From Alphaproteobacteria bacterium (GTDB lineage Bacteria > Pseudomonadota > Alphaproteobacteria > JAAXGF01), in the NCBI GenBank assembly GCA_963555825.3, contig CAUVXB020000001.1:1984001-2048000 (forward strand): 64,000 nt of DNA, given 5' to 3'. Below the pieces are notes generated by a model that ran no database searches, had not been told where the DNA came from, and was given only the letters and a program-made list of their open reading frames with translations. Shown in pieces: positions 1-64,000 of this stretch (positions are counted from its first letter, which is position 1; every line of letters starts with the position of its first letter). The position numbers were made by a program, and so were the translations under genes.

Positions 1-1
1 A

Positions 2-103
2 TACTGCGACGCCTGCTACACCGGCGATTATCCCGTGCCGCTGATCGACCGCGAGGGCGGCACCGACCGGCGTCAGCTATCCCTGCTGTCCGAATCGGAG
101 TGA
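2..103 (+). CDS. purF: amidophosphoribosyltransferase, C-terminal end only (gene starts before the window)
   Basis: Frame 2 reads YCDACYTGDYPVPLIDR...QLSLLSESE*, matching the PurF C-terminal CxAC(F/Y)TGxYP motif; its stop overlaps the next GTG. Confidence 0.85.
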   Translation, partial: YCDACYTGDYPVPLIDREGGTDRRQLSLLSESE

Positions 104-960
104 GCGGCGTGATCCAAGGCCGGCAGCGGCTCGCCGGTCGCGTTGCCTTGGTGACCGGCGCGTCGCGCGGTATCGGGGCGGCGGTCGCGCGCCGATTCGG
201 GGCGGAAGGCGCGCATGTCGTCGCCGTTGCGCGAACGGTCGGCGGTCTCGAAGAACTCGACGACGCGATCAAGGCGGTTGGCGGCGGCGCGACCCTGGTA
301 CCACTCGACCTTTGCGACTTCGACGCCATCGACCGGCTCGGCACCGCGGTCGCCGATCGTCACGGGCGCATCGACATCCTGGTCGGCAACGCCGCGATGC
401 TCGGCGGGCTACGCCCGATGGGCCACTTCGAGCCCGACGTCTGGGAGCGCGTGTTCGACCTCAACGTCACGGCCAATTGGCGCCTGATCCACAACTTCGA
501 CGCGTTGCTCCGGGCGTCCGATGCCGGCCGCGCGATCTTCGTCACCTCGAGTGTGACGCGCGGCACCTTCGCCTATTGGGGCGCTTACGCGGCCAGCAAG
601 GCGGCGCTCGAAAGCATGGTCGAGACCTATGCCGCCGAGCTGGCAAAGACGAACGTCCGCGTCAATCTGCTCGACCCCGGTATCGCGCGCACCGCGATGC
701 GCGCCGAGGCGATGCCGGGCGAGGACTCGATGTCGCTGCCGACCTCGCAGTGGCGGGCTGCCACTATTCGGGTAGACGCGTCGAGGCATAGCAGCCGTAC
801 TCTGAGCTACCGACTCGGGCACACAATTGACGCCGAATCGAGCCTTGTTAAATTGTCGACACCTCTGAAGGAATCTATAGCCGGCCGCGAGTCCTGCTGG
901 CCCAAACGCTGGCGCTGGGATTATGGCATTAGGCGCACCTACGCTCTAACATCCGAATAG
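100..960 (+). CDS. SDR family oxidoreductase (YciK-like); native C-terminus appears replaced by unrelated sequence after ~747
   Basis: TGASRGIG, NAA and YAASK motifs; family-like sequence ends at MPGEDSMSLPT, then ~70 aa of atypical tail in lower-GC DNA. Confidence 0.85.
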   Translation: MSGVIQGRQRLAGRVALVTGASRGIGAAVARRFGAEGAHVVAVARTVGGLEELDDAIKAVGGGATLVPLDLCDFDAIDRLGTAVADRHGRIDILVGNAAMLGGLRPMGHFEPDVWERVFDLNVTANWRLIHNFDALLRASDAGRAIFVTSSVTRGTFAYWGAYAASKAALESMVETYAAELAKTNVRVNLLDPGIARTAMRAEAMPGEDSMSLPTSQWRAATIRVDASRHSSRTLSYRLGHTIDAESSLVKLSTPLKESIAGRESCWPKRWRWDYGIRRTYALTSE

Positions 961-999
961 CGAGAAAATGTTCTGGTTTCTATATTTAACGTTTCGCGT

Positions 1000-1075
1000 C
1001 CGACACCCCATTATGGTATCATTACAGTAATAATTTTCACCATTTACATGATTATAAATTGTAAGGGAGGACGCC
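1000..1075 (+). promoter_or_regulatory. AT-rich promoter/RBS region of the protease islet
   Basis: Strongly AT-rich stretch, short palindrome attacagtaat (1021-1031), AGGGAGG Shine-Dalgarno just before ATG 1076. Confidence 0.5.
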
Positions 1076-1576
1076 ATGCGACCAGAATTGACAGTTGAAT
1101 CTCTCGAAGCGCTTAATGCCACTGAAGAGGATGTTAAGGCGCTCGGCGACGCGTACGAGACGCTCTCGGCTCGCTTTATGCCGGAGGCAACCGCCATTAT
1201 GGCCGAGGCCGCCATCGACCATCCGGAGGCGCCTGGAAACATCGTCGGCTTTGGAATTGGCGAGAAAATATCGAAGGGAGAGTCGACGGGACGTCCGGCG
1301 GTGAAGGTCCTCGTGCGCGCGAAGGTCGATCCGGACCGACTGACCGAAGCCACCATGGTCCCGGACGCGGTCGATGGTATTCCCACGGACATCGACGAGA
1401 CCGGAGAAATCGTCGCCTACCAGTTCAGGGGCAGGCACCGGCCAGCGCCGGGCGGCGTGTCCATCTTCAACTGTAGAGTGAACGCGGCGGGGACGCTCGG
1501 GTGCTGGGTCGACGACGCAAGCGATAAAAGCGCTAAATACGAAAAAAAGAACAAGAAGATCAAGCGTGCGTCTTGA
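1076..1576 (+). CDS. Nal1-like trypsin-fold serine protease, N-terminal part (0 frame)
   Basis: GNIVGFGIGEK...PAVKVLV...VPDAVDGIPTDIDETGEI then RPAPGGVSI...AGTLGC, typical of the N-terminal half of this family; stops before the catalytic His. Confidence 0.75.
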   Translation: MRPELTVESLEALNATEEDVKALGDAYETLSARFMPEATAIMAEAAIDHPEAPGNIVGFGIGEKISKGESTGRPAVKVLVRAKVDPDRLTEATMVPDAVDGIPTDIDETGEIVAYQFRGRHRPAPGGVSIFNCRVNAAGTLGCWVDDASDKSAKYEKKNKKIKRAS

Positions 1577-2163
1577 GCAACAACCACGTGATCGCCATGG
1601 TCAATGACGGCTCGCCGGGAGATCCAATCTCCCAGCCTGGAAGGCTCGATGGCGGGGTATGTCCAGACGATGTCATTGCCAGGCTCTTGCGTTTCGTTAC
1701 GATGAACTTTTCCGGCGGGAGCAACGAGGTCGACGCGGCGATCGCGCAAGCTGAATCCGAAAGAGTCGTCGAATCTCGCATCTTGCGTGCGGCAGGCCAA
1801 CTCGACAAGCTTGTACCGCCGGAAGTCAAAGGCGCGGTCAACATGAAGGTACAGAAGAGCGGCCGAACGACCGGGTGGACACACGGAGGGATCGATCTGT
1901 TGGGGGTCACCGTCAACGTGAACTATGCCCCTCCCGGCGCCCCGCCCAGAATCGCTCGCTTCGACAACCAATTCCGCGTCACCGTCCCTGGCGGAGGGGC
2001 CTTCAGCAAGGCCGGCGATTCCGGATCGTTGGTGACGACCGCGGAGAACCACCCGGTCGGACTGTTGTTCGCGGGCGGCGTCGGCGCGGGCGGCCTCGAC
2101 GTAACGTTCTGCAACCACATCGAGCTCGTCTTGTCCGCATTGGGCGTTACGATTCACTATTGA
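1573..2163 (+). CDS. Nal1-like serine protease, catalytic part (-1 frame relative to the upstream ORF)
   Basis: Triad motifs LSNNHV (His), VDAAIA (Asp), GDSGS (Ser), plus QPG, KSGRTTG and VGLLFAG. Confidence 0.8.
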   Translation: MSNNHVIAMVNDGSPGDPISQPGRLDGGVCPDDVIARLLRFVTMNFSGGSNEVDAAIAQAESERVVESRILRAAGQLDKLVPPEVKGAVNMKVQKSGRTTGWTHGGIDLLGVTVNVNYAPPGAPPRIARFDNQFRVTVPGGGAFSKAGDSGSLVTTAENHPVGLLFAGGVGAGGLDVTFCNHIELVLSALGVTIHY

Positions 2164-2184
2164 GCCCACGCACATGCGGCCGCC

Positions 2185-2544
2185 GTGGACGGGCCAACAT
2201 GGGGATTGATTTGGGTGTGGCGGCCGTTTGCACATGGGGGAGCGCCGTGCTACGCATGGCTGGCCGCTGGCGTAGCCGTCCTGCTGTTTGCCGGCTCCCT
2301 TGCGGCGGACGGCCAACTCGAAGTTACGGACGACATGGCTATCGAAAAGGTATTGGAGCGGCAACGGGAAGCGCTGATGCGCCGTCCCGAGGCCGTCGGC
2401 GTCGGAATCGGCGAGCGCGCGGGCAAGCCGGCGATCGTGCTCATGATCAAACGCAAGACGCCCGAGGCGCTGGCGGGGCTGCCCGCTGAAATCGACGGTC
2501 ATCCCTTGATCGTCGAAGAGGTCGGCGAGGTCACCGCGTACTGA
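2185..2544 (+). CDS. small, probably exported protein resembling the protease N-terminal domain; start uncertain
   Basis: Hydrophobic segment then VGVGIGE...PAIVLMI...LPAEIDGHPLIVEEVGEVTAY, which aligns by eye with VGFGIGE...PAVKVLV...VPDAVDGIPTDIDETGEIVAY. Confidence 0.65.
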   Translation: MDGPTWGLIWVWRPFAHGGAPCYAWLAAGVAVLLFAGSLAADGQLEVTDDMAIEKVLERQREALMRRPEAVGVGIGERAGKPAIVLMIKRKTPEALAGLPAEIDGHPLIVEEVGEVTAY

Positions 2545-2609
2545 ATGCCCCTCGGCTGGCCGTGTTCCGTATGCCTTCGCGGCCGGGCGAGCGACAAGCA
2601 GGCGCTGGC

Positions 2610-3965
2610 TTACCGACCACGACGCGTTCTACGGTCGGCGTAGGGGTTCTTGCCGGCGCGCAGCAGCAGGCGGATCGGCACGGCATCGAGACCGAATGCA
2701 TCGCGCAGGCGGTTGGTCAGGTAACGGCCGTACGAATCGGGCAATGCATTCGGCTTGCTGACGAACACCGCGAATGTCGGCGGCCGCGCCTTGACCTGAG
2801 TGACATAGCGAATCTTCAGCCGCCGGCCTTCGACCATGGGCGGCGGGTGTTCGCCGACCACATCCCTGAGCCAGCGGTTGAGCTTTCCGGTCGAGACGCG
2901 CTTGTTCCACAGGTCATAGATCTCGAACAGCTTCGGCATGAGCGTGTCGACGCCACGGCCGGTCAGGGCAGAGAACGTCACCAACGGCATGCCTCTCACC
3001 TGGGTCAACGATTCGCCGAGGCGTTCTTGGATGAGCGCGCGCATCGCGCGATCGTCCTTGACCAGATCCCATTTGTTGGCCGCGACGACGAGCCCGCGGC
3101 CTTCCTCGACGACGTGGCGCGCGATGTTCAAATCCTGGCGCTCGAGCGCCGCGAGCGCGTCGAGCACGAGCACGACGACCTCGGCGTGGCGAATGACGCG
3201 CAGCGTTTCACCGGCCGAGAGTTGTTCGAGCTTGACGTCGATCCGGGCGCGGCGACGCAAGCCCGCCGTGTCGACGAGGCGCACCGGCCGGTCCTTGTAC
3301 GACCATTCGACGGCGATCGAGTCGCGCGTGATGCCCGGTTCGGGTCCGGTGATCGATCGCTCGTCGCCGACCAGGCGGTTGAGCAGCGTCGACTTGCCGA
3401 CGTTCGGCCGGCCGATGATGGCGAGTTGCAGCGGCCGTTCATCCCTCGGTGCGGCGTCCTTGATGGCGGCCTCGGGCGCGTGGGCCGCCAGCGCGTCGTA
3501 AAGCTCGGCCATGCCCTCGCCGTGCTCGGCCGAGATCGCCACCGGATCGCCAAGGCCGAGCGCGTAGGCTCCGAAGAAACCTTCGTCGCCGCCGCGGCCC
3601 TCGCACTTGTTGACCACGGGGACGACCGGCGCGTCCAAACGACGCAGCACGTCGGCGAAGTGCTGGTCGACCGGCGTCACCCCGGCACGGCCATCGATCA
3701 CCAGCAGCGTCACGTCGGCGGCCTCGGCCGCGCGATCGGTCTGCGCCTGCATGCGGCCTTCGAGGCTGTCGGGGTCGGCCTCGGCGAGACCCGCGGTATC
3801 GATCACAGTGAAGCGCAGGGGGCCGAGCCGCGCTTCGCCCTCGCGGCGGTCGCGGGTCACGCCCGGCGTGTCGTCGACGATGGCGAGGCGGCGCCCGACC
3901 AGACGATTGAACAGGGTCGACTTGCCCACGTTCGGTCGGCCTACCACGGCTACGGTAAAGGTCAT
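2610..3965 (-). CDS. der: ribosome biogenesis GTPase Der (EngA)
   Basis: Two GRPNVGKST G1 motifs, two DTAG motifs, NKCE/NKWD, C-terminal KH-like domain; start MTFTVAVVG. Confidence 0.97.
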   Translation of the reverse strand: MTFTVAVVGRPNVGKSTLFNRLVGRRLAIVDDTPGVTRDRREGEARLGPLRFTVIDTAGLAEADPDSLEGRMQAQTDRAAEAADVTLLVIDGRAGVTPVDQHFADVLRRLDAPVVPVVNKCEGRGGDEGFFGAYALGLGDPVAISAEHGEGMAELYDALAAHAPEAAIKDAAPRDERPLQLAIIGRPNVGKSTLLNRLVGDERSITGPEPGITRDSIAVEWSYKDRPVRLVDTAGLRRRARIDVKLEQLSAGETLRVIRHAEVVVLVLDALAALERQDLNIARHVVEEGRGLVVAANKWDLVKDDRAMRALIQERLGESLTQVRGMPLVTFSALTGRGVDTLMPKLFEIYDLWNKRVSTGKLNRWLRDVVGEHPPPMVEGRRLKIRYVTQVKARPPTFAVFVSKPNALPDSYGRYLTNRLRDAFGLDAVPIRLLLRAGKNPYADRRTRRGR

Positions 3966-3975
3966 CTCGGGACGC

Positions 3976-5298
3976 CTATCGGAGCGCGACCAGATCGCCC
4001 TCGCTGGTGAAGACATAGACCGTGCCGTTGGCCACGGCAGGCGGCAAGTCGACACCGTCGGGGAGCTCGATCTGTCCCAAAATCCGCCCCGAATAGGGCG
4101 AAATCGAAACCGCCTGGCTGTTGGTGCCAACCACGATCAAGCGGTCGCTGACCAGGATCGGTCCGGTCCAATAGATCGGATCCTCGCGATCCTCCGGATC
4201 CTCGTAGCGCGGCAGCGATCGCACCCAACGAATGCGTCCGTCGCGCCGCGACAGGCACAGAACGTCGCCATCGGTCGTCAGCAGGAACAGAAAGTCGCCG
4301 GCAATCCACGGCGTCTGGACACCCGACACCTCCTGATCCCAAAGGCGATCGCCGGTGCGTAGGCTGATCGCGACCAGCCGCCCCGAGAAGCTCACCGCAT
4401 AGACCCTGTCGCGGTCGATCACCGGGCTGCCGTTGATGTCGCTCAGCACCGACGAAGCACCCAGCCGCGTGCCGAACGACAGGGTATCGCTCCAGGCGAC
4501 GCGGCCGTTGTCGGCGCGCAGTGCGAACAATTCGCCCGACGAGTAGGCCGTGACCACAAGCCCGCCCGCGACCGCCGGGCTCGCCGTGCCCAACAGCTGT
4601 GCGTTCTCGGTGATGCCGCTGTGCGTCCAAAGTACGCGGCCATCGAGCGCACTCAAGGCGAACAGCTGATTGTCATAGCTGACGACGAACAGCCGGCCCT
4701 CGCTCAACGTCGGCGACGAACGAATTGGCGCGCCGACCGCGACACGCCAGATCTCGCTGCCGTTCGACGCGTCGAACGCGACGACTTCGCCGACGCCGGT
4801 GGCTGCGAAAACGCGGCCACTGCCGTACGCGATACCGCCGCCGAAGGCATCGTCCTCTTCATCGTCGGGCAACGCGCCGGCTTCCCAGACGCGTCTGCCG
4901 GTCGACGCGTCGTGTGCGCTGATCGTGCTCTCGGCATCGAAAGTGTAGACCCGGCCGTCGGCGACGATCGGCGGCGCCATCAGACCACGGCCTTCGGAAT
5001 CGCCTTCGCCGGCGTCGGCGCTCCACGCCCGCGCCAACGGTCCCGGCGCCGCAATATGGTGCATCGCGTGGTTTGCATAGCCACCACTTTGCGGCCAGCT
5101 GAGGTTGAGCGTCGGTTTGGGCAGTCGAACCTCGAGATCGGCGATGCGTTCGTCAGGCTCCGGCGCGCGTTCGAGCGCCAGGACCGAAATCCGCTCGCCG
5201 GGCAGCGGTGGCGCCTCCGGCTCGCCCAGATAATCGGGAAGCAGGTCGCAGGCGCCGAGTGCGAGCGCGAACGTTGCGACAGCGGCCGCCCGCTTCAT
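3976..5298 (-). CDS. bamB: PQQ-like beta-propeller lipoprotein (BamB-like)
   Basis: Lipobox LGAC, repeated A.D...G...W propeller motifs, yfgM-bamB-der gene order. Confidence 0.85.
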   Translation of the reverse strand: MKRAAAVATFALALGACDLLPDYLGEPEAPPLPGERISVLALERAPEPDERIADLEVRLPKPTLNLSWPQSGGYANHAMHHIAAPGPLARAWSADAGEGDSEGRGLMAPPIVADGRVYTFDAESTISAHDASTGRRVWEAGALPDDEEDDAFGGGIAYGSGRVFAATGVGEVVAFDASNGSEIWRVAVGAPIRSSPTLSEGRLFVVSYDNQLFALSALDGRVLWTHSGITENAQLLGTASPAVAGGLVVTAYSSGELFALRADNGRVAWSDTLSFGTRLGASSVLSDINGSPVIDRDRVYAVSFSGRLVAISLRTGDRLWDQEVSGVQTPWIAGDFLFLLTTDGDVLCLSRRDGRIRWVRSLPRYEDPEDREDPIYWTGPILVSDRLIVVGTNSQAVSISPYSGRILGQIELPDGVDLPPAVANGTVYVFTSEGDLVALR

Positions 5299-5960
5299 TA
5301 TCCAGCGCCGCCGGGGCGGTCTCCGAGTATGGCGAGAAACTCGGCGGCCCGGCCGCGAACTTCTTGGGGCGCCGTGGCGTCGTCGACCAGACCGGTAAAG
5401 ATGTTGCGCGCGGCAGCCATCTCGCCGCGGCGAAACGCGAGTAGGCCGGCCAGCTCGCGAGCGCTCGCCCGCCATGGCGACGCCTCGGTCATGAGCGGCG
5501 CCAGTCGCGCATCGAGCTCGCTAGGCGCCGCTGAGTCCATTTGATAGAGCACCGCGAGAAAGGCCGCCAGGTCACGCAGGGCCTGGTCGGCGCCGCCGTC
5601 GTCGGCCAGCCGATCGAGCGCGGCAACCGCACCCGCGCTGTCGCCCGCCGCATTCAGCGCCTGGGCCTCGCGCAAACGGGCAAGTGCCGCATAACCGGCG
5701 CCGGCGTCCTCGGCGAGCTGTGCGAAACTCGCCGCGGCGGCCGCGGGCCGGTCCTCGGTCAAATGGGTCACGGCGACCGAGAACGCCGTCCCATCGCTCA
5801 GCCGCTTGCTGAGACTGTATTCCTTCCAGCCGACGCTGCCGGCGACGCCGAGCACGACGCCGAGCGCGGCGCCAATGACGTAGTTGCCGTATTTCCGCCA
5901 TTGCTTGAGCATTTGCTCATGGCGGACCTCCTCGTCGACTTCACGAAAAACGTCGGACAC
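5298..5960 (-). CDS. YfgM-like membrane-anchored TPR protein
   Basis: MSDVFREVDEEVR...W.KYG N-terminus, single TM segment, helical repeats; upstream of bamB. Confidence 0.85.
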   Translation of the reverse strand: MSDVFREVDEEVRHEQMLKQWRKYGNYVIGAALGVVLGVAGSVGWKEYSLSKRLSDGTAFSVAVTHLTEDRPAAAAASFAQLAEDAGAGYAALARLREAQALNAAGDSAGAVAALDRLADDGGADQALRDLAAFLAVLYQMDSAAPSELDARLAPLMTEASPWRASARELAGLLAFRRGEMAAARNIFTGLVDDATAPQEVRGRAAEFLAILGDRPGGAG

Positions 5961-6038
5961 GGGCGGTTCCAGAATGGCTGAAAAGGGCGGCTAAGATAGA
6001 CTGTGACGGTGGCGTTAGCAACCGGTCCCGTAACGGAT

Positions 6039-6596
6039 TTATGCGTCGTCGCGCCACTTGATCGAGCAGCCGATACTGGCGATCTGGTGGTCGGGCCCCT
6101 TGCCGGTCCGCGCCACCTGACGCATCGCTTCGTAGAGATCGCGGCTGGCGTCGGGCGCCGCTTCGGTGCGCGATTCGTCGAGCCGGCCGCGATAGCACAG
6201 CTCGTCGTCGGCGTTGAGGCCGAAGAAGTCCGGCGTACACACGGCGCCGTAGGCGCGCGCCACTTCCTGGCTTTCGTCGTAGAGGTAGGGAAACGGGAAG
6301 TTTTTCTCGACCGCGACGCGTTTCATGTTGTCGAACGAATCGGCCGGATAGGCGCTGACATCGTTCGACGAGATCGCGACGCAGGCGATGCCGTCGGCGG
6401 CGAGGTCGTTGGCGTCGCGCACGATGCGGTCGAACACGGCCTTCACATAGGGGCAGTGGTTGCAGATGAACATGACCAGCGTGCCGTGTTCGCCGCGCAG
6501 GGCGTCCAGCGAATGGCGCCCGCCGTCGACGCCGGGCAAATCGAAGCCCGGAGCCGTCCAGCCGGTATTACACTCGGGTGTCTCGGTCGCAACCAT
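6039..6596 (-). CDS. thioredoxin/AhpC-TSA family protein
   Basis: MFICNHCPYV, YPADSF, AVCTPDFF, SIGCSIKW motifs. Confidence 0.9.
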   Translation of the reverse strand: MVATETPECNTGWTAPGFDLPGVDGGRHSLDALRGEHGTLVMFICNHCPYVKAVFDRIVRDANDLAADGIACVAISSNDVSAYPADSFDNMKRVAVEKNFPFPYLYDESQEVARAYGAVCTPDFFGLNADDELCYRGRLDESRTEAAPDASRDLYEAMRQVARTGKGPDHQIASIGCSIKWRDDA

Positions 6597-6806
6597 GCGT
6601 CGGTCTCTCCTCACTAGTCCGGCCCAGGCGGGCGGCGCCCGCCTCGTCAGGACAATACATGATGAGCAGGCTGGACATCCAGAGTTACCGCGACTTCGGG
6701 CCACATGAGGGCCGACGACCGGCACCTGTCGAACGACGCCAACCGAGCGTGGGCCGCACCACGTTCGCGCTAGCCGTCGCTCGGCCGAGGCGATATATTC
6801 TAAACG

Positions 6807-6833
6807 CGACATCGACTTGTCATATTGTGACAC
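6807..6833. promoter_or_regulatory. candidate AraC/GlxA-type operator (CGACAT...TGACAC, 21-bp period)
   Basis: Half-sites at 6807 and 6828 upstream of the GlxA regulator; same spacing as the site at 15027/15048. Confidence 0.45.
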
Positions 6834-6854
6834 GAGCGAAACGAGGTCGGCGAC

Positions 6855-7823
6855 ATGGTCAACGTCACGCGGCCCGACAGCCCCGAGCGGATCGGCATCC
6901 TGCTGGTGCCCAACTTCTCGATGATGGCCTTCACCTCGGCGATCGAACCGATGCGTTCGGCCAATCGGATGAGCGGCCGCACGCTCTATAGCTGGCACTT
7001 GTTGTCCAAGGACGGCGGTCCCGTCGAGGCGAGCAACGGCATCGCCATCATGCCCGACGCGGCGCTGAGCGACGGCGCGATGATGCCGACGCTGATCGTC
7101 TGCGCCGGCATCGACGTGCACCTCTATCGCGACAAGGAGGTGTTCTCGTGGTTACGCAAAATCGCCCGCCAGGGCGCGCGCATCGGCGCGCTCTGCACCG
7201 GCAGCCATATCCTGGCGCGCGCCGGCCTGCTCGACGGCCACCGCTGCACGATCCACTGGGAAAACATCCCCGGCTTCGTCGAGGAGTTTCCCGACATCGA
7301 GGTCACCACCGAGCTGTTCGAGACCGGCGTCAACCGTTTCACCTGCTCGGGTGGCACCGCGGCGCTCGACATGATGCTCAACATGATCGCGACGCGCCAT
7401 GGCCACGATCTCGCCGCCGCGGTCTCCGACCAGTTCATTCACGACCGCATCCGCAGCGCCACCGATCACCAGCGCATGACGCTGCAGTCGCGCCTCGGCG
7501 TGCGCGACAACAAGCTGATCTCGGTCATCTCGCAAATGGAGGCCAACATCGAGGAACCGCTGTCGCGCACCGACCTCTCGGCCAGCGTCGGGTTGTCGAC
7601 CCGCCAACTCGAGCGGCTCTTCCGCAAGTATCTCGATGCGACGCCCAAACACTACTATCTCGAGCTCCGGCTGCACCGGGCGCGCCAGCTTCTCATGCAG
7701 ACCGGCATGTCGGTGCTCGACATCGCGCTCGCCTGCGGCTTCGTCTCGGCCTCGCATTTTTCGAAATGCTATCGCGAGTACTTCGGCAACACGCCACGCG
7801 AAGAGCACCGCACCGCCGCGTGA
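6855..7823 (+). CDS. GlxA/GbdR-family AraC transcriptional regulator
   Basis: N-terminal DJ-1/GATase-like domain (FSMMAF, ALCTGS, CTIHWEN, TCSGGTA) and C-terminal AraC HTH (RQLERLF, ACGFVSASHFSKCYR). Confidence 0.93.
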   Translation: MVNVTRPDSPERIGILLVPNFSMMAFTSAIEPMRSANRMSGRTLYSWHLLSKDGGPVEASNGIAIMPDAALSDGAMMPTLIVCAGIDVHLYRDKEVFSWLRKIARQGARIGALCTGSHILARAGLLDGHRCTIHWENIPGFVEEFPDIEVTTELFETGVNRFTCSGGTAALDMMLNMIATRHGHDLAAAVSDQFIHDRIRSATDHQRMTLQSRLGVRDNKLISVISQMEANIEEPLSRTDLSASVGLSTRQLERLFRKYLDATPKHYYLELRLHRARQLLMQTGMSVLDIALACGFVSASHFSKCYREYFGNTPREEHRTAA

Positions 7824-7906
7824 GCCCGCCCCCTGCCCCGCGAAAATAATCGTTACCGCGGCGATGCCGATGTGCTCGGCCGCGCGCGACGCGCGATCAA
7901 GAAAGA

Positions 7907-9907
7907 CTAGGACCGCCGGCGTCGGCGTCGGCGCCCGCCGCTCTCTCCGTCATCGGGTTGGCTGATCGTCTTCGGTTCCGGCAGCGTCACGGCGGCAGCC
8001 AGGTTGGGAAAGGGCGCCGTCTTGTGCGGCAGCGCCATGGCCTCGACGAAATGCTCCTGGAAACGCGGCTCGATTGCGGTCTCGACCTTCTCGACCTCGC
8101 GCACGACCCGCTCGATCTCGCGGCGCGCCGCGCGGTTCAACAGCGCGATGCGCGCACCCGTGCCCGCCGCGTTGCCGGCGGCCGCGACCTTGGCCAAATC
8201 GCAGTCAGGGATCATGCCAAGCACCATGGCGTATTTGACGTCGATGTGGCTGCCGAAGGCGCCGGTCAACGTAATGCGATCCACAGTCTCGACGCCGGCG
8301 CGGTCCATCAGGAGCCGCGCGCCGGCATATAGCGCCGCCTTGGCGAGCTGGATCGCGCGCACGTCGTTCTGGGTGATGCGCAGCGTCGGCGGCCCCTCGA
8401 CCAGCGTGTAGGCGAAGGTACGGCCGTCGGCGACGATGTACGGGCAGCCTTCGGCGAGCGAGCCGTCGATCACCCCGTCGGTCGTGATGATGCCCGCGAG
8501 GTACATCTCGGCGATCGCCTCGATGATGCCCGAGCCGCAGACGCCGGTGATCTTGGCGTCGAATTCCGGGTCGTCGGACCATATCTCGCCGCCGATCACG
8601 GTGAAGCGCGGCGCCAGCGTCTCGCGATCGACGCGCACGCGCTCGATCGCGCCGGGCGCGGCGCGCTGGCCGCAGCTGATCTGCGCGCCCTCGAACGCCG
8701 GACCCGTCGGGCTCGACGCGGCGAGCAGGTGATCGCGGTTGCCGAGCACGATTTCGGCGTTGGTTCCGACGTCGACGACCAGCGTCATTTCGTCACCGAG
8801 ATGCGGCCCCTCGGCGAGGATGACGCCCGCCGTGTCGGCGCCGACATGGCCGGCGATGCACGGCAACACGTAGACGCGCGCGTTGGCGTAGAGGTGCAGG
8901 TCGAGCTCGCTCGCCCAGATGGTCAACGCCTCGCCGCTGGCGAGCGCGAACGGCGCGCCGCCGAGTTCGATCGGATCGATACCGAGGAGCAGGTGATGCA
9001 TTATCGGGTTGCCGACGAAGGTGACCTCGACGATGTCGTCGGTGCCGATGCCCGCCTCGGCGGCGACTTCGGCGGCGAGCTGGTCGACCGCCTCGCGCAC
9101 GACGCGCGTCATGTCGGCGTCGCCGCCCGGGTTCATCATGATGTAGGACACCCGGCTCATGAGGTCCTCGCCAAATCGGATCTGCGGGTTCATCGTGCCC
9201 GCCGCGGCGACCACCTCGCCGGTGCTCAGATCGCAGAGATGCGCGGCGATGGTGGTCGAACCGATGTCGACCGCCAGGCCATAGCTGCGATCGTGGAAGC
9301 CGGGCCAGATGGCGACGATCTGGGTCGCCTCGCGGACCGCCGCGGTGACTTTCCAGTCGCCCTCGCGCAAGGTGTCCTGAATATAGCGCAGCACGCGCAG
9401 GTCACTCGCCAGGTCAGCGAGTCCCCATTGCGCCTCGAGCGCCTCGATCAGGCGGCGCAGATCGGACGCCGGCTTGTGCATGTCGGGCGTCTCGACCTCG
9501 ACGTAGTGCAGGCGGACCACCGGGTCGAGTTCGATCTTGCGGGCGTCGGCGCGCTTGCGCACGAGCTGCTTGTGAACCTGGCTCTCGGCCGGCACGTCGA
9601 TCACGACGTCGCCGGTGACGCGCGCCTGACAGCTCAGCCGCCGGTCATCCGCCAGGCCGCGCTTCGACGCATAGCGCTGTTCGACGGCGGTCGCTTCCGA
9701 CAGGTTCTCGGCGCGCGATACGACGCCGTGCTTGGCGAATGCGCCTTCGCTGACGGTTACCTGGCAGCGGCCGCAGATGGCGCGCCCGCCGCACACCGAA
9801 TCGATGTCGACGCCCAATTCACGCGCCGCCTGCAGGAGCGGCGTGCCGAGCGCGAAGCGGTCGCGCCGGCCCGACGGCGTGAAGACGACGAGGGCGTCGT
9901 CAGACAC
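7907..9907 (-). CDS. ASKHA-domain reductive activator of corrinoid proteins (RamA/RACo-like) with N-terminal 2Fe-2S domain
   Basis: CGGRAICGRC...RLSC ferredoxin; DIGSTT, DVGTNAE, GPAFEG, GICGSG-like and GAFGS motifs. Confidence 0.9.
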   Translation of the reverse strand: MSDDALVVFTPSGRRDRFALGTPLLQAARELGVDIDSVCGGRAICGRCQVTVSEGAFAKHGVVSRAENLSEATAVEQRYASKRGLADDRRLSCQARVTGDVVIDVPAESQVHKQLVRKRADARKIELDPVVRLHYVEVETPDMHKPASDLRRLIEALEAQWGLADLASDLRVLRYIQDTLREGDWKVTAAVREATQIVAIWPGFHDRSYGLAVDIGSTTIAAHLCDLSTGEVVAAAGTMNPQIRFGEDLMSRVSYIMMNPGGDADMTRVVREAVDQLAAEVAAEAGIGTDDIVEVTFVGNPIMHHLLLGIDPIELGGAPFALASGEALTIWASELDLHLYANARVYVLPCIAGHVGADTAGVILAEGPHLGDEMTLVVDVGTNAEIVLGNRDHLLAASSPTGPAFEGAQISCGQRAAPGAIERVRVDRETLAPRFTVIGGEIWSDDPEFDAKITGVCGSGIIEAIAEMYLAGIITTDGVIDGSLAEGCPYIVADGRTFAYTLVEGPPTLRITQNDVRAIQLAKAALYAGARLLMDRAGVETVDRITLTGAFGSHIDVKYAMVLGMIPDCDLAKVAAAGNAAGTGARIALLNRAARREIERVVREVEKVETAIEPRFQEHFVEAMALPHKTAPFPNLAAAVTLPEPKTISQPDDGESGGRRRRRRRS

Positions 9908-10802
9908 GGCGGCGACGTCCCGTGCGGCGCACGCTGCCGTGGGCAACACCGTCGGCCGCGGGCACGCGGAACTTGCGGATCCAGCGGCGGCATTCCGGGT
10001 CGTGGCCCATCATCACGTCGGCGCCCATCGTCGAGATCATGACCTCGGCATGCAGCGGGTTGGTAATCGCCGAGGTCAGTCCGGCGCCGATCGCCATCGA
10101 CAGGAAGGCGCCGTTGAGGCCGTTGCGGCCAGGCAGGCCGAAGCTGATGTTCGATGCGCCGCAGCAGGAATTGACCTTCAGCTCCTCCTTCAGCCGGCGC
10201 ATGATCTGCATCGCCGTATGACCGGCCAGGTTGATCGCGCCGATCGGCATGATCAGCGGGTCGACGACGACGTCGGCGCGTGGAATACCGTGGTCCTCGG
10301 CGCGCTCGACGATCTTCTTGGCGATCTTGAAGCGCTCGTCCGGATCCTCGGAAATGCCGGTCTCGTCGTTCGAGATAGCGACCACCGCGGCGCCATATTT
10401 CTTGATTAGCGGCAACACCGATTCGAGGCGCTCCTCCTCGCCGGTTACCGAATTGACCAGTGCTTTGCCCTGATAGACTTCGAGCCCGCGCTCGAGCGCG
10501 GTGACGATCGAGGAATCGATCGACAGCGGCACGTCGGTGATCGATTGCACGAGCTGGATCGCCTCGCCAAGGATGCGCGGCTCGTCGGCCAGCGGGATGC
10601 CGGCGTTGACGTCGAGCATATGCGCGCCGGCCTCGACCTGCGCGATGGCGTCGGATTCGACCCGGCTGTAATCGCCCACCGCCATCTCGTCGGCGAGCAG
10701 CTTGCGCCCGGTCGGGTTGATGCGCTCGCCGATGACGACGAAGGGTCGGTCGAAGCCGATCACCACCTCTTTGGTGGCCGAGGAGAGAACAGTATCGGTC
10801 AT
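9900..10802 (-). CDS. methyltetrahydrofolate:corrinoid methyltransferase (pterin-binding, AcsE/MetH-domain-like)
   Basis: IGERINPTGRK, LDVNAG, SIDSS, NSVTGE, VVDPL, GASNISFGLP. Confidence 0.9.
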   Translation of the reverse strand: MTDTVLSSATKEVVIGFDRPFVVIGERINPTGRKLLADEMAVGDYSRVESDAIAQVEAGAHMLDVNAGIPLADEPRILGEAIQLVQSITDVPLSIDSSIVTALERGLEVYQGKALVNSVTGEEERLESVLPLIKKYGAAVVAISNDETGISEDPDERFKIAKKIVERAEDHGIPRADVVVDPLIMPIGAINLAGHTAMQIMRRLKEELKVNSCCGASNISFGLPGRNGLNGAFLSMAIGAGLTSAITNPLHAEVMISTMGADVMMGHDPECRRWIRKFRVPAADGVAHGSVRRTGRRRRV

Positions 10803-11830
10803 GTCGTGGAACCTGCTTTTTGCGAAACGTTGGAAGGCCTGTGCGCACGCTTGCCCGGATGTTGCGGGCGCCGGCCGTGCAGCACGCCGGATTGGGTGAT
10901 GATCTCGGAGACCAGCTCTTCCTGACGATAAGCCATGACGTGGACGCCCGCGACTCCTTCGATCTCTTTTATCTGCTGGATCAGCTCGATACACACCAGC
11001 TTGCCCTCGAGCTTGGGATTCTCGGCGCCGTCGAGGCGCTCGATCACGGCATCGGGGATATGCACGCCCGGCACGTTACTTCGAATCCAGCGCGCCGCCC
11101 GGGGCGACGCCAGCGGCCCGACGCCGACCAGAATGTAGCAGCGCTCGTGCAGGCCCATGTCGCGCACCCGCGTCATGAAGCGTTTCAGGAGCTCGATATC
11201 GAAGCAGTACTGGGTCTGCACGAACTGGGCGCCCGCGGCGATCTTCTTGGCCAGCCTGACCGGTCTAAAATCGTAGGGCGGCACGAACGGGTTTGACGCG
11301 GCGCCCAGGAACACGCGCGGCGGCACTTTAAGCTTACGACCCGACAGAAAGGTGCCCTCGTCGCGCATCAAACGAATGGTTTGCAAGAGCGAGATGCTGT
11401 CCAGATCGAACACCGGCTTGGCACCCGGTTGGTCGCCCGCCTGCACACCGTCACCGGTCAGGCAAAGGATATTGCACACGCCCATCGCCGCCGCGCCGAG
11501 CACATCGCCCTGGATGGCGATGCGGTTGCGGTCACGGCATGAGATCTGCATCACCGGCGCGTAGCCGGCGCCGGTCAACAGTGCGCAAATGCCGACGCTC
11601 GACATATGGGTGTTGGCACCCGACGCATCGGTCGCGTTGATCGCGTCGCAGACCTCCGACAGCACCAGGGCGCGCTCGTAGACCTCGCGCGGATCGGCCG
11701 AATCCGGCGGGTTGAGCTCCGCGGTCACGGCGAACTTACCGGACCGCAGCACGCGCTCCAGACGGCCGGTCGAATCGTGGCCCGGTGGCACCAGATTCGG
11801 CGCCGAAGGCTCACGCGGGTCGTGCAGCAT
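10799..11830 (-). CDS. metF: methylenetetrahydrofolate reductase, copy 1
   Basis: TAELNPP, NATD, CRDRNRIAIQG, LTGD, KKIAAGAQFVQTQ. Confidence 0.88.
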   Translation of the reverse strand: MLHDPREPSAPNLVPPGHDSTGRLERVLRSGKFAVTAELNPPDSADPREVYERALVLSEVCDAINATDASGANTHMSSVGICALLTGAGYAPVMQISCRDRNRIAIQGDVLGAAAMGVCNILCLTGDGVQAGDQPGAKPVFDLDSISLLQTIRLMRDEGTFLSGRKLKVPPRVFLGAASNPFVPPYDFRPVRLAKKIAAGAQFVQTQYCFDIELLKRFMTRVRDMGLHERCYILVGVGPLASPRAARWIRSNVPGVHIPDAVIERLDGAENPKLEGKLVCIELIQQIKEIEGVAGVHVMAYRQEELVSEIITQSGVLHGRRPQHPGKRAHRPSNVSQKAGSTT

Positions 11831-12297
11831 CAGTCGGCCTCATCGCTACGTTCGGCCGCCGCTTCGCGGGTTACACGCAGCCACGACGAAGTGCCGGCGA
11901 CGTTATGCTCGACCGGCGGCTGTACTTCGCCGATCGCCATGCCTTTCGCCATGCGCTGGGCGCCGTCCCACGCTTCGACCCAGACGCAGCGCATCTCGGG
12001 CTTGACCTCGCAGTTGCCGTTCTCCCGGACGCCGCCGCACGGGCCATTGCGTAATGTCTTGGGGCAGTTCATCGGACACGACATGCCGGTCGAGCTGAGC
12101 GCGCAGAGGCCGCACATCTGGCAGTCGAACAGGAACCCCTTAATGCCGCTCTCGACAGCGGCCACCGGACGCTCGAGCCGGCCGTAGCCGATCCGCTTCA
12201 ACAGTGGATGCAGGCCCAGCAGCGTCGCCGCGAACAGGTCGTAGAACCGTTCGAGAAACGACGCGTGCCGCACCGACCAGTGACGTGCAGCGTACAT
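11830..12297 (-). CDS. Cys-rich MTHFR-associated subunit (MetV / MTHFR_C-like)
   Basis: CQMCGLC, CPMNCPK, NGPCGG, CEV...CVW pattern. Confidence 0.85.
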   Translation of the reverse strand: MYAARHWSVRHASFLERFYDLFAATLLGLHPLLKRIGYGRLERPVAAVESGIKGFLFDCQMCGLCALSSTGMSCPMNCPKTLRNGPCGGVRENGNCEVKPEMRCVWVEAWDGAQRMAKGMAIGEVQPPVEHNVAGTSSWLRVTREAAAERSDEAD

Positions 12298-12309
12298 GAC
12301 GGTCTTTCT

Positions 12310-13257
12310 TTAACCCAACGCCCGGCGGTTGGCGACGACGCCCGATTCCGTGACCACCGCGGCGATGCCTTCTTCCTGGCGTGGCGCCATGAAATGCGCG
12401 CCCGACACGCCGTCAATCTCTTGAAATGCCTGCAACAGCTCGGCGCAGATCATGCGGCCTTCGGCGCGTTGGTCCTCAGCGCCCTCGAGACGCGCGATCA
12501 TCGCCTCGGGAATGTTCACGCCGAACAGGTTGTCGTTCATCCAGCGTGCTGACTTCGCCGAGGCGAACGGTCCGATGCCGACGATGAAGAACGCCCGGTC
12601 GAAGACACCGTGATCGCCGAGCCGCACCATATAGCGCCGCAGCACATCGATATCGAAGCAGTACTGGGTCTGGAAGAACTGCGTACCGGCGTCGATCTTG
12701 GCGAGCACGCCCTCCGGCGTCCAATCGTCGGGCACATCGCGCGGGCTATCGGCGGCGCCGATGAACAGCCCGGGCGGCGGATCGATCTTGCGGCCGCTGG
12801 GCAAGGCGCCCGCGTTCAACGCGTGCGCCGTCGCGATAATGCCCCGGCTGTCGAGGTCGTAGACCGGCGCCGCGTCGGGCTGGTCGCCGTTCTTGGGATC
12901 GTCGCCGTGCAGGCAGAGGATATTCGTGATGCCCAGCGCCGCGGCGCCGATCAGATCGCCCTGGATCGCCAGGCGGTTGCGATCGCGGGCGGTGAACTGA
13001 AGCACCGGCTCGATATCGTCGCGCGCCATCACGGCGGCGCAGGCGAGCGCCGACATATGCGTCCTGGCGCCGGCGCCGTCGGTCACGTTGATGGCGTCGA
13101 CGACGCCCTTGAGCGGCGCGACCTTGGCCAGCACGTCGGCCGGGTCCGACGAATCGGGCGGCGTCGTCTCGGCGGTCACGACGAACGCGCCCTGGCGCAG
13201 CGCGTTCTCCAGGCGACCGGGCGCGGCTAGCGGGCCGCAGATTGCCGGCGCGTTCAT
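12310..13257 (-). CDS. metF: methylenetetrahydrofolate reductase, copy 2
   Basis: TAETTPP, INVTDGAGA, RDRNRLAIQG, LHGDD, KIDAGTQFFQTQ. Confidence 0.85.
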   Translation of the reverse strand: MNAPAICGPLAAPGRLENALRQGAFVVTAETTPPDSSDPADVLAKVAPLKGVVDAINVTDGAGARTHMSALACAAVMARDDIEPVLQFTARDRNRLAIQGDLIGAAALGITNILCLHGDDPKNGDQPDAAPVYDLDSRGIIATAHALNAGALPSGRKIDPPPGLFIGAADSPRDVPDDWTPEGVLAKIDAGTQFFQTQYCFDIDVLRRYMVRLGDHGVFDRAFFIVGIGPFASAKSARWMNDNLFGVNIPEAMIARLEGAEDQRAEGRMICAELLQAFQEIDGVSGAHFMAPRQEEGIAAVVTESGVVANRRALG

Positions 13258-13258
13258 G

Positions 13259-13561
13259 TCAATCGGTCTCCTGCCCGCCCGAGGCGACCAGCTTGGCCAG
13301 CCGTTCGTCGGTAAAGCTCTCTTCGATCCGCGCGGCGGCGGCTTCGGCCTCGGCTTCGAGGTCATCGCCGCAGGGCGACCGTTCGCCACGGCGCCACTCG
13401 GCAAGATAGGCGTCGGTGTCACGGTTCCCCGATCGCATGGCGGCACGGTCGATGGCCTTCTCGAACCGCTCCGTCAGTATGCGTTTGGCCTTCTTGCGTC
13501 CCTGAAGAGCGATGACCTGGGCCGGAATATCACGCCAGTAGAGGATCTCGATCTGCGCCAT
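13259..13561 (-). CDS. small conserved protein ('virulence factor' family) typical of corrinoid clusters
   Basis: YWRDIPAQV...RFEKAIDRAAM...DAYLAEWRR. Confidence 0.8.
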   Translation of the reverse strand: MAQIEILYWRDIPAQVIALQGRKKAKRILTERFEKAIDRAAMRSGNRDTDAYLAEWRRGERSPCGDDLEAEAEAAAARIEESFTDERLAKLVASGGQETD

Positions 13562-14168
13562 TCGTTGCCCCCTCGAGGCTCGCGGTATTCAGGAAACGAC
13601 CGAGTTCGCCATAGCCCGTGTAGCGGTATTCATACGCGAGCCCGAGTCGGTCGGCGGCGGCCTTGGCCCGCTCGACGAGCCCGGCGTCCTCGATCTGGGC
13701 CAGGTAGACGAGCTTGCGATAGTTGCCGAAGTAGTCACCGAGTAGCTGAGGATAGCGGTCGAGGCCGAGACCCCGCAGGATCAACAGATCGAAATGGCGC
13801 ACCAGATAGTCGGTCAGGAAGAACGACCCCGGTTCGTCGTCCATCAGGGCCTCGAAGTTGGTCTCGCCGGCGTAGAACTGGTAGCAGTGCGGGCCGGCGA
13901 TCCGCTCGACACCCTCTTCGGCCAGAACCTCGTCCAGCAGCCCGCCGGTGCCGCAGTCGCCGTAGACGACGACGACCCGGTCGTGGCTGATTCGTGCCGC
14001 GCGAATTTTGGCGCGCACCGCTTCGGGGATCTTATCCGGCGTGTTGTGGTAATGCGCCGGCACGCAGCTGATCGACATATGGGACCAACCGTTGACGCGA
14101 ATCAGCTCGGCGATTTCCCAGGCGAGCGCGCCGCAGGCGATCAGCTGCGTCGACGGCGATCGGTCCAC
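13530..14168 (-). CDS. DUF1638 domain protein
   Basis: IACGAL, PAHYHN.P, YGDCGTGG, GPHCY, FFLTDYL; corrinoid-cluster context. Confidence 0.85.
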   Translation of the reverse strand: MDRSPSTQLIACGALAWEIAELIRVNGWSHMSISCVPAHYHNTPDKIPEAVRAKIRAARISHDRVVVVYGDCGTGGLLDEVLAEEGVERIAGPHCYQFYAGETNFEALMDDEPGSFFLTDYLVRHFDLLILRGLGLDRYPQLLGDYFGNYRKLVYLAQIEDAGLVERAKAAADRLGLAYEYRYTGYGELGRFLNTASLEGATNGADRDPLLA

Positions 14169-14174
14169 CTGCGC

Positions 14175-14894
14175 TCAACTCCCGCTGGCGGCGAGATTGG
14201 CTTCCATCGACCCCTGACGACTGGCCAACAGTTCCTTGGCGGTCTCGACCGCGGTCGCCGCGTCGCGGCAATAGGCGTCGGCGCCGACGCTTTCGGCGAA
14301 TGCCTCGTTCAGAGGTGCGCCGCCGACCATCACGATGTGGTCGTTGCGGATGCCCATCTCGATCATCGTGTCAATGACGACTTTCATATACGGCATGGTC
14401 GTGGTCAGCAGCGCCGACATGCCGAGAATGTCGGGCTGATGCTCCTCGATCGCCTCGAGGTAGTTCTCGACTGGGTTGTTGACGCCGATGTTGATGACCT
14501 CGAAGCCGGCGCCCTCCATCATCATCGCCACCAGGTTCTTACCGATGTCGTGGATGTCGCCCTTGACGGTGCCGATGACCATCTTGCCCGTCTTGGGTGC
14601 GCCGGTCTCCGCGAGCAGCGGGCGCAGGATAACCATGCCCGCCTTCATGGCGTTGGCGGCAAGCAAAACCTCGGGCACGAACAGAATGCCGTCGCGGAAA
14701 TCGATGCCGACGATCTTCATGCCCGCGACCAGCGCTTCGGTCAGCGTCGCGTATGGCGTCCAGCCTCGACCGAGCAGGATTTCCGTGCCCTCTACGATCT
14801 CGTCCGCGAGACCGTCATAGAGGTCCTCGTGCATCTGTAGCACGAGCTCTTCATCATCCAATGCTGCGAGATCAATATCGTCGTCGTCAGCCAT
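14175..14894 (-). CDS. cobalamin-binding corrinoid protein
   Basis: GTVKGDIHDIGKNLV (DxHxxG), SALLTTTM, VGGAP. Confidence 0.93.
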   Translation of the reverse strand: MADDDDIDLAALDDEELVLQMHEDLYDGLADEIVEGTEILLGRGWTPYATLTEALVAGMKIVGIDFRDGILFVPEVLLAANAMKAGMVILRPLLAETGAPKTGKMVIGTVKGDIHDIGKNLVAMMMEGAGFEVINIGVNNPVENYLEAIEEHQPDILGMSALLTTTMPYMKVVIDTMIEMGIRNDHIVMVGGAPLNEAFAESVGADAYCRDAATAVETAKELLASRQGSMEANLAASGS

Positions 14895-14915
14895 CGTCAA
14901 ACTCCACTGAAGGCC

Positions 14916-14963
14916 AAGCGAATTCAGGGCGCATTAGAAAGCGAATTCAGGGCGCATTAGAAA
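14916..14963. repeat. perfect 23-bp tandem duplication
   Basis: aagcgaattcagggcgcattaga twice (14916-14938, 14939-14961) plus aa. Confidence 0.95.
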
Positions 14964-15026
14964 ACGTCGGTATCGTGATCGCAAGTACCAGTTAAATTCA
15001 CCTTTGCGCCACTGCTAACACACTTG

Positions 15027-15053
15027 CGACATTCTCTATTCGTAAAACGACAT
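15027..15053. promoter_or_regulatory. candidate GlxA/GbdR-type operator (CGACAT-N15-CGACAT)
   Basis: Direct hexamer repeat at 15027 and 15048 in the divergent promoter between the corrinoid operon and the MttB-family gene. Confidence 0.5.
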
Positions 15054-15183
15054 CGCGTTGATTTCAATGACCGCCCGGCGGCGCGCCGCGTTTTGACGTG
15101 GCAGGCGTTGCGTTCGTGGTGTATCACGCCATGAGCGTTGCCGGCGCCGCGTGGCCGGGCAAACTCCGACCGGGAGACTGAAA

Positions 15184-16713
15184 GTGGCGGCTGAACGGAA
15201 ACGGGGCGGCGGCCGGGCGGCCCGGCGGAAGCGCCGGCTCGGCGCGCCGATCGTCCAGCGACGCTACATCACGCGCGACATCCCGCTGTACGAGCTGCTC
15301 GACGCCGAGGGCATCGAGATCATCCACGAGAACTCGATGACCATCCTCGAGGAGATCGGCGTCGAGTTCCGCGACGACGACGCGCTCGAGCGCTGGCGCG
15401 CCGCCGGCGCCGAGGTATCCGACAGCCGCGTGCGCATCCCGCGCGAGCTGGCGATGGCGACCCTGGCGCTGGCGCCGTCCGAGTTCACCCAGCACGCGCG
15501 CAACCCCGAGCGCAATATCGTCGTCGGCGGACGTCACACGGTGTTCGCGCCGACTTACGGCTCGCCCTTCGTGCGCGACCTCGACGGCGAGCGCCGTTAC
15601 GGCACGCTCGAGGACCTGCATAACTTTGTCAAACTCACCTATATGACGCCCGTGCTGCACCATTCGGGCGGTGTCATTTGCGAGCCCGTCGACGTGCCGG
15701 TTCCCAAGCGCCACCTCGACATCGTCTACAGCCACATCAAATATTCCGACAAACCGTTCATGGGCATGGTGACGGCCGGCTCGCGCGCCGAGGACACGGT
15801 GGCACTGTGCAAGGTCTTGTTCGGCGACGACTTCGTCGAGGACAACACCGTTCTGATCTCGGTGACCAATTGCAACTCGCCGCTGGTCTGGGACGCGACC
15901 ATGCTGGCGGCGCTCAGGATTTACGCCCAGCACAACCAAGCGGTGCTGGTCACGCCCTTCATCATGGCCGGCGCCATGAGCCCGGCGTCGACGGCCGGCG
16001 CGATCGCCCAGCTCAACGCCGAGGCTATCGCCGGCATGTGCTTCGCCCAGCTCGTCCGGCCCGGCGCGCCGGTCGTCTACGGCAACTTCGTCACGACCGT
16101 CTCGATGCAGTCGGGCGCCCCGGTCATGGGCACGCCCGAGCCCGCCATGATGATTTACGTCACCGCCCAACTCGCGCGGCGCTACGGCGTGCCGATCCGC
16201 ACCGGCGGCATGTTGACCGGGTCAAAGCTTGCGGACGCGCAAGCCGCCTACGAATCGGTGCAGACCATGATTCCCACGCTCATGGCGGGCACCAATTTCG
16301 TGCTGCATTCGGCGGGCTGGCTCGAGGCGGGCTTGAGCGCCGGCTACGCCAAGTTCGTCCTCGATACCGACCAGATCGCCATGCTCGACGTCTTTGCCGG
16401 CAACGTCGATCTATCGACCGAGGCCCAGGCGATGGACGCCGTGCGCGAGGTCGGGCCGGGCAGCCACTATCTCGGCTGCGCGCACACCCAGCGCAATTAC
16501 GAGACCGCCTTCTACCGGCCCTTCACCGCCGACAACAACAGCTTCGAGCAATGGCTCGACGAGGGTGGCAAGGACGCGACCACCCGCGCGCACGAGACCG
16601 CCCGGAACATGCTCGATGCCTACGAGGCACCACCGCTCGATCCCGGTGTCGACGAGGCGCTCCGCGACTTCATCGCCCGACGCAAGGCCGAGCTTCCCGA
16701 CGGCGTTACCTGA
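15184..16713 (+). CDS. MttB-family (trimethylamine methyltransferase superfamily) corrinoid methyltransferase, non-pyrrolysine
   Basis: ARNP, PTYGSPFV, CEPVDVP, SDKPFMG, NCNSPLVWD, PFIMAGAMSP, DAQAAYES, HSAGWLE; no in-frame amber codon. Confidence 0.92.
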   Translation: MAAERKRGGGRAARRKRRLGAPIVQRRYITRDIPLYELLDAEGIEIIHENSMTILEEIGVEFRDDDALERWRAAGAEVSDSRVRIPRELAMATLALAPSEFTQHARNPERNIVVGGRHTVFAPTYGSPFVRDLDGERRYGTLEDLHNFVKLTYMTPVLHHSGGVICEPVDVPVPKRHLDIVYSHIKYSDKPFMGMVTAGSRAEDTVALCKVLFGDDFVEDNTVLISVTNCNSPLVWDATMLAALRIYAQHNQAVLVTPFIMAGAMSPASTAGAIAQLNAEAIAGMCFAQLVRPGAPVVYGNFVTTVSMQSGAPVMGTPEPAMMIYVTAQLARRYGVPIRTGGMLTGSKLADAQAAYESVQTMIPTLMAGTNFVLHSAGWLEAGLSAGYAKFVLDTDQIAMLDVFAGNVDLSTEAQAMDAVREVGPGSHYLGCAHTQRNYETAFYRPFTADNNSFEQWLDEGGKDATTRAHETARNMLDAYEAPPLDPGVDEALRDFIARRKAELPDGVT

Positions 16714-16717
16714 CGCG

Positions 16718-17626
16718 ATGAGTCCGAAATGCGGCGCTGCCGCGGCGCGCGATCCGCTCTACGCGCGCGGCATCGTTCTCGTCATGCTCGCCGGCGGCTT
16801 CTGGAGCCTGGGCGGCATTCTCGTCCGGCTCGTCGAGCAGGCCGGCGGCTGGCAGATCCTCATGATCCGCTCGATCGCGCTCTCACTCACGCTGTTCTGC
16901 GTACTCGCCGTGCGCCATCGCGGCGGCGTCTGGGCGGAGTTCCGCAAGGCCGGCCGCGCCGTGGTGATCGGCGGCCTGTGCCTCGGCGTGGCGTTCGCCG
17001 GGTTCGTCTTCGCGCTGCTCAACACGACGGTGGCGAACACGGTGTTCATCATGTGCGCGTCGCCGTTCTTCACCGCACCGCTCGCCTGGCTGGTGCTTGG
17101 CGAACGGGTGCGCCGGGCGACCTGGATCGCGATGGTCTTCGCGATCACCGGGGTCGGCGTCATGGTCGCCGACGGCGTTGGCACTGGCGCGCTGTTCGGC
17201 AACGTCGTCGCCATCGTCTCGACCGTCGCCTTCGCCGGCTTCGCCGTGTCGCTGCGCGCGGGCCGCGATGTCGACATGCTGCCGCTGATCTGCCTGGCCG
17301 GCGTGTTCACCGCTATCGCCAGCGCGGGCCTGAGCGAAAACTTCGTCTACACGCCGCGCGATCTGGCGCTGTGCGTGGTCATGGGCGTGGTCCAGATCGG
17401 CATCGGCATGACGCTGTTCACGATCGGCTCGCGTCACGTGCCGGCGACCGAGCTCACGCTCTTGGCGCTGACCGAGGTGGTGCTCGCCCCGCTCTGGGTG
17501 TGGCTCGCGCTCGACGAGGTGCCAACCGCCCTCACGCTGGTCGGCGGCACCATCGTGCTCGCGGCGATCATCGGCCAGGCGCTCTCCCGGCCGCGCCGCA
17601 AACCGCCGCCGATCGGCGCCGTCTAG
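16718..17626 (+). CDS. DMT/EamA family transporter
   Basis: About 10 hydrophobic segments, SPFFTAPLAWLVLGE and EVVLAPLWVWLALDE. Confidence 0.88.
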   Translation: MSPKCGAAAARDPLYARGIVLVMLAGGFWSLGGILVRLVEQAGGWQILMIRSIALSLTLFCVLAVRHRGGVWAEFRKAGRAVVIGGLCLGVAFAGFVFALLNTTVANTVFIMCASPFFTAPLAWLVLGERVRRATWIAMVFAITGVGVMVADGVGTGALFGNVVAIVSTVAFAGFAVSLRAGRDVDMLPLICLAGVFTAIASAGLSENFVYTPRDLALCVVMGVVQIGIGMTLFTIGSRHVPATELTLLALTEVVLAPLWVWLALDEVPTALTLVGGTIVLAAIIGQALSRPRRKPPPIGAV

Positions 17627-17633
17627 CCCGAGC

Positions 17634-18323
17634 TTAAGTGACCAGCGCGATCGGGCGGACCGGGCAGCCGGTGCCATCGCGCATCTTGAGCGGCACCGCC
17701 ACCAGGATGAACTCCTTACCCACCAGCGCGCCCAGATTGCACATCTGTTGGATCATGCAGATGCCGGCCTCGAGCCACACCCGGTGGGTCGGCCACCACC
17801 ACTCGGCGGGGTCGTCCATGCCAATCAGGTCGGTGCCGAACAGCGTGATCTTGTGCTCGACCAGCCACTCGGCCGTCTCGACCGGAATATACGGGCGCTC
17901 GGTGGTGAAACCGGGCTTGCCCCAGTCGCCGTCGACACCGGTCCAGCACAGCACCGCGGTGCCGCCGCCGATCAGCCGTCCGGACGCTGTCTCGGCGGTC
18001 TCGAGGTCGGCGATCGAGATCGCCTCGCCGTTGGACTTGTGGGTCAGGTCGAGCAGGTGGCCGGGCAGCACCAACTGCTCGAGCGGGATGCTGGCCACGT
18101 CGTCGCCCTCGCGCAGGCAGTGGCGGGGCACGTCGAGATGCGTGCCGCAATGCTCCGGCAACAACATCATGCGCGATTCCATCGACAGCTTGCCGCCGCT
18201 GACGGTTTCGCCGTGCTTGAACGAGCTGGTCGGCCAGAAGGCGACCTGCGCGCCGCCGATATTCGCCATGTCGTGGAACAGCTCGTGGCCGAGATCAATG
18301 ATTTGCTTGATCGGCGATGTCAT
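17634..18323 (-). CDS. cyclase family metal-dependent hydrolase (kynurenine formamidase-like)
   Basis: EHCGTHLDVPRH (HxGTHxDxPxH), GTD, C-terminal PLK...GTGCPVR. Confidence 0.88.
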   Translation of the reverse strand: MTSPIKQIIDLGHELFHDMANIGGAQVAFWPTSSFKHGETVSGGKLSMESRMMLLPEHCGTHLDVPRHCLREGDDVASIPLEQLVLPGHLLDLTHKSNGEAISIADLETAETASGRLIGGGTAVLCWTGVDGDWGKPGFTTERPYIPVETAEWLVEHKITLFGTDLIGMDDPAEWWWPTHRVWLEAGICMIQQMCNLGALVGKEFILVAVPLKMRDGTGCPVRPIALVT

Positions 18324-18432
18324 GGTCTCCTCCTTCGCGCCGTCGTGCCGATGACGAACCGATGATATCACGCGCAGCGCATGGATTTTCGCACACCGAT
18401 TCGCTAGTCTCGCGGCCCAGGGAGGACGATCA

Positions 18433-19830
18433 ATGGAACGCCGTCTCGCGGCCATACTCGCCGCCGACATGGTCGGCTTTTCGCATCTCATGGAGCTCGA
18501 CGAGGAAGGCACCGTCAGGCGCCAGAAGACCCATCGGCGCGAAATGATCGACCCGACGATCTCGGAACACCACGGCCATATCGCAAAGACCACCGGCGAC
18601 GGCATGCTCGTCGAATTCGCCAGTGTCCTCGACGCCGTGCAATGCGCGGTCGAGATTCAGACCGCGATGGCCGCCCGGGAGGCCGACACGCCCGAAGACG
18701 ATCGCATCCGCTATCGGATCGGCATCAACCTGGGCGACATCATCTTCGACGACGACGACATCTTCGGCGACGGCGTCAATGTCGCGGCCCGGCTCGAAAC
18801 GCTGGCCGAGCCGGGTGGCATCTGCATTTCGGATGTCGTCCACCAGAGCGTGTTCGACAAGCTCGACATGTCGTACAAGGACCTCGGCTCGCAGCGCGTC
18901 AAGAACATCTCCAAGCCGATCCACGTTTGGAAATGGCGCATGGGTGGTGAAGCCGCGGACGAAGAACCCGAGACCCCATCTGCCGCCCTCGAACAGGAAA
19001 TTCGCTTCTGCGCGGCGCGCGACGGCACGCAGATCGCCTACGCCACGGTGGGCCAGGGACCGCCGCTCGTGAAGGCGCCGAACTGGCTCAATCACCTGGA
19101 ATACGACTGGCAAAGTCCGATCTGGCGGCACCTGCTTATGGCGCTCGCCCGCGATCATGCCCTGATCCGCTTCGACCAGGGGGGCAATGGCCTATCCGAC
19201 TGGGACGTCGCGGATATCTCCCATGATGCGTTCGTCTCGGATCTGGAAACGGTGGTCGAAGCGGCCGGGCTCGACCGCTTTCCCCTATTTGGCATCTCGC
19301 AGGGCTGCGGCATATCGATTCGCTACGCGGTCCAAAACCCCGGGTGCGTCAGCCGCCTGATCCTCTACGGCGGCTATGCGCGCGGCCGCAACAAACGCGG
19401 CTCACCGGCCCTGGTACAACAGGCGGAGGCCGAGCAAACCCTCATACGGCAGGGTTGGGGTCAGCAGAACCCGGCGTTTCGCCAGTTCTTCACCTCGTGC
19501 TTCGTTCCGGACGGCACGCCGGAGCAGATGGCCTGGTTCAACGAACTCCAGCGGCTCACGACTTCGCCCGAGAACGCCGCCCGCATCCGCGCGATCAACA
19601 ACGATACCGACGTCATCGAACATCTGTCCCAGGTTGCCGTGCCGACCCTGGTCCTGCACTGCAGGGACGACGCGGTCGCGCCCTTCGAGGAAGGCCGACG
19701 AATGGCCGCCATGATCCCAGGCGCGCGGTTCGTCGCGCTCGAAGGCCGCAACCATCTCATCCTCGAGGACGAACCGGCCTGGCCGCGCTTCATCAACGAG
19801 GTCTGGGCTTTCCTCGCTGAGCCCGATTAA
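18433..19830 (+). CDS. class III adenylate/guanylate cyclase-like domain fused to an alpha/beta hydrolase
   Basis: ILAADMVGFS, KTTGDG, RIGINLGD, GDGVNVAARL; then NWLNHLEYDW, GISQG, D.VAP, NH. Confidence 0.88.
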   Translation: MERRLAAILAADMVGFSHLMELDEEGTVRRQKTHRREMIDPTISEHHGHIAKTTGDGMLVEFASVLDAVQCAVEIQTAMAAREADTPEDDRIRYRIGINLGDIIFDDDDIFGDGVNVAARLETLAEPGGICISDVVHQSVFDKLDMSYKDLGSQRVKNISKPIHVWKWRMGGEAADEEPETPSAALEQEIRFCAARDGTQIAYATVGQGPPLVKAPNWLNHLEYDWQSPIWRHLLMALARDHALIRFDQGGNGLSDWDVADISHDAFVSDLETVVEAAGLDRFPLFGISQGCGISIRYAVQNPGCVSRLILYGGYARGRNKRGSPALVQQAEAEQTLIRQGWGQQNPAFRQFFTSCFVPDGTPEQMAWFNELQRLTTSPENAARIRAINNDTDVIEHLSQVAVPTLVLHCRDDAVAPFEEGRRMAAMIPGARFVALEGRNHLILEDEPAWPRFINEVWAFLAEPD

Positions 19831-19847
19831 ACCCGACGACCGCGGTC

Positions 19848-20339
19848 CTAGTCTTGCGCTGTCGCGGCGGCGGCGATGGCGGCGAAGATGGCGTCGAGAT
19901 CGGCGGCCATGGCGTCGAGTGCTGTCGAGCCATAGGGCGCGAAGGTCGCCGAAGGCGCGCGATAGCTGAGCGTCGCCGTGCCGTCGTCGTTGGCGGTGAT
20001 GTAAAAGATCAGTGGCGCCTCAATGCCCGCCGGAATACTCGCCTCTAGCATGCGCACGGCAAAGTCGTTGCGGTAGACGCCGACCACGATATTGCCCGGA
20101 ATGGTGATGCCGCGGCGCTGGGCGCCAGCGCTCGCCGAGGCGCGCGTCACCACGAACATGCCGTTCGCCTTGACCGCCGCGTCGAGCCGCTCGACCAGGA
20201 CGCCGAACGGATGCGGCGTCGCCATGACGTTGACGCCGCCATAAGGAAAGTCGAGCGCGCGCGTCGGCGCGACGGCGGCGAAGACAACGAGCAGCCCCCC
20301 CCCCCCCCCCCCCAGGAGTATCGCCGCTGTCGTTTTCAT
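19848..20339 (-). CDS. DUF302 domain protein with signal peptide
   Basis: RNDFAVRMLEASIPAGIEAPLIFYI...LSYRAPS; signal region contains a G19 run. Confidence 0.8.
   Translation of the reverse strand: MKTTAAILLGGGGGGLLVVFAAVAPTRALDFPYGGVNVMATPHPFGVLVERLDAAVKANGMFVVTRASASAGAQRRGITIPGNIVVGVYRNDFAVRMLEASIPAGIEAPLIFYITANDDGTATLSYRAPSATFAPYGSTALDAMAADLDAIFAAIAAAATAQD
20295..20313. repeat. C19 homopolymer (G19 on the coding strand)
   Basis: 19 consecutive C, read as six Gly codons in the DUF302 signal peptide. Confidence 0.9.
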
Positions 20340-20355
20340 TGTCGGTCTCCTTGGT

Positions 20356-21408
20356 CTAGTACCGGTCGATGACCGGGATGCCGAGCGTCGCGAAGTCGTC
20401 CATCGAGGCGAGCACCGCGCCGGCTTCCTCGAGCGAGACGGTACGGCTGACCAGCTCGGCGGGCTTGAGCTTGCCGGTCTCGATCATCTGCAGCATCGCG
20501 GCGTAGCGCGGCACGTGCATGCCGTGAGAGCCGGTGATCACCAGTTCCTTGCCGACGATGATGTCGATCGGCAGGCCGATGACGCCCTGTTCCTCGCCGC
20601 TGGTCATGCCGATCTGCAGATGGCGCCCCCGCCGGCGCAGCGAATTGACCGAATTCACGCAGGTCGCGGCGATACCGAGCGCGTCGATCGAGACATGCGC
20701 GCCGCCCTTGGTGATGTCCTTGATCGCCTTGGCCGGGTTGGCATTGCCGGCATGGACCGTCTCGACCGCGCCGACCCGCTTGGCGACGTCGAGCTTCTCG
20801 GCGTCGATATCGACGGCGATGACGTTGGCGCCCAAGGCAGTCGCGATCTGCACCGCTGAGAGCCCGATGCCGCCACAGCCGTGGACGGCGACCCATTCGC
20901 CGGCCGAGACGCGCGCCTGGTCGACGATGCCGTGGAACGAGGTCATGTAGCGGCAACCGAGACTCGCGCCCTCGACGAAGCCGATCGCCTCGGGCAGCGT
21001 GACCAGGTTGACGTCGGCCTTGGGTACGGCGACATAGCGGCCGAACCCGCCCCAATAGGAAAAGCCCGGCGTGAAGCCGCGTGTGCACAGGTTCTGCATG
21101 CCTTGGCGACAGAACTCACAGGTCCCCTCGCCCTGGCAGAACGGCACGATCACCCGGTCGCCGGCCTTGAAGCCCTTGACCTCGGCGCCGACCGCCTCGA
21201 CGACGCCGCAGAATTCGTGGCCGAGCACATGGGGAAACTCGAACCGGACGCCGAGCCAGCCCCAGTCGCCGACCCAGCCATGCCAGTCCGAACGGCAGAT
21301 GCCGTTGGCCTCGACCCGGATCACCGCGCCGTCGGCGGCGCAATCGGGATCGGGCAGCTCGCGCACCACGAGGGGCGCGCGCACCCCTTCCATTACCGCC
21401 GCTCGCAT
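20356..21408 (-). CDS. zinc-dependent alcohol dehydrogenase family protein
   Basis: GICRSDWH, GHEFCG, C..C..G..N.C, GCGGIG. Confidence 0.92.
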   Translation of the reverse strand: MRAAVMEGVRAPLVVRELPDPDCAADGAVIRVEANGICRSDWHGWVGDWGWLGVRFEFPHVLGHEFCGVVEAVGAEVKGFKAGDRVIVPFCQGEGTCEFCRQGMQNLCTRGFTPGFSYWGGFGRYVAVPKADVNLVTLPEAIGFVEGASLGCRYMTSFHGIVDQARVSAGEWVAVHGCGGIGLSAVQIATALGANVIAVDIDAEKLDVAKRVGAVETVHAGNANPAKAIKDITKGGAHVSIDALGIAATCVNSVNSLRRRGRHLQIGMTSGEEQGVIGLPIDIIVGKELVITGSHGMHVPRYAAMLQMIETGKLKPAELVSRTVSLEEAGAVLASMDDFATLGIPVIDRY

Positions 21409-21485
21409 AGTCGTCTCCTCCAAATTGTCCTCGGCGCCACAGGGCGCGGAGTGTGCCCGCCAAGCAACCGCGCCGCAACGCCGAA

Positions 21486-22133
21486 TCATCCAGCGGCCGG
21501 AAACCCCGGATACTGGTCGGAATGATCGCGGTCGAAGCCGTCCATGCCGCGCCGGGTCAGCACGATGTCCTCGCGTTGCTCGGGCGAATCATACTTGATC
21601 GCCTTATCGGACGGCCCTTCGTACCAGCGGATGTTGAAAGCGCAGAGCCACGGGAAGAAGATTGCCTCGGCGAAATGCTCGACGTTGTCGGCGATCCACC
21701 AGCCGAGCGGCCGGAAATCGTCCGTTTCGGCGTAGCGTTCGAGATACCATGGAACGATGACGCTCGCGGTCGCCCCCATGTGGCCGTCGGCGTCGCGTAT
21801 GTCCCAAATATGGCGCGCCGCACCGTAGACGTTGTCGCTGCAGTAATAAGCGTTCTCGCCCGCGATGAGGCGCTGGTGGCAGAAGTCGTTGACGCCGGGC
21901 GAGCGGTAAGCCAACCGCACGACGATGCCGCCGAACGTGCGGTGCATCGGTTCGAGCACCAGTTGACACAGCTTCTCGCCGGTCGCGATCGCCAGATCGG
22001 GGTCTTCGGGAATGTTCGGCATGCCGTGGAAGTTGGCGACTTCACTGTACAGCATATCTCGCATGAAGAAGTGCTCCGACAGTCGAACGCGACCCAGTTC
22101 GGTCAGTTCGGCGACCGATCGAGGCTTATCCAT
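21486..22133 (-). CDS. conserved hypothetical protein, distant peptidase M15-like
   Basis: GRVRLSEHFFMRDMLYSE...LCQLVLEP...AYRSP.VN...HIWD. Confidence 0.65.
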   Translation of the reverse strand: MDKPRSVAELTELGRVRLSEHFFMRDMLYSEVANFHGMPNIPEDPDLAIATGEKLCQLVLEPMHRTFGGIVVRLAYRSPGVNDFCHQRLIAGENAYYCSDNVYGAARHIWDIRDADGHMGATASVIVPWYLERYAETDDFRPLGWWIADNVEHFAEAIFFPWLCAFNIRWYEGPSDKAIKYDSPEQREDIVLTRRGMDGFDRDHSDQYPGFPAAG

Positions 22134-22436
22134 GATGCCCACTCCCTGTGTTTCCGGCCCTCCTGGCTTTGCCATGCCGGGGCGCCATTGGCAAGGGCGC
22201 GCGCGGCCACTGCTGATTTCGGCTACCTAAAGGGCCGATATCTGATATGTTTTCGCAAGTGATTCGGCCGCTTCGGGCAACTTGCGGAAGAGTCATGCTC
22301 CGCTCGGTCGGCGACGCAGTGCAAACCGATAACCCCGTTCATGGTTCGCTCGTCGCTCGGCACCGTCGAGCGATTGTGGGCGTATCTGCCATGATTGAGC
22401 TGATGTAACAATCTTTCGGGGAATGGGGCACTCATC

Positions 22437-24020
22437 ATGCGACTCGGTGAAATTCGCGTAGCGCGCGGCGTCGTCACCGTCGAAGGCATCGAACAGGCGG
22501 CCGAACATCAACGCACCAACGGCGGTCGGCTGGGCGACAATCTCGTCGCGCTCGGTCTGCTCACGCAAGAGCAAATCGACGAAGTCATGCACGAAACGCC
22601 GCGGTCGCCCAAGACCATCATGGGCACCGGCCTGAGCCAAGCCAACATCACCTCGTTGGTTCTGAAGTTCTTGTACATCGAGCAGCTCGACACAATCTCG
22701 AAGCTGATCGATAATACCAAGCTGCCGTACAACATCGTCAAGATCATCATCGACGATTTGGTCAGCAAGAAATACATCGAGGTGCTCGGCTCGTCCGGCG
22801 CCGACGGCGCGCAGTCCGAGACACGATATGCGCTGTCCACAGCGGGCCGCGAGATGGGCAGCGAGGCAGCCGAGCAGAACATCTACATGGGTCCCTGCCC
22901 GGTCTCGCTCGAACAATATCAGGATCAGGTGCTCAAGCAGCGCATCACCAATGAGGTGACCGACGAGAAGGCGATCAGAGAGTGCTTCGAAGGCCTGATC
23001 ATTCCCGACCATTTCCTGGCCCAGATTGGCCCGGCGGTCAACTCGGGCCGCACGCTGCTGATGTACGGCCCGCCGGGCAACGGCAAGACGTCGATCGCGA
23101 CCCGCATTGCCGAAATCTTCACGCATATCGTCTATGTACCCTACGCGGTCGACATCGACGGCCAGATCATGCAGATCTACGATTCGAGCATTCACATCGA
23201 GGCCGTCGACGACAAGTCGAGGGAACTGCTCGCCGCCCAGCAGCCCCGGGGCCTACGTAAGGAGGACTTCGACCAGCGCTGGATCGCCTGCCGGCGGCCG
23301 GTCGTCGTGGTCGGCGGCGAGCTCACACTCGAAATGCTCGACCTCAGCTACAACGAGGACGCCAAGTTCTACGAGGCGCCGATGCATGTGAAGGCGCTCA
23401 ACGGCACCTTCATCATCGACGATTTCGGCCGCCAGCTGGTGACGCCGGAGAGCCTCCTTAACCGTTGGATCGTGCCGATGGAAAGCCGGGTCGATTACTT
23501 CAAGTTGACGACCGGCAAGAGCTTCCAGCTGCCTTTCGACGAGTTCCTGATCTTCTCGACCAACCTCGAGCCTAACGACCTCATGGACCCGGCGTTCCTC
23601 AGGCGTATTCCGTACAAAATCGAGCTGTTCGAGCCGACAGTGGAGGATTTCCACCGCATCTTCACGATCATCGCCAAACATTCGGGTCTGGAACTGCCCG
23701 ACGATGTCTTCGAATACGTGGTGCACCAGCTGAGCGTGAAGAACAGCTTCCATCTCGCCTATTATCAGCCGAAGTTCATCATCGATCAGGTGTTGGCGGA
23801 GTGTAAGTACCAGAACATTCCGCCGAAGTTCACCAAGAAACGGATCAACTCCGCACTGCAAAACCTCTACGTCCACATCGAGATGGACGATCCCGGCCCC
23901 TGCGAGCCCGCGCAGCCGGCGGCCCCCGAGGCCGAGGCACAGCCCGCGCCACCGCCGGCCGCGGCCGCGGCGCCCGAACCCGCGCCGGCCCAGCACGCCG
24001 CCCCCGAGGGCCACGATTGA
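22437..24020 (+). CDS. AAA+ ATPase with N-terminal MshEN-like domain and Pro/Ala-rich tail
   Basis: RLGE...G...Q and RLGD.L..LG tandem motifs; Walker A GPPGNGKT, FIIDDFGRQ, FSTNL, AFLRRI. Confidence 0.85.
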   Translation: MRLGEIRVARGVVTVEGIEQAAEHQRTNGGRLGDNLVALGLLTQEQIDEVMHETPRSPKTIMGTGLSQANITSLVLKFLYIEQLDTISKLIDNTKLPYNIVKIIIDDLVSKKYIEVLGSSGADGAQSETRYALSTAGREMGSEAAEQNIYMGPCPVSLEQYQDQVLKQRITNEVTDEKAIRECFEGLIIPDHFLAQIGPAVNSGRTLLMYGPPGNGKTSIATRIAEIFTHIVYVPYAVDIDGQIMQIYDSSIHIEAVDDKSRELLAAQQPRGLRKEDFDQRWIACRRPVVVVGGELTLEMLDLSYNEDAKFYEAPMHVKALNGTFIIDDFGRQLVTPESLLNRWIVPMESRVDYFKLTTGKSFQLPFDEFLIFSTNLEPNDLMDPAFLRRIPYKIELFEPTVEDFHRIFTIIAKHSGLELPDDVFEYVVHQLSVKNSFHLAYYQPKFIIDQVLAECKYQNIPPKFTKKRINSALQNLYVHIEMDDPGPCEPAQPAAPEAEAQPAPPPAAAAAPEPAPAQHAAPEGHD

Positions 24021-24053
24021 ACCAGGGCGTCCGGGCGCCGGCCCAGGAGCCGG

Positions 24054-24437
24054 TCAGGGGACGACGGCGACCGCCTCAATCTCGATGAGCCAGTCGGGCG
24101 ACGCGAGCGCGTCGACGACTGCCAGGGTCGATGCCGGCTGCGGCGAGGGCAGGACACGGTCACGCGCGGCGCGGAATCCACCGACGAAGCTGGCATCCGT
24201 GATGTAGCTGTTGAGCCGCAGCACGTCGGTGAAATCGGCGCCGATAGCGGCCAACGCCGCGGCGAGATTGGCGAACACCTGCGCGGCCTGCGCCTCGACG
24301 TCGCCGGCGCCGACCAGCCGGCCGTTCGGATCGAGCGCGACTTGGCCCGATATGAACGCGAGGCCGGCGCCCACGGCGACGTGCGAATACCCTGGCGTCT
24401 CGTGAATCGTCGTTGGTTGAATATGCGTGACGGCCAT
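24054..24437 (-). CDS. RidA/YjgF family protein
   Basis: YSHV, ISGQV, PASTL, LIEIEAVA. Confidence 0.9.
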   Translation of the reverse strand: MAVTHIQPTTIHETPGYSHVAVGAGLAFISGQVALDPNGRLVGAGDVEAQAAQVFANLAAALAAIGADFTDVLRLNSYITDASFVGGFRAARDRVLPSPQPASTLAVVDALASPDWLIEIEAVAVVP

Positions 24438-24473
24438 GCCCGACCTCTTCGTGATTGATGTAGACCCGGCGAC

Positions 24474-24757
24474 AATACCAAGGATCAGTGATAAAGACCC
24501 ATAGAGACGGCTTGCCGTGGTTCTCGGCTAGGCGCGCCCGTCGCGGCGATGCCCATGTATGGCAATAGGAGGGGCATCGCAAGATGGGTGGAACGACGTC
24601 CGGGAGCCTCGGCAAGCCGCCCTTCGGGTCGCGTCCGCTTATCGCCGGAGGGCGCCAGGTTGCCTAGCCGATGCGCTGCATCGCCCGCGGCTCCCTTGCC
24701 TCACCGCCGAAAAGCGGACGCGATCTCTAGGGGCCTTTATCACTGATCCTTGGTATT
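24474..24757 (+). mobile_element. MITE-like structured element A (~284 bp) with ~34-bp terminal inverted repeats
   Basis: aataccaaggatcagtgataaagacccatagaga ... tctctaggggcctttatcactgatccttggtatt (2 mismatches); ATACCA/TGGTAT ends resemble the adjacent IS630; two long internal hairpins. Confidence 0.8.
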
Positions 24758-24855
24758 ATACCAGTGAGCGCCTGAATTGACTCTCGGGATATTCATTGAT
24801 GGCGGATGATGGCGGATTGTGATTCTATGGTCTCCCACCAGATGTGGGGGATGTC

Positions 24856-25368
24856 ATGGGATCAGCACTCAAGATACGGGATGATTTGACGCCTTTGGAG
24901 CTTCGGCGCTGGGCTCGCGTGGAATCGTACGGTCGAGCGGCGGCGCGGGCCTATGGGATCGCGAATGCTTTGGAGGAGATGCCCCGGGCTGATGCCGCGC
25001 GGCTTGCGGGGATGGATCGCCAAACGCTTCGCGACGCGGTTGTTCGTTACAATGCAAAGGGATTGGAGGGGCTTCACGACCGTCCAAAGGGCTACTCGCC
25101 GCGGCGGCTGACGGCAGACGAGGAAGCGGCGCTGGCGGCGGTCATCATCGCCGGGCCGGAGCCTGAGCGCGACGGGGTTTGCGCCTGGACCCGGGCCGAT
25201 CTGTGCCGCTGGCTGGAGGAGCGCTTCGCCAAGACCTACCACCCCTCGAGCATGACCCGGGTTCTACGGCGGATGGGATTTTCCCGCCAGAAGGCGCGCC
25301 CGAGCCACCCGCGAAGGGACGCCGAAGCGCAGGAGCGCTTCAAAAAAGGGGGCTTCGCGACATCCTGA
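24856..25368 (+). CDS. IS630 transposase ORF A (HTH)
   Basis: GMDRQTLRDAV.RYN..G..GL.D, W.R.DL, MGFSRQKARP.HP; ends just after the aaaaaaggggg slippery run (25342-25352). Confidence 0.9.
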   Translation: MGSALKIRDDLTPLELRRWARVESYGRAAARAYGIANALEEMPRADAARLAGMDRQTLRDAVVRYNAKGLEGLHDRPKGYSPRRLTADEEAALAAVIIAGPEPERDGVCAWTRADLCRWLEERFAKTYHPSSMTRVLRRMGFSRQKARPSHPRRDAEAQERFKKGGFATS

Positions 25369-25922
25369 AGGCGACCGCCGCGGCGCATCCCGACAAGCGC
25401 CTACAGCTGTGGTTTCAGGATGAAGCGCGCGTCGGCAACAAGGGCCGGGTGTGTCACCGGTGGTGGCGCAGGGGCGAGCGTGCCCCCGGGACGCGTCAAA
25501 TCGGCTACCAGTGGGCCTACATCTTCTCCGCCGTGCGCCCGGACACCGGCGACGACGTCACCCTGGTGATGCCGAGCGTCAACGCCAAGGTCATGGACCT
25601 GTTTCTCGCACACTTCGCCGATACCCTGGACCAGGATGCGCACGCCGTCATGATGTGCGACGGCGCCGGTTGGCACGACGAGCGCGCCCTCACCGTCCCC
25701 GACAACGTCACCTTGGCGCTGTTGCCGCCTTACAGTCCCGAACTCAACCCCGTCGAGCGGGTTTGGCTCTACCTACGCGAACGCTTCCTATCGCTCCGCG
25801 TCCTCGACGACACCGAGGCCATCATCGACGCCTGTTGCCAAGCATGGATCGACCTCATCGCAGAACCGGATCGTATGCGAACCCTCTGCGCCTATCCATG
25901 GATCATGAAGGTGATTTCATAG
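25341..25922 (+). CDS. IS630 transposase ORF B (DDE), -1 frame
   Basis: WFQDEARVG, CDGAGWH, LPPYSPELNPVERVW. Confidence 0.9.
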   Translation, partial: QKRGLRDILKATAAAHPDKRLQLWFQDEARVGNKGRVCHRWWRRGERAPGTRQIGYQWAYIFSAVRPDTGDDVTLVMPSVNAKVMDLFLAHFADTLDQDAHAVMMCDGAGWHDERALTVPDNVTLALLPPYSPELNPVERVWLYLRERFLSLRVLDDTEAIIDACCQAWIDLIAEPDRMRTLCAYPWIMKVIS

Positions 25923-26080
25923 GCTCACTGGTATTAGGCTAGCACGCAGCGCCGGTAACCACGAAACGCGGGGTGATCGGCGTTGCTTTTGCCAATGCGC
26001 GGAAGTATGACACTCCTCGATCCGTGTGGGCCGCCGACCGGCGCCTTCCGCAACCGAAACTAATTCGACGAGGCAAGCCA

Positions 26081-27472
26081 ATGAGCACGCTGGCGAACTC
26101 TCCCAGTGCCAAGGATATCGCCTATCACCTGCACCCCTACACCAACTTCGTGGCGCACGAGGCGCAGGGTCCGCACATCATGACCGAGGGCGACGGCATC
26201 TATGTCATCGACGACACCGGCAAGCGCTACATCGAGGGATTGGCCGGGCTGTGGTGCGCCTCGCTCGGCTTCAGCAACGAGCGGCTCGCGGCGGCGGGCG
26301 CGGCGCAGTTGCGCCAGTTGCCCTACTATCACAACTTCGCCCACAAGACGACGCCAGCCGTCGTCGAACTCGCCGAGCGACTCATCGAGATGGCGCCGGG
26401 ACCGATGTCGAAGGTGTTCTTCACCAACTCCGGCTCCGAGGCGAACGACAGCCAAGTCAAGATGGTCTGGTATTACCACAACGCCATCGGCAAGCCCGAG
26501 AAGAAGAAGATCATCTCGCGCATCGGCGGCTACCACGGTGTCACCGTCGCAGCAGCGAGCCTGACCGGCCTGCCCTACGTGCAGGACGCCTTCGACCTGC
26601 CGATCGCCAACATCATCCAGACCGAGAACCCGCACTACTGGCGCTTCGGCGAGGCAGGCGAGTCGGAAGAGGACTTCGCGACGCGCATGGCGGCGAGCCT
26701 CGAACAACTGATCATTGACGAGGGCCCCGAGACGGTCGCCGCCTTCATCGCGGAACCGGTGCAGGGCGCCGGCGGCGTCATCGTGCCGCCCAAGACTTAT
26801 TTCGCCAAGGTTCAGGAGGTGCTTCGCCGCCACGACGTGTTGTTCATCGCCGACGAGGTGATCTGTGGCTTCGGCCGTACCGGCAACATGTTCGGCTCCG
26901 AGACCTACGACCTCAAGCCCGACATGGTGACGGTGGCGAAGGCGTTGTCGTCGTCGTACCTGCCGATCGCGGGCGCCATGATCTCGGAGAAAATCTACCA
27001 GGCGATCCGCGACGAGAGCGGGCGGCGCGGCGTGTTCGGCACCGGTTATACGTACAGCGGCCACCCGGTTTGCGCCGCGGTCGCGCTCGAGACGCTCAAG
27101 ATCTACGAGGAGACCGACATCGTCGGTCACGTCCGCAGCATTTCGCCACACTTCCTAAGCCGGCTGCACGCGCTTGGCGATCACCCGTTGGTCGGCGAGA
27201 CCCGAGGCGTCGGCCTGATCGGCGGCGTCCAGCTGGTCAAGAACAAGGCGACCAAAGAGATGTACGATCCGTCGCTGAAAGTCGCGCCGACGGTCATGAA
27301 CCTCGCGGTCGAGCATGGTCTCTTGATCCGCGCGCTGCCCAACGATTCGATCGCGGCGTGCCCGCCACTGATCATTACCATCCCACAAATCGATGACCTG
27401 TTCGACAGCATGGGCCGGGCGCTCGACGACATGCTCGACGCATTGACCAAACAAGGCGAAGCGGCCGAATAA
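26081..27472 (+). CDS. class III (omega) aminotransferase
   Basis: AGLWC, NSGSEAND, YHG, AEPVQGAGG, DEVICGFGRTG, AKALSS, YTYSGHP. Confidence 0.93.
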   Translation: MSTLANSPSAKDIAYHLHPYTNFVAHEAQGPHIMTEGDGIYVIDDTGKRYIEGLAGLWCASLGFSNERLAAAGAAQLRQLPYYHNFAHKTTPAVVELAERLIEMAPGPMSKVFFTNSGSEANDSQVKMVWYYHNAIGKPEKKKIISRIGGYHGVTVAAASLTGLPYVQDAFDLPIANIIQTENPHYWRFGEAGESEEDFATRMAASLEQLIIDEGPETVAAFIAEPVQGAGGVIVPPKTYFAKVQEVLRRHDVLFIADEVICGFGRTGNMFGSETYDLKPDMVTVAKALSSSYLPIAGAMISEKIYQAIRDESGRRGVFGTGYTYSGHPVCAAVALETLKIYEETDIVGHVRSISPHFLSRLHALGDHPLVGETRGVGLIGGVQLVKNKATKEMYDPSLKVAPTVMNLAVEHGLLIRALPNDSIAACPPLIITIPQIDDLFDSMGRALDDMLDALTKQGEAAE

Positions 27473-27480
27473 GCCGGCGT

Positions 27481-27514
27481 CCGGGCGGCGGCGACACAGC
27501 CCGGCGCCGCCCGG
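27481..27514 (+). terminator. GC-rich hairpin after the aminotransferase gene
   Basis: ccgggcggcg ... cgccgcccgg 10-bp stem; no U-tract. Confidence 0.4.
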
Positions 27515-27740
27515 GTCTCGGTATAGAATCAGCCCACCGGAAAATCACCCGATCGTGATGGAGCCATGAATTTTGGTTGACTCGCAGCACCAAGCAAGGC
27601 TGATATTAGCCGCAACAGTTGTCGCGTCACGAAGGCGATCGAAGAATGCGCCACAGGTGCCGGGACAGATACTGGGAAGCGAGCACCGCTCGAAGCGAAA
27701 TCAAGCTCGGATAGCGGCGCGTTGCCATGTCAGGGGAGAC

Positions 27741-28832
27741 ATGCCCGAAGTCAACGAACCGATCGTGAGATTCACCAAGGTTCAGAAGAGCTACGACGGC
27801 GAAATTCTCGTCGTCAAGGATTTGAACCTGGACGTTGAGCGCGGTGAATTTCTCACCATGCTGGGGCCCTCGGGGTCCGGCAAGACCACCGTGCTCATGA
27901 TGCTCGCCGGATTCGAGCCGGCGACGCACGGTGAGATCTATCTCGAAGGCAACCCTATCAACGACGTGCCGCCGCACAAGCGTGGCATCGGCATGGTGTT
28001 CCAGAATTATGCGTTGTTCCCACACATGACGATCGAGGAGAACCTGTCGTTTCCGCTCGAAGTGCGCAAGATGAGCAAGGCCGAAACCGCGCAACGAGTT
28101 CAGCGGGCGCTCGACATGGTGCAGCTCGGCGGCTTCGAGCACCGCCGGCCGGGCCAGCTATCGGGCGGCCAGCAGCAGCGTGTCGCGGTGGCGCGCGCTT
28201 TGGTGTTCGACCCGCAGTTGGTGCTCATGGACGAGCCGCTTGGCGCGCTCGACAAGCAGCTGCGCGAGCAGATGCAGTACGAGATCAAGCACATTCACGA
28301 AAGTCTCGGCGTCAGCGTGGTTTACGTCACTCACGACCAATCCGAGGCCCTGACGATGTCGAACCGCATCGCCGTGTTCAATGACGGCGTCATCCAGCAG
28401 ATCGCGCCACCCGATGACTTGTACGAGCGGCCCGAAAACGCCTTCGTCGCCCAGTTCATCGGCGAGAACAACACGCTGACGGGCACCGTGCGTCAGATCG
28501 ACGGCGACACCTGCCGGGTCGAATTGGATGACGGCGGCGAGGTGCGCGCGCTCATGGTCAACGTGGCCGGCGAAGGTAAGCGGACGACGCTCTCGCTCAG
28601 GCCTGAACGCGTCGAGGTCAACCCGGAAGACGGCATTTATCCGAACGTCTTCGAGGGCAAGGTCGAAGAACTGATCTATCTCGGCGATCACATCCGCACG
28701 CGTGCTAATGTGTGCGGTCACGACGATTTCATCGTCAAGATACCGAACGCCGGCGGCCGTGGCGCCCTCAAGGAAGGGGAAATCGTCAAGTTCGGCTGGA
28801 CGGCAGAAGATTGCCGGGCACTCGATGCATAA
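27741..28832 (+). CDS. polyamine-type ABC transporter ATP-binding protein (PotA-like)
   Basis: [38 protein letters not shown]-like C-terminus. Confidence 0.93.
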
Positions 28833-28936
28833 GCAAACACTGCGTCAAGGGAGGTAACGGTACCGCCGACGGCGCGTCCGTCGGCGACAAAAGGTCATTG
28901 TCACCACATCGCTATCGAACAGGGAGATACATCGTT

Positions 28937-30043
28937 ATGCGAAATGCTTTGAAACTTACCACCTACGCCGCGGCGAGCGTTTTCGTCCTCGGCGTTGCCA
29001 CCGCCAAGGCCGACATCACCGTCGTGTCCTGGGGCGGCGGCTATACCGCAAGCCAACAGAAGGCATATGGCGACACCTGGGCCATGGGCGCCGACAAGAT
29101 CCACTGGGAGAACTACAACGGCGGTCTCGGCGAGATCCGCGCCCAGGTCGAGGCCGGCAGCGTCCAGTGGGATATCGTCGACGTGCTGCCGCACGAAGGC
29201 CGTGTCGGCTGCGACGAGGGTTTGTTCGAGGAGCTGCCGCGCGACAAGTTCACGCCGGCGGCCGACGGCACGTCGATGGACGATGACATCATGGTCAAGG
29301 TGCCGAACGACTGCGTCGTGCCGCAGATCTTCTGGTCCTACGTGCCGTTCTACGATGCGGCTCAGGACCATCCGGGATGGCCGGAGGGCGAGGCGCCCAC
29401 GACCATCGCCGACTTCTTCGATCTCGAGAAGTTCCCCGGCAAGCGCGGCATCCACACCTGGCCGAACGCGCTGATCGAGATGGCGCTGCTGGCCGATGGC
29501 GTGGCGGTGAAGGACCTCTACACCGTCATGGACACGCCGGAAGGCATCGACCGCGCCTTCGCCAAGCTCGACACGATCAAGAACGACTCCGTGTTCTGGT
29601 CGTCGGGCGCCAAGCCGCTCGAGTTCGTCAAGAGCGGCGAGACCGCCATTGCGCTGGCGTACAACGGCCGTGTCGGCGCCGCCGTGCTCAGCGAGGGCGA
29701 GAAATTCGTCACCGTCTGGGACGGCCAGGTTATCGAGGAAGAGTGGCTGGTCATGATCAAGGGCACCAAGAACTACGACGAGGCCCTCGACTTCCTGATC
29801 CACGCCTCGGCGCCCGCACAGCAAGCCGGCCAGGCCAAGTGGATCAACTACGGTCCGATGCGCAAGTCCGCCCTCACCATCATTGAGGCGGGCGAGCCCT
29901 GGTACAACACCGGCGTCAACATCATGGAGCACATGCCCAACCGCGACGAAATTGCGGCGCGCTCCATCTACGCCGACCCCGAGTGGTGGGCGGACAATGG
30001 CGACGAGGTTGCCGAGCGGTTCACCGCTTGGATGGGCCAGTAA
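28937..30043 (+). CDS. ABC transporter substrate-binding protein (PotD/PotF-like)
   Basis: Signal peptide, VSWGG.Y, WDIVD, DFFDLEKFPGKR, EMALLADGV, YNGR. Confidence 0.9.
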   Translation: MRNALKLTTYAAASVFVLGVATAKADITVVSWGGGYTASQQKAYGDTWAMGADKIHWENYNGGLGEIRAQVEAGSVQWDIVDVLPHEGRVGCDEGLFEELPRDKFTPAADGTSMDDDIMVKVPNDCVVPQIFWSYVPFYDAAQDHPGWPEGEAPTTIADFFDLEKFPGKRGIHTWPNALIEMALLADGVAVKDLYTVMDTPEGIDRAFAKLDTIKNDSVFWSSGAKPLEFVKSGETAIALAYNGRVGAAVLSEGEKFVTVWDGQVIEEEWLVMIKGTKNYDEALDFLIHASAPAQQAGQAKWINYGPMRKSALTIIEAGEPWYNTGVNIMEHMPNRDEIAARSIYADPEWWADNGDEVAERFTAWMGQ

Positions 30044-30065
30044 TCTCGGTCTAGTTCAGCGTCTC

Positions 30066-30109
30066 GGGATCTCGGGTCGGGTGGCGCAGCCACCCGACCC
30101 GGCCATCCC
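30066..30109 (+). terminator. intercistronic stem-loop after the SBP gene (mRNA stabiliser or attenuator)
   Basis: gggtcgggtggc-gca-gccacccgaccc perfect 12-bp stem extended by gggat/atccc. Confidence 0.6.
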
Positions 30110-30144
30110 GGAACAAACGTATTCGCAGGTTCTGCTGGGTAGCC

Positions 30145-31404
30145 ATGACGACGGCAACGGCCACTTCGGAAGAGATCCTCACCGCTGACGGTACGCCACT
30201 CAAGGCGAGCCTTCAGAGGTCGCTGCGCAGGAGCAAACTGCGCGCCGTCGCGCTGGTCCTGCCGCCCTTTCTTTTTCTCATTTTGGTCTTCATCGTGCCG
30301 ATCGGCGACCTGCTGTTCCGCAGCGTTGACGACCGGTTGATCAACAACGTCCTGCCGCGCACTTTCGCCATCTACGACAGCTGGGACCGTGAAACGCTTC
30401 CTGGCGAGGACATGTTCGAGGCCATGTTCCTCGATCTCACGACCGCCGACAAGCTGCAGCTCGGGCGCAGCAGCACGCGCATGAACTACGAGAAATCGGG
30501 GTGGCGAAGCCTGATCAAGAAGTCGAGCCGCAAGTTCAAGAAGCTCGAGGGCCCACCGTACATGGACGCGATGATCAAGGCGGAAAAACGCTGGGGCGAC
30601 ATCACATTCTGGCAATCTCTCGGCGCCATGAAGGACGAGCTCACGTTTGGCTACTACCTGAACGCCGTCGATTACAGGTTCGACGCCAACAAGGACATCG
30701 AGGCGCAACCCGAAAATCGCCGGGTCTACCTGTTGCTCTGGTGGCGCACGTTCCTGGTCAGCATCATCGTGACCGTGGCGTGTCTCATTCTGGCATATCC
30801 GGCCGCCCATCTGCTTGCCACGCTGCCGTTGCGCACCAGCAACATCTTGATGATATGCGTTTTGATGCCGTTCTGGACGTCGTTGCTGGTGCGTATCGTC
30901 GCCTGGATGATCATGTTGCAGCAGCAAGGCGTGGTGAACGACACGCTGGTTTGGCTCGGTATTCTCGACGACAATAACCGGCTGGCGATGATGTACAACT
31001 TCACGGGCACCATCATCGTCATGACGCAGATTCTCCTGCCCTTCATGATCCTGCCGATCTACAGCGTCATGAAGGGCATCTCGCCGGCCTACATGAAGGC
31101 GGCGCAAAACCTCGGCGCGTCGCCGTCGCTCGCCTTCATCAGAGTTTACGTGCCGCAGACCCTGCCCGGCGTCGGCGCGGGCGTATTGCTCGTCTTCATC
31201 GTGGCGATCGGCTACTACATCACGCCCGAGCTGGTCGGCGGCAGGGACGGCCAGTTGATCGGCAACTTCGTCGCCCGCCACATGAAGAACACGCTCAATT
31301 GGGGCTTGGCCTCGGCGATGGGCGTGATCCTTCTCGCGAGCATCCTGATTCTCTATTGGGTTTACGACAAGCTCGTCGGCGTCGACAACCTGAAGATGGG
31401 GTGA
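30145..31404 (+). CDS. ABC transporter permease (PotB-like) with a large periplasmic insertion
   Basis: PFWTSLLVR, LPFMILPIYS, AAQNLGA EAA loop, YYITPELVGG. Confidence 0.92.
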   Translation: MTTATATSEEILTADGTPLKASLQRSLRRSKLRAVALVLPPFLFLILVFIVPIGDLLFRSVDDRLINNVLPRTFAIYDSWDRETLPGEDMFEAMFLDLTTADKLQLGRSSTRMNYEKSGWRSLIKKSSRKFKKLEGPPYMDAMIKAEKRWGDITFWQSLGAMKDELTFGYYLNAVDYRFDANKDIEAQPENRRVYLLLWWRTFLVSIIVTVACLILAYPAAHLLATLPLRTSNILMICVLMPFWTSLLVRIVAWMIMLQQQGVVNDTLVWLGILDDNNRLAMMYNFTGTIIVMTQILLPFMILPIYSVMKGISPAYMKAAQNLGASPSLAFIRVYVPQTLPGVGAGVLLVFIVAIGYYITPELVGGRDGQLIGNFVARHMKNTLNWGLASAMGVILLASILILYWVYDKLVGVDNLKMG

Positions 31405-31408
31405 GACG

Positions 31409-32293
31409 ATGGCGCTTCCGGCATATGCGACAACCGGTCAGCACGTCTGGCACTGGTGCTATATTGGGTTCTGCAGCATGGTGCTGTTCTTCCTGGTCGC
31501 CCCGTTGATCGCCGTCATCCCGCTCTCGTTCACCTCGAGCGCGTTCCTGAGCTTCACGCCGGAGATGCTGGCGTTCGACCCCGAGGGCTATTCGTTACGC
31601 TGGTACCGCATGCTGATCGGTGACTGCTCGGACAAGACGATTACCACCGTGTGCAGCAACAAGTGGATGATCGGCGCCGGCAACAGCCTGTTCATCGCGG
31701 TCTTTGCGACGATTGCGGCCAGTACGCTCGGTACGCTCGCGGCGCTGGGTTTGAGCCGGCAGCATATGCCGTACCGCAAGCTGATCATGGCCTTCATGAT
31801 CTCACCCCTGATCGTGCCGCTGATCATCACCGCGTCGGGCATGTTCCTGTTCTTCGCCAAGTTCAAGCTGGTCGCGACCTTCACCGGCCTGATCATCGCG
31901 CACACCGTGCTCGGCATGCCCTTCGTCATCATTACCGTTACGGCGACCCTGGTCGGCTTCGACCAGAGCCTGACGCGGGCCGCGGCGAGCCTCGGCGGCA
32001 CTCCGTTGCGCACTTTCTTCAAGGTGCAGATGCCGCTCATCCTGCCCGGCGTCATTTCGGGCGGGCTGTTCGCCTTCATCACGTCGTTCGACGAGGTCGT
32101 CGTCGTGCTGTTCATGGGCGGCGTCGAACAGTTGACGTTGCCCAGGCAGATGTGGTCGGGCATCCGCCAGGAGATCAGTCCGACGATTCTGTCCGCGGCC
32201 ACCATACTCGTCTGTTTTTCGATCCTGTTGCTCGCGTCGGTCGAGTTGTTGCGTCGTCGCAACGAACGCTTGAGGGGCGTCACGCCCGGCTAA
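31409..32293 (+). CDS. ABC transporter permease (PotC-like)
   Basis: SLRWY, AAASLGG EAA loop, FITSFDEVVV, TLPRQM. Confidence 0.92.
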   Translation: MALPAYATTGQHVWHWCYIGFCSMVLFFLVAPLIAVIPLSFTSSAFLSFTPEMLAFDPEGYSLRWYRMLIGDCSDKTITTVCSNKWMIGAGNSLFIAVFATIAASTLGTLAALGLSRQHMPYRKLIMAFMISPLIVPLIITASGMFLFFAKFKLVATFTGLIIAHTVLGMPFVIITVTATLVGFDQSLTRAAASLGGTPLRTFFKVQMPLILPGVISGGLFAFITSFDEVVVVLFMGGVEQLTLPRQMWSGIRQEISPTILSAATILVCFSILLLASVELLRRRNERLRGVTPG

Positions 32294-32474
32294 ATTCGAC
32301 CCGACGGCGACGGCGTGCCACTTCGGACGTCGGCCAACCAACGGTTTCGCATGGACCGGCGTTTCGCCGGGTGGCTCGCCAAGGCGTACATCCGAAACGC
32401 ATTGACTTAGGGGTCGCGAGACCCGATTCTCTTTATCGATCGAGCGCCCGCAGCGAGTAACGGGATTGGCACAG

Positions 32475-33023
32475 ATGTTCCGCGACAAGTCGTTGATGCC
32501 GAAGGAGGCGATCCGCCTCGCCGCACTCGGCCTGCTCGGCCATGGGCCGATGCGCTACGGCGATCTCGCCAACGAGGTGCGTCATTTCACCACCCGCTAT
32601 TGGGGGCCGACGCTCGACGTCATGGCCTCGTCGATCGAGCTGATGCGTCTCGAGGGTCTCGTCGAGGTCACGGACCAGGGCGAGACGCCGGGCGACGCCA
32701 TGTTGCGCCTCACCCAGGCCGGCCGCGACGAGCTACTGGCGCTGCTTGGCGCCGCGGTGCGCGTGCCGTCGAACGACTTCAACAAGCTGATCGTCGCGCT
32801 GAAGCTCAAGTTTCTCGACGCCCTCGATCCCGCCGAACGCGCCGAACAGGTCGACGCCCTGGTCGAGCTGCGCGAGGCCGAGCTGGCGCGGCTCACCGAC
32901 CTACGCACCACGCACGTCGGCGATGACGGTCCTTTCGCGCGCTGGCTCGACCACGACATCACGCTGATCGAGGCCGACCTCACCTGGTTCAGACAGCTCC
33001 GCGAAGAATTGAGTGTCGTCTGA
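32475..33023 (+). CDS. PadR-like winged-helix protein
   Basis: ALGLL..GPM.Y, LT.AGR..L, coiled C-terminus ending in a W-containing helix. Confidence 0.6.
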   Translation: MFRDKSLMPKEAIRLAALGLLGHGPMRYGDLANEVRHFTTRYWGPTLDVMASSIELMRLEGLVEVTDQGETPGDAMLRLTQAGRDELLALLGAAVRVPSNDFNKLIVALKLKFLDALDPAERAEQVDALVELREAELARLTDLRTTHVGDDGPFARWLDHDITLIEADLTWFRQLREELSVV

Positions 33024-33038
33024 TTCTTGGTATGAGCG

Positions 33039-34319
33039 CTAACCGCGCTCGCGCAGCCAGTCCTTGAAACGCCACCAGGCGTACACCGCCTCGGCGATGG
33101 TCGGCCCAAGCGGCCCGCCGGCGTATTCCAGGCCAAACGGTTCGAACAACCGATAGCGCTCGTCGTTGCCGGCGATTGCGGCCGCAACGGCCTCGCCGCC
33201 GACCGTCGTCGTGCACATGCCGGATCCACCGAAACCCTGGCAATACCAGACGCCCGGCTCGAGCTCGCCGATCTGCGGCATCATGTGGACCGCATAGCCC
33301 ATGGTGCCGGGCCAGGCGACCTCGCCCCGGATGCCTTCGAGCTGCGGGTAGACCTTGAGGAGATCGCCCAGCATCGTTTGCATCAGACGCTCGGGCGCCG
33401 TCGACGAGCTGACCCGGCCACCCCATAGAATGCGTCCATCAGGCAGTGGCCGGTAGTAGTCGCCGGAAAACCGGTTGTCGGAGACCCCATAGGGCGCGCG
33501 GATCGCGGACTCCAACCGGTCCTTCGGGATCGGCTCGGTCAGCATGACGTATGTCCCGACCGGCAGAGTCGCCCGCGAGAGCGCCGGGTGCAGGCCCTCG
33601 ATATAGCCGCTGCAGCAGAACACGACCTGATCGGCACGAACCCGGCCCCGGGCCGTGTTCACGGCTTTCGGCGCGGCGGTGAAGTCGAACGACACGACGG
33701 CCGAATTTTCGTGCAGCACCGCGCCGTTCTGCTCGGCCGCCCGCGCGATGCCGCGCGCGAAGTTGAGCGAATGGAACTGAAAGCTCCGTGCGTTGAAGAG
33801 CGCATCGTAGTAGCGCTCGCTGCGATACAGCTCGCGCAGCTTTTCGCGCGGCCAGAATTCGCGCTCCTCGCCGTAGATCCGGGCGATCCACTCGGCATCA
33901 GCGCGCAGGCCGTCGGCGTCGTCGAACCACGAGCAGAGTAGCTTGCCCTCGACGAACGGCTCGCAATCGATGGCGTAGTGGTCGATCCGCCGCCGGATCA
34001 GTTCAAACGCATCGACCGTCAGATCGTGGAGCTCGCGCGCCTGGGCCTCGCCGACCATGGCGGCGAGCTTGCGCGGGCCGGCAGCGTAGCCGGTGCCGAC
34101 CATGCCGCCGTTCCGCCCCGAGGCGCCGAAGGCGAGGCGTCGCGCCTCGAGGAGCACGACCCCGCGGCCGCGCTCGGCGAGACCGAGTGCGGTGGCAAGC
34201 CCCGCCATGCCACCGCCGATGACGCAGACGTCGGTCTCGACGTCGCCGTCGAGCGCCGGTCGCGGCCGGTCGTCGACGATGCTGCGGCTGTAGTAGCTGT
34301 CGACGTGGCCTTCGGCCAT
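33039..34319 (-). CDS. FAD-dependent oxidoreductase, DAO/PuuB-like
   Basis: DSYY, IGGGMAG, GASGRNGG, DYYR, WGG, W.G.MGY..H.MPQIG. Confidence 0.9.
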   Translation of the reverse strand: MAEGHVDSYYSRSIVDDRPRPALDGDVETDVCVIGGGMAGLATALGLAERGRGVVLLEARRLAFGASGRNGGMVGTGYAAGPRKLAAMVGEAQARELHDLTVDAFELIRRRIDHYAIDCEPFVEGKLLCSWFDDADGLRADAEWIARIYGEEREFWPREKLRELYRSERYYDALFNARSFQFHSLNFARGIARAAEQNGAVLHENSAVVSFDFTAAPKAVNTARGRVRADQVVFCCSGYIEGLHPALSRATLPVGTYVMLTEPIPKDRLESAIRAPYGVSDNRFSGDYYRPLPDGRILWGGRVSSSTAPERLMQTMLGDLLKVYPQLEGIRGEVAWPGTMGYAVHMMPQIGELEPGVWYCQGFGGSGMCTTTVGGEAVAAAIAGNDERYRLFEPFGLEYAGGPLGPTIAEAVYAWWRFKDWLRERG

Positions 34320-34330
34320 AGGCGGCAGGC

Positions 34331-35041
34331 TCAGGCGTCGAGCCGCAGGGTCGGCGCGTCCTTGCCCTCGCCATGTCGATAGATCGCCGAGTACATGTTC
34401 CACCACATGTTCCGGCCCTCGAGCGCGGCACGGCGCACGCTCGCCTTGCGCTCGTCGGTCGTCGCGTACGCCTTCGCGGCCTCCCAGCCGGTCTCGGCAT
34501 GGTGCTCGTCGGCGCCGACATGGACCGAGAAGTAGAACACCGTGTGCTCGTCATAGCCGTAGTTCATGGTCAGGCCGCGAGTCGCGAGCGAACAAAACTC
34601 GGTGAACATGTCCTCGATGCCGAGCGAGACGAAGCTCAGCGCCTCGATCCACTTGCCGGTCATCGCGTATCCGGTGACGGTGTCGGGATAGATCTTGGTC
34701 TCGGGCATCATCGGCCGCGCGTCGATATCGTCCTCGGTATAGCCGGCCGCCGCGCCGGCGCGCAGCGCGAGCTCCCAGTGCGACGGTTCGTCCGGCGTGC
34801 CGCACAGCTCGCCGAACAGGTTCTCGGCCAGTTCCTTCTTCAGGTGCCGCGGCGCCTGCGGCACGATCAGTGAGAGCGCCGAGATGCCGTCGAGCACGGT
34901 GAACTTGAGCTGGGCGCAAAGCTCGGCGATGGTCTCACGCTCGAGCCCGCCTTCGACCATGCCAACGCAGATCGGGTGATTGGCGACCGACTGGCTTTGG
35001 ATCTCATCCCTAAGGTCGCTCCAGAACGGGTCTTGGGTCAT
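34331..35041 (-). CDS. heme-oxygenase-like diiron enzyme (PqqC/TenA/CADD-like)
   Basis: All-helical, ENLFGE...SH, E, and FSVHVGADEHH metal-ligand pattern. Confidence 0.75.
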   Translation of the reverse strand: MTQDPFWSDLRDEIQSQSVANHPICVGMVEGGLERETIAELCAQLKFTVLDGISALSLIVPQAPRHLKKELAENLFGELCGTPDEPSHWELALRAGAAAGYTEDDIDARPMMPETKIYPDTVTGYAMTGKWIEALSFVSLGIEDMFTEFCSLATRGLTMNYGYDEHTVFYFSVHVGADEHHAETGWEAAKAYATTDERKASVRRAALEGRNMWWNMYSAIYRHGEGKDAPTLRLDA

Positions 35042-35175
35042 GTTCTTCCCACCTTTCTTGGACACCTGGGCGGCGCCCGCGCATGGCAGCCGCGTGGATT
35101 AAGAATTTGCAGCCTTGGCGATTTGACGTCAACATGATGCGAACAGCGACGCAAAATCGATTTGGAGAGGACGCC

Positions 35176-36582
35176 ATGGTTGAGACGAACTTCGCCGCCT
35201 ACGACACCGAGGACATCCGGCGGAAGGATCGCGACCACGTCATCCACCCGTGGACCGACTTTTCGACCTTCAAGGAGGAAGGCTCGGAAATCTTCGCCGA
35301 ATCCGAGGGCATCTACGTCTACAACTCCGACGGCGACCGGTTCATCGACGGCATCGGCGGGCTGTGGTGCGTCAACGTCGGCTACGGCCGCGACGAGATC
35401 GCCCAGGCGATGGCCGATCAGGCGCGCCGCATCTGCTACTACTCGACCTTCACACACATCACCACGCCGCCCGCCGCCGAGCTCGCCCACCGACTGTGCG
35501 GCCACGCGCCGGACAACATCAACCACCTGTTCTACGGCACCGGCGGGTCGATGTCGAACGACACCGCGATCCGGATTATTCACTTCTATTTCAACCGCTT
35601 GGGCAAACCGAAGAAGAAACACATCATCTCGCGCGTCGACGGCTATCACGGCTCGACCTACATGGCCATGTCGCTCACCGGCGTCGCGTTCGACCACGTC
35701 GGCTTCGACATCGTCACCGACATCGTGCACCACATCCCGGCGCCCAACCCGTACCGTCGGCCCGAAGGCATGACGGTCGAGGAATTCTGCGACGAGAAGG
35801 TCAAGGACCTCGAAGACAAGATCCTCGAGCTCGGGCCCGAGAACGTCGCCGCCTTCATCGCCGAGCCGATCATGGGCGCCGGCGGGGTGATCGTGCCGCC
35901 GCATGGCTATCACGCGCGCACGCGCGAGGTATGCCGCGAATACGAGGTGCTCTACATTTCCGATGAAGTCGTTACCGGTTTCGGCCGCGTCGGCCATATA
36001 TTCGCCTCCGAGCCGGTCTTCGATCTCAGGCCCGACTTCATAATTTCGGCCAAGGGCATCACATCGGGTTACGTACCGCTCTCGGCGACGATGATCGCCG
36101 ACGAGGTCTACGACGTGATCAGCGAGCCGCAGGCCGAGGGCGCGCTGTTCACCCACGGTTTTACCTATTCGGGACATCCGGTGTCCTGCGCCGCGGGGCT
36201 CGCCAACCTGGACATCATGGAGCGCGAAGACATCTGCGGTCACGTCCGCGAGGTCGGACCCTATTTCGAGGAGTGCCTGACTGACCTGCTCGAGCTGCCG
36301 GTCGTCGGCGACGTGCGCGGCAAATGCTTCATGATGTGTGTCGAGAACGTCGCCGACCGCGAGACCAAGGAACTGTTCGCCCCGGAGGTCAAGATCGGCG
36401 AGCGCATTTCGAAGCATTGCCAGCAGCGCGGGCTGATCGTGCGGCCGCTCGGACATCTCAACGTCATGTCGCCGCCGCTCATCCTGACCCGCGAGCAGAT
36501 CGACACCTTCGTCGACATTCTGCGCGAGAGCATCGTAACGACCCAGGACGACTTGGTCCGCGAGGGTCTCTGGAAGGGCTGA
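35176..36582 (+). CDS. class III aminotransferase, tandem copy 1
   Basis: DGIGGLWC, YHGST, AEPIMGAGG, DEVVTGFGR, AKGITSGY, HGFTYSGHP. Confidence 0.93.
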   Translation: MVETNFAAYDTEDIRRKDRDHVIHPWTDFSTFKEEGSEIFAESEGIYVYNSDGDRFIDGIGGLWCVNVGYGRDEIAQAMADQARRICYYSTFTHITTPPAAELAHRLCGHAPDNINHLFYGTGGSMSNDTAIRIIHFYFNRLGKPKKKHIISRVDGYHGSTYMAMSLTGVAFDHVGFDIVTDIVHHIPAPNPYRRPEGMTVEEFCDEKVKDLEDKILELGPENVAAFIAEPIMGAGGVIVPPHGYHARTREVCREYEVLYISDEVVTGFGRVGHIFASEPVFDLRPDFIISAKGITSGYVPLSATMIADEVYDVISEPQAEGALFTHGFTYSGHPVSCAAGLANLDIMEREDICGHVREVGPYFEECLTDLLELPVVGDVRGKCFMMCVENVADRETKELFAPEVKIGERISKHCQQRGLIVRPLGHLNVMSPPLILTREQIDTFVDILRESIVTTQDDLVREGLWKG

Positions 36583-36687
36583 TCTGCGCCGACCATCGGA
36601 CCGCGTAACCGCTTTTCGGCCGCCCGCGCCTCGCTTGCGCGGCGTTACTGCGACGTCTTGAAACGGAATTTCATGGAGGGAGGCACC

Positions 36688-38076
36688 ATGCCGTCGAATT
36701 TCGAATACCCGACCAAGGAACTGTGGGCCAAGGACCGCGACCATGTGATTCACCCGTTCAGTGACCTCGCGTCGCTCAAGGAGGACGGCTGCATGATCAT
36801 GGCCGAGGGTGAAGGCGTCCATGTCTTCGATTCCGACGGCAACCGCTACATCGACGGCATCGGCGGCCTGTGGTGCGTCAACATCGGCTATGGCCGCGAG
36901 GAGATGATCCAGGCGATCGCCGACCAGATCCGCCGCATCCCCTTCTTCTCGGCCTTCGTCAACCTGACCAACCCGCCGGCCGCCGAGTTCGCCTATGAAC
37001 TCGCCCAGCGCACGCCGGGCGACCTCAACCACATATTCTTCGGCACCGGCGGCTCGATGGCCAACGACACCGCGGTGCGCATCATTCACCACTACTTCAA
37101 CCGCCTCGGCAAACCGAAGAAGAAGCACGTTATTTCGCGCGAACAGGCCTATCACGGCTCGACCTATCTCGCGATTTCGATGACCGGACCGACCTACCAT
37201 CAGGGCTGGGACGTGATCTCGGAGTTCGTCCATCACATCCCGGCGCCCAACCCGTACCGGCGCCCCGACGACATGAGCGTCGAACAGTTCTGCGACGCCA
37301 AGGTCAAGGACCTCGAGGACAAGATCCTCGAGCTCGGCCCCGAGAACGTCGCCTGCTTCATCGCCGAGCCGATCATGGGCGCGGGCGGCAACATCGTGCC
37401 GCCGCCGGGCTATCACAAAGGTACCCGCGACGTCTGCACGAAATACGACGTGCTCTACATCTCGGACGAGGTGGTGACCGGCTTCGGCCGCCTCGGCCAT
37501 CTTTTCGCGTCGGAGGCCGTGTTCGACATCGTCCCCGACGTGCTGATCTTGGCAAAGGGTATCTCGTCGGGCTACCAGCCGCTGTCGGCGACGATCATCT
37601 CCGAGGGGATCTACGATGTCATCAGCCAGCCGGGTGAGCACTTCTTCCACGGCTTCACCTACTCGGCGCATCCGGTGGCCTGTGCCGCCGGCCTCAAGAA
37701 CCTCGAGATCATGGAGCGCGAGGATATCCCGGGCCACGTGCGCGAGGTCGGACCTTATTTCGAGAAAACTATCCATTCGCTGACCGATCTTGAACTGATC
37801 GGCAACGTGCGCGGCATGTGCTTCATGATGTGCATCGAGAGCGTCGCCAACCGCGACACCAAGGAGCTGCTGCCCGCAGAGGTCGACGTCGGCCGCCGGA
37901 TCTCCGACGCCTGCCAGCGCCGCGGCCTGATCGTCCGGCCGCTGGGGCACCTCAATATCCTGTCGCCACCGTTGATCCTGACCACCGATCAGATCGATCA
38001 GATCGGCGACATCCTGCGCCAGAGCATCAAGGAGGTCATGGACGACCTCGTGCGCGAGGGCGTCTGGAAGGGCTAG
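36688..38076 (+). CDS. class III aminotransferase, tandem copy 2
   Basis: Same motifs, long identical stretches with copy 1. Confidence 0.93.
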   Translation: MPSNFEYPTKELWAKDRDHVIHPFSDLASLKEDGCMIMAEGEGVHVFDSDGNRYIDGIGGLWCVNIGYGREEMIQAIADQIRRIPFFSAFVNLTNPPAAEFAYELAQRTPGDLNHIFFGTGGSMANDTAVRIIHHYFNRLGKPKKKHVISREQAYHGSTYLAISMTGPTYHQGWDVISEFVHHIPAPNPYRRPDDMSVEQFCDAKVKDLEDKILELGPENVACFIAEPIMGAGGNIVPPPGYHKGTRDVCTKYDVLYISDEVVTGFGRLGHLFASEAVFDIVPDVLILAKGISSGYQPLSATIISEGIYDVISQPGEHFFHGFTYSAHPVACAAGLKNLEIMEREDIPGHVREVGPYFEKTIHSLTDLELIGNVRGMCFMMCIESVANRDTKELLPAEVDVGRRISDACQRRGLIVRPLGHLNILSPPLILTTDQIDQIGDILRQSIKEVMDDLVREGVWKG

Positions 38077-38148
38077 CCCGGGGCGCCACATCGTCGTCAC
38101 CATGACGGCAATATGGCGCCACCGCGGCCGTTTGGGAGGACCTGCGCC

Positions 38149-39603
38149 ATGCTGATGACCGGCGACGAATATCGCGCCTCGATCCGCGACGATCGAGAGG
38201 TGTGGATGGATGGCGAGCGTGTCGCGGACGTCACCACCCATGCCGCCTTCAAGCCGATCGTCGACGTTCGCGCGCGCGTTTACGACATGGCCCACGAGGA
38301 CAAGTACCGCGACGTCATGACGTACCGCGACGAGAAGAACGAGCCCTTCTGCATCGGCTACAAGCTGCCCAAGACGCAGCAGGACTGGCACGACAAGCGC
38401 GCCGCGGTCGACGCCGTGATGCGCGACATCGGCGGCATGGTGATCCGCATGGGCGACGAGACGGTCGGCGAGATGTGGTCGCTGTGGGACGGCAAGGACG
38501 TGCTCAACGAGGTCGACCCACGCTTCGGCGACAACATCGAAAACCACATCTACCGCGTGCTCGAGAACGACATCTTCCATGTCTCGGCCAACACCGACCC
38601 GAAGGGCGACCGCTCGAAACGGCCGCAGGAGCAGGACCCCGACATGATGCTCCACGTCGTCAAGGAGACCGACGCGGGCATCGTCGTGCGCGGCGCCAAG
38701 TACGAAACGGCGGCGAGCTACGCGCACCAGGGCTTCGTCAAGCCGACCATCGCCAACTGGGGCGACCAGAAGCTGTCCGATTACGCGCTCGGCTTCATTT
38801 GCGACATGGGCGTCAAGGGCCTCAAGCACATATGCCGCTCGGGCTTCGCCGGCCGCGCCGATGCGCGCGACTACCCGCTCGCCAACCGCTTCGACGAGAT
38901 CGACACGCTGTTAGTCTTCGACGACGTCGTGGTGCCGTGGGAGAACGTGCTGTTCTACCGCCACACGCGGGCGGCCTCGTTCATCCGCGGTACGCTGCAT
39001 CGCTACAGCGCGTTCGCCTTCGTCCAGCGCATCCAGATCGTCGCCGACATGATGCTCGGCGCGGCGATGTTCAACGTGCGCCAGACCGGTCTCGACAAGA
39101 TGCAGGCGGTGCGCGAGAAGCTCGCCGTGCTCGCCTGCTACCGCGAGACCATCAACGCGCACCTCACCGCGTCGATCGCCGAGGCGCAGGACAGCCCGGC
39201 GGGATTGCTGATGCCGCATCAATCCTTGCTCTATGCGGGCCGCGTCCACGCCTGCACCAAGCTGCCCGAAATGATGCATCTGGCGCGCGAGCTGTGCGGC
39301 GGCCAGATCTGCGTCACGCCCGACGCGGCGGCTTTCGCCGACCCCGATACCGACGCCTGGCTGACGAAATTCTATTCGGTCAACGAGGCCTGGGATTCCG
39401 ATGACCGGCGCAAGCTGCTCGCCTTCGCCCGAGATCTGCTGAATTCGGACTACGCCGGCCACCGGCTGACCTTCATGCTGTTCGCCCAGGCGCCGCCGTT
39501 CAAGCATTTGAACGACGTTTACGAGAGCTTCGACTTCGCCGGCCCGCTCGATTTCGTCAGGCACGCGGCCGGCCTGTCGAACCGGGTGATGGACACCAAT
39601 TAA
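38149..39603 (+). CDS. 4-hydroxyphenylacetate 3-hydroxylase family (HpaB/PvcC-like) two-component flavin monooxygenase
   Basis: MTG.EY..SIRD.R.VW.DGE.V.DVTTH.AF, DPKGDRS, GIVVRGAK, DYPL..RFDE.D, VPWENV. Confidence 0.88.
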   Translation: MLMTGDEYRASIRDDREVWMDGERVADVTTHAAFKPIVDVRARVYDMAHEDKYRDVMTYRDEKNEPFCIGYKLPKTQQDWHDKRAAVDAVMRDIGGMVIRMGDETVGEMWSLWDGKDVLNEVDPRFGDNIENHIYRVLENDIFHVSANTDPKGDRSKRPQEQDPDMMLHVVKETDAGIVVRGAKYETAASYAHQGFVKPTIANWGDQKLSDYALGFICDMGVKGLKHICRSGFAGRADARDYPLANRFDEIDTLLVFDDVVVPWENVLFYRHTRAASFIRGTLHRYSAFAFVQRIQIVADMMLGAAMFNVRQTGLDKMQAVREKLAVLACYRETINAHLTASIAEAQDSPAGLLMPHQSLLYAGRVHACTKLPEMMHLARELCGGQICVTPDAAAFADPDTDAWLTKFYSVNEAWDSDDRRKLLAFARDLLNSDYAGHRLTFMLFAQAPPFKHLNDVYESFDFAGPLDFVRHAAGLSNRVMDTN

Positions 39604-39632
39604 CACGACAACCAACGCGAGGAATGAGAACG

Positions 39633-40052
39633 ATGGCGCATCAACGCCTGCGCAAATTCAACACCAAGGACACCTATCCGGAGCAGAGCCTCGACAACGA
39701 CCTTTGTCAGGTCGTCAGGGCTGGCAACATGGTCTTCGTGCGCGGCCAGGTCGGCCAGGATCTCGAGACCCGGGAATCGGTCGGCACCGGCGACGCCGCG
39801 GCGCAGACCGAGCAGGCCATGGCCAACGTCAAGCTGCTGCTCGAGGAAGCCGGCTCGAAGCTCGACCATATCTGCAAGGTCACCATCTACATCATCGACC
39901 CGCGCTACCGCGAGGACGTTTACCGGGTCGTCGGCCGCTGGCTCAAGGGAGTCTTCCCGGTGTCGACCGGACTGGTGATCGACGCGTTCGCGCGCCCCGA
40001 ATGGGTGATGGAGATCGACGTCATCGCCGTCATCCCCGACGATGAGGCGTAA
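39633..40052 (+). CDS. RidA family protein (HinL-like subtype)
   Basis: FNTKDTYPEQSLDNDLCQ, RGQVGQ, PVSTGL, EIDVIAV. Confidence 0.88.
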   Translation: MAHQRLRKFNTKDTYPEQSLDNDLCQVVRAGNMVFVRGQVGQDLETRESVGTGDAAAQTEQAMANVKLLLEEAGSKLDHICKVTIYIIDPRYREDVYRVVGRWLKGVFPVSTGLVIDAFARPEWVMEIDVIAVIPDDEA

Positions 40053-40064
40053 GGGAGGCCCGCC

Positions 40065-40742
40065 ATGACGTTTTCGATCACCGCCCGCTGCGAGCGCACC
40101 GGCATGTTCGGCATCTCGGTCTCCTCGTCGAGCATCTGCGTCGCGGCGCGTTGTGGCACCTGGGTGCGCGCTGGCGTTGGCGCGGTCGCGACGCAGAACA
40201 TCACCGACCCGCGGCTCGGCGATCTGGGCCTCCGTCTGCTCGCCGAGGGCTACGGCGCCAAGGCCACCATCGACGGCATGGTGCGGGCGAGCGATTTCCC
40301 CGAGTTCCGACAGCTCGCGGTGATCGACGTCGACGGCCGCACCGCGAATTACTCGGGCAGTGGCACGCTGGGTACTAACAACGTTAAACACGGCAAGAAC
40401 TGCGTCGCCGCCGGCAACATCCTGTCGTCCGAGGAGGTGCCGGTGATGATGGTCGAGGCCTTCGAGGCCAACCCCGGCGCCCATCTCGCCGAGCGCCTGA
40501 TGCAGGGCCTCGAGGCCGGTCTCGCGGCCGGCGGCGAGCTTGGCGACGTGAAGTCGGCGGGGCTTTACGTCGTCGACCGGCACGTCTTCCCGATCGCCGA
40601 TCTGCGCGTCGACTGGCACGACGCGCCGATCGACGAGCTGCGCCGTGTCTGGGACCTATACGAGCCGCAGATGGTCGATTACTTCACGCGGGCCGTGAAC
40701 CCGGGCGGCGCGCCCAGCTACGGCGTGCCGGGCGACGAGTGA
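40065..40742 (+). CDS. DUF1028 (Ntn-hydrolase-like) protein
   Basis: MTFSI N-terminus, GVGAVATQ, RQL, AGNIL, AGGE, DLRVD. Confidence 0.9.
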   Translation: MTFSITARCERTGMFGISVSSSSICVAARCGTWVRAGVGAVATQNITDPRLGDLGLRLLAEGYGAKATIDGMVRASDFPEFRQLAVIDVDGRTANYSGSGTLGTNNVKHGKNCVAAGNILSSEEVPVMMVEAFEANPGAHLAERLMQGLEAGLAAGGELGDVKSAGLYVVDRHVFPIADLRVDWHDAPIDELRRVWDLYEPQMVDYFTRAVNPGGAPSYGVPGDE

Positions 40743-42142
40743 GCGCCGCGACGAACGACGCATTGCTGGCCGACCTGAGGCGGATCGTCGGCGCCGTCGG
40801 CGTCAAGGATCCGGCGACCGTGGCCGGGCTCGACCCCGGCCTTCGGGCCGAGAACCTGGCGGCCGGCGTCATCGTCCTGCCAGCGAGCACGGCCGAGGTC
40901 GCCGAGGTCGTCGCCTATTGCGGCCGCCACTCTATCGCCATCGTGCCGCACGGCGGGCGCACCGGAATTTCCGGCGGCGCGGTGTCCCAGCCGGGGCAGA
41001 TCGTCGTGCAGACGACCCGCATGAACCGCATCCTGTCGGTCGATCCCCTCGCCGGCACGGCGGTCGTCGAAGCGGGCGCCATCCTCGAGACGGTCGAGAC
41101 CGAGGTCGCTGGCCACGGGCTCTCCGTCGGGCTCGATCTCGGCGCCCGGGGATCGGCGACGATCGGCGGCATGGTCTCGACCAACGCCGGCGGGCTCGAG
41201 GCGTTTCGCTACGGGGTCATGCGCCACCGGGTCCTGGGCCTCGAAGCGGTGCTGCCCGACGGCCGGGTGCTCGACGATCTCAAGCTGGTAACCAAGGCGA
41301 ACGAGGGTTACGACGTCAAACAACTGTTCATCGGCGCCGAAGGCACGCTGGGCATCGTCACCAAGGTCGCGCTCGACTTGGTGCCGCACGGCGCCGGGCG
41401 CGCGACGGCGCTGGTCAGTTGCCCGAGTGTTTCCGACGCCGTCAAGGCGTTCCGGCGCCTGCGGAACCGCGCCGATGGCGAGCTGCTCGCCGCCGAGATC
41501 ATGTGGTCGGACTATGCCCGCGTCACTGCCGGGCAGTTGGGCGCGGCCGAGGTTTTGGCGTTCGATCCGGAACCGGACGCGGTTTTCGTCCTCTTCGAAG
41601 TGGCCGACAACGAAGGCGGTGGTGGGGCCTTCCTCGAGCGCGCGCTCGGCGCCTGTTTCGAGGCCGGCGAGACGCGAAACGGCGTTATCTCCAAGAACCG
41701 CCGGGAGCGGGACACGATCTGGTCGATCCGCGAAGAGTCGTTCCTGTGTGAACGCGATTACCCCCACGGCTACTGGTTCGACGTTTCGGTGCCGCTCGGC
41801 GAATTGGCCGGCTACGCCGATCGGCTGTTCGCCCAAATCGGCGAAATTCGCCCTGACCTCAAGCTCTTCATGTTCGGCCACCTGGGCGACGGCAATCTCC
41901 ATCTGACGATCACGTCGGGGCGCGAGATGCCCGAACTGGCCGATCCGATATCCGAAGCGGTCTACGCCGATCTGGCCGCGATGGGCGGCTCGTTCTCGGC
42001 CGAGCACGGCATCGGCATCGACAAACGCGAGGAACTCGACCGCTACGCCTCGCCCGGCAAGCTCGCCATGATGCGCGCCATCAAGGCCGCCATCGATCCG
42101 CGGGGCATCATGAACCCCGGCAAGGTCCTGCCGTTGGCATAG
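40739..42142 (+). CDS. FAD-binding oxidoreductase, GlcD/D-2-hydroxyacid dehydrogenase-like
   Basis: PHGGRTG, TIGGMVSTNAGG, GAEGTLGIVT, GHLGDGNLH, SAEHGIG, DP.GIMNPGK. Confidence 0.92.
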   Translation: MSAATNDALLADLRRIVGAVGVKDPATVAGLDPGLRAENLAAGVIVLPASTAEVAEVVAYCGRHSIAIVPHGGRTGISGGAVSQPGQIVVQTTRMNRILSVDPLAGTAVVEAGAILETVETEVAGHGLSVGLDLGARGSATIGGMVSTNAGGLEAFRYGVMRHRVLGLEAVLPDGRVLDDLKLVTKANEGYDVKQLFIGAEGTLGIVTKVALDLVPHGAGRATALVSCPSVSDAVKAFRRLRNRADGELLAAEIMWSDYARVTAGQLGAAEVLAFDPEPDAVFVLFEVADNEGGGGAFLERALGACFEAGETRNGVISKNRRERDTIWSIREESFLCERDYPHGYWFDVSVPLGELAGYADRLFAQIGEIRPDLKLFMFGHLGDGNLHLTITSGREMPELADPISEAVYADLAAMGGSFSAEHGIGIDKREELDRYASPGKLAMMRAIKAAIDPRGIMNPGKVLPLA

Positions 42143-42224
42143 GAGACTCTCCGCGCCGGCCGCTGTTGGCGTCGCCTCTCGGCGGACTGGGAACGCCCGG
42201 TCGAAGCCGTTTCGCCCCGGCGCA

Positions 42225-42746
42225 TTACCAATACAGCGTCCACGGCTTGTCGCGATCCTCTCTTGGGTCGCCTAGCTCGCTGCTGGAAAGCACGCATTCG
42301 GCTGTTCGATGATTGCGGCGCAACGTCTCGGCAAGCGCCACGCATTCGGAAAACGACGCGATACAGGCGTGCTGATCATCCGGCGTTGGGAACAGGAGGT
42401 CCGCCCAAAATACCAGCTCTACATCGAAAGTTTCGCGCGAAGGATCGGTCCAAAGCCAAAAATTCAAAAACTCACATGGAGGCCAATCGCCCTTAAGCAC
42501 GTGATGCGTCGCGTTCACGGACGAGGCGATCAAAACTTCTCGCATTTCCGATGTGACGGCGACACCTTCATCCCATTCACGATCCAACGCAATCACCACG
42601 GGATTTGAGACCGCCGCGCAGAAATCGTCGATGGCGTTTCCCAATTCGCTCAGTGGCAGGCCGAAAACATAGATCTGGGAGGCCATCCCATCGTAGGGAA
42701 GCAGCAAATCCTTGGCCTTGGTCCACAACGCGGAACTCGCCTTCAT
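42225..42746 (-). CDS. hypothetical protein
   Basis: 173-aa ORF with protein-like composition in a lower-GC patch; no motif recognised. Confidence 0.55.
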   Translation of the reverse strand: MKASSALWTKAKDLLLPYDGMASQIYVFGLPLSELGNAIDDFCAAVSNPVVIALDREWDEGVAVTSEMREVLIASSVNATHHVLKGDWPPCEFLNFWLWTDPSRETFDVELVFWADLLFPTPDDQHACIASFSECVALAETLRRNHRTAECVLSSSELGDPREDRDKPWTLYW

Positions 42747-42891
42747 GGCCTCGTACCCGCCGCCCGTTTCGGGGTTCTTGTCTTCGGCTTGGTCGTTGCA
42801 ATCGGGCTATCAGTGCGGCGCCAAACTCAAACCATCACGACGACGTCGGCGCTACAATACTCGTACGCAGTTACACAACCGCTTCGCGCCC

Positions 42892-43629
42892 TCAGAACAC
42901 GTGCTGGCCGCCGGTGACCATGATTTCGGTGCCGGTGACATAGGCCGCGTCCTCGGAGCACAGGTAATAGATCGCACCGGCGACGTCGGCCGGCTCGCCC
43001 AGACGGTGCAGCGGGATGCGCGGGATCATCACTTCGGTCTCGGGCGACAGCATGGCGGTCTCGATCTCGCCCGGCGCGACCGCGTTGACGCGCACGCCGA
43101 GATGGGCGAACTCGGCGGCCATTTCGCGGGTCAGCGCCGAGAGCGCCGCCTTCGATGTCGAGTAGGCGCTGCCGGCGAAGGGATGAACACGGTGGCCGGC
43201 GATCGAGGTGATGTTGACGATCGCGCCCTTGCCGCGATGCAGCGCCGCGGCGAAGCCACGCGCCAGCACCAGCGGCGCGAAGAAGTTGAGCTCGAACACC
43301 TCGCGCCAGTCGTCGAGGCGGCCGTTGAGGCAGCCGAGCCGCTCCTTGAAATCGGTCTTGGGCGAGAGGCCGGCGTTGTTGACCAGCCCGTGCAACGGCG
43401 CCTCGCCGAGCATCGCGCCCGCCTCGTCGACGAAGGATTCGACGCTCGCGGCATCGGCCAGATCGGCGACGATATGGCGGTGCCGCGCGTCGCCGACCAT
43501 GCATTGCGCCGGCACGTCCTCGCGCGAACACGTAATCACGCGCCAGCCAGCGTCGATGAAGCGCTTGGCGGTGGCGTGGCCAATGCCCCGGCTGGCGCCC
43601 GTCAGGATGACGATCTTGGAGTCGTCCAT
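42892..43629 (-). CDS. SDR family oxidoreductase
   Basis: TGASRGIG, NNAG, YSTSK, NAVAPG. Confidence 0.92.
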   Translation of the reverse strand: MDDSKIVILTGASRGIGHATAKRFIDAGWRVITCSREDVPAQCMVGDARHRHIVADLADAASVESFVDEAGAMLGEAPLHGLVNNAGLSPKTDFKERLGCLNGRLDDWREVFELNFFAPLVLARGFAAALHRGKGAIVNITSIAGHRVHPFAGSAYSTSKAALSALTREMAAEFAHLGVRVNAVAPGEIETAMLSPETEVMIPRIPLHRLGEPADVAGAIYYLCSEDAAYVTGTEIMVTGGQHVF

Positions 43630-43648
43630 GGGAATTCTCGGCGGTCGC

Positions 43649-45460
43649 TCAGCTCGCCGCGACCTTGCGGCCGAGCAGCGCGTCGTGGTCGATTTCGTCG
43701 ATCTGCTCGGGCAGCAGGAAGCGGTCGGCGTATTGGCGGTAGACCTCGGCATCGACGAACAGCTCGAACAGCTCGTGGTCGATGTGGTTCTCCGCGCACA
43801 TGCGCGCCATGATGCCCATCAACGCGCTCAGCGCCTTGGCCTTCTTGTAAGGGCGGTCGGCGGCGGTCAATGCCTCGAAGATGTCGGCGATCGCCATCAT
43901 GCGCGCCGGGATTGACATCTGCTCACGGGTCAGGCCGCGCGGATAACCGGTGCCGTCCATTTTCTCGTGATGGCCACCGGCGTATTCGGGCACGCGCGTC
44001 AGGCCCTTGGGGAACGGTAGCTTCTCGAGCATCGAGATGGTGACCACAATGTGGTCGTTGATGATCTTGCGTTCCTCCGCGGTAAGGGTGCCGCGGCCGA
44101 TGCACAAGTTGTCGACCTCGTTGTCGTCGAGGAAATCGCGCTCGACGCCGTCGACGCCAAGCCAGCGCAGCTTGGCGATGCGCTTGACCCGGTCTTTCTT
44201 GTCGTCGTCCATGAACTCGCCGCCCACGTTGGCGGTTTCCAGAAACTCACGATCGTCCTCGATCCGGGCGATCTCGGCGCGGTACTCGGCCTCCCGCGCC
44301 TCACGGTCGGCGCCGTTCTCGGCGATGTCCCTGAGGCAGGCGATCTCGGCGTCGCGTTTGAGAATCTCGAAGCGTGTCCTGACCGTCTCAATGCGGTCGT
44401 AGATGGTCTCCAGCTTGGTCGCCTTGTCGACGACGTACTCGGGCGTCGTCACCTTGCCGCAGTCGTGCATCCACCCGGCGATGTGCAGCTCATACTTCTC
44501 GTCTTCGTCGAGGTGGAAGCCCTTGAACGGCCCGTCCGTCTGGACACAGGCCGCTTCGGCGAGCATCTCGGTGAGCACCGGCACGCGCTCGCAGTGGCCG
44601 CCGGTGTAGGGCGACTTTTCATCGATCGCCGAGGCGATCAACTGGATGAACGAGTCGAGCAATACCCGCTGGCCGTCGATCAGCATCTGATTGTCGAGCG
44701 ATACCGCCGCCTGCGACGCGAGCGCTTCGATGAGCTGCTGGTACTCGGGTTCGAACGGGCAGATCTCGCCGGTCTCTTCGTCGTGAGCGTTGATCAGTTG
44801 CAGTACACCGATCACCTCGTCGGCCCGGTTCTTCATCGGGATGGTCAGGAACGAGGTCGAGCGGTAGTCGTTCGCCGCGTCGAACGCCTTGGCGCCCGAG
44901 AAATCGAACTCCTCGTTCGCGTAGGCGTCGGGAATGTTGACCGTCTCGCCGCTCAACGCGGCCAGGCCGGCAACGTTCCTGATGTTGTTTTCGCCGGTCT
45001 CGCGGTCGTGCAGAACAAGCGGCGGGAATGGGATTTCCTGGCCAGTCGTGCCGCCCATGGCGATGCCGAGGGAATCATTGCGCACGATGGCGAACGTGAG
45101 ACGTCCAGTCGGTGCGCGCCGGTCGGTCCGATCGCGCCGGTCGGTCCGATCGCGCCGGTCGCCCGAGGCGGGCGCCGCGTCTGGCCCATCGCGCGCGGCG
45201 TCACGCCGCAAGTGAGTGTCCCGACGGTTGCCGCCGCTGCGCCGGTCGATGCGCTGCCCGTCGACATGCTGGGGTTTGTCTGCGCTGTCTTCGTAGAGGT
45301 AGATCGTGCCCCCGTCGGCGTTGGCGATCCGTTTCGCCTCGACCAGAATCGTTTCGAGAAGCCGATCGACGTTCTTCTCCGCCGAGAGCGCGATGCCGAT
45401 CTCGGTGAGACGCTTGAACTGTTGCTCGCGGTCGAGCGGTCTTCGATTCCGATTGGTCAT
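43649..45460 (-). CDS. GAF + HD-GYP cyclic dinucleotide phosphodiesterase
   Basis: ADGGTIY...GVLQLIN GAF; YTGGHCERV, HDCGK, HHEKMDGTGYP, IADIFEALTA.DRPYK. Confidence 0.92.
   Translation of the reverse strand: MTNRNRRPLDREQQFKRLTEIGIALSAEKNVDRLLETILVEAKRIANADGGTIYLYEDSADKPQHVDGQRIDRRSGGNRRDTHLRRDAARDGPDAAPASGDRRDRTDRRDRTDRRAPTGRLTFAIVRNDSLGIAMGGTTGQEIPFPPLVLHDRETGENNIRNVAGLAALSGETVNIPDAYANEEFDFSGAKAFDAANDYRSTSFLTIPMKNRADEVIGVLQLINAHDEETGEICPFEPEYQQLIEALASQAAVSLDNQMLIDGQRVLLDSFIQLIASAIDEKSPYTGGHCERVPVLTEMLAEAACVQTDGPFKGFHLDEDEKYELHIAGWMHDCGKVTTPEYVVDKATKLETIYDRIETVRTRFEILKRDAEIACLRDIAENGADREAREAEYRAEIARIEDDREFLETANVGGEFMDDDKKDRVKRIAKLRWLGVDGVERDFLDDNEVDNLCIGRGTLTAEERKIINDHIVVTISMLEKLPFPKGLTRVPEYAGGHHEKMDGTGYPRGLTREQMSIPARMMAIADIFEALTAADRPYKKAKALSALMGIMARMCAENHIDHELFELFVDAEVYRQYADRFLLPEQIDEIDHDALLGRKVAAS
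45115..45161. repeat. 18-bp tandem repeat (~2.6 copies) encoding DRRDRT on the minus strand
   Basis: cgcgccggtcggtccgat at 45115 and 45133, partial copy at 45151. Confidence 0.9.
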
Positions 45461-45521
45461 GTCATGTCCACCGTCGGTCGCCCCGGGACCACCCGCGGAC
45501 CGGCCGCCGGTCCCTGGCGTG

Positions 45522-46388
45522 TCAATTCATCATCACGACCGGAATGTCGGCCTCACCGAACATGTACTCGGTCGCGCTGCCGAAGATCATCCGCCGCAGG
45601 CGCGTGTGGGTGTACGCGCCCATGATCAGAAGACCGGCCTCGATCGCCATCGCCTCGGTCAGAATCGCCTCGCCGGTCAAACGATAGTCGGCCATCAGCG
45701 CATCGGTCGACGCCGCGACGCCGTGCCACGCCAGATACTCGACCAGGTCGTCGGCCGACGGGCCTGGCCTGACGCCCTCCTCGACCGAGATCACCGCAAC
45801 CTGTTCGGCGTTGACCAGAAACGGCATCGCGTGGCCGACGGCGCGCGCCGCCTCGGCACTGCCGTTCCAACCGATCGCCACGCCGGTCATCGGCTTGGCG
45901 ATTCCATTGGGCGGCGCCACGAACACCGGTCGGCCGCTCTCGAGGACAGCCGCCTCAAGCGTCGTACGCACCGGTGCCTCGGCACTCTTGTCGGCGCGCG
46001 TCACGACGATCAGGTCGGCGACACGGCCGCGCGTCGCCAACAGGTCTTCCTCGCGTCCGACCTCGATACGCAAATAAGCGGTGCTCCCATTGTCCTCGCC
46101 GCGTGCGTCAGTCCGTTCGAAATTGGCGCCCTCGCAGGCCGCCGCGAAGTCTTTTTCGGCGCGCTGCGCCAGCGTCTCGCTTTCCTGTTCGGCGGTGGTG
46201 ATGAGTTCCTCGATCATGGCGCCGGTCATGCCCTCGCCAATATAGGCGAGCGTCTCACGCGCGTTGCGACGCGCGTGCAACGCCTCGACATGGGCCCCAA
46301 GATACCGCCCGACCTCGAACGCGGCGTCGAGGCCCGGCAGTCCGGCGTCGGTCCCCGTGACAGGAACCAGTATTTGTCTGATATCCAT
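45522..46388 (-). CDS. universal stress protein (tandem USP domains)
   Basis: ILVP, GWNGSAEAARA, MGAYTH.RLR..IFG.AT. Confidence 0.9.
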   Translation of the reverse strand: MDIRQILVPVTGTDAGLPGLDAAFEVGRYLGAHVEALHARRNARETLAYIGEGMTGAMIEELITTAEQESETLAQRAEKDFAAACEGANFERTDARGEDNGSTAYLRIEVGREEDLLATRGRVADLIVVTRADKSAEAPVRTTLEAAVLESGRPVFVAPPNGIAKPMTGVAIGWNGSAEAARAVGHAMPFLVNAEQVAVISVEEGVRPGPSADDLVEYLAWHGVAASTDALMADYRLTGEAILTEAMAIEAGLLIMGAYTHTRLRRMIFGSATEYMFGEADIPVVMMN

Positions 46389-46459
46389 GTCGATCCGCCG
46401 TCTGTCTCGATCAGTACCCGCCAATTTTGGCAGGCTTGTACGAACCTGGCCAGGAATGA

Positions 46460-47425
46460 TTAGCGAAACCGCCGAAGCGGTTCCTCGACGCCCTCCGGAT
46501 CCTGATGAATAAAGACCTCCGCGGCCGGATACGCCTGCTTGATCCGTGCTTCGACCTCATCGGCGATTTCATGCGCCTCGAGCAACCTCATGTCGCCATC
46601 GAGCTCGAGATGCAACTGAATGAACGGCTGCAGGCCCGCGCGGCGTGTCCTCAGGTCGTGCATGCCCTTGACCTTGGGATGGTGCATCACGATGTCGCGA
46701 ATGCGCGCCCGCTCGTCGTCGGGAAACTCGCGGTCCATCAGGAGGTCGAGCGAACGCAGCGCGATTTTCCAGGCGCCGTACAGCAGGTAAAGGCCGATCG
46801 CGATGCCGAACAACGGATCGGCGATATGCCAGCCGAGCCACGCCGATAGCCCGAGCGAGACGATGACGCTCAAATTTACGAACACGTCGGTCTTGTAGTG
46901 CAGCGCGTCGGCGCCGATCGCGGTCGAATCGGTCTTGCGAACGACGTAAAACTGGAAGACGACCAGCGCACCGGTGATGATGGTGGCGAAGACCATCACG
47001 CCGATGCCGACGTCGACATGCGTGACCGCCCGCGGCGACACAAGTCGGCTGAACGCCTCGATCAGCAGCAGCACACCCGACACCGAAATGAACGCCACCT
47101 GTCCAAGACCGGCCAGCGGCTCGGCCTTGCCGTGGCCGAAACGGTGTTCGCGATCGGCCGGCTGCAGCGCGTGATAGACGGCGAACATGTTGACCAGCGA
47201 AGCCAGCACGTCGAGCAACGAGTCGACGAGCGACGAGAGCACGCTGATCGAATCGGTCATCAGCCACGCCACGAGCTTGACGCCGATCAATACCGCCGCC
47301 ACCGACACCGACGCGACGGTGGCGAGCTTCATCAGCCGGCCAGCCTCGTCGGGCGCGAGCGTCGCCTGGCCCGGACCGGCCTCGCTTGCCTCGGACGAGA
47401 ACAGCTGGCGCAGTGCGCGTATCAT
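46460..47425 (-). CDS. fieF: cation diffusion facilitator, FieF/YiiP-like
   Basis: DSLLD, PADREHRFGHGKAE, ADALHYKTD, HDLRTR, IHQDP. Confidence 0.88.
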   Translation of the reverse strand: MIRALRQLFSSEASEAGPGQATLAPDEAGRLMKLATVASVSVAAVLIGVKLVAWLMTDSISVLSSLVDSLLDVLASLVNMFAVYHALQPADREHRFGHGKAEPLAGLGQVAFISVSGVLLLIEAFSRLVSPRAVTHVDVGIGVMVFATIITGALVVFQFYVVRKTDSTAIGADALHYKTDVFVNLSVIVSLGLSAWLGWHIADPLFGIAIGLYLLYGAWKIALRSLDLLMDREFPDDERARIRDIVMHHPKVKGMHDLRTRRAGLQPFIQLHLELDGDMRLLEAHEIADEVEARIKQAYPAAEVFIHQDPEGVEEPLRRFR

Positions 47426-47432
47426 GCCTCGC

Positions 47433-48023
47433 CTACGGAAATTGACGTTCGGTCCGCCATCCATCGCCCTCGCGAATGAAGATCAATCGGTCGTGCAAGC
47501 GGAACACGCCCTCGTGCCAGAACTCGATGCGTTCGGGTGCGACGCGGAAGCCCGACCAATGGGGCGGCCGGGGCACCTCGCCGATGGCGAACTTGAGTGC
47601 GAACCGGGCGACCCTCTTCTCGAGATCGAAGCGGCCTGCCAACGGCCGCGACTGGTCGGATGCCCAGGCGCCGATCTGCGCCTGACGCGGCCGCGTCGCG
47701 AAATAGGCGTCCGATTCCGCATCGCTGACCCCCGTGACCGCGCCCTCGACGCGCACCTGGCGGTCGAGCGGTGGCCAATAGAAGCACAGCGCGGCGTGAC
47801 CGTTCGTCTCGAGCTGGCCGCCCTTGCGGCTTTCATTGTTAGTGTAGAAGACGAAACCCGCCGCGTCGAAGCCCTTCAGCAGCACCATACGCGCCGACGG
47901 CCGACCCCGCTCGTCGGCGGTCGCCAGTGTCACGGCGGTTGGGTTCTTGAGACCGCAATTCAACGCCTCGTCATACCATTTGCCGAACAGGGCGATCGGA
48001 TCGTCTGTATCGGGGATGCTCAT
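47433..48023 (-). CDS. pdxH: pyridoxamine 5'-phosphate oxidase
   Basis: RMVLLK, FYTN..SRKG, RQVRVEG, WASDQS, EFW...RLHDR. Confidence 0.96.
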
Positions 48024-48212
48024 ATCTTCACAGAAAATAGGGCCAAATTTGTTCGTCGTCCACGCCGCTACCGAGGAGCGCCGGATCACGGCGCGCGAAT
48101 GATCGGCGACCCGGCCCGCCGCGTCAACCTGGGAGCCTAGCCGTTCGATGCCCCTGTAAATCGGCCTCGGGAACGATTATATTGTCAGGAGATCACTGGA
48201 GGCGAATGAATC

Positions 48213-48686
48213 ATGACCATTACACGTTTCACCGTCGTCTTCGCGGCGACGCTTTCGCTCGCGGCTTGCGTGTCCGACCAAGGTGACAAGCAGACGCTTG
48301 GCACGTTGATCGGCGCCGGTCTCGGCGGTCTGGCCGGCAGCCAGATCGGCTCGGGCACGGGCCAACTCGCCGCCATCGGCGCCGGCGTTCTTTTGGGTGG
48401 GCTGCTCGGCAACGAGGTCGGCAAGTCGCTCGACAAGGCCGATATCGCCTATGCCGAACGCAACGCGCAGGAGACGCTCGAGTATCAACCGACCGGCGCG
48501 ACCTCGTCCTGGGTCAACCCGGACAGCGGCAATTCGGGCAGCATCACCCCCACCGCTACCTACCAGAGCACCGGCGGCGAGTATTGCCGCGAGTACCAGC
48601 AGACGGTCACGGTCGGCGGCGAGCAGCAGGCGGCCTACGGCACCGCCTGCCGTCAGCCCGACGGCAGCTGGAAGCTGGTCAACTAA
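48213..48686 (+). CDS. 17-kDa surface antigen-like glycine-zipper lipoprotein
   Basis: Lipobox LAAC, glycine zipper, W.NPDSG, CREY, ACRQPDGSW. Confidence 0.9.
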   Translation: MTITRFTVVFAATLSLAACVSDQGDKQTLGTLIGAGLGGLAGSQIGSGTGQLAAIGAGVLLGGLLGNEVGKSLDKADIAYAERNAQETLEYQPTGATSSWVNPDSGNSGSITPTATYQSTGGEYCREYQQTVTVGGEQQAAYGTACRQPDGSWKLVN

Positions 48687-48776
48687 GCACTTGTCCGCGG
48701 CGGGGAGTGTTTCGCCCGTCAAATCAATCGTGTACGATGGCGGCTGTCGAAATCGGGGTACCAACACGAGGATAGT

Positions 48777-49589
48777 ATGAGTGCTTCCAGCCCCCTGATG
48801 GCCGGGAAGAAAGGCCTCATCATGGGCGTTGCCAACGATCGATCGATCGCATGGGGCATCGCCCGTACCGTGGCGAAGCACGGCGCCGAACTCGCCTTCA
48901 CCTATCAGGGCGATGCGCTGGGCAAGCGCGTGCGCCCCTTGGCCGAAAGCGTGCGCTCGGAGATCGTCGTGCCCTGCGACGTCACCGACGACGCGAGCAT
49001 CGACGCCACCTTCAAAACGCTCGAGGCGCGGTGGGGCCGGCTCGATTTCATGGTTCACGCCATCGCCTATTCGGACAAGGACGAACTCAAAGGCCACTAC
49101 ATCGACACCAGCGCCGAGAACTTCGCGACGACGATGAATATCTCGTGTTACTCGTTCACCGCCGTCTGCCAGCGCGCCGTGCCATTGATGGACCAGGGCG
49201 GCAGCCTGCTGACGCTGACCTACGCCGGCGCCGAGCGGGTCATGCCGCACTACAACGTCATGGGCGTCGCCAAGGCCGCGCTCGAGGCGAGCGTGCGTTA
49301 CCTCGCGGTCGATCTGGGCGGCCAGGGCATCCGAGTCAACGCCATCTCGGCGGGACCGATCAAGACGCTGGCGGCATCCGGTATCGGTGATTTTCGATAC
49401 ATCTTAAAGTGGAACGAGTACAATTCTCCTCTCAAGCGCAATGTCCGCATCGACGAGGTCGGCGGCGCGGCGCTCTACTTGTTGAGCGACCTCGGCACCG
49501 GCACCACCGGAGACATCCATCACGTCGATTGCGGCTACCATGTGGTCGGCATGAAGTCGATCGACGCACCCGACATTTCGGTCGTATAG
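48777..49589 (+). CDS. fabI: enoyl-ACP reductase
   Basis: [34 protein letters not shown]. Confidence 0.96.
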
Positions 49590-49617
49590 GGAACCGCCCC
49601 GGGGGCGGCGAAAATTC

Positions 49618-50703
49618 ATGCCCGGCAACAGCTTCGGACATACATTCCGTTTCACCACCTGGGGCGAGAGCCATGGGCCAGAGATAGGCTGCGTGGTCGA
49701 CGGCGTGCCACCGCGAATCACGCTGAGCGAGGCCGACATCCAGCCATGGCTCGACAAGCGCCGTCCGGGCCAATCGCGCTTCACCACCCAGCGCCGCGAG
49801 CCCGATGAGGTGAAGATCGTTTCCGGCGTCTTCGAGGGCGTCACGACCGGCACGCCGATCGCCATGATCATCGCCAACCAGGATGCCCGCTCGAAGGATT
49901 ACGACGAGATCAAAGACAGCTTCCGCCCGGGTCATGCCGACTACACGTATAAAGAGAAATACGGTGTGCGCGATCATCGCGGCAGCGGCCGGGCGAGCGC
50001 GCGCGAAACAGCCCTCCGCGTCGCCGCCGGCGCGATCGCACGCAAGATTCTGGGAGATGGTGTATCGGTGCGCGGCGCGGTCGTGCAGATCGGCCCGCAC
50101 GCCATCGACCGGGCGCGCTGGGACTGGGACGAGGTCGACCGCAACCCCTGCTTCGCGCCCGACCCCGGCATCGTCGCCACCTGGGAGGCGTTCCTCGACG
50201 GCGAACGCAAGCGCGGCTCGTCGGCCGGCGCGGTCATCGAAGTCATCGCCTCGGGCGTCCCCGTCGGGCTCGGCGAACCCGTCTACGACAAGGTCGACGC
50301 CGATATCGCCAAGGGGCTGATGAGCATCAACGCGGTCAAGGGCGTCGAGATCGGCGCCGGCTTCGCCGCCGCCGCGACGCCGGGCGAGCACGCCTCGGAC
50401 GAGATGCGCATGGACGGCGACGTGGCCACCTTTCTCTCAAACAAAAACGGCGGGGTGCTGGGCGGCATCACCTCGGGCCAGGACGTCGTCGCCCGCTTCG
50501 TCGTCAAGCCGACCAGTTCGATCCTAATGCCCAAGCAGACCGTCGACACGGCGGGCGCCGACGTCGACGTCTCGGTCAAGGGCCGTCACGACCCCTGCGT
50601 CGGTATCCGCGCTGTGCCGATCGGTGAGGCGATGGTCGCCTGCGTGCTGGCCGACCACCTGCTGCGCCACCGCGCCCAGGTCGGCCCGCTCGACGACGGC
50701 TAA
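49618..50703 (+). CDS. aroC: chorismate synthase
   Basis: TWGESHG, RPGHADY, RASARET, KPTSS, GRHDPC. Confidence 0.97.
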
Positions 50704-52184
50704 CGCATCACGAACGGATTCGCGATCGGGTCGGCCGAAGTGTTGATCCAGATTGTCTTTGGTCGCGTGTAGTCGTAGATCGCCTGAAAGCCGCTCTCGC
50801 GGCCGTAGCCTGAATCCTTGAAGCCGCCGAACTCGGCGATCGGCGAGACCACCCGGTAGGTGTTGATCCAGACGATGCCGGCGCGCGTCGCCCGCGCGAC
50901 GCGCAAAGCGCGGCCGACGTCGCGCGTGAAGATGCCCGTCGCCAGGCCGTATTTGGTGTCGTTGGCGTACCCGACGACCTCATCTTCTGTTTTGAAGCGC
51001 AGCACGCTCAGCACCGGGCCGAACAGCTCGGTATCGACGATCTGGGTGCGCTGGTCGGGGCAATCGACGATGGTCGGCTCGAAGAACCAGCCGGCGTTGT
51101 GGCCGGGCGGCCGCGCGCCGCCATAGAGCAGCTTGGCGCCCTCTTCCTGGGCCTTGGCGACCTCGGCCTCGATGCGGGTGAATTGCGCCTCGGTCGCCAG
51201 CGGGCCCATCTGCGTCTCGTCGGCCAGCGGATCGCCGATGCGGATCTGGCCAGCCTGGCCGACCAGGCGATCGAGCACCTCGTCGGCGACGCTGTCGTGC
51301 AGATAGAGCCGCGAGCCGGCGACGCAGCTCTGCCCGCTGGCGCCGAAGATGCCCGCGACGATGCCGTTGGCGGCGCTCTCGAGGTCGGCGTCCTCGAACA
51401 CCATGACCGGCGACTTGCCGCCCAGCTCGAGCGAGACCTGGGCGAAGTTCTCGGCCGAATTGCGCACGATATGACGCGCCGTCTCGGGGCCGCCGGTGAA
51501 GCTGATGCGGGCGACCAGCGGGTGCGTCGTCAGCACCCGGCCACACGGCTCGCCGAAGCCGGTGACGATGTTGACGACGCCGTCGGGGATACCCGCCTCG
51601 GCGATCAGCTTGCCGAACTCGAGCATCGGCGCCGAGGCGTGCTCGGAGGCCTTGAGGACGACGGTGTTGCCGGCTGCGAGCGCCGGGCCCAACTTGACCG
51701 CGACCAGGAACAGCTGCGAGTTCCACGGCACCACCGCGGCAACGACGCCGAGCGGCTCGCGCGTCGTGAAGACGTACATATCGGGCTTGTCGATCGGCAT
51801 GGTGTCGCCATGGATTTTGTCGGCAAGGCCCGCGTTGTAGTGGAAGAAGTCGGCGATGTACTTGGCCTGCCAGCGCGTCTCCTTGAACAGCTTGCCGGTG
51901 TCGACGGTCTCGGCACGGCCGAGGTCCTCGGACTTCTCGCCCAGCAGATCGCCCAGTTTGCGCAACAGCTTGCCGCGTTCGGTCGGCGTCATCTTCGACC
52001 ATGGCCCTTCGCTGAAGGCGCGATGCGCGGCTCTGACGGCGCGGTCGACGTCCGCCGCGCTGGCCTCGGGAATCCGCGCCCAGGGCTGGCCGGTGGTCGG
52101 ATTGACGCTGTCGAAGGCCTTGCCATCCTCGGCGTCGACCCACTGTCCATCGATCAGCATCTGATAGTTGGTCAATTCGGTCAT
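50700..52184 (-). CDS. aldehyde dehydrogenase
   Basis: [42 protein letters not shown]. Confidence 0.95.
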
Positions 52185-52289
52185 GTCTCTCCCCCCAAGC
52201 GCGTGTGTCGGCTGGCATGGGCAGGGTATGGTGCGGGAACGGCCTTGCCAAGAGGGGGCTTCGGCGTTCAACAGCGGAGAAACGGACCC

Positions 52290-52682
52290 ATGACGAACGG
52301 AAAGCAGATCATCGGCGGCGATGTGATCATCGGCGGCCGAAAATTATCGTTGTCGAAGGCGGTGCGGGCCGGCGACTACGTCTTCCTGACCGGGCAGATA
52401 CCCTTCCAGGACGGCGCGCCGATGACGGCCGGCACGATCGAGGACCAGACGCGCGTCACGCTCGATCTGATCGGCGCGACCCTGGCGGAAGCCGGCTGCG
52501 CCCGATCCGACGTGGTGAAATCGATGATCTGGCTGCGTGACAAAGCCGATTTTCCAGGTTTCAATGCGGTCTACGGCGAGTATTTTCCCGACGATCCGCC
52601 AGCCCGCTCGGCGGTTTTGACTCAACTTCTTGTCGACGTTCGGGTGGAAATCGAGGTAGTGGCATACAAGCCGATTGAATAG
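52290..52682 (+). CDS. RidA family protein
   Basis: TGQIP, FPGFNAVY..YF...PPARS, VEIEVVA. Confidence 0.9.
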   Translation: MTNGKQIIGGDVIIGGRKLSLSKAVRAGDYVFLTGQIPFQDGAPMTAGTIEDQTRVTLDLIGATLAEAGCARSDVVKSMIWLRDKADFPGFNAVYGEYFPDDPPARSAVLTQLLVDVRVEIEVVAYKPIE

Positions 52683-52735
52683 CGGCCGAATCGCCCCGAC
52701 GGCGTGGCCGACGGGCAATTGAGGAGACGGTACTC

Positions 52736-53803
52736 ATGAGATTCAACCTCGTGATCAACATGGAGCGCGTTGGCCCCGACGAGGACATGGCCGAGGTCGC
52801 GCGCCATGTCACCGAGATGGTGCAAATGGCCGACGAGGGCGGTGTCGACATCGTCTGGGCGGCCGAGCATCACGCCCTCGAGATGACCATCGCGCCGGGG
52901 CCGTTCCAGCTCTTGGCGCATTTCGCCGCGCACACCTCGCGCATCCGGCTCGGCACCGCCGTCGTCGTCGCGCCCTACTGGCACCCGGTCAAGCTCGCCG
53001 GCGAAGCCGCGTTGCTCGATCTGTTGTCGGGCGGCCGCCTCGAGTTCGGCATCGGCAAGGGCGCCTATCAGCGCGAGTTCGACCGCTTGGCCGGCGGCAT
53101 GGATCAGAAGATCGGTGTGCCGATGATGCAGGAGATGATGCCCGTGCTGAAGGGGCTCTGGCAGGGCGATTACGAACACGACGGCGAATACTGGTCGTTC
53201 CCGGCCGCGACGTCGGTTCCGAAGCCGGTGCAAAAACCGCACCCGCCGGTCTGGGTCGCCGCGCGCGACCCCGGCACCTACGACTGGGCGGTCAAGAACG
53301 GCTACCACATCATGTCATGGGCGCTGACCCGGTCGTTCTCCGAGGTCGAGGCCTACATGGGCCGCTTCGAGACGGCGCTTGCCGACAACCCCGGCGTCGC
53401 GCGGCCGCGTTTCATGACGATGCGCCACGCGGCGATCTGGGAAATAGTGGAGGACGCCGACGTCTACCTCGAGGCCTTGATCATGCAGGGCCGCCGGTTC
53501 GAGAACCTGTTCCGCAACCTGGCGCCGGTGGTCGACGGCTTCCCGCAGGAAGTCGATCCGTCGCTGCTCGTCAACCAAGCCGAATACGAGCCCTCGAACC
53601 TGCTGCAGAACCTCATCTTCGGCACGCCCGAGGAGGCGATCGCCAAGCTGAAGCCCTACGAGGCGCTGGGCGTCGACTACTTCTGCTACTGCGCCAGCTT
53701 CGGCCTCGACCTGGCGGCGCAGAAGAAGTCGTTCCGGCTGTTCATCGACGAGGTCATGCCGGCTTTCCAGGGCAGCGAAGCGGCCGCATCCGCAGCCGAC
53801 TAA
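52736..53803 (+). CDS. LLM-class flavin-dependent monooxygenase
   Basis: WAAEHH, RIRLGT, HPVKLA, LSGGRLEFGIGKG, PKPVQKPHPP, EVMP. Confidence 0.92.
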   Translation: MRFNLVINMERVGPDEDMAEVARHVTEMVQMADEGGVDIVWAAEHHALEMTIAPGPFQLLAHFAAHTSRIRLGTAVVVAPYWHPVKLAGEAALLDLLSGGRLEFGIGKGAYQREFDRLAGGMDQKIGVPMMQEMMPVLKGLWQGDYEHDGEYWSFPAATSVPKPVQKPHPPVWVAARDPGTYDWAVKNGYHIMSWALTRSFSEVEAYMGRFETALADNPGVARPRFMTMRHAAIWEIVEDADVYLEALIMQGRRFENLFRNLAPVVDGFPQEVDPSLLVNQAEYEPSNLLQNLIFGTPEEAIAKLKPYEALGVDYFCYCASFGLDLAAQKKSFRLFIDEVMPAFQGSEAAASAAD

Positions 53804-53840
53804 AGGCCAATCCGACCGCATAATGCTGAGAGAGGCAACC

Positions 53841-54056
53841 ATGGCGTACACCCAGTACAAGGTCATTTCCATCCAGGAAGGCGGCTGCGGCACCGTGCTA
53901 CTCGGCGCTGCGGGCATCCCGGTGAACAAGATGGAGGACGATCTGAACCGCCACGCCGCGGATGGCTGGCAGGTCGTCTTCATGGTCATCGAACAGAAGC
54001 GCTTCATGCTGTTCTGGACCAGGGAGACGATCATCGTGACGCTCGGCCGCTCGTGA
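53841..54056 (+). CDS. DUF4177 small protein
   Basis: YKV...LN.HA.DGW.V pattern; RBS gagagg. Confidence 0.75.
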   Translation: MAYTQYKVISIQEGGCGTVLLGAAGIPVNKMEDDLNRHAADGWQVVFMVIEQKRFMLFWTRETIIVTLGRS

Positions 54057-54310
54057 GCCCTCTCGCCCGGCTCGCACTCGGCGCGATCGAGGCATACCGG
54101 CTCCGGGGCGGCGGCGGTCGGCATTTCGCCGTCGCGTGCAATTTCACGCCGAGCTGCTCGGTCTATGCGCACCAAGCGATCGCCCGCTACGGATTCCTGC
54201 GCGGCGCACATCTCGCGCTCGGGCGTGTCCGGCGCTGCACCGTGCGCGATCAGGTCGGCAAAATCGACGATCCCGTCCCGGCCGACGACGCGCGCCGCGT
54301 GCGATGCTGA
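54053..54310 (+). CDS. yidD: YidD-like (membrane insertion efficiency factor / haemolytic domain) protein
   Basis: CNFTPSCSVYA..AI.RYG...G......RV.RC. Confidence 0.75.
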   Translation: MSPLARLALGAIEAYRLRGGGGRHFAVACNFTPSCSVYAHQAIARYGFLRGAHLALGRVRRCTVRDQVGKIDDPVPADDARRVRC

Positions 54311-54696
54311 AGCCGGACGCCGTTCGCGACGAGGAGGACGCCATCCGCGACACCCTCGCGGCGCTCGCGCCCGAGCAACGCAAGGCGTACTACCGACTGT
54401 CGGAGAACCGCATCAAGGACCCCGACACCTATGCCACGGTTAACTATTTCCTGGTCTGCGGCCTGCACCACTTCTATCTCGGCAAACGGGTGCGCGGCGC
54501 GGCCAACCTGATGGCCTTCCTCGCCGGCGCCATCTTTCTCTTCTCGCCGTCGCCGATCATCGGCGTCGTCATTATCGCCGCCATCGTCGCCATCGAACTG
54601 CCGGCGCTGTTCATGTCGCAATCGATCGTCCGCGATCACAACAACAAGCAAGCGCGGCAGATACTCGACGAACTCGGCGTCGCCTCGTCGCCCTAG
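54304..54696 (+). CDS. TM2 domain membrane protein
   Basis: KDPDTYA..N....GLHHFYLG followed by two hydrophobic segments. Confidence 0.8.
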   Translation: MLKPDAVRDEEDAIRDTLAALAPEQRKAYYRLSENRIKDPDTYATVNYFLVCGLHHFYLGKRVRGAANLMAFLAGAIFLFSPSPIIGVVIIAAIVAIELPALFMSQSIVRDHNNKQARQILDELGVASSP

Positions 54697-55469
54697 CCGC
54701 CTTCGTCACGGCGGTGACGTCCGTGGGACAGTTCGCTGACGATGCCGTGCAGCGTGCGCAGTTCCTGTTCGAACAGTCCGGTGCGCAGGAACAGATTGCG
54801 GATGTTGCGCACCATAGTCGGGCGCTTTTCCTTGTTGCGCAGGAAGCCGCAGGCGTCGAGTTCGCCCTCGAGATGGTCGAAGAAGGTCTGTAGCTCGGCG
54901 CGGGTCGCGGGTCGCGTCCGGCCCGGCCGGATCACCGGTTCGGCCGGCTCGACCGCAGACAGCAACCATTCATAGCCGATCAGCAACACCGCCTGCGCCA
55001 GATTGAGCGAGGCGAACGCCGGACTGGTCGGCACTTCGACGATGGCGTCGGCGAGTGTCAGCGTATCGTTGTCGAGGCCCATGGTCTCGCGCCCGAACAG
55101 CAGGCCCGATCGCTCACCGGCGGCTTCCCAGGCGCGCATCTCGGCGACCGCGGCGCGCGGCGTCGTCACCGGCTTGAGCATGTCGCGCGGCCGGGCCGTG
55201 GTGGCGAAAACATGGCTCAGGTCGGCGATCGCTTGCGCCGCGCTGTCGAAGACGCGCACCCCGTCGATCACCTCGACGGCGCCCGACGCGGCGTTGACCG
55301 CCTTGACGTTGGGCCAGCCGTCGCGTGGCGCGACGATGCGCAGGTCGGTAAGCCCGAAATTGAGCATGGCGCGCGCCGCGGTGCCGATATTCTCGCCCAT
55401 CTGTGGGCGCACCAGGATCACCGCCGGGCCCCCTGCGACACTGCCTTGGCCGCGATTGGTGCCCGCCAT
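54693..55469 (-). CDS. trmJ: TrmJ/LasT-family RNA 2'-O-methyltransferase
   Basis: PQMGENIG..ARAM.NFG, ATTAR, FGRE..GL, SLNLAQAV. Confidence 0.88.
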   Translation of the reverse strand: MAGTNRGQGSVAGGPAVILVRPQMGENIGTAARAMLNFGLTDLRIVAPRDGWPNVKAVNAASGAVEVIDGVRVFDSAAQAIADLSHVFATTARPRDMLKPVTTPRAAVAEMRAWEAAGERSGLLFGRETMGLDNDTLTLADAIVEVPTSPAFASLNLAQAVLLIGYEWLLSAVEPAEPVIRPGRTRPATRAELQTFFDHLEGELDACGFLRNKEKRPTMVRNIRNLFLRTGLFEQELRTLHGIVSELSHGRHRRDEGG

Positions 55470-55475
55470 TCCGGG

Positions 55476-57068
55476 TTAGACGGGCGCTTTGTCGCGCAGC
55501 AGCTTGTAGACGATGCTGTCGATCAGCGCCGAGAACGAGGCGTCGATGATGTTCGCCGACACGCCGACCGTCGACCAGGTATCGCCCGCCCCGTCGGCGC
55601 TCTCGATCATCACGCGGGTCACCGCGCCGGTCGACTGGTTGGGCGACAGGATGCGCACCTTGTAGTCGACCAGCCGCCAATCCTCGAAGTAGGGCGAGTA
55701 TTTGCCGAGGTCCTTGCGCAGCGCCGCGTTGAGCGCATCGACCGGACCGCTGCCCTCGGCCACCGACATCAGGTGCTCGTCGCCGACAGTGACCTTGACG
55801 GTCGCCTCCGACAGCGTGACCAGCTTGCCGACCGCGTTGAAGCGCCGCTCGACGGTCACCCGGTAGCTGTCGACGCGGAAGTATTCGGGCACCTCGCCGA
55901 GCGCACGCCGCGCCATCAGCTCGAAGCTCGCCTCGGCGCCGTCGTAGGTGTAGCCGTTGAATTCGCGCTCCTTGACCTCCTCGACGAGGCGCGGCAGCAG
56001 CGCATGGTCGGGGTCGATGTTCATGCCGACGTCGTTCATCAGCGCCAGCACGTTGGCGCGCCCCGACTGGTCCGAGACGACGATGTGGCGCCGGTTGCCG
56101 ACCAGCTCGGGCGAGATGTGCTCGTAGGAGCGCGTGTCCTTCTGCACCGCCGAGACGTGCAGGCCGCCCTTATGCGCGAAGGCGGCATCGCCGACATAGG
56201 CCGCGTGATGATCGGGCGCCCGGTTCAGCAATTCGTCGACCAGCCGCGAGACATGGGTCAGTTGCGCCAGGCCCTCGGGCGTGACGCCGGTCTCGTAGCC
56301 CATCTTGAGCACCAGGGTCGGGATCAGCGACACCAGGTTGGCGTTGCCGCAGCGCTCGCCGAGCCCATTGATCGTGCCGTGCACCATGCGCGCGCCGGCG
56401 CGCACCGCCGCCAAGCTGCCGGCGACCGCGTTTTCGGTGTCGTTGTGGCAGTGAATGGCGATCCGGTCGCCCGGGATGTGCTCGCAGACCTCGCCGACGA
56501 TGCGCTCGATCTCGTGCGGCAGCGTGCCGCCGTTGGTGTCGCACAGCACGACCCAACGGGCGCCGCCGTCGGCCGCCGCCATGATGCAATCGAGCGCGAA
56601 TTCGGGGTTGGCCTTGTAGCCGTCGAAGAAGTGCTCGGCGTCGAACAGCGCCTCCTTCTCCTTGGCCACCAGATGCGCGATGCTGTCGCGGATCATCGCG
56701 ACGTTCTCGTCCGTCTCGATGCCAAGCGCGACCTTGGTGTGGAAGTCCCAGGCCTTGCCGACCAGGCACACCGCCGAGGTGCCGCTGCCGACCAGTGCCG
56801 CGAGGCCGGGGTCGTTGTCGGCGCTGCGCCCGGGCCTGCGCGTCATGCCGAAGGCCGTGAAGCGCGAACGTTCCAGTTCGGGCGCCGTGGCGAAGAAGGC
56901 GTCGTCGGTCGGGTTGGCGCCCGGCCAGCCGCCCTCGACGTAGTCGATGCCGATGCGGTCGAGCTCACGCGCGATCGCCGTCTTGTCCTGGACGCTGAAG
57001 TCGACGCCCTGGGTCTGCGCGCCGTCGCGCAGCGTGGTGTCGAACAGATAGATGCGCTCGCTGCTCAT
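55476..57068 (-). CDS. cimA: citramalate synthase
   Basis: DTTLRDGAQ, EGGWPGANP, DAEHFFDG, HCHND, AHKGGLH, DYKVRI. Confidence 0.93.
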   Translation of the reverse strand: MSSERIYLFDTTLRDGAQTQGVDFSVQDKTAIARELDRIGIDYVEGGWPGANPTDDAFFATAPELERSRFTAFGMTRRPGRSADNDPGLAALVGSGTSAVCLVGKAWDFHTKVALGIETDENVAMIRDSIAHLVAKEKEALFDAEHFFDGYKANPEFALDCIMAAADGGARWVVLCDTNGGTLPHEIERIVGEVCEHIPGDRIAIHCHNDTENAVAGSLAAVRAGARMVHGTINGLGERCGNANLVSLIPTLVLKMGYETGVTPEGLAQLTHVSRLVDELLNRAPDHHAAYVGDAAFAHKGGLHVSAVQKDTRSYEHISPELVGNRRHIVVSDQSGRANVLALMNDVGMNIDPDHALLPRLVEEVKEREFNGYTYDGAEASFELMARRALGEVPEYFRVDSYRVTVERRFNAVGKLVTLSEATVKVTVGDEHLMSVAEGSGPVDALNAALRKDLGKYSPYFEDWRLVDYKVRILSPNQSTGAVTRVMIESADGAGDTWSTVGVSANIIDASFSALIDSIVYKLLRDKAPV

Positions 57069-58468
57069 CCGGCCCGCCTCCAGTCCGTCTTCCCGCCCGG
57101 TCCGTCTTCGAGCAGGATACCCTGGTCTTCGAGCTCTTCGCGAATTTGATCGGCCTTGGCGAAGTCCTTGGCCCGCCGCGCCGCCTCGCGCGCGGCGATC
57201 TTCTCCTCGATGTCGACGACATTGACGTCGCCGGCGGCGCCCTTGAACCAGGCCGCCGGCTGGTTGCGCAGCAAGCCGAGAAACCCGGCCATCAGCCCGA
57301 GCCGGCCCTTCAAGGCGCCACGGTCGTCGTCGGGTTGCGCGGCGAATACGTCATCGACCGCCTTGTGCAGCTCGGCGATCGCGAGCGGCGTGTTGAGGTC
57401 GTCCTCGAGCGCTGCGAAGAAGGCGGCGATTGCGGGGTCGGCGGGCTCGGGCGTAACCGGCTCGGCATCGCGCAAGGCCTCGAGCGCGCGGTACCAGCGG
57501 TCGATGCGCTCGCGCGCCTCCCGCACCCCGGCATCCGTCCAGTCGAGCGGCTTACGGTAATGCGTCGAGAGCATCATCAGGCGCACCACCTCGCCGCGGT
57601 CCCAGCCAATCTTGTCGAGCACGTCGGCGACGGTGAAGAAGTTGCCCAGCGACTTCGACATCTTCTTGCCGTCGACGATGACGTAGCCGTTGTGCACCCA
57701 GTAACACGCGAAGCCGTCGTCGGGGTTGACGCAGAGGCTCTGGGCGCGCTCGTTCTCGTGGTGCGGGAAGATCAGGTCCTGGCCGCCGCCGTGGATGTCG
57801 AAGGTCTTGCCCAGGTGGTGCTCGCTCATCGCCGAGCACTCGATGTGCCAGCCCGGCCGGCCGCGGCCCCAGGGGCTGTCCCAGCCCGGCAGGTCGGGCG
57901 TCGACGGCTTCCACAGCACGAAGTCGGCCGGGTCCTTCTTGTAGGGCGCCACCTCGACGCGCGCGCCGGCGACCATCTCCTTCAGGCTGCGCTTGGACAG
58001 ATCGCCGTAGTCCGTCATCGACGGCACGTGGAACAGCACGTGGCCCTCGGCTTCGTAGGCGTGACCGATCTCGATCAGCCGCTCGGTCATGGCGATCATC
58101 TCGGCGACCCATTCGGTCGCGCGCGGCTCGTGATCGGGCGGCTCGGCGCCGAGCGCCGCCATGTCGTCGTGGAACGCCTGGGTCGTGCGCTGGGTTATCT
58201 CGGCGATCGGCTCGCCGGACTCGATCGAGGCCGCGTTGATCTTGTCGTCGATGTCGGTGATGTTGCGCACGTAGGTGACGTGATCCGCGCCGTAGAGGCG
58301 CTTGAGCAGCCGGTAGAGCACGTCGAACACGATGACCGGCCGCGCGTTGCCGATATGCGCGCGGTCGTAGACCGTCGGCCCACAGATGTACATGCCGACG
58401 TTGTCCGCATCGAGCGGCGTGAAGCGCTGCTTCTCGCGCGCCTGCGTGTTGTAGAGAACGAGGGCCAC
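57065..58468 (-). CDS. cysS: cysteine--tRNA ligase
   Basis: [31 protein letters not shown]. Confidence 0.98.
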
Positions 58469-58590
58469 GATCCTAACGATCTTTCCTATTGCTCACGGCG
58501 TTGCGCCACGCGACACGCCGCGCGCGCGGCCGATAGGGGTAACAGATTCCGCCAACCGGGTCCATGTCCAGGGGGCGCCGCGGGTCGCGT

Positions 58591-58792
58591 TCACGCGCCG
58601 TAGCGGAACCGGTTGGTGATCGGGTAACGGCGGTCGTCGCCCACCGACCAGCGCGTCATCAGCACGTGCTCGCGCCACGACGTGGCTTGCGCGCGCGGGC
58701 TGCGGTCGGCGTCGAGCACGAAGGAGGCGCCGTCGAACACCAGCTCGTCCCGGCCGCCGACTTGGTTGACGTAGATCAGCGGCAGGCCCGAT
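58591..58792 (-). pseudogene. nadE: nadE relic: an internal fragment joined directly to the 3' end
   Basis: 58591-58636 matches 59446-59491 (45/46); ~58633-58792 matches ~60364-60523 (roughly 88% by eye). Confidence 0.9.
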
Positions 58793-58905
58793 CGCTCATA
58801 CTTCGATCGAGTGATTTCGGTCCACATGTTGCGCCTCCATCGCTGATAAACCACAACGAAAGCATGACAAGAGACTGATTCCACTCAACTCTTTTTCGGC
58901 CAGAC
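58786..58905 (-). mobile_element. IS5-family left-end remnant with the first codons of the transposase
   Basis: RBS ggagg + ATG at 58827 reading MWTEITRSKYERSG(L), resembling IS5-family (IS1031/IS427-type) transposase N-termini; IR-like gtctggccgaaaaaga upstream. Confidence 0.65.
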
Positions 58906-59062
58906 AATTAGAGCTTGGAAGCCAACAAGCCACTTCTTCCCGACAAAGCGGAGAGCGTCGCGCAAGACGATTGTGGCAATGGTGAGCCTGTCCAATGCGG
59001 GGGCTCTAGACGTAAGGTAATTACTGGGCGCTTACGGCACCGCCAACGTTCCCCTGCTTAAC

Positions 59063-59296
59063 TTAGTTTTGAATCTGTTTGGACACATCCTTGAAAACGT
59101 CGGGTTTCGGTACGGTGTTGTCCGGCAATGTATTTTTTAATTGTTTAGTTTGAGCTGTATTGCCTGACGAGACGCTTCCGCCCTGATTAAAATATCCGGT
59201 TTGTGCTTTCTGTTCATCCGCAGCGTATGTTGGGCCACCCAGAAGACTGGTGAACAATGCAGCAGCAACAAGAGTTACACCCATTTGGGGAAACAT
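59063..59296 (-). CDS. small exported hypothetical protein (77 aa) in a low-GC islet
   Basis: RBS taaggag, signal peptide ending TYA-A, polar mature region. Confidence 0.6.
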   Translation of the reverse strand: MFPQMGVTLVAAALFTSLLGGPTYAADEQKAQTGYFNQGGSVSSGNTAQTKQLKNTLPDNTVPKPDVFKDVSKQIQN

Positions 59297-59445
59297 GATC
59301 TTGCTCCTTATCCGAATGTGGCGAAATACAATTGTAACGGTAATAAGCGGCCACGTAAACGACCGTTATCAGGAGTGGACGCAATACGAATTCGCAGTTC
59401 TTGGTGAATTCGGAGACTCCCCGTAACTAGAACAACCCGCGCCAC

Positions 59446-61110
59446 TCACGCGCCGTAGCGGAACCGGTTGGTGATCGGGTAGCGGCGGTCGCGGCCGAAG
59501 GATCGGCTGGTGATCTTTACGCCGGGCGGCGCCTGGCGGCGCTTGTATTCGGCGAGGTCGAGCATGCGCGAGACACGGCGCACGACATCGGCGTCGTGGC
59601 CGCGCGCGGCGATCTCGTCGATGCCCTGCTCGCCCTCGACCAGGCATTCGAGAATGTCGTCGAGCACCGCGTAGGGCGGCAGGCTGTCCTGATCGGTCTG
59701 ATCGGGCCTGAGCTCGGCCGACGGCGGCTTGGTGATGATGGCGTCGGGTATGACCTCGCCGGTCGGACCCTTGGTGCCGCCCGGCAGGGTTTCGTTGCGC
59801 CAGCGCGCCAGCGCGAAGGCCGTCGTCTTGTAGACGTCCTTGAGCACCGAATAGCCGCCGCACATGTCGCCATAGAGCGTCGCGTAGCCGACCGACATCT
59901 CGGATTTGTTGCCCGTGGTCAGCACCATGTGGCCGAGCTTGTTGCTGATCGCCATCAGGATCATGCCGCGGATGCGCGCCTGCAGGTTCTCCTCGGTGAC
60001 GTCCGGCTCGCGGCCGGCGAACAACTCGCCGAGCATGCCGCCGTACGCCTCGACCGCGCTCTCGATCGGCACCGTATCGAGGCGCACGCCGAGCCGCTCG
60101 GCGCAGGTCCGGGCATCGTCGAGCGAGCCTTGCGAGGTATAGCGCGACGGCATCATCACGCAATGCACCGCGTCCGGCCCCAGCGCGTCGACCGCGATCG
60201 CCGCGCTGAGCGCCGAATCGATGCCGCCCGAGAGCCCGATTACGACGCCCGGAAAGCGGTTCTTGCCGACGTAGTCGCGCAGCCCCGTCATGGTCGCCTG
60301 ATAGATCGCCGCCTCGCCCTCCTCGGCCTTGGCGATGTCGGCGGCGGCGCAACGCCAGCGGCCGTCATCGCCGACCGACCAATGGGTCATCAGCACGGTC
60401 TCGCGCCACGACGGCGCCTGGGCGCGCAGGTTCCGATCGGCGTCGAGCACGAACGAGGCGCCATCGAACACCAGCTCGTCCTGGCCGCCGACCTGGTTGA
60501 CGTAGATCAGCGGCAGGCCCGATTCGGTGACCCGCGCGACCGCCAGGCTCAGCCGGTCGTCGGGCTTGTCGAGCTCGAAGGGCGAGCCGTTCGGCACGAC
60601 GAGGATCTCGGCGCCCGACTCCTCGAGGCATTCGGTGACGTCGGCGGTCCACATGTCCTCGCAGACCATGACGCCGAGGCGCACGCCCTTGAACGGCACC
60701 GGCCCGTTCAAGGGGCCGGCGGTGAACAAGCGCTGCTCGTCGAAGACGCCATAGTTGGGCAGATCGTGCTTGGGGCGCACCGCGGCGACGCCGCCGTCGG
60801 CCAACAGATAGGCGGCGTTATAGAGCTTGCCGTCATCGCGCCACGGCGCGCCGACCAGCATCGCCGGGCCACCGTCGCCGGTCGACTGGGCGAGGCGCTC
60901 GATGGCGCGCTCGACGCGCTCGACGAGCGCCGGCTTGAGCACCAGGTCCTCGGGCGGATAGCCAATCAGCACGAGCTCGGTATAGACGACCAGGTCGGCG
61001 CCCCCGGCGGCCGCTTCGTCGCGCGCCGCGAGCAGGCGGTCGGCGTTGCCGTCGACATCGCCGACGGTCGGGTTGAGCTGCGCCAGCGCGATGGTGAGCG
61101 ATTCGGTCAT
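59446..61110 (-). CDS. nadE: glutamine-dependent NAD+ synthetase
   Basis: Nitrilase domain (EL...GYPPEDL, K.DLPNYGVFDE, CEDMW) and GLSGGIDS, ENLQAR, TGNKSE, PPSAEL, EYKRRQ. Confidence 0.97.
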   Translation of the reverse strand: MTESLTIALAQLNPTVGDVDGNADRLLAARDEAAAGGADLVVYTELVLIGYPPEDLVLKPALVERVERAIERLAQSTGDGGPAMLVGAPWRDDGKLYNAAYLLADGGVAAVRPKHDLPNYGVFDEQRLFTAGPLNGPVPFKGVRLGVMVCEDMWTADVTECLEESGAEILVVPNGSPFELDKPDDRLSLAVARVTESGLPLIYVNQVGGQDELVFDGASFVLDADRNLRAQAPSWRETVLMTHWSVGDDGRWRCAAADIAKAEEGEAAIYQATMTGLRDYVGKNRFPGVVIGLSGGIDSALSAAIAVDALGPDAVHCVMMPSRYTSQGSLDDARTCAERLGVRLDTVPIESAVEAYGGMLGELFAGREPDVTEENLQARIRGMILMAISNKLGHMVLTTGNKSEMSVGYATLYGDMCGGYSVLKDVYKTTAFALARWRNETLPGGTKGPTGEVIPDAIITKPPSAELRPDQTDQDSLPPYAVLDDILECLVEGEQGIDEIAARGHDADVVRRVSRMLDLAEYKRRQAPPGVKITSRSFGRDRRYPITNRFRYGA

Positions 61111-61117
61111 AGACGCC

Positions 61118-61390
61118 AGCCCGAAGTTCTCACCATGGACAGGCGCGTCATCGCGTCGGGCGGCCGCCGAGCCGCCAGAAAAAGGCCGCGGAGCGTAGCC
61201 TGGGCCACGGTCAAGGCCTTCGACGCCGCGGGCGGGCCGCCCGGCGCGACCCTTAAGGGCGGCGGATCTCGGACGACAGGCCGCGTCAAAGCGCTTGCCC
61301 GATGCGCAAGCATCGTGGCCCGCGCGCTTTTCCTAGCCTGTCGTCCGATATACGCCGTGCCGCACCTGTCCATGGTGAGAATTCCGGGCT
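61118..61390 (-). mobile_element. MITE-like structured element B (~273 bp) with 30-bp terminal inverted repeats
   Basis: agcccgaagttctcaccatggacaggcgcg (61118-61147) vs cgcacctgtccatggtgagaattccgggct (61361-61390), 27/30 complementary; two long internal hairpins; fills the pncB-nadE spacer. Confidence 0.75.
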
Positions 61391-62573
61391 ATGTCTTGCG
61401 CAGCAGGAACTCGCGGCCCAGCTTGACGCTGGGCTCGCCGTCGTAGGCGACGATGTCGGCGGTGGCATAGGTCTCGGGCCAGCTGTCGGGCAGGAACGAG
61501 CCGGTGCCGACCAGATCGATCGGCGCGTCGACGCTCGCCATGACCTCGCATTTCGCCTGGTTGAAGCCGGAGCTCGCGACGATTTTGACGCGCTCGAAGC
61601 CAGCCTCGTCGAGCGCATCGCGCAAGTGGTAGATCGCCGCCGCCGAAACGCCGGTGCCGACCAGCCAACGCAACTCGGCGTCGGTCCGGTAGCGGCGGAT
61701 ACCCTTGGGCACGTGGCGGTCCAAGACGGCGTAGGACGCCGCGGTATCGAGCCCCTCGACGAAACGTCCGCCGTGGGTATCGAGGCGCATGGCGAGACGG
61801 CCGTCGGCGGCGAGTTCCGGAAAACGCCGGCAGACGGCGAGCGCATCGGTTACCTCCCGGCCGTAGTAGTCGACCAGGGAGGTGATGTTCTCGTCCGGAT
61901 AGGTCTCGGCGAACATTTCGGCGGCGCGCAGTGTCGAGCCGGCGTAGCCGATCAGCGCGTGCGGCATGGTGCCGAGGCCCCGGTCGTTGCCGAAATAATG
62001 CGCCGTCGCGTCGGTCGCATTGCCGACGAAACCGACCGCGCCGTGGCGTTCGCGCGCCGCGCGCGAACCGACGCTCGCCGCATAGGCCATCATTTCGGCC
62101 ATCTCGTGGCCGGCGCAGTGGCGCGCGTCCATGGCGAGGAAACCGACCTTGGGCAGCGCCCGGCACATGGCGTAGGCGTTGTACGCGGCGACGCAGGGCG
62201 GCCCGAGGCGCTGCAGATAGAGCGTCTCCAGATCGACCAGATTGACCAGCGAGCCCGAGAGATAGAGCAGCGGTTCGCCGGCGCCGACCCACTCGCCCTC
62301 CCTGTAGTTGAGCTCGATGTCAAACGTCACGCCGCGCGAGGGAGCGACGCGCTCGAGCCAGTCGACCATCAGGCGCGGCGCGAAGTAGACCGGCAGCCGC
62401 ATGAACACGGCGTAGGTCGCGCGCTTGTCGCCGAAACGCGCGACGACCTGCTTGGTATTGTTGAAGTACTGGTCCGTGGTGCGGGCGATCGCCTCGTCCA
62501 TCGCGGCGGCCTCGACCGCGTCGTCAGGCGCCGGCACGGCGCCAGCAGGCTCGGTCGCGGGCGACCGGACCAT
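61389..62573 (-). CDS. pncB: nicotinate phosphoribosyltransferase family protein; start uncertain
   Basis: TDQYF, LET, MDARH, GTMPHALI, LVDY, RLDT, ASSGF, GTGS; adjacent to nadE. Confidence 0.8.
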   Translation of the reverse strand: MVRSPATEPAGAVPAPDDAVEAAAMDEAIARTTDQYFNNTKQVVARFGDKRATYAVFMRLPVYFAPRLMVDWLERVAPSRGVTFDIELNYREGEWVGAGEPLLYLSGSLVNLVDLETLYLQRLGPPCVAAYNAYAMCRALPKVGFLAMDARHCAGHEMAEMMAYAASVGSRAARERHGAVGFVGNATDATAHYFGNDRGLGTMPHALIGYAGSTLRAAEMFAETYPDENITSLVDYYGREVTDALAVCRRFPELAADGRLAMRLDTHGGRFVEGLDTAASYAVLDRHVPKGIRRYRTDAELRWLVGTGVSAAAIYHLRDALDEAGFERVKIVASSGFNQAKCEVMASVDAPIDLVGTGSFLPDSWPETYATADIVAYDGEPSVKLGREFLLRKT

Positions 62574-62580
62574 GCCGCCG

Positions 62581-63960
62581 TCAGGACGCCGCGGCCAAGC
62601 GCGCTCCATCCACGCGTTCCTTCTTCAATGCCTCGGCGATCAGGAAGGCAAGCTCGAGCGCCTGCGATGCGTTGAGCCGCGGATCGCAATGGGTGTGGTA
62701 ACGGTCGGCGAGTGAATGTTCGGTGATCGCCTGGGCGCCGCCGATGCACTCGGTGACGTCCTGGCCGGTCATCTCGAAATGGACACCGCCGGCGTAGGAC
62801 CCCTCCCTTTGGTGAACCGCGAAGAAGCCGCGCACCTCGGCCAGGATACGGTCGACCGCGCGGGTCTTGTAACCGGTCGACGACTTGATCGTGTTGCCGT
62901 GCATCGGATCGCAGGACCACACTACCCTGCGGCCCTCGCGCTCGACCGCGCGGACCAGCGGCGGCAGGCCGGTCTCGACCTTGTCGGCGCCCATTCGCGC
63001 GATGATCGTCAGGCGGCCCGGCTCGTTCGCAGGGTTGAGCACATCGATCAGGCGCAAAAGGTCGTCGGGATCGAGCGTCGGCCCGGCCTTGAGCCCGATC
63101 GGATTGCCAACGCCGCGCAGGAACTCGACATGCGCGCCGTCGAGCTGGCGCGTGCGGTCGCCGATCCACAGCAAATGCGCCGAACAGTCGTACCAGTCGC
63201 CGGTCGTCGAATCGATGCGTGTCAACGCCTGTTCGTAGCCGAGCAGCAGCGCCTCGTGCGAGGTGTAGAATTCGGTCGTGGCGAGCTGCGGCGCGGTCTC
63301 GGACGTGATGCCGCAAGCCTCCATGAAGGCCAACGCGTCGCTGATGCGGTCGGCCATCTCCTGGTAGCGCTCGCCCTGCGGGCTGCGCGCGACGAAGCCG
63401 TGGTTCCAGCGGTGCACTTGGTGCAGATCGGCATAGCCGCCCTGCGCGAAGGCGCGCAGCAGATTGAGCGTCGCCGCCGATTGCAGGTAGACCTGGACCA
63501 TGCGCTCGGGGTCGGGCCGGCGCGCCTCGGGGGTGAACTCGATGCCGTTGATGATGTCGCCGCGGTAGCTCGGCAGCTCGACGCCGTCCTGCACCTCGGT
63601 GTCGCCCGAGCGCGGCTTGGCGAACTGGCCCGCCATGCGACCGACCTTGACGACCGGGCAGTCGGCGCCGTAGGTCAGCACCACGGCCATCTGGAGCAGC
63701 ACGCGGAAGGTGTCGCGGATGTTGTCAGGGTGGAATTCGGCGAAGCTTTCCGCGCAGTCGCCGCCCTGGAGCAGGAAGGCGCGGCCCTCGGCGATCTCGC
63801 CGAGCTGCGCCTTCAGCCGGCGCGCCTCGCCGGCGAAGACCAGCGGCGGATAACCCCTGAGGCGCGCCTCGGCGGCCTCGAGCACGGCCTTATCGGGCCA
63901 CGCGGGTTGCTGCTTGATCGGTAGGTTGCGCCAGCTGTCGGGCGCCCACGTCTTCGCCAT
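62581..63960 (-). CDS. class II DAHP synthase
   Basis: [50 protein letters not shown]. Confidence 0.96.
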
Positions 63961-64000
63961 AACGATCCTCAACGTCTCGTCAAATTTGCACCAGTTTGCG

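Follow-up and report, generated by a model that had tools for sequence, protein, structure and literature searches.

NARROW LEAF 1 of rice (NAL1; PDB 8PMM, 7Y77 and 8HAU; Pfam PF25608 and PF25819) is a protease that bears on crop yield, and its regulation is being studied actively. In PMC12012508, residues 89-172 of NAL1 are described as the 'ATP-binding domain' (ABD), with R120, R122, K123, K139 and other residues in the ATP-Mg binding loop. According to the same source, the contacts of the NAL1 trimer run from the ABD to the protease domain between neighbouring subunits, and ATP binding leaves the activity of the enzyme unchanged. The pro region of alpha-lytic protease (PDB 2PRO, 3PRO and 4PRO) is a two-domain segment of 166 aa that is covalently N-terminal and is cleaved off the secreted enzyme. 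In PMC2289522 it is described as a potent inhibitor that works in trans, and PDB 1boq describes an interaction of its C-terminus with the active site. Separately encoded copies of a pro- or N-terminal domain that regulate an enzyme have been described as the Plasmodium SUB1 propeptide-like protein (PMC6993865) and Drosophila crammer (PMC3551606). In the literature searched, which was limited in extent, we found no published description of a bacterial family of such partners.

In this study, we analyzed a window of 64,000 nt from an alphaproteobacterial genome (GCA_963555825.3 CAUVXB020000001.1:1984001-2048000), in which a small gene lies directly downstream of a gene for a Nal1-like protease. 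In its model, the domain of the small protein superposes best on the ABD/NAL1_N domain of NAL1, and its neighbouring protease is related by sequence to the NAL1 family. However, the domain is encoded here as a separate gene with a predicted secretion leader, besides the copy that is built into the protease, and an equivalent of the NTD of NAL1 is absent. The models also suggest a fold similar to that of the alpha-lytic pro region; among catalytic domains of solved structure, the proteases served by that region come closest after NAL1. Unlike that pro region, the domain found here is single, measures ~70 aa and has a gene to itself; the protease encoded upstream is leaderless and retains an N-domain. 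The SUB1 propeptide-like protein and crammer express the same concept, but they are of the subtilase and papain-like clans and have been shown by experiment to inhibit, whereas the present case concerns a putative regulator of an S1/NAL1-type protease. The small gene, too, stands apart from the protease gene and is homologous to the pro-like N-terminal domain of its putative cognate protease. The pair is a member of a widespread and unannotated module of a protease and an N-domain copy, with an unusual split between a partner that looks exported and a protease without a leader. Bacterial relatives of NAL1 very often carry such an extra NAL1_N/ABD copy, either separate or fused.

The small gene and the neighbouring protease

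The features of the locus are collected in Table 1. On the + strand, the small ORF spans 2185-2544 and gives 119 aa if it is read from GTG 2185, which is where the earlier note had placed its start. The gene itself was upheld, but that start is probably 30 nt too early. The small protein has 22 homologues of 55-98% identity in a large protein database, and ten of the 22 are exactly 109 aa long and begin with MW(R/Q). In a related locus (L009), a TAG stands immediately 5' of the GTG equivalent to GTG 2215, and nucleotide conservation across four loci extends from that GTG to ~15 nt past the stop codon of the small gene. On the basis of these three observations GTG 2215 is the most likely start, and the protein then has 109 aa.

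Table 1. Features of the protease and small-gene locus, in positions of the 64,000-nt window
Feature	Position	Strand	Description and basis
Upstream ORF of the protease	1076..1576	+	166 aa; N-domain at ~1205-1420 with GEIVAY at 1403-1420, then the first strands of the catalytic domain
A7 run with the frame break	1542..1548	+	A_AAA_AAG (1543-1549) in the zero frame; A8 and one ORF in relatives
Downstream ORF of the protease	1573..2163	+	196 aa; catalytic His 1585-1587, Asp 1732-1734, Ser 2020-2022
Small partner gene	2215..2544	+	109 aa from GTG 2215 (most likely start), stop TGA 2542-2544; ORF list, homologues, dN/dS
Signal-peptide-like N-terminus	2215..2307	+	Residues 1-31, MWRPFAHGGAPCYAWLAAGVAVLLFAGSLAA, then DGQ; read from the sequence, kept in homologues
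NAL1_N-like / pro-region-like domain	2335..2541	+	Residues 41-109; predicted helix, beta-hairpin, short helix and final strand; AF2, VIA-align, hhalign
C-terminal motif GEVTAY	2524..2541	+	Very C-terminus; equivalent to the GEIVAY that ends the protease N-domain

The small ORF is a real gene. The dN/dS ratio across four loci (Nei-Gojobori) was 0.24-0.33 for the whole gene and ~0.2 over the domain, values that point to purifying selection. Contigs from two RNA libraries cover the region (X16 at 1715-2700 and X17 at 2275-2700) and also extend into the convergent der gene. These contigs are weak evidence of transcription of the small gene, since carry-over of DNA is possible. No intrinsic terminator was found 3' of the small gene on the + strand.

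The hydrophobic segment of the 109-aa form occupies residues 10-31 (APCYAWLAAGVAVLLFAGSLAA, then DGQ). The leader as a whole has one Arg and ~20 hydrophobic residues and ends in SLAA:DGQ (the colon marks the break), with an acidic flank afterwards; in the homologue alignment, the hydrophobic stretch is kept and ends in a site resembling A-x-A/V-A-A:D. In a search of NCBIfam, the only match was to FtsL (14.5 bits), and it fell on this hydrophobic segment. From the leader and the acidic flank that follows it, the domain is predicted to lie outside the cytoplasm, and the small protein is likely to be exported by a Sec-type leader with its domain in the periplasm.

The earlier note had remarked that the protease lacks such a segment, and this was borne out. 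None of 120 close homologues of the protease begins with a hydrophobic segment, and in the window the frame is open for only 6 codons ahead of the protease ATG. The same split is seen in an independent clade represented by G577, in which a leaderless protease is followed by a 107-aa partner with a leader. Thus, judging from the predicted leaders, the partner looks exported and the protease leaderless in two independent clades, which is a conflict of compartments. This arrangement, with a signal on the partner and none on the protease, speaks against a plain protease/anti-protease pair in the cytoplasm. Export of the protease as a Tat 'hitch-hiker' was considered and rejected because most homologues have just one Arg in the leader.

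The neighbouring gene encodes a Nal1-like S1 protease with the trypsin fold and a His-Asp-Ser triad. The two ORFs of the window scored below the Pfam cut-offs, the upstream ORF reaching 25.7 bits with NAL1_N (cut-off 27) and the downstream ORF 18 bits with Nal1_C; the protease of L009 scored 27.4 bits with NAL1_N. The upstream ORF is 96% identical to residues 1-161 of an intact relative of 362 aa (P0177), and the downstream ORF is 95% identical to its residues 167-362. The triad residues H165, D213 and S309 are invariant in 47 members of the protease family and are all present in the window. The family profile matches NAL1 (E 1.8e-13) and, after it, SGPA, lytic endopeptidase, alpha-lytic protease and SGPB. 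Many of the protease homologues of ~365-400 aa (P0197-P0291) have an acidic N-terminal extension with one or two F-E-E-F-D-V-like motifs, which is absent from the protease clade of the window.

In relatives the protease is a single ORF, of 340 aa in L009/L017, 356 aa in L016 and 362 aa in P0177. In L019 it is an intact ORF, open at its 5' side, that reads for 266 aa to the contig end. There the sequence is tacg-A8-gaac instead of the tacg-A7-gaac of the window, and the L019 protein (...YEKKEQEDQAC...) is the exact product of a -1 shift at the in-frame A_AAA_AAG of the window. Contigs assembled from two DNA runs, each belonging to a different study (X1, depth 74; X10, depth 8.5), span the A7 site without an indel, so the frame break is no error peculiar to this assembly. 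The earlier note had proposed that the N-domain is produced by two routes, from the small gene and from the unshifted ORF of the protease. This proposal is not supported: the split is a strain-level difference of one base in a homopolymer, and because the relatives have A8 and one ORF, it belongs to this lineage and is no design feature of the module. The A_AAA_AAG is a classic -1 slippery heptamer. From the sequence, the break could represent a pseudogene, a phase-variable tract or programmed slippage. Since it is present in two DNA data sets, the partner may currently be without a full-length protease in this strain.

Domain homology, fold and the C-terminal tail

The stand-alone copy of the protease N-domain that the earlier note had recognized was confirmed by two kinds of comparison. 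In BLASTP, the small ORF and the ORF that carries the protease N-terminus share 26/72 identities (36%; E 5e-9). In hhalign, the profile of the small protein (A2) matched that of the protease family (A4) with a probability of 98% and an E value of 3e-13 over 55 columns. These results place the similarity beyond chance and indicate that the last ~70 residues of the small protein are homologous to the N-domain of the adjacent protease. The Pfam family NAL1_N (PF25608) has a gathering score of 27 bits; for the small protein of the window, Pfam returned no family at E<=1, and partner ORFs from other loci scored 24.3, 17.6, 16.5 and 13.1 bits with NAL1_N. A search of PDB sequences with the small-protein profile gave noise only (an antifreeze protein, E 0.12) and no match to a pro region. 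The ESM Atlas search returned clusters without names, labelled only 'hypothetical protein'.

An AlphaFold2 model built from a 23-sequence alignment reached a pLDDT of ~85 over residues 50-115 of the 119-aa form. Its structural comparisons agree with the homology to the N-domain, the nearest folds being the ABD of NAL1 and the pro region of alpha-lytic protease. The best informative Foldseek rows were NAL1 (probability 0.91) and the alpha-lytic pro region (0.96-0.98), both with a weak E value of 0.07. In VIA-align, the model superposed on residues 92-172 of NAL1 with a Z score of 7.1, which is below 8, and an rmsd of 2.1 over 64 residues (23% identity). It superposed on residues 18-93 of the pro region (2pro_C) with a Z score of 7.0 and an rmsd of 2.4 over 70 residues (14% identity). 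Ribosomal protein uS3 came next at Z ~6, and Z ~7 is a range that common alpha/beta arrangements reach. The Z scores are therefore modest by themselves and gain weight from the profile homology seen with hhalign. The model thus suggests for the domain a fold of the class of the NAL1 ABD and the alpha-lytic pro region. The predicted hairpin loop of the small protein (GIGERAGKP) is shorter than that of the NAL1 ABD.

The C-terminus of the small protein is placed exactly at the end of the protease N-domain. In hhalign, its last residue (Y) aligns with Y117 of the protease, where the N-domain ends and the junction reads GEIVAY:QF. The ending GE(I/V)(V/T)AY that had been noticed in both segments was recovered by BLASTP, as GEVTAY in the small protein and GEIVAY in the protease N-domain. 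A118 and Y119 (119-aa numbering) are invariant in 23 sequences. Among 117 small members of the wider family, 38 terminate exactly at G-x3-A-x, in which the A is usually followed by Y, F, H, Q or L. When the tail of a partner is compared with the junction of its own protease, the pairs read GEVTAY with GEIVAY, GKPKAQ with GKFVAL and GRFKKL with GRFRAF. This likeness within pairs is consistent with mimicry of the junction by the tail, but it is seen in a handful of pairs and could also be explained by common descent.

Linkage, genomic setting and fusions

The small gene begins 51 nt 3' of the protease. In each of the four close loci whose sequence reaches far enough upstream (the window, L009/L017, L016 and L019), it lies directly 3' of the protease. 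The protease is present in 13 of 401 genomes in a class-wide alphaproteobacterial sample. With an HMM made solely from the window clade, small ORFs adjacent to the protease were detected in 6 of the 12 remaining genomes (E 3e-5 to 2.5e-15). The second HMM round, for which G278 was outside the training set, added G278 and raised the count to 7 of 12. Two further of the 12 loci had weak candidates (E 1e-3 and 1e-2), and in 3 of the 12 no partner was found beside the protease by these HMM searches. In these loci the partner lies upstream of the protease in four cases and downstream in the others, and most partners are ~75 aa long and leaderless. Other samples added the pair of G577 and that of G004, in which a 71-aa partner lies downstream. 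The gene-neighbourhood survey thus answers the question of co-occurrence that the earlier note had raised: the pair recurs widely, in close loci and in other genomes, and natural fusions of its parts exist as well.

The module is sparse, being present in 4 of 401 genomes phylum-wide and in 4 of 13 in the window's own family. Peptide-pattern scans of metagenome and genome collections returned few loci (1 and 3), the patterns being clade-specific.

The base composition of the locus differs from that of its surroundings. The G+C content of the cassette (~1030-2560) is 0.43-0.60, compared with ~0.68 around it, and is 0.43-0.52 at 800-1200. The cassette of the window sits between an SDR gene and der, which are ~100 bp apart in the relatives G002 and G005, and in L016 it adjoins rpmB. 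Similarity between the loci stops ~50 nt upstream of the protease start and ~15 nt past the stop of the small gene. No direct or inverted repeats were found to flank the cassette. On the evidence of sequence context, the two genes appear to form a cassette that has landed at different chromosomal sites. In PADLOC, the small protein gave noise only (E 0.02-0.04) and the proteases gave no match. Runs labelled as sponge metagenome are among those that contain this DNA.

In the window, the 3' end of the SDR gene (100-960) differs from its 273-aa orthologue in L018, the last ~30 codons being replaced by ~70 unrelated ones (~745-960). This replacement fits insertion of the cassette into the SDR 3' end or a rearrangement there. 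In L009 (G007), a Phd/VapC-like toxin-antitoxin (VapBC-like) pair and a partial 3' duplicate of der of 89 codons precede the cassette (466-1091 and 1122-1391), and a complete der gene follows it. This layout points to recombination at der or to an insertion that duplicated its target. In L018, an alphaproteobacterial MAG, positions 3966-4170 retain no more of the small gene than its 3' half (residues 58-113), which follows an intact SDR gene directly. Neither the leader and 5' half nor the protease is present, and the contig ends there. This copy looks like a decaying fragment that a deletion left behind at the site which the cassette occupies in the window.

The domain belongs to a much larger family. 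When 1.84 billion proteins were searched with the partner profile, 5854 cluster representatives matched at E<=1e-3, of which 777 reached E<=1e-10. Of the best 149 representatives, a count that leaves out the window's own cluster, 51 are at most 85 aa long, 66 are of 86-140 aa, 22 are of 141-300 aa with tandem copies, and 10 are longer. At least 18 residues precede the domain in 54 of the 117 small members; 32 of these 54 have a hydrophobic stretch, and 15 of the 32 a lipobox-like motif. One member, P0023, is a lipoprotein with three tandem copies of the domain.

In natural fusions, an extra domain is joined to the N-terminal side (extra domain, N-domain, protease; P0057 and P0059), or one or two extra domains follow the protease (P0032, P0058 and P0148). 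When the C-terminal domain of P0032 served as the query, 76 proteins matched, ~67 of which have 425-453 aa with the order N-domain, protease, extra domain. Two members of this subfamily of ~67 fusions, which comprises P0032 and P0292-P0358, are named by their sources as proteins of Anaerolineales or Chloroflexota MAGs. The model of P0032 has a pLDDT of 82.7 and a pTM of 0.70, with low confidence at the junction of the N-domain and the catalytic domain (84-108) and in the last ~9 residues. Its modelled residues 1-342 superpose on residues 90-452 of NAL1 (ABD+SPD) with Z 25, and its catalytic domain superposes on SGPB and alpha-lytic protease with Z 17-18.

Possible roles of the small protein

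By analogy with the systems described above, the small protein is probably a dedicated binding partner or regulator of the protease. In our best explanation, which we consider to have an even chance of being correct, an exported paralogue of the N-domain, encoded in a two-gene cassette, docks on the protease as a regulator. The free-standing domain would be an old paralogue of the N-domain of the Nal1-like protease, placed behind a Sec-type leader. It would dock on the catalytic domain of the protease, in the way that the NAL1 ABD sits on a neighbouring subunit and the alpha-lytic pro region on its protease. We infer this docking from those two precedents and from the propeptide-like inhibitors. 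The free tail (...GEVTAY-COOH), as a mimic of the junction between the N-domain and the catalytic domain, would be offered to the substrate cleft, and the partner would act as an inhibitor or as a helper of folding or assembly (chaperone). The likeness of tail and junction within pairs fits this reading. Its main difficulty is topology, the partner looking exported and the protease not; the modest Z scores, the frame break of the protease in this strain and the 3 of 12 related loci without a partner also count against it.

If the copy proves to be a dedicated inhibitor, chaperone or cage subunit, this would name the function of a large unannotated family of small proteins. The principle of the propeptide-like inhibitor would then extend to S1/NAL1-type proteases, and there would be a hint at the role of the ABD in NAL1 itself. 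Because its partner looks exported and its protease is both leaderless and frame-broken, the present case offers a natural test of the need for the two proteins to meet.

It is also possible, although rather unlikely in our estimate, that the free domain is a subunit of an assembly and no inhibitor. It would take the place of the ABD in a NAL1-type cage and cap or remodel the oligomer, changing its stoichiometry or gating with catalysis left unblocked. In PMC12012508, it is the contact of the ABD with the protease domain of the next subunit that builds the NAL1 trimer, and ATP is without effect on activity; the best match of the small domain is this same ABD. The fusions, in which one or two additional domains are joined to the protease on its N-terminal or C-terminal side, and the close superposition of a fused relative's N-domain and protease on NAL1 point in the same direction. 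However, a role in assembly leaves the C-terminal likeness to the N-domain/catalytic junction unexplained, and it meets the same compartment conflict as the regulator that we prefer.

A further reading, which we consider improbable, is that the partner is a periplasmic guard. In such a case, the leaderless protease would leave the cell by a non-Sec route or by lysis and attack the envelopes of neighbours, and the exported partner would neutralize it in the periplasm of the producer, so that the two would form a mobile pair resembling an effector and its immunity protein. This agrees with a leader on the partner only in two independent clades and its absence from all the protease homologues inspected. 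The low G+C content of the cassette, its different sites (SDR/der in the window, rpmB in L016, a partial der duplicate in L009) and the origin of the DNA from dense host-associated communities (sponge metagenomes) are in line with it. However, neither the protease nor its surroundings showed a secretion-system or delivery domain, and PADLOC found no match. Moreover, most related partners are leaderless, which does not fit periplasmic immunity across the family. One elaboration of the idea, which we regard as a long shot, is that the mobile leaderless protease and its exported pro-domain mimic follow an effector/immunity logic among sponge-associated bacteria, in which slippage at A_AAA_AAG could dose or phase-vary the full-length protease.

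The small protein might instead be a diverged duplicate with an unrelated job, the exported domain binding a different envelope target, for instance a ligand or some other S1 protease of the periplasm, and its adjacency to the protease being a legacy of the duplication. We hold this to be quite improbable. In its favour, the predicted compartments of the two proteins differ, and in this strain the protease is frame-broken and the small gene is intact and constrained. The L018 remnant of the small gene is without a protease, though the contig ends there and the copy, which has lost its 5' half, looks like a decaying fragment. Against an unrelated job stand the adjacency in every close locus and in distant clades, the existence of fusions, and a tail that still copies the junction of this very protease.

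That the small ORF is a chance ORF in G+C-rich DNA and no gene has a negligible probability: long spurious ORFs are common here on both strands and the small protein is without a Pfam match, but the conserved homologues, the low dN/dS, the conserved start with a stop directly 5' of it in L009 and the size of the domain family have effectively refuted this reading. The example of such a frame in the window is an ORF of 361 aa on the - strand (1417-2502), which overlaps both halves of the protease and most of the small gene and in all likelihood is spurious, an open frame due to the high G+C content.

What the first reader, a model, noticed from the sequence alone, without database searches (positions are those of the whole stretch)
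24474..24757. Structured element A: one multi-arm fold shared with element B (61118-61390) inside unrelated terminal repeats
Seen: A has a ~34-bp closing stem; arm 1 (cggcttgccgtggttctcgg 24508-24527 / ccgggagcctcggcaagccg 24600-24619, inner gcgatgccc/gggcatcgc); a linker hairpin ccc-ttcg-ggg with a cUUCGg tetraloop; and arm 2 (ggtcgcgtccgcttatcg / cgaaaagcggacgcgatc, inner cgatgc-gct-gcatcg). B, read on the minus strand, has the same order and near-identical length, and the same landmarks: acggc at the arm-1 start, ggctagg after the stem, a cgatgc...gcatcg tip, the linker gccgccctt(c/aa)gggtcgcg, and gacgcgat closing arm 2. The stems differ in sequence yet still pair, and the terminal repeats are unrelated. 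Most of A's mismatches are G-U wobbles on the plus strand. Inference: a conserved structured RNA or ssDNA module carried by different TA-targeting MITE shells. I cannot match it to a named family.
Basis: partly seen in the sequence, partly recalled or inferred. Interest (0 to 1): 0.82.

Follow-up and report, generated by a model that had tools for sequence, protein, structure and literature searches.

The report
Mini-transposons with conserved two-strand folded core
The two elements are real relatives: small gene-less jumping DNA elements whose ends vary, while the interior keeps a folded module once on each DNA strand, which points to a function inside such elements that is not yet known.

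Summary
Observation confirmed. A (window 24476-24755) and B (61389-61119) belong to two of five ~265-bp MITE families in this genome (102 copies). A covariance model built without A- or B-type rows ranks their arms first in the window (E 8e-11, 3e-7). Both are insertions. An empty A site holds one TAA, so A duplicates 3 bp (TNA), not TA. A's ends match a resident IS630 at 21/32 and 20/32.

Arm 2 is a reverse-strand copy of arm 1. Arm 1 keeps G-T pairs and its loop motif on the top strand, arm 2 on the bottom. The linker is a triloop, not cUUCGg. The module recurs in 8 of 150 other class genomes and in single-arm MITEs; its loop appears in 3-4 of 13 E. coli ERIC copies (model score not significant). 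No orientation bias to neighbouring genes was found.

Best reading: IS630-mobilised MITEs with a selected single-strand module serving the element itself; RNA versus ssDNA is unresolved. The scan noted this family earlier on other DNA; my searches found no description in print.

The parts
24473..24475 (+). left copy of the 3-bp target duplication of A (CAA, worn from TAA)
   Evidence: empty allele with a single TAA in run X2; TNA flanks family-wide
24476..24506 (+). A left terminal inverted repeat (31 bp, TACC-type IS630 end)
   Evidence: 29/31 identical to the right repeat; family consensus matches both ends of a 7-8-copy IS630 at 21/32 and 20/32
24507..24619 (+). A junction base and arm 1: module copy folded on the top strand (proximal loop AGG near 24530 with AACG near 24592; tip helix GATGC 24548-52 / GCATC 24574-78; 18-nt tip insertion)
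   Evidence: held-out model R1 66 bits, E 8e-11; G-T bias
24620..24628 (.). A central mini-hairpin, 3-bp stem with 3-nt loop (GNA on the minus strand)
   Evidence: loop census
24629..24724 (-). A arm 2: inverted copy of the module, folded on the bottom strand
   Evidence: R1 29.3 bits on minus versus 16.6 on plus; family-wide asymmetry
24725..24755 (-). A right terminal inverted repeat
24756..24758 (+). right target copy TTA, re-used as target by the neighbouring IS630
24759..25933 (+). neighbouring IS630 (about 70 near-identical copies, two ORFs); not the best-matching helper of A
   Evidence: NF033545 hits; ends and copies
61359..61389 (-). B left terminal inverted repeat (31 bp); its first G completes the TAG stop (61391-61389) of the nicotinate phosphoribosyltransferase-like gene
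61260..61358 (-). B junction base and arm 1 (module copy on B's own top strand)
   Evidence: R1 48.1 bits, E 2.8e-7
61250..61259 (.). B central mini-hairpin (4-nt-loop variant)
61150..61249 (+). B arm 2: inverted module copy on the opposite strand
   Evidence: R1 23.2 bits, E 0.025; R2 30.2 bits, E 2e-4 (R2 holds B-type rows, so not held out)
61119..61149 (+). B right terminal inverted repeat; worn TA copy (TG) at 61118-61117; nadE starts at 61110
   Evidence: element absent at the same junction in G005

Best explanation
A and B are copies of non-autonomous, IS630-mobilised MITEs of one superfamily. Shown: insertion, target duplication, 31-32-bp terminal repeats, no coding capacity needed. Inferred: movement by cut-and-paste with a transposase encoded elsewhere; for A the best candidate is a resident 7-8-copy IS630 whose ends match in register. 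The ends change quickly, both together, to fit whichever IS630 subgroup is available (shown as a pattern; hairpin-templated correction or end replacement is inferred). Inside the ends sits a ~95-nt rod-shaped module with two conserved internal loops and a GATGC/GCATC tip helix, at a nearly fixed distance (about 57-60 nt) from the element end. It is selected as a single strand (shown). The 265-bp form carries it twice, head to head, so each strand has one working copy (shown). Most likely function (inferred, not shown): the module is a binding site for a host or helper protein when a strand of the element folds back (ssDNA at the fork, cruciform or excision intermediate), and it raises the element's own chance of transposing or surviving, whatever the orientation to neighbouring genes. 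Odds: MITE superfamily with selected single-strand module 0.9; element-level DNA-side function given that, about 0.5.
For: Mobility: empty site for A, B absent at the pncB-nadE junction of G005, 102 dispersed copies at 92-97% mean identity within families. Helper: 21/32 and 20/32 match, top among 719 distinct ATACCA-starting 32-mers apart from A copies and stubs. Selected fold: 81 of 101 pairs with two-sided changes; arm covariation 0.41 versus 0.155 shuffled and 0.07-0.09 slid; unpaired loop bases invariant across single-arm, arm-1 and reversed arm-2 rows; coupled non-canonical swap A.G / C.A in the loop (31 of 37 parsed arm-1 rows, 32 of 33 arm-2 rows). One copy per strand: G-T versus A-C is 19/6 in arm 1, 16/34 in arm 2, 23/25 in the terminal stem; 100/14, 16/31, 30/38 within genome families; loop descriptor hits arm 1 plus 18/49, arm 2 minus 29/49, other orientations 0/49. 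Element-level and DNA-side: no orientation bias to the abutting gene in two-arm (25 versus 19; 12 versus 9) or single-arm elements (8 versus 8); central loop is GNA on one strand in 25 of 37 triloops and six cases break cUNCGg while keeping the triloop; GNA triloops are a stable DNA motif (PMC13037366, passages); tip loops are not conserved RNA tetraloops.
Against: No protein partner is identified and no transposition was observed. No IS630 with matching ends was found in this genome for families B, C, D, E (best in-register match 13-14 of 32), and no autonomous element carrying the module was found. G-U-rich helices, tandem purine pairs and the isosteric-looking swap are at least as typical of RNA (own knowledge); arms are more strand-biased under RNA than DNA energies (36/37 versus 32/37). 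19 of the 25 GNA/TNC loops are also compatible with cUNCGg on one strand. The single-arm orientation test has only 15 elements and crude gene calls. Only 18 of 41 A copies have identical TNA on both sides. Hairpin-templated correction can create stem covariation without selection (PMC5941160, abstract).
Confidence: 0.45

Rival explanations
1. The module acts as RNA in host transcripts (processing, stability or protein-binding signal at gene ends), as proposed for ERIC and Correia elements; the two-arm form guarantees a sense copy in either orientation, so insertions at stop codons are tolerated or useful.
For: 37 element ends of 84 A/B/C/E copies lie on a called stop codon; B sits inside the pncB-nadE junction; G-U bias and purine-rich loops suit RNA; ERIC and Correia affect mRNA through RNase E and RNase III (PMC2229807, parts 1-2 of 3 read; PMC10969869, passages).
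Against: Single-arm relatives show no orientation preference (8 versus 8), which this reading predicts; landing on stop codons follows from TA/CTAG/TNA targets alone (inference); A lies between divergent genes; cUUCGg is not what is conserved.
Confidence: 0.3
2. The fold is a by-product: the element arose by inverted duplication of one end plus hairpin, and template switching keeps stems paired without selection; the core is shared only by descent.
For: Arm 2 is an inverted copy of arm 1; left and right repeats share the same non-consensus base more often than independence predicts (A 39 versus 17.5, B 29 versus 10.7; not in C or D); correction of imperfect inverted repeats is a published model (PMC5941160, abstract).
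Against: Correction would erase the loops, yet the unpaired bases are the most conserved positions while stems and ends turn over (end identity about 0.46 when cores are 70-80% alike); it does not explain opposite G-T bias in the two arms or the fixed spacing.
Confidence: 0.08
3. The element makes its own small RNA (or RNA intermediate) that takes part in its spread or in control of the helper transposase.
For: Whole-element fold with closed ends; ERIC-like sequence is in Rfam as an antisense RNA, V_AS5 (E. coli ERIC hit 44.9 bits, below gathering 96).
Against: No sigma-70-like promoter in or beside A; summed RNA depth on A in run X1 is 36-51 against about 3 on the flank, less than the copy number and less than the DNA ratio (contigs cannot measure expression); IS-type ends and target duplications point to DNA transposition.
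Confidence: 0.1
4. The module is a REP-like hairpin processed on ssDNA by a HUH (Y1/RAYT) enzyme, and the terminal stem is only a closing helix.
For: The loop strands resemble the core of the REP hairpin shown in the Rfam naRNA4 alignment; three Y1-domain genes exist in the genome.
Against: No module near those three genes; the pairing register that REP uses is not conserved in the module; ends and TA/TNA duplications match IS630.
Confidence: 0.04

Closest known systems
ERIC / IRU (ISfinder MITEEc1; MITEPlu5 of Photorhabdus), attributed to IS630-type transposases (PMC6267812, passages)
   Same: TA-flanked, gene-less, strongly folding on one strand (13 of 13 E. coli K-12 copies); the same proximal loop geometry in 2 of 13 copies (strict) or 3-4 of 13 (relaxed), never antisense, none in 72 kb of flank.
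   Different: 127 bp, one arm, different tip, loop 27 nt from the end instead of 57-60; covariance models R1 and R2 do not score ERIC significantly (E 1.1 and 2.1); A and B do not hit V_AS5.
RUP of Streptococcus pneumoniae and other IS630-type bacterial MITEs (PMC2229807)
   Same: Ends resemble a resident IS630; TA (here also TNA) target; intergenic; non-coding.
   Different: In RUP the ends are the conserved, informative part; here ends are exchanged or rewritten while the interior fold is conserved across families of bacteria.
CIR elements of Caulobacter and Brucella (PMC2229807, describing Chen and Shapiro 2003)
   Same: Alphaproteobacterial, intergenic, two hairpin arms joined by a linker, TA termini.
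   Different: CIR is about 110 bp, has no closing terminal stem and carries GANTC; here 265 bp, a 31-32-bp closing stem, and GANTC in only 4 of 49 cores. No CIR sequence was compared directly.
mPing of rice (PMC9921582, abstract)
   Same: Precedent that internal sequences of a MITE raise or lower transposition.
   Different: Eukaryotic, other transposase family, no conserved single-strand structure shared between unrelated shells is claimed in the abstract.
Single-strand initiation signals such as ssiA/ssiB (PMC13037366, section 4.2)
   Same: Hairpins read on ssDNA, with GNA mini-hairpins.
   Different: They belong to replication origins; no sequence likeness was tested and no primase link was found. 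A works-like comparison only.

Membership tests
MITE (bacterial, IS630-type) | Short element with terminal inverted repeats and no transposase gene | tested here: met
   262-271 bp consensus lengths, 31-32-bp repeats, left/right identity 94.5%
MITE (bacterial, IS630-type) | Multiple dispersed copies | tested here: met
   41, 30, 18, 11 and 2 copies
MITE (bacterial, IS630-type) | Target-site duplication and empty sites | tested here: met
   One empty-site contig for A with a single TAA; TNA flanks 18/41 exact, 30/41 same middle base; TA within CTAG for B and C; B absent in G005
MITE (bacterial, IS630-type) | Ends match an autonomous IS in the genome | tested here: inconclusive
   Met for A (21/32, 20/32); not found for B-E among six multi-copy IS630 families
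MITE (bacterial, IS630-type) | Mobilisation in trans by that transposase | not testable with these tools
   needs an assay
ERIC/IRU | Sequence similarity to the 127-bp ERIC over its length | tested here: not met
   R1 E 1.1, R2 best E 2.1; no V_AS5 hit for A/B
ERIC/IRU | Shared proximal internal loop (works-like test) | tested here: inconclusive
   2-4 of 13 copies fit the descriptor, shuffles 0.03-0.3%, none antisense; copies are related and the interior-length window was set after seeing the data
CIR / RIME-type alphaproteobacterial repeats | About 110 bp, two arms without closing terminal stem | tested here: not met
   265 bp with 31-32-bp closing stem
CIR / RIME-type alphaproteobacterial repeats | Conserved GANTC site | tested here: not met
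   4 of 49 cores
REP/REPIN with RAYT | Linkage to a Y1/RAYT gene | tested here: not met
   no R1 match of note in the three Y1 loci
REP/REPIN with RAYT | Short palindrome with a 5' tetranucleotide tag, no long terminal repeats | tested here: not met
   no such tag in the consensus; long terminal repeats present
Rfam RNA family | Match at gathering score | tested here: not met
   none in the window; only chance-level hits for seven member loci

The most novel reading that the evidence does not exclude
Many bacterial MITEs, ERIC included, carry one portable single-strand structural module that a host or helper protein recognises and that is needed for efficient non-autonomous transposition. The module is passed between IS630 end types, and the 265-bp form is its dyad version with one copy per strand around a four-way junction. 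IS630-family mobilisation of MITEs would then involve a folded single-strand step that is not part of the current cut-and-paste picture.
Probability: 0.25. Interest if true: 0.85.

Novelty: new variant of a known kind. Interest (0 to 1): 0.58.

Why it matters
MITEs are usually described as conserved ends around a free interior (PMC11602168 and PMC3184786, passages). Here the ends turn over and the interior fold is held, with strand-specific selection, across bacterial families and into Betaproteobacteria. That implies a function inside such elements that has not been identified. The invariant loop bases give a precise target for mutation, and A comes with a candidate helper transposase, so how bacterial MITEs move and why they fold so well becomes directly testable. 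If the ERIC link holds, the same test can be run in laboratory E. coli.

Tried and rejected
Direct A-core and B-core profile searches did not cross-detect full-length copies; bridging families C and D did. Search for autonomous carriers: no larger element with the same full ends; the 5.6-kb stretch between two A-type stubs holds what look like ordinary host ORFs (judged from the translations, not searched); of 89 module-bearing loci of at least 1.2 kb only the window's own had an IS630 hit. A is not enriched near IS630 (5 of 41 within 1.5 kb versus 8.3% random). Five viral pattern hits looked like chance matches and none scored with R1. No match in phages for A or plasmids for a two-arm member. 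A 36-copy descriptor hit in the genome lies inside a repeated open-frame sequence without the fold and was set aside as chance. Shell swapping on the core tree is suggestive only: TNA-type shells need 4 changes, AU p=0.012 with 13 rows, p=0.19 after removing three long-branch rows (two labels wrong were corrected). Replichore bias could not be tested because GC skew is too weak. BRE of Bordetella (PMC3110155, passages) is a tandem 90-bp repeat; not compared by sequence. RNA run evidence is contig-only and cannot show ends or level; runs with small word shares were not used. One search gave an empty result through a script fault and was redone.

Full report
Observation. The features are present as described. 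A and B fold with z-scores of -12.2 and -10.9 and no shuffle of 200 folds as well. Each gives a terminal stem, a long arm, a short hairpin and a second long arm. Rfam has no match in the window and only chance-level hits for seven member loci. The terminal repeats of A and B share 5-7 of 31-32 positions.

Copy families. In the window's genome, BLAST finds 65 A-like loci (42 aligned over 200 bp or more) and 87 B-like loci (35). A search that used only the linker motif and a long flanking inverted repeat kept 103 of 2358 linker matches. They fall into five families of 41, 30, 18, 11 and 2 copies, plus one probable false hit. Consensus lengths are 264-271 bp and mean identity within families is 92-97%. 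Sixteen of the 18 D copies share the same flanks and sit in the arm-1 tip of a B element.

A and B are homologous. A profile of the A core did not find full-length B copies directly, but both cores hit family C. I built covariance model R1 from arm 1 of 29 elements, leaving out all A-type and B-type rows. In the 64-kb window its best hits are A arm 1 (66 bits, E 8e-11) and B arm 1 (48 bits, E 2.8e-7). Next come arm 2 of A and arm 2 of B on the opposite strands (29 and 23 bits); unrelated sequence starts at 18 bits.

They are insertions with IS630-type ends. One contig of run X2 joins 24472 to 25936 with two letters between, giving a single TAA where the window has A and the adjacent IS. This fits a 3-bp TNA duplication. 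Family A has identical TNA on both sides in 18 of 41 copies and the same middle base in 30 of 41; B and C have TA within CTAG-like sites. The neighbouring element is an IS630 with about 70 copies and the same TNA habit. The best match to A's end is another IS630 family of 7-8 copies, at 21/32 and 20/32 for its two ends, the top scores among 719 distinct ATACCA-starting 32-mers apart from A copies and stubs. No such partner was found for B-E. B completes the TAG stop of a nicotinate phosphoribosyltransferase-like gene just before nadE. Of four relatives with the gene, G005 has stop and nadE start 16 nt apart with no element; two carry other sequence at the junction and one showed no nadE hit in the locus.

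Spread. A matches 6 of 12 and B 4 of 12 other genomes of the family by BLAST, and A none of 28 genomes of other families. Seventy-six had a closing inverted repeat; of the 14 without, 9 were cut by contig ends. R1 hits 8 of 150 other class genomes, one per family, and 2 of 150 phylum genomes. In 41 non-redundant elements arm 1 is 94-96 nt in 35, and the target site lies 30-32 nt outside the junction. Model R2, which includes such rows, finds a held-out copy on a Mitsuaria plasmid (E 9e-6).

Fold held, ends free. In 39 diverse elements 81 of 101 predicted pairs show two-sided changes. For arm 1 the covariation score is 0.41 against 0.155 in shuffles and 0.07-0.09 with slid partners; relatedness can inflate the shuffle test. 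End identity falls to about 0.46 when cores are still 70-80% alike, while left and right ends of one element stay 94.5% identical. In A and B the two ends share the same non-consensus base about twice as often as independence predicts or more (39 versus 17.5; 29 versus 10.7), but not in C or D. On a core tree the TNA-type shells need four changes; monophyly is rejected with all rows (p 0.012) but not after three long branches are removed (p 0.19). End replacement is therefore suggested, not shown.

One module per strand. Arm 2 scores far better against the arm-1 model on the reverse strand (for example 65.6 versus 30.7, 61.2 versus 37.3 bits). Single-arm, arm-1 and reversed arm-2 rows align almost without gaps, and the invariant columns are unpaired loop bases. 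At pairs common to both strand folds, G-T versus A-C counts are 19/6 in arm 1, 16/34 in arm 2 and 23/25 in the terminal stem (37 rows, two misaligned B-type rows dropped; Fisher p 5e-4, rows not independent). Within the genome's families A-D the counts are 100/14, 16/31 and 30/38. Arm 1 folds better on the top strand in 36 of 37 and arm 2 on the bottom in 36 of 37 with RNA energies, 32 and 32 with DNA energies. A loop descriptor hits arm 1 top 18/49 and arm 2 bottom 29/49, and neither in the other orientation. Inside the loop two positions change together, A with G or C with A (31 of 37 and 32 of 33 parsed rows); I read this as a non-canonical pair (own knowledge). The loop lies about 57 nt from the end in most two-arm and 57-60 nt in most single-arm elements (some shorter values there probably come from internal look-alike sites).

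The linker. In 44 elements found without using the linker, 37 automated calls are triloops: 17 TNC, 8 GNA, 12 other; roughly eight of the 44 calls are mis-centred. Six have a compensated stem that breaks cUNCGg but keeps the triloop. GNA on one strand or the other is the stable DNA mini-hairpin loop (PMC13037366, passages and section 4.2). The other 19 GNA/TNC loops fit cUNCGg too, so this leans to DNA without proving it.

Relation to host genes. With crude gene calls, 37 ends of 84 A/B/C/E copies lie on a stop codon. Abutting genes read the element in sense 25 times and antisense 19 times. Among 15 single-arm elements the split is 8 and 8. RNA run X1 holds A at summed depth 36-51 against about 3 on the flank, below the copy number; contigs cannot show level or ends. 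No sigma-70-like promoter was found around A.

ERIC. I recalled that ERIC has a similar loop and tested it on 13 E. coli K-12 copies. All 13 fold better on one strand. The descriptor, derived from the alphaproteobacterial set, fits 2 of 13 strictly and 3-4 of 13 when relaxed, never antisense, with none in 72 kb of flank and shuffle rates of 0.03-0.3%. R1 and R2 do not score ERIC significantly. So A and B are not ERICs, and a shared loop is a moderately supported lead.

How it most likely works. Shown: insertion, duplication, IS630-like ends for A, a conserved single-strand module, one copy per strand, fixed geometry, no detectable orientation bias. Inferred: trans-mobilisation by IS630 transposases, and a role of the module for the element itself, most simply as a protein-binding structure on a folded DNA strand (0.45 overall). 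Rivals are an mRNA-level role (0.30), an element-made RNA (0.10), a neutral by-product of hairpin correction (0.08) and a HUH/REP mechanism (0.04).

What is known. Reviews and surveys describe bacterial MITEs as terminal repeats around a core, with RNase effects for ERIC and Correia, two-arm CIR elements, and IS630 links for RUP and MITEPlu5 (PMC2229807, parts 1-2 of 3 read; PMC3184786, PMC10969869, PMC11602168, PMC6267812, passages). Internal sequences affect mPing mobility (PMC9921582, abstract). Searches found no description of this family or of a loop shared between MITEs with unrelated ends. The library lacks most subscription papers, ISfinder could not be searched, and I opened no supplements; the cMITE files of PMC11602168 may contain these sequences unnamed. 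Earlier notes of this scan describe the same family in this and another genome, and the ERIC-like core in others; they are unchecked notes, not independent support. I did not see the one-copy-per-strand arrangement, the candidate helper or the empty site in the short entries shown.

Verdict. Real, non-random, and a new variant of a known kind: an IS630-type MITE superfamily with an unexplained, strongly selected interior module. Interest 0.58.

Noticed in passing
G000 long B elements, e.g. L111 (G000:C2:335411-335949): Family D sits in the arm-1 tip loop of family B in 16 of 18 copies with the same flanks, so the nested composite spreads as one ~540-bp unit; two D copies stand alone.
   Followed up: partly
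window 24759-25933 and G000 genome-wide: A subgroup of IS630 elements (families of about 70, 16, 14 and 7 copies) has ends starting TACC and duplicates 3 bp (TNA) instead of TA; paper search listed nothing on this.
   Followed up: partly
L333 (G011), pncB-nadE junction: A different repeat with a TAGAGC-type end occupies the junction where B sits in the window: independent insertion at the same spot.
   Followed up: no
L131, L140, L155 (G122): Near-identical cores carry three different terminal repeats in one genome, the clearest sign of fast end turnover.
   Followed up: partly
L200, L201, L252: Single-arm derivatives of two-arm families (terminal repeat, arm 1, terminal repeat) exist, so arm 2 can be lost.
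   Followed up: no
L183, L181, L221, L242: A ~250-bp element with one module plus a different second domain and a fourth kind of end.
   Followed up: no
G000:C2:2210974-2211000, C2:1995324, C1:1413205-1413255: Collapsed stubs made only of the two terminal repeats or parts of them; many single orphan ends of A and B.
   Followed up: no
window 22437-24020: 527-aa ORF with an MshE-related cyclic di-GMP-binding motif at its start and a weak ATPase hit.
   Followed up: no
window 35083-38076: Two adjacent ~1.5-kb paralogous ORFs (73-81% alike in DNA), with a third related gene near 26000-27400.
   Followed up: no
L301:107-151 (E. coli REP, Rfam naRNA4 alignment): The REP hairpin core resembles the two loop strands of the module, but in a pairing register that the module does not conserve.
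   Followed up: partly
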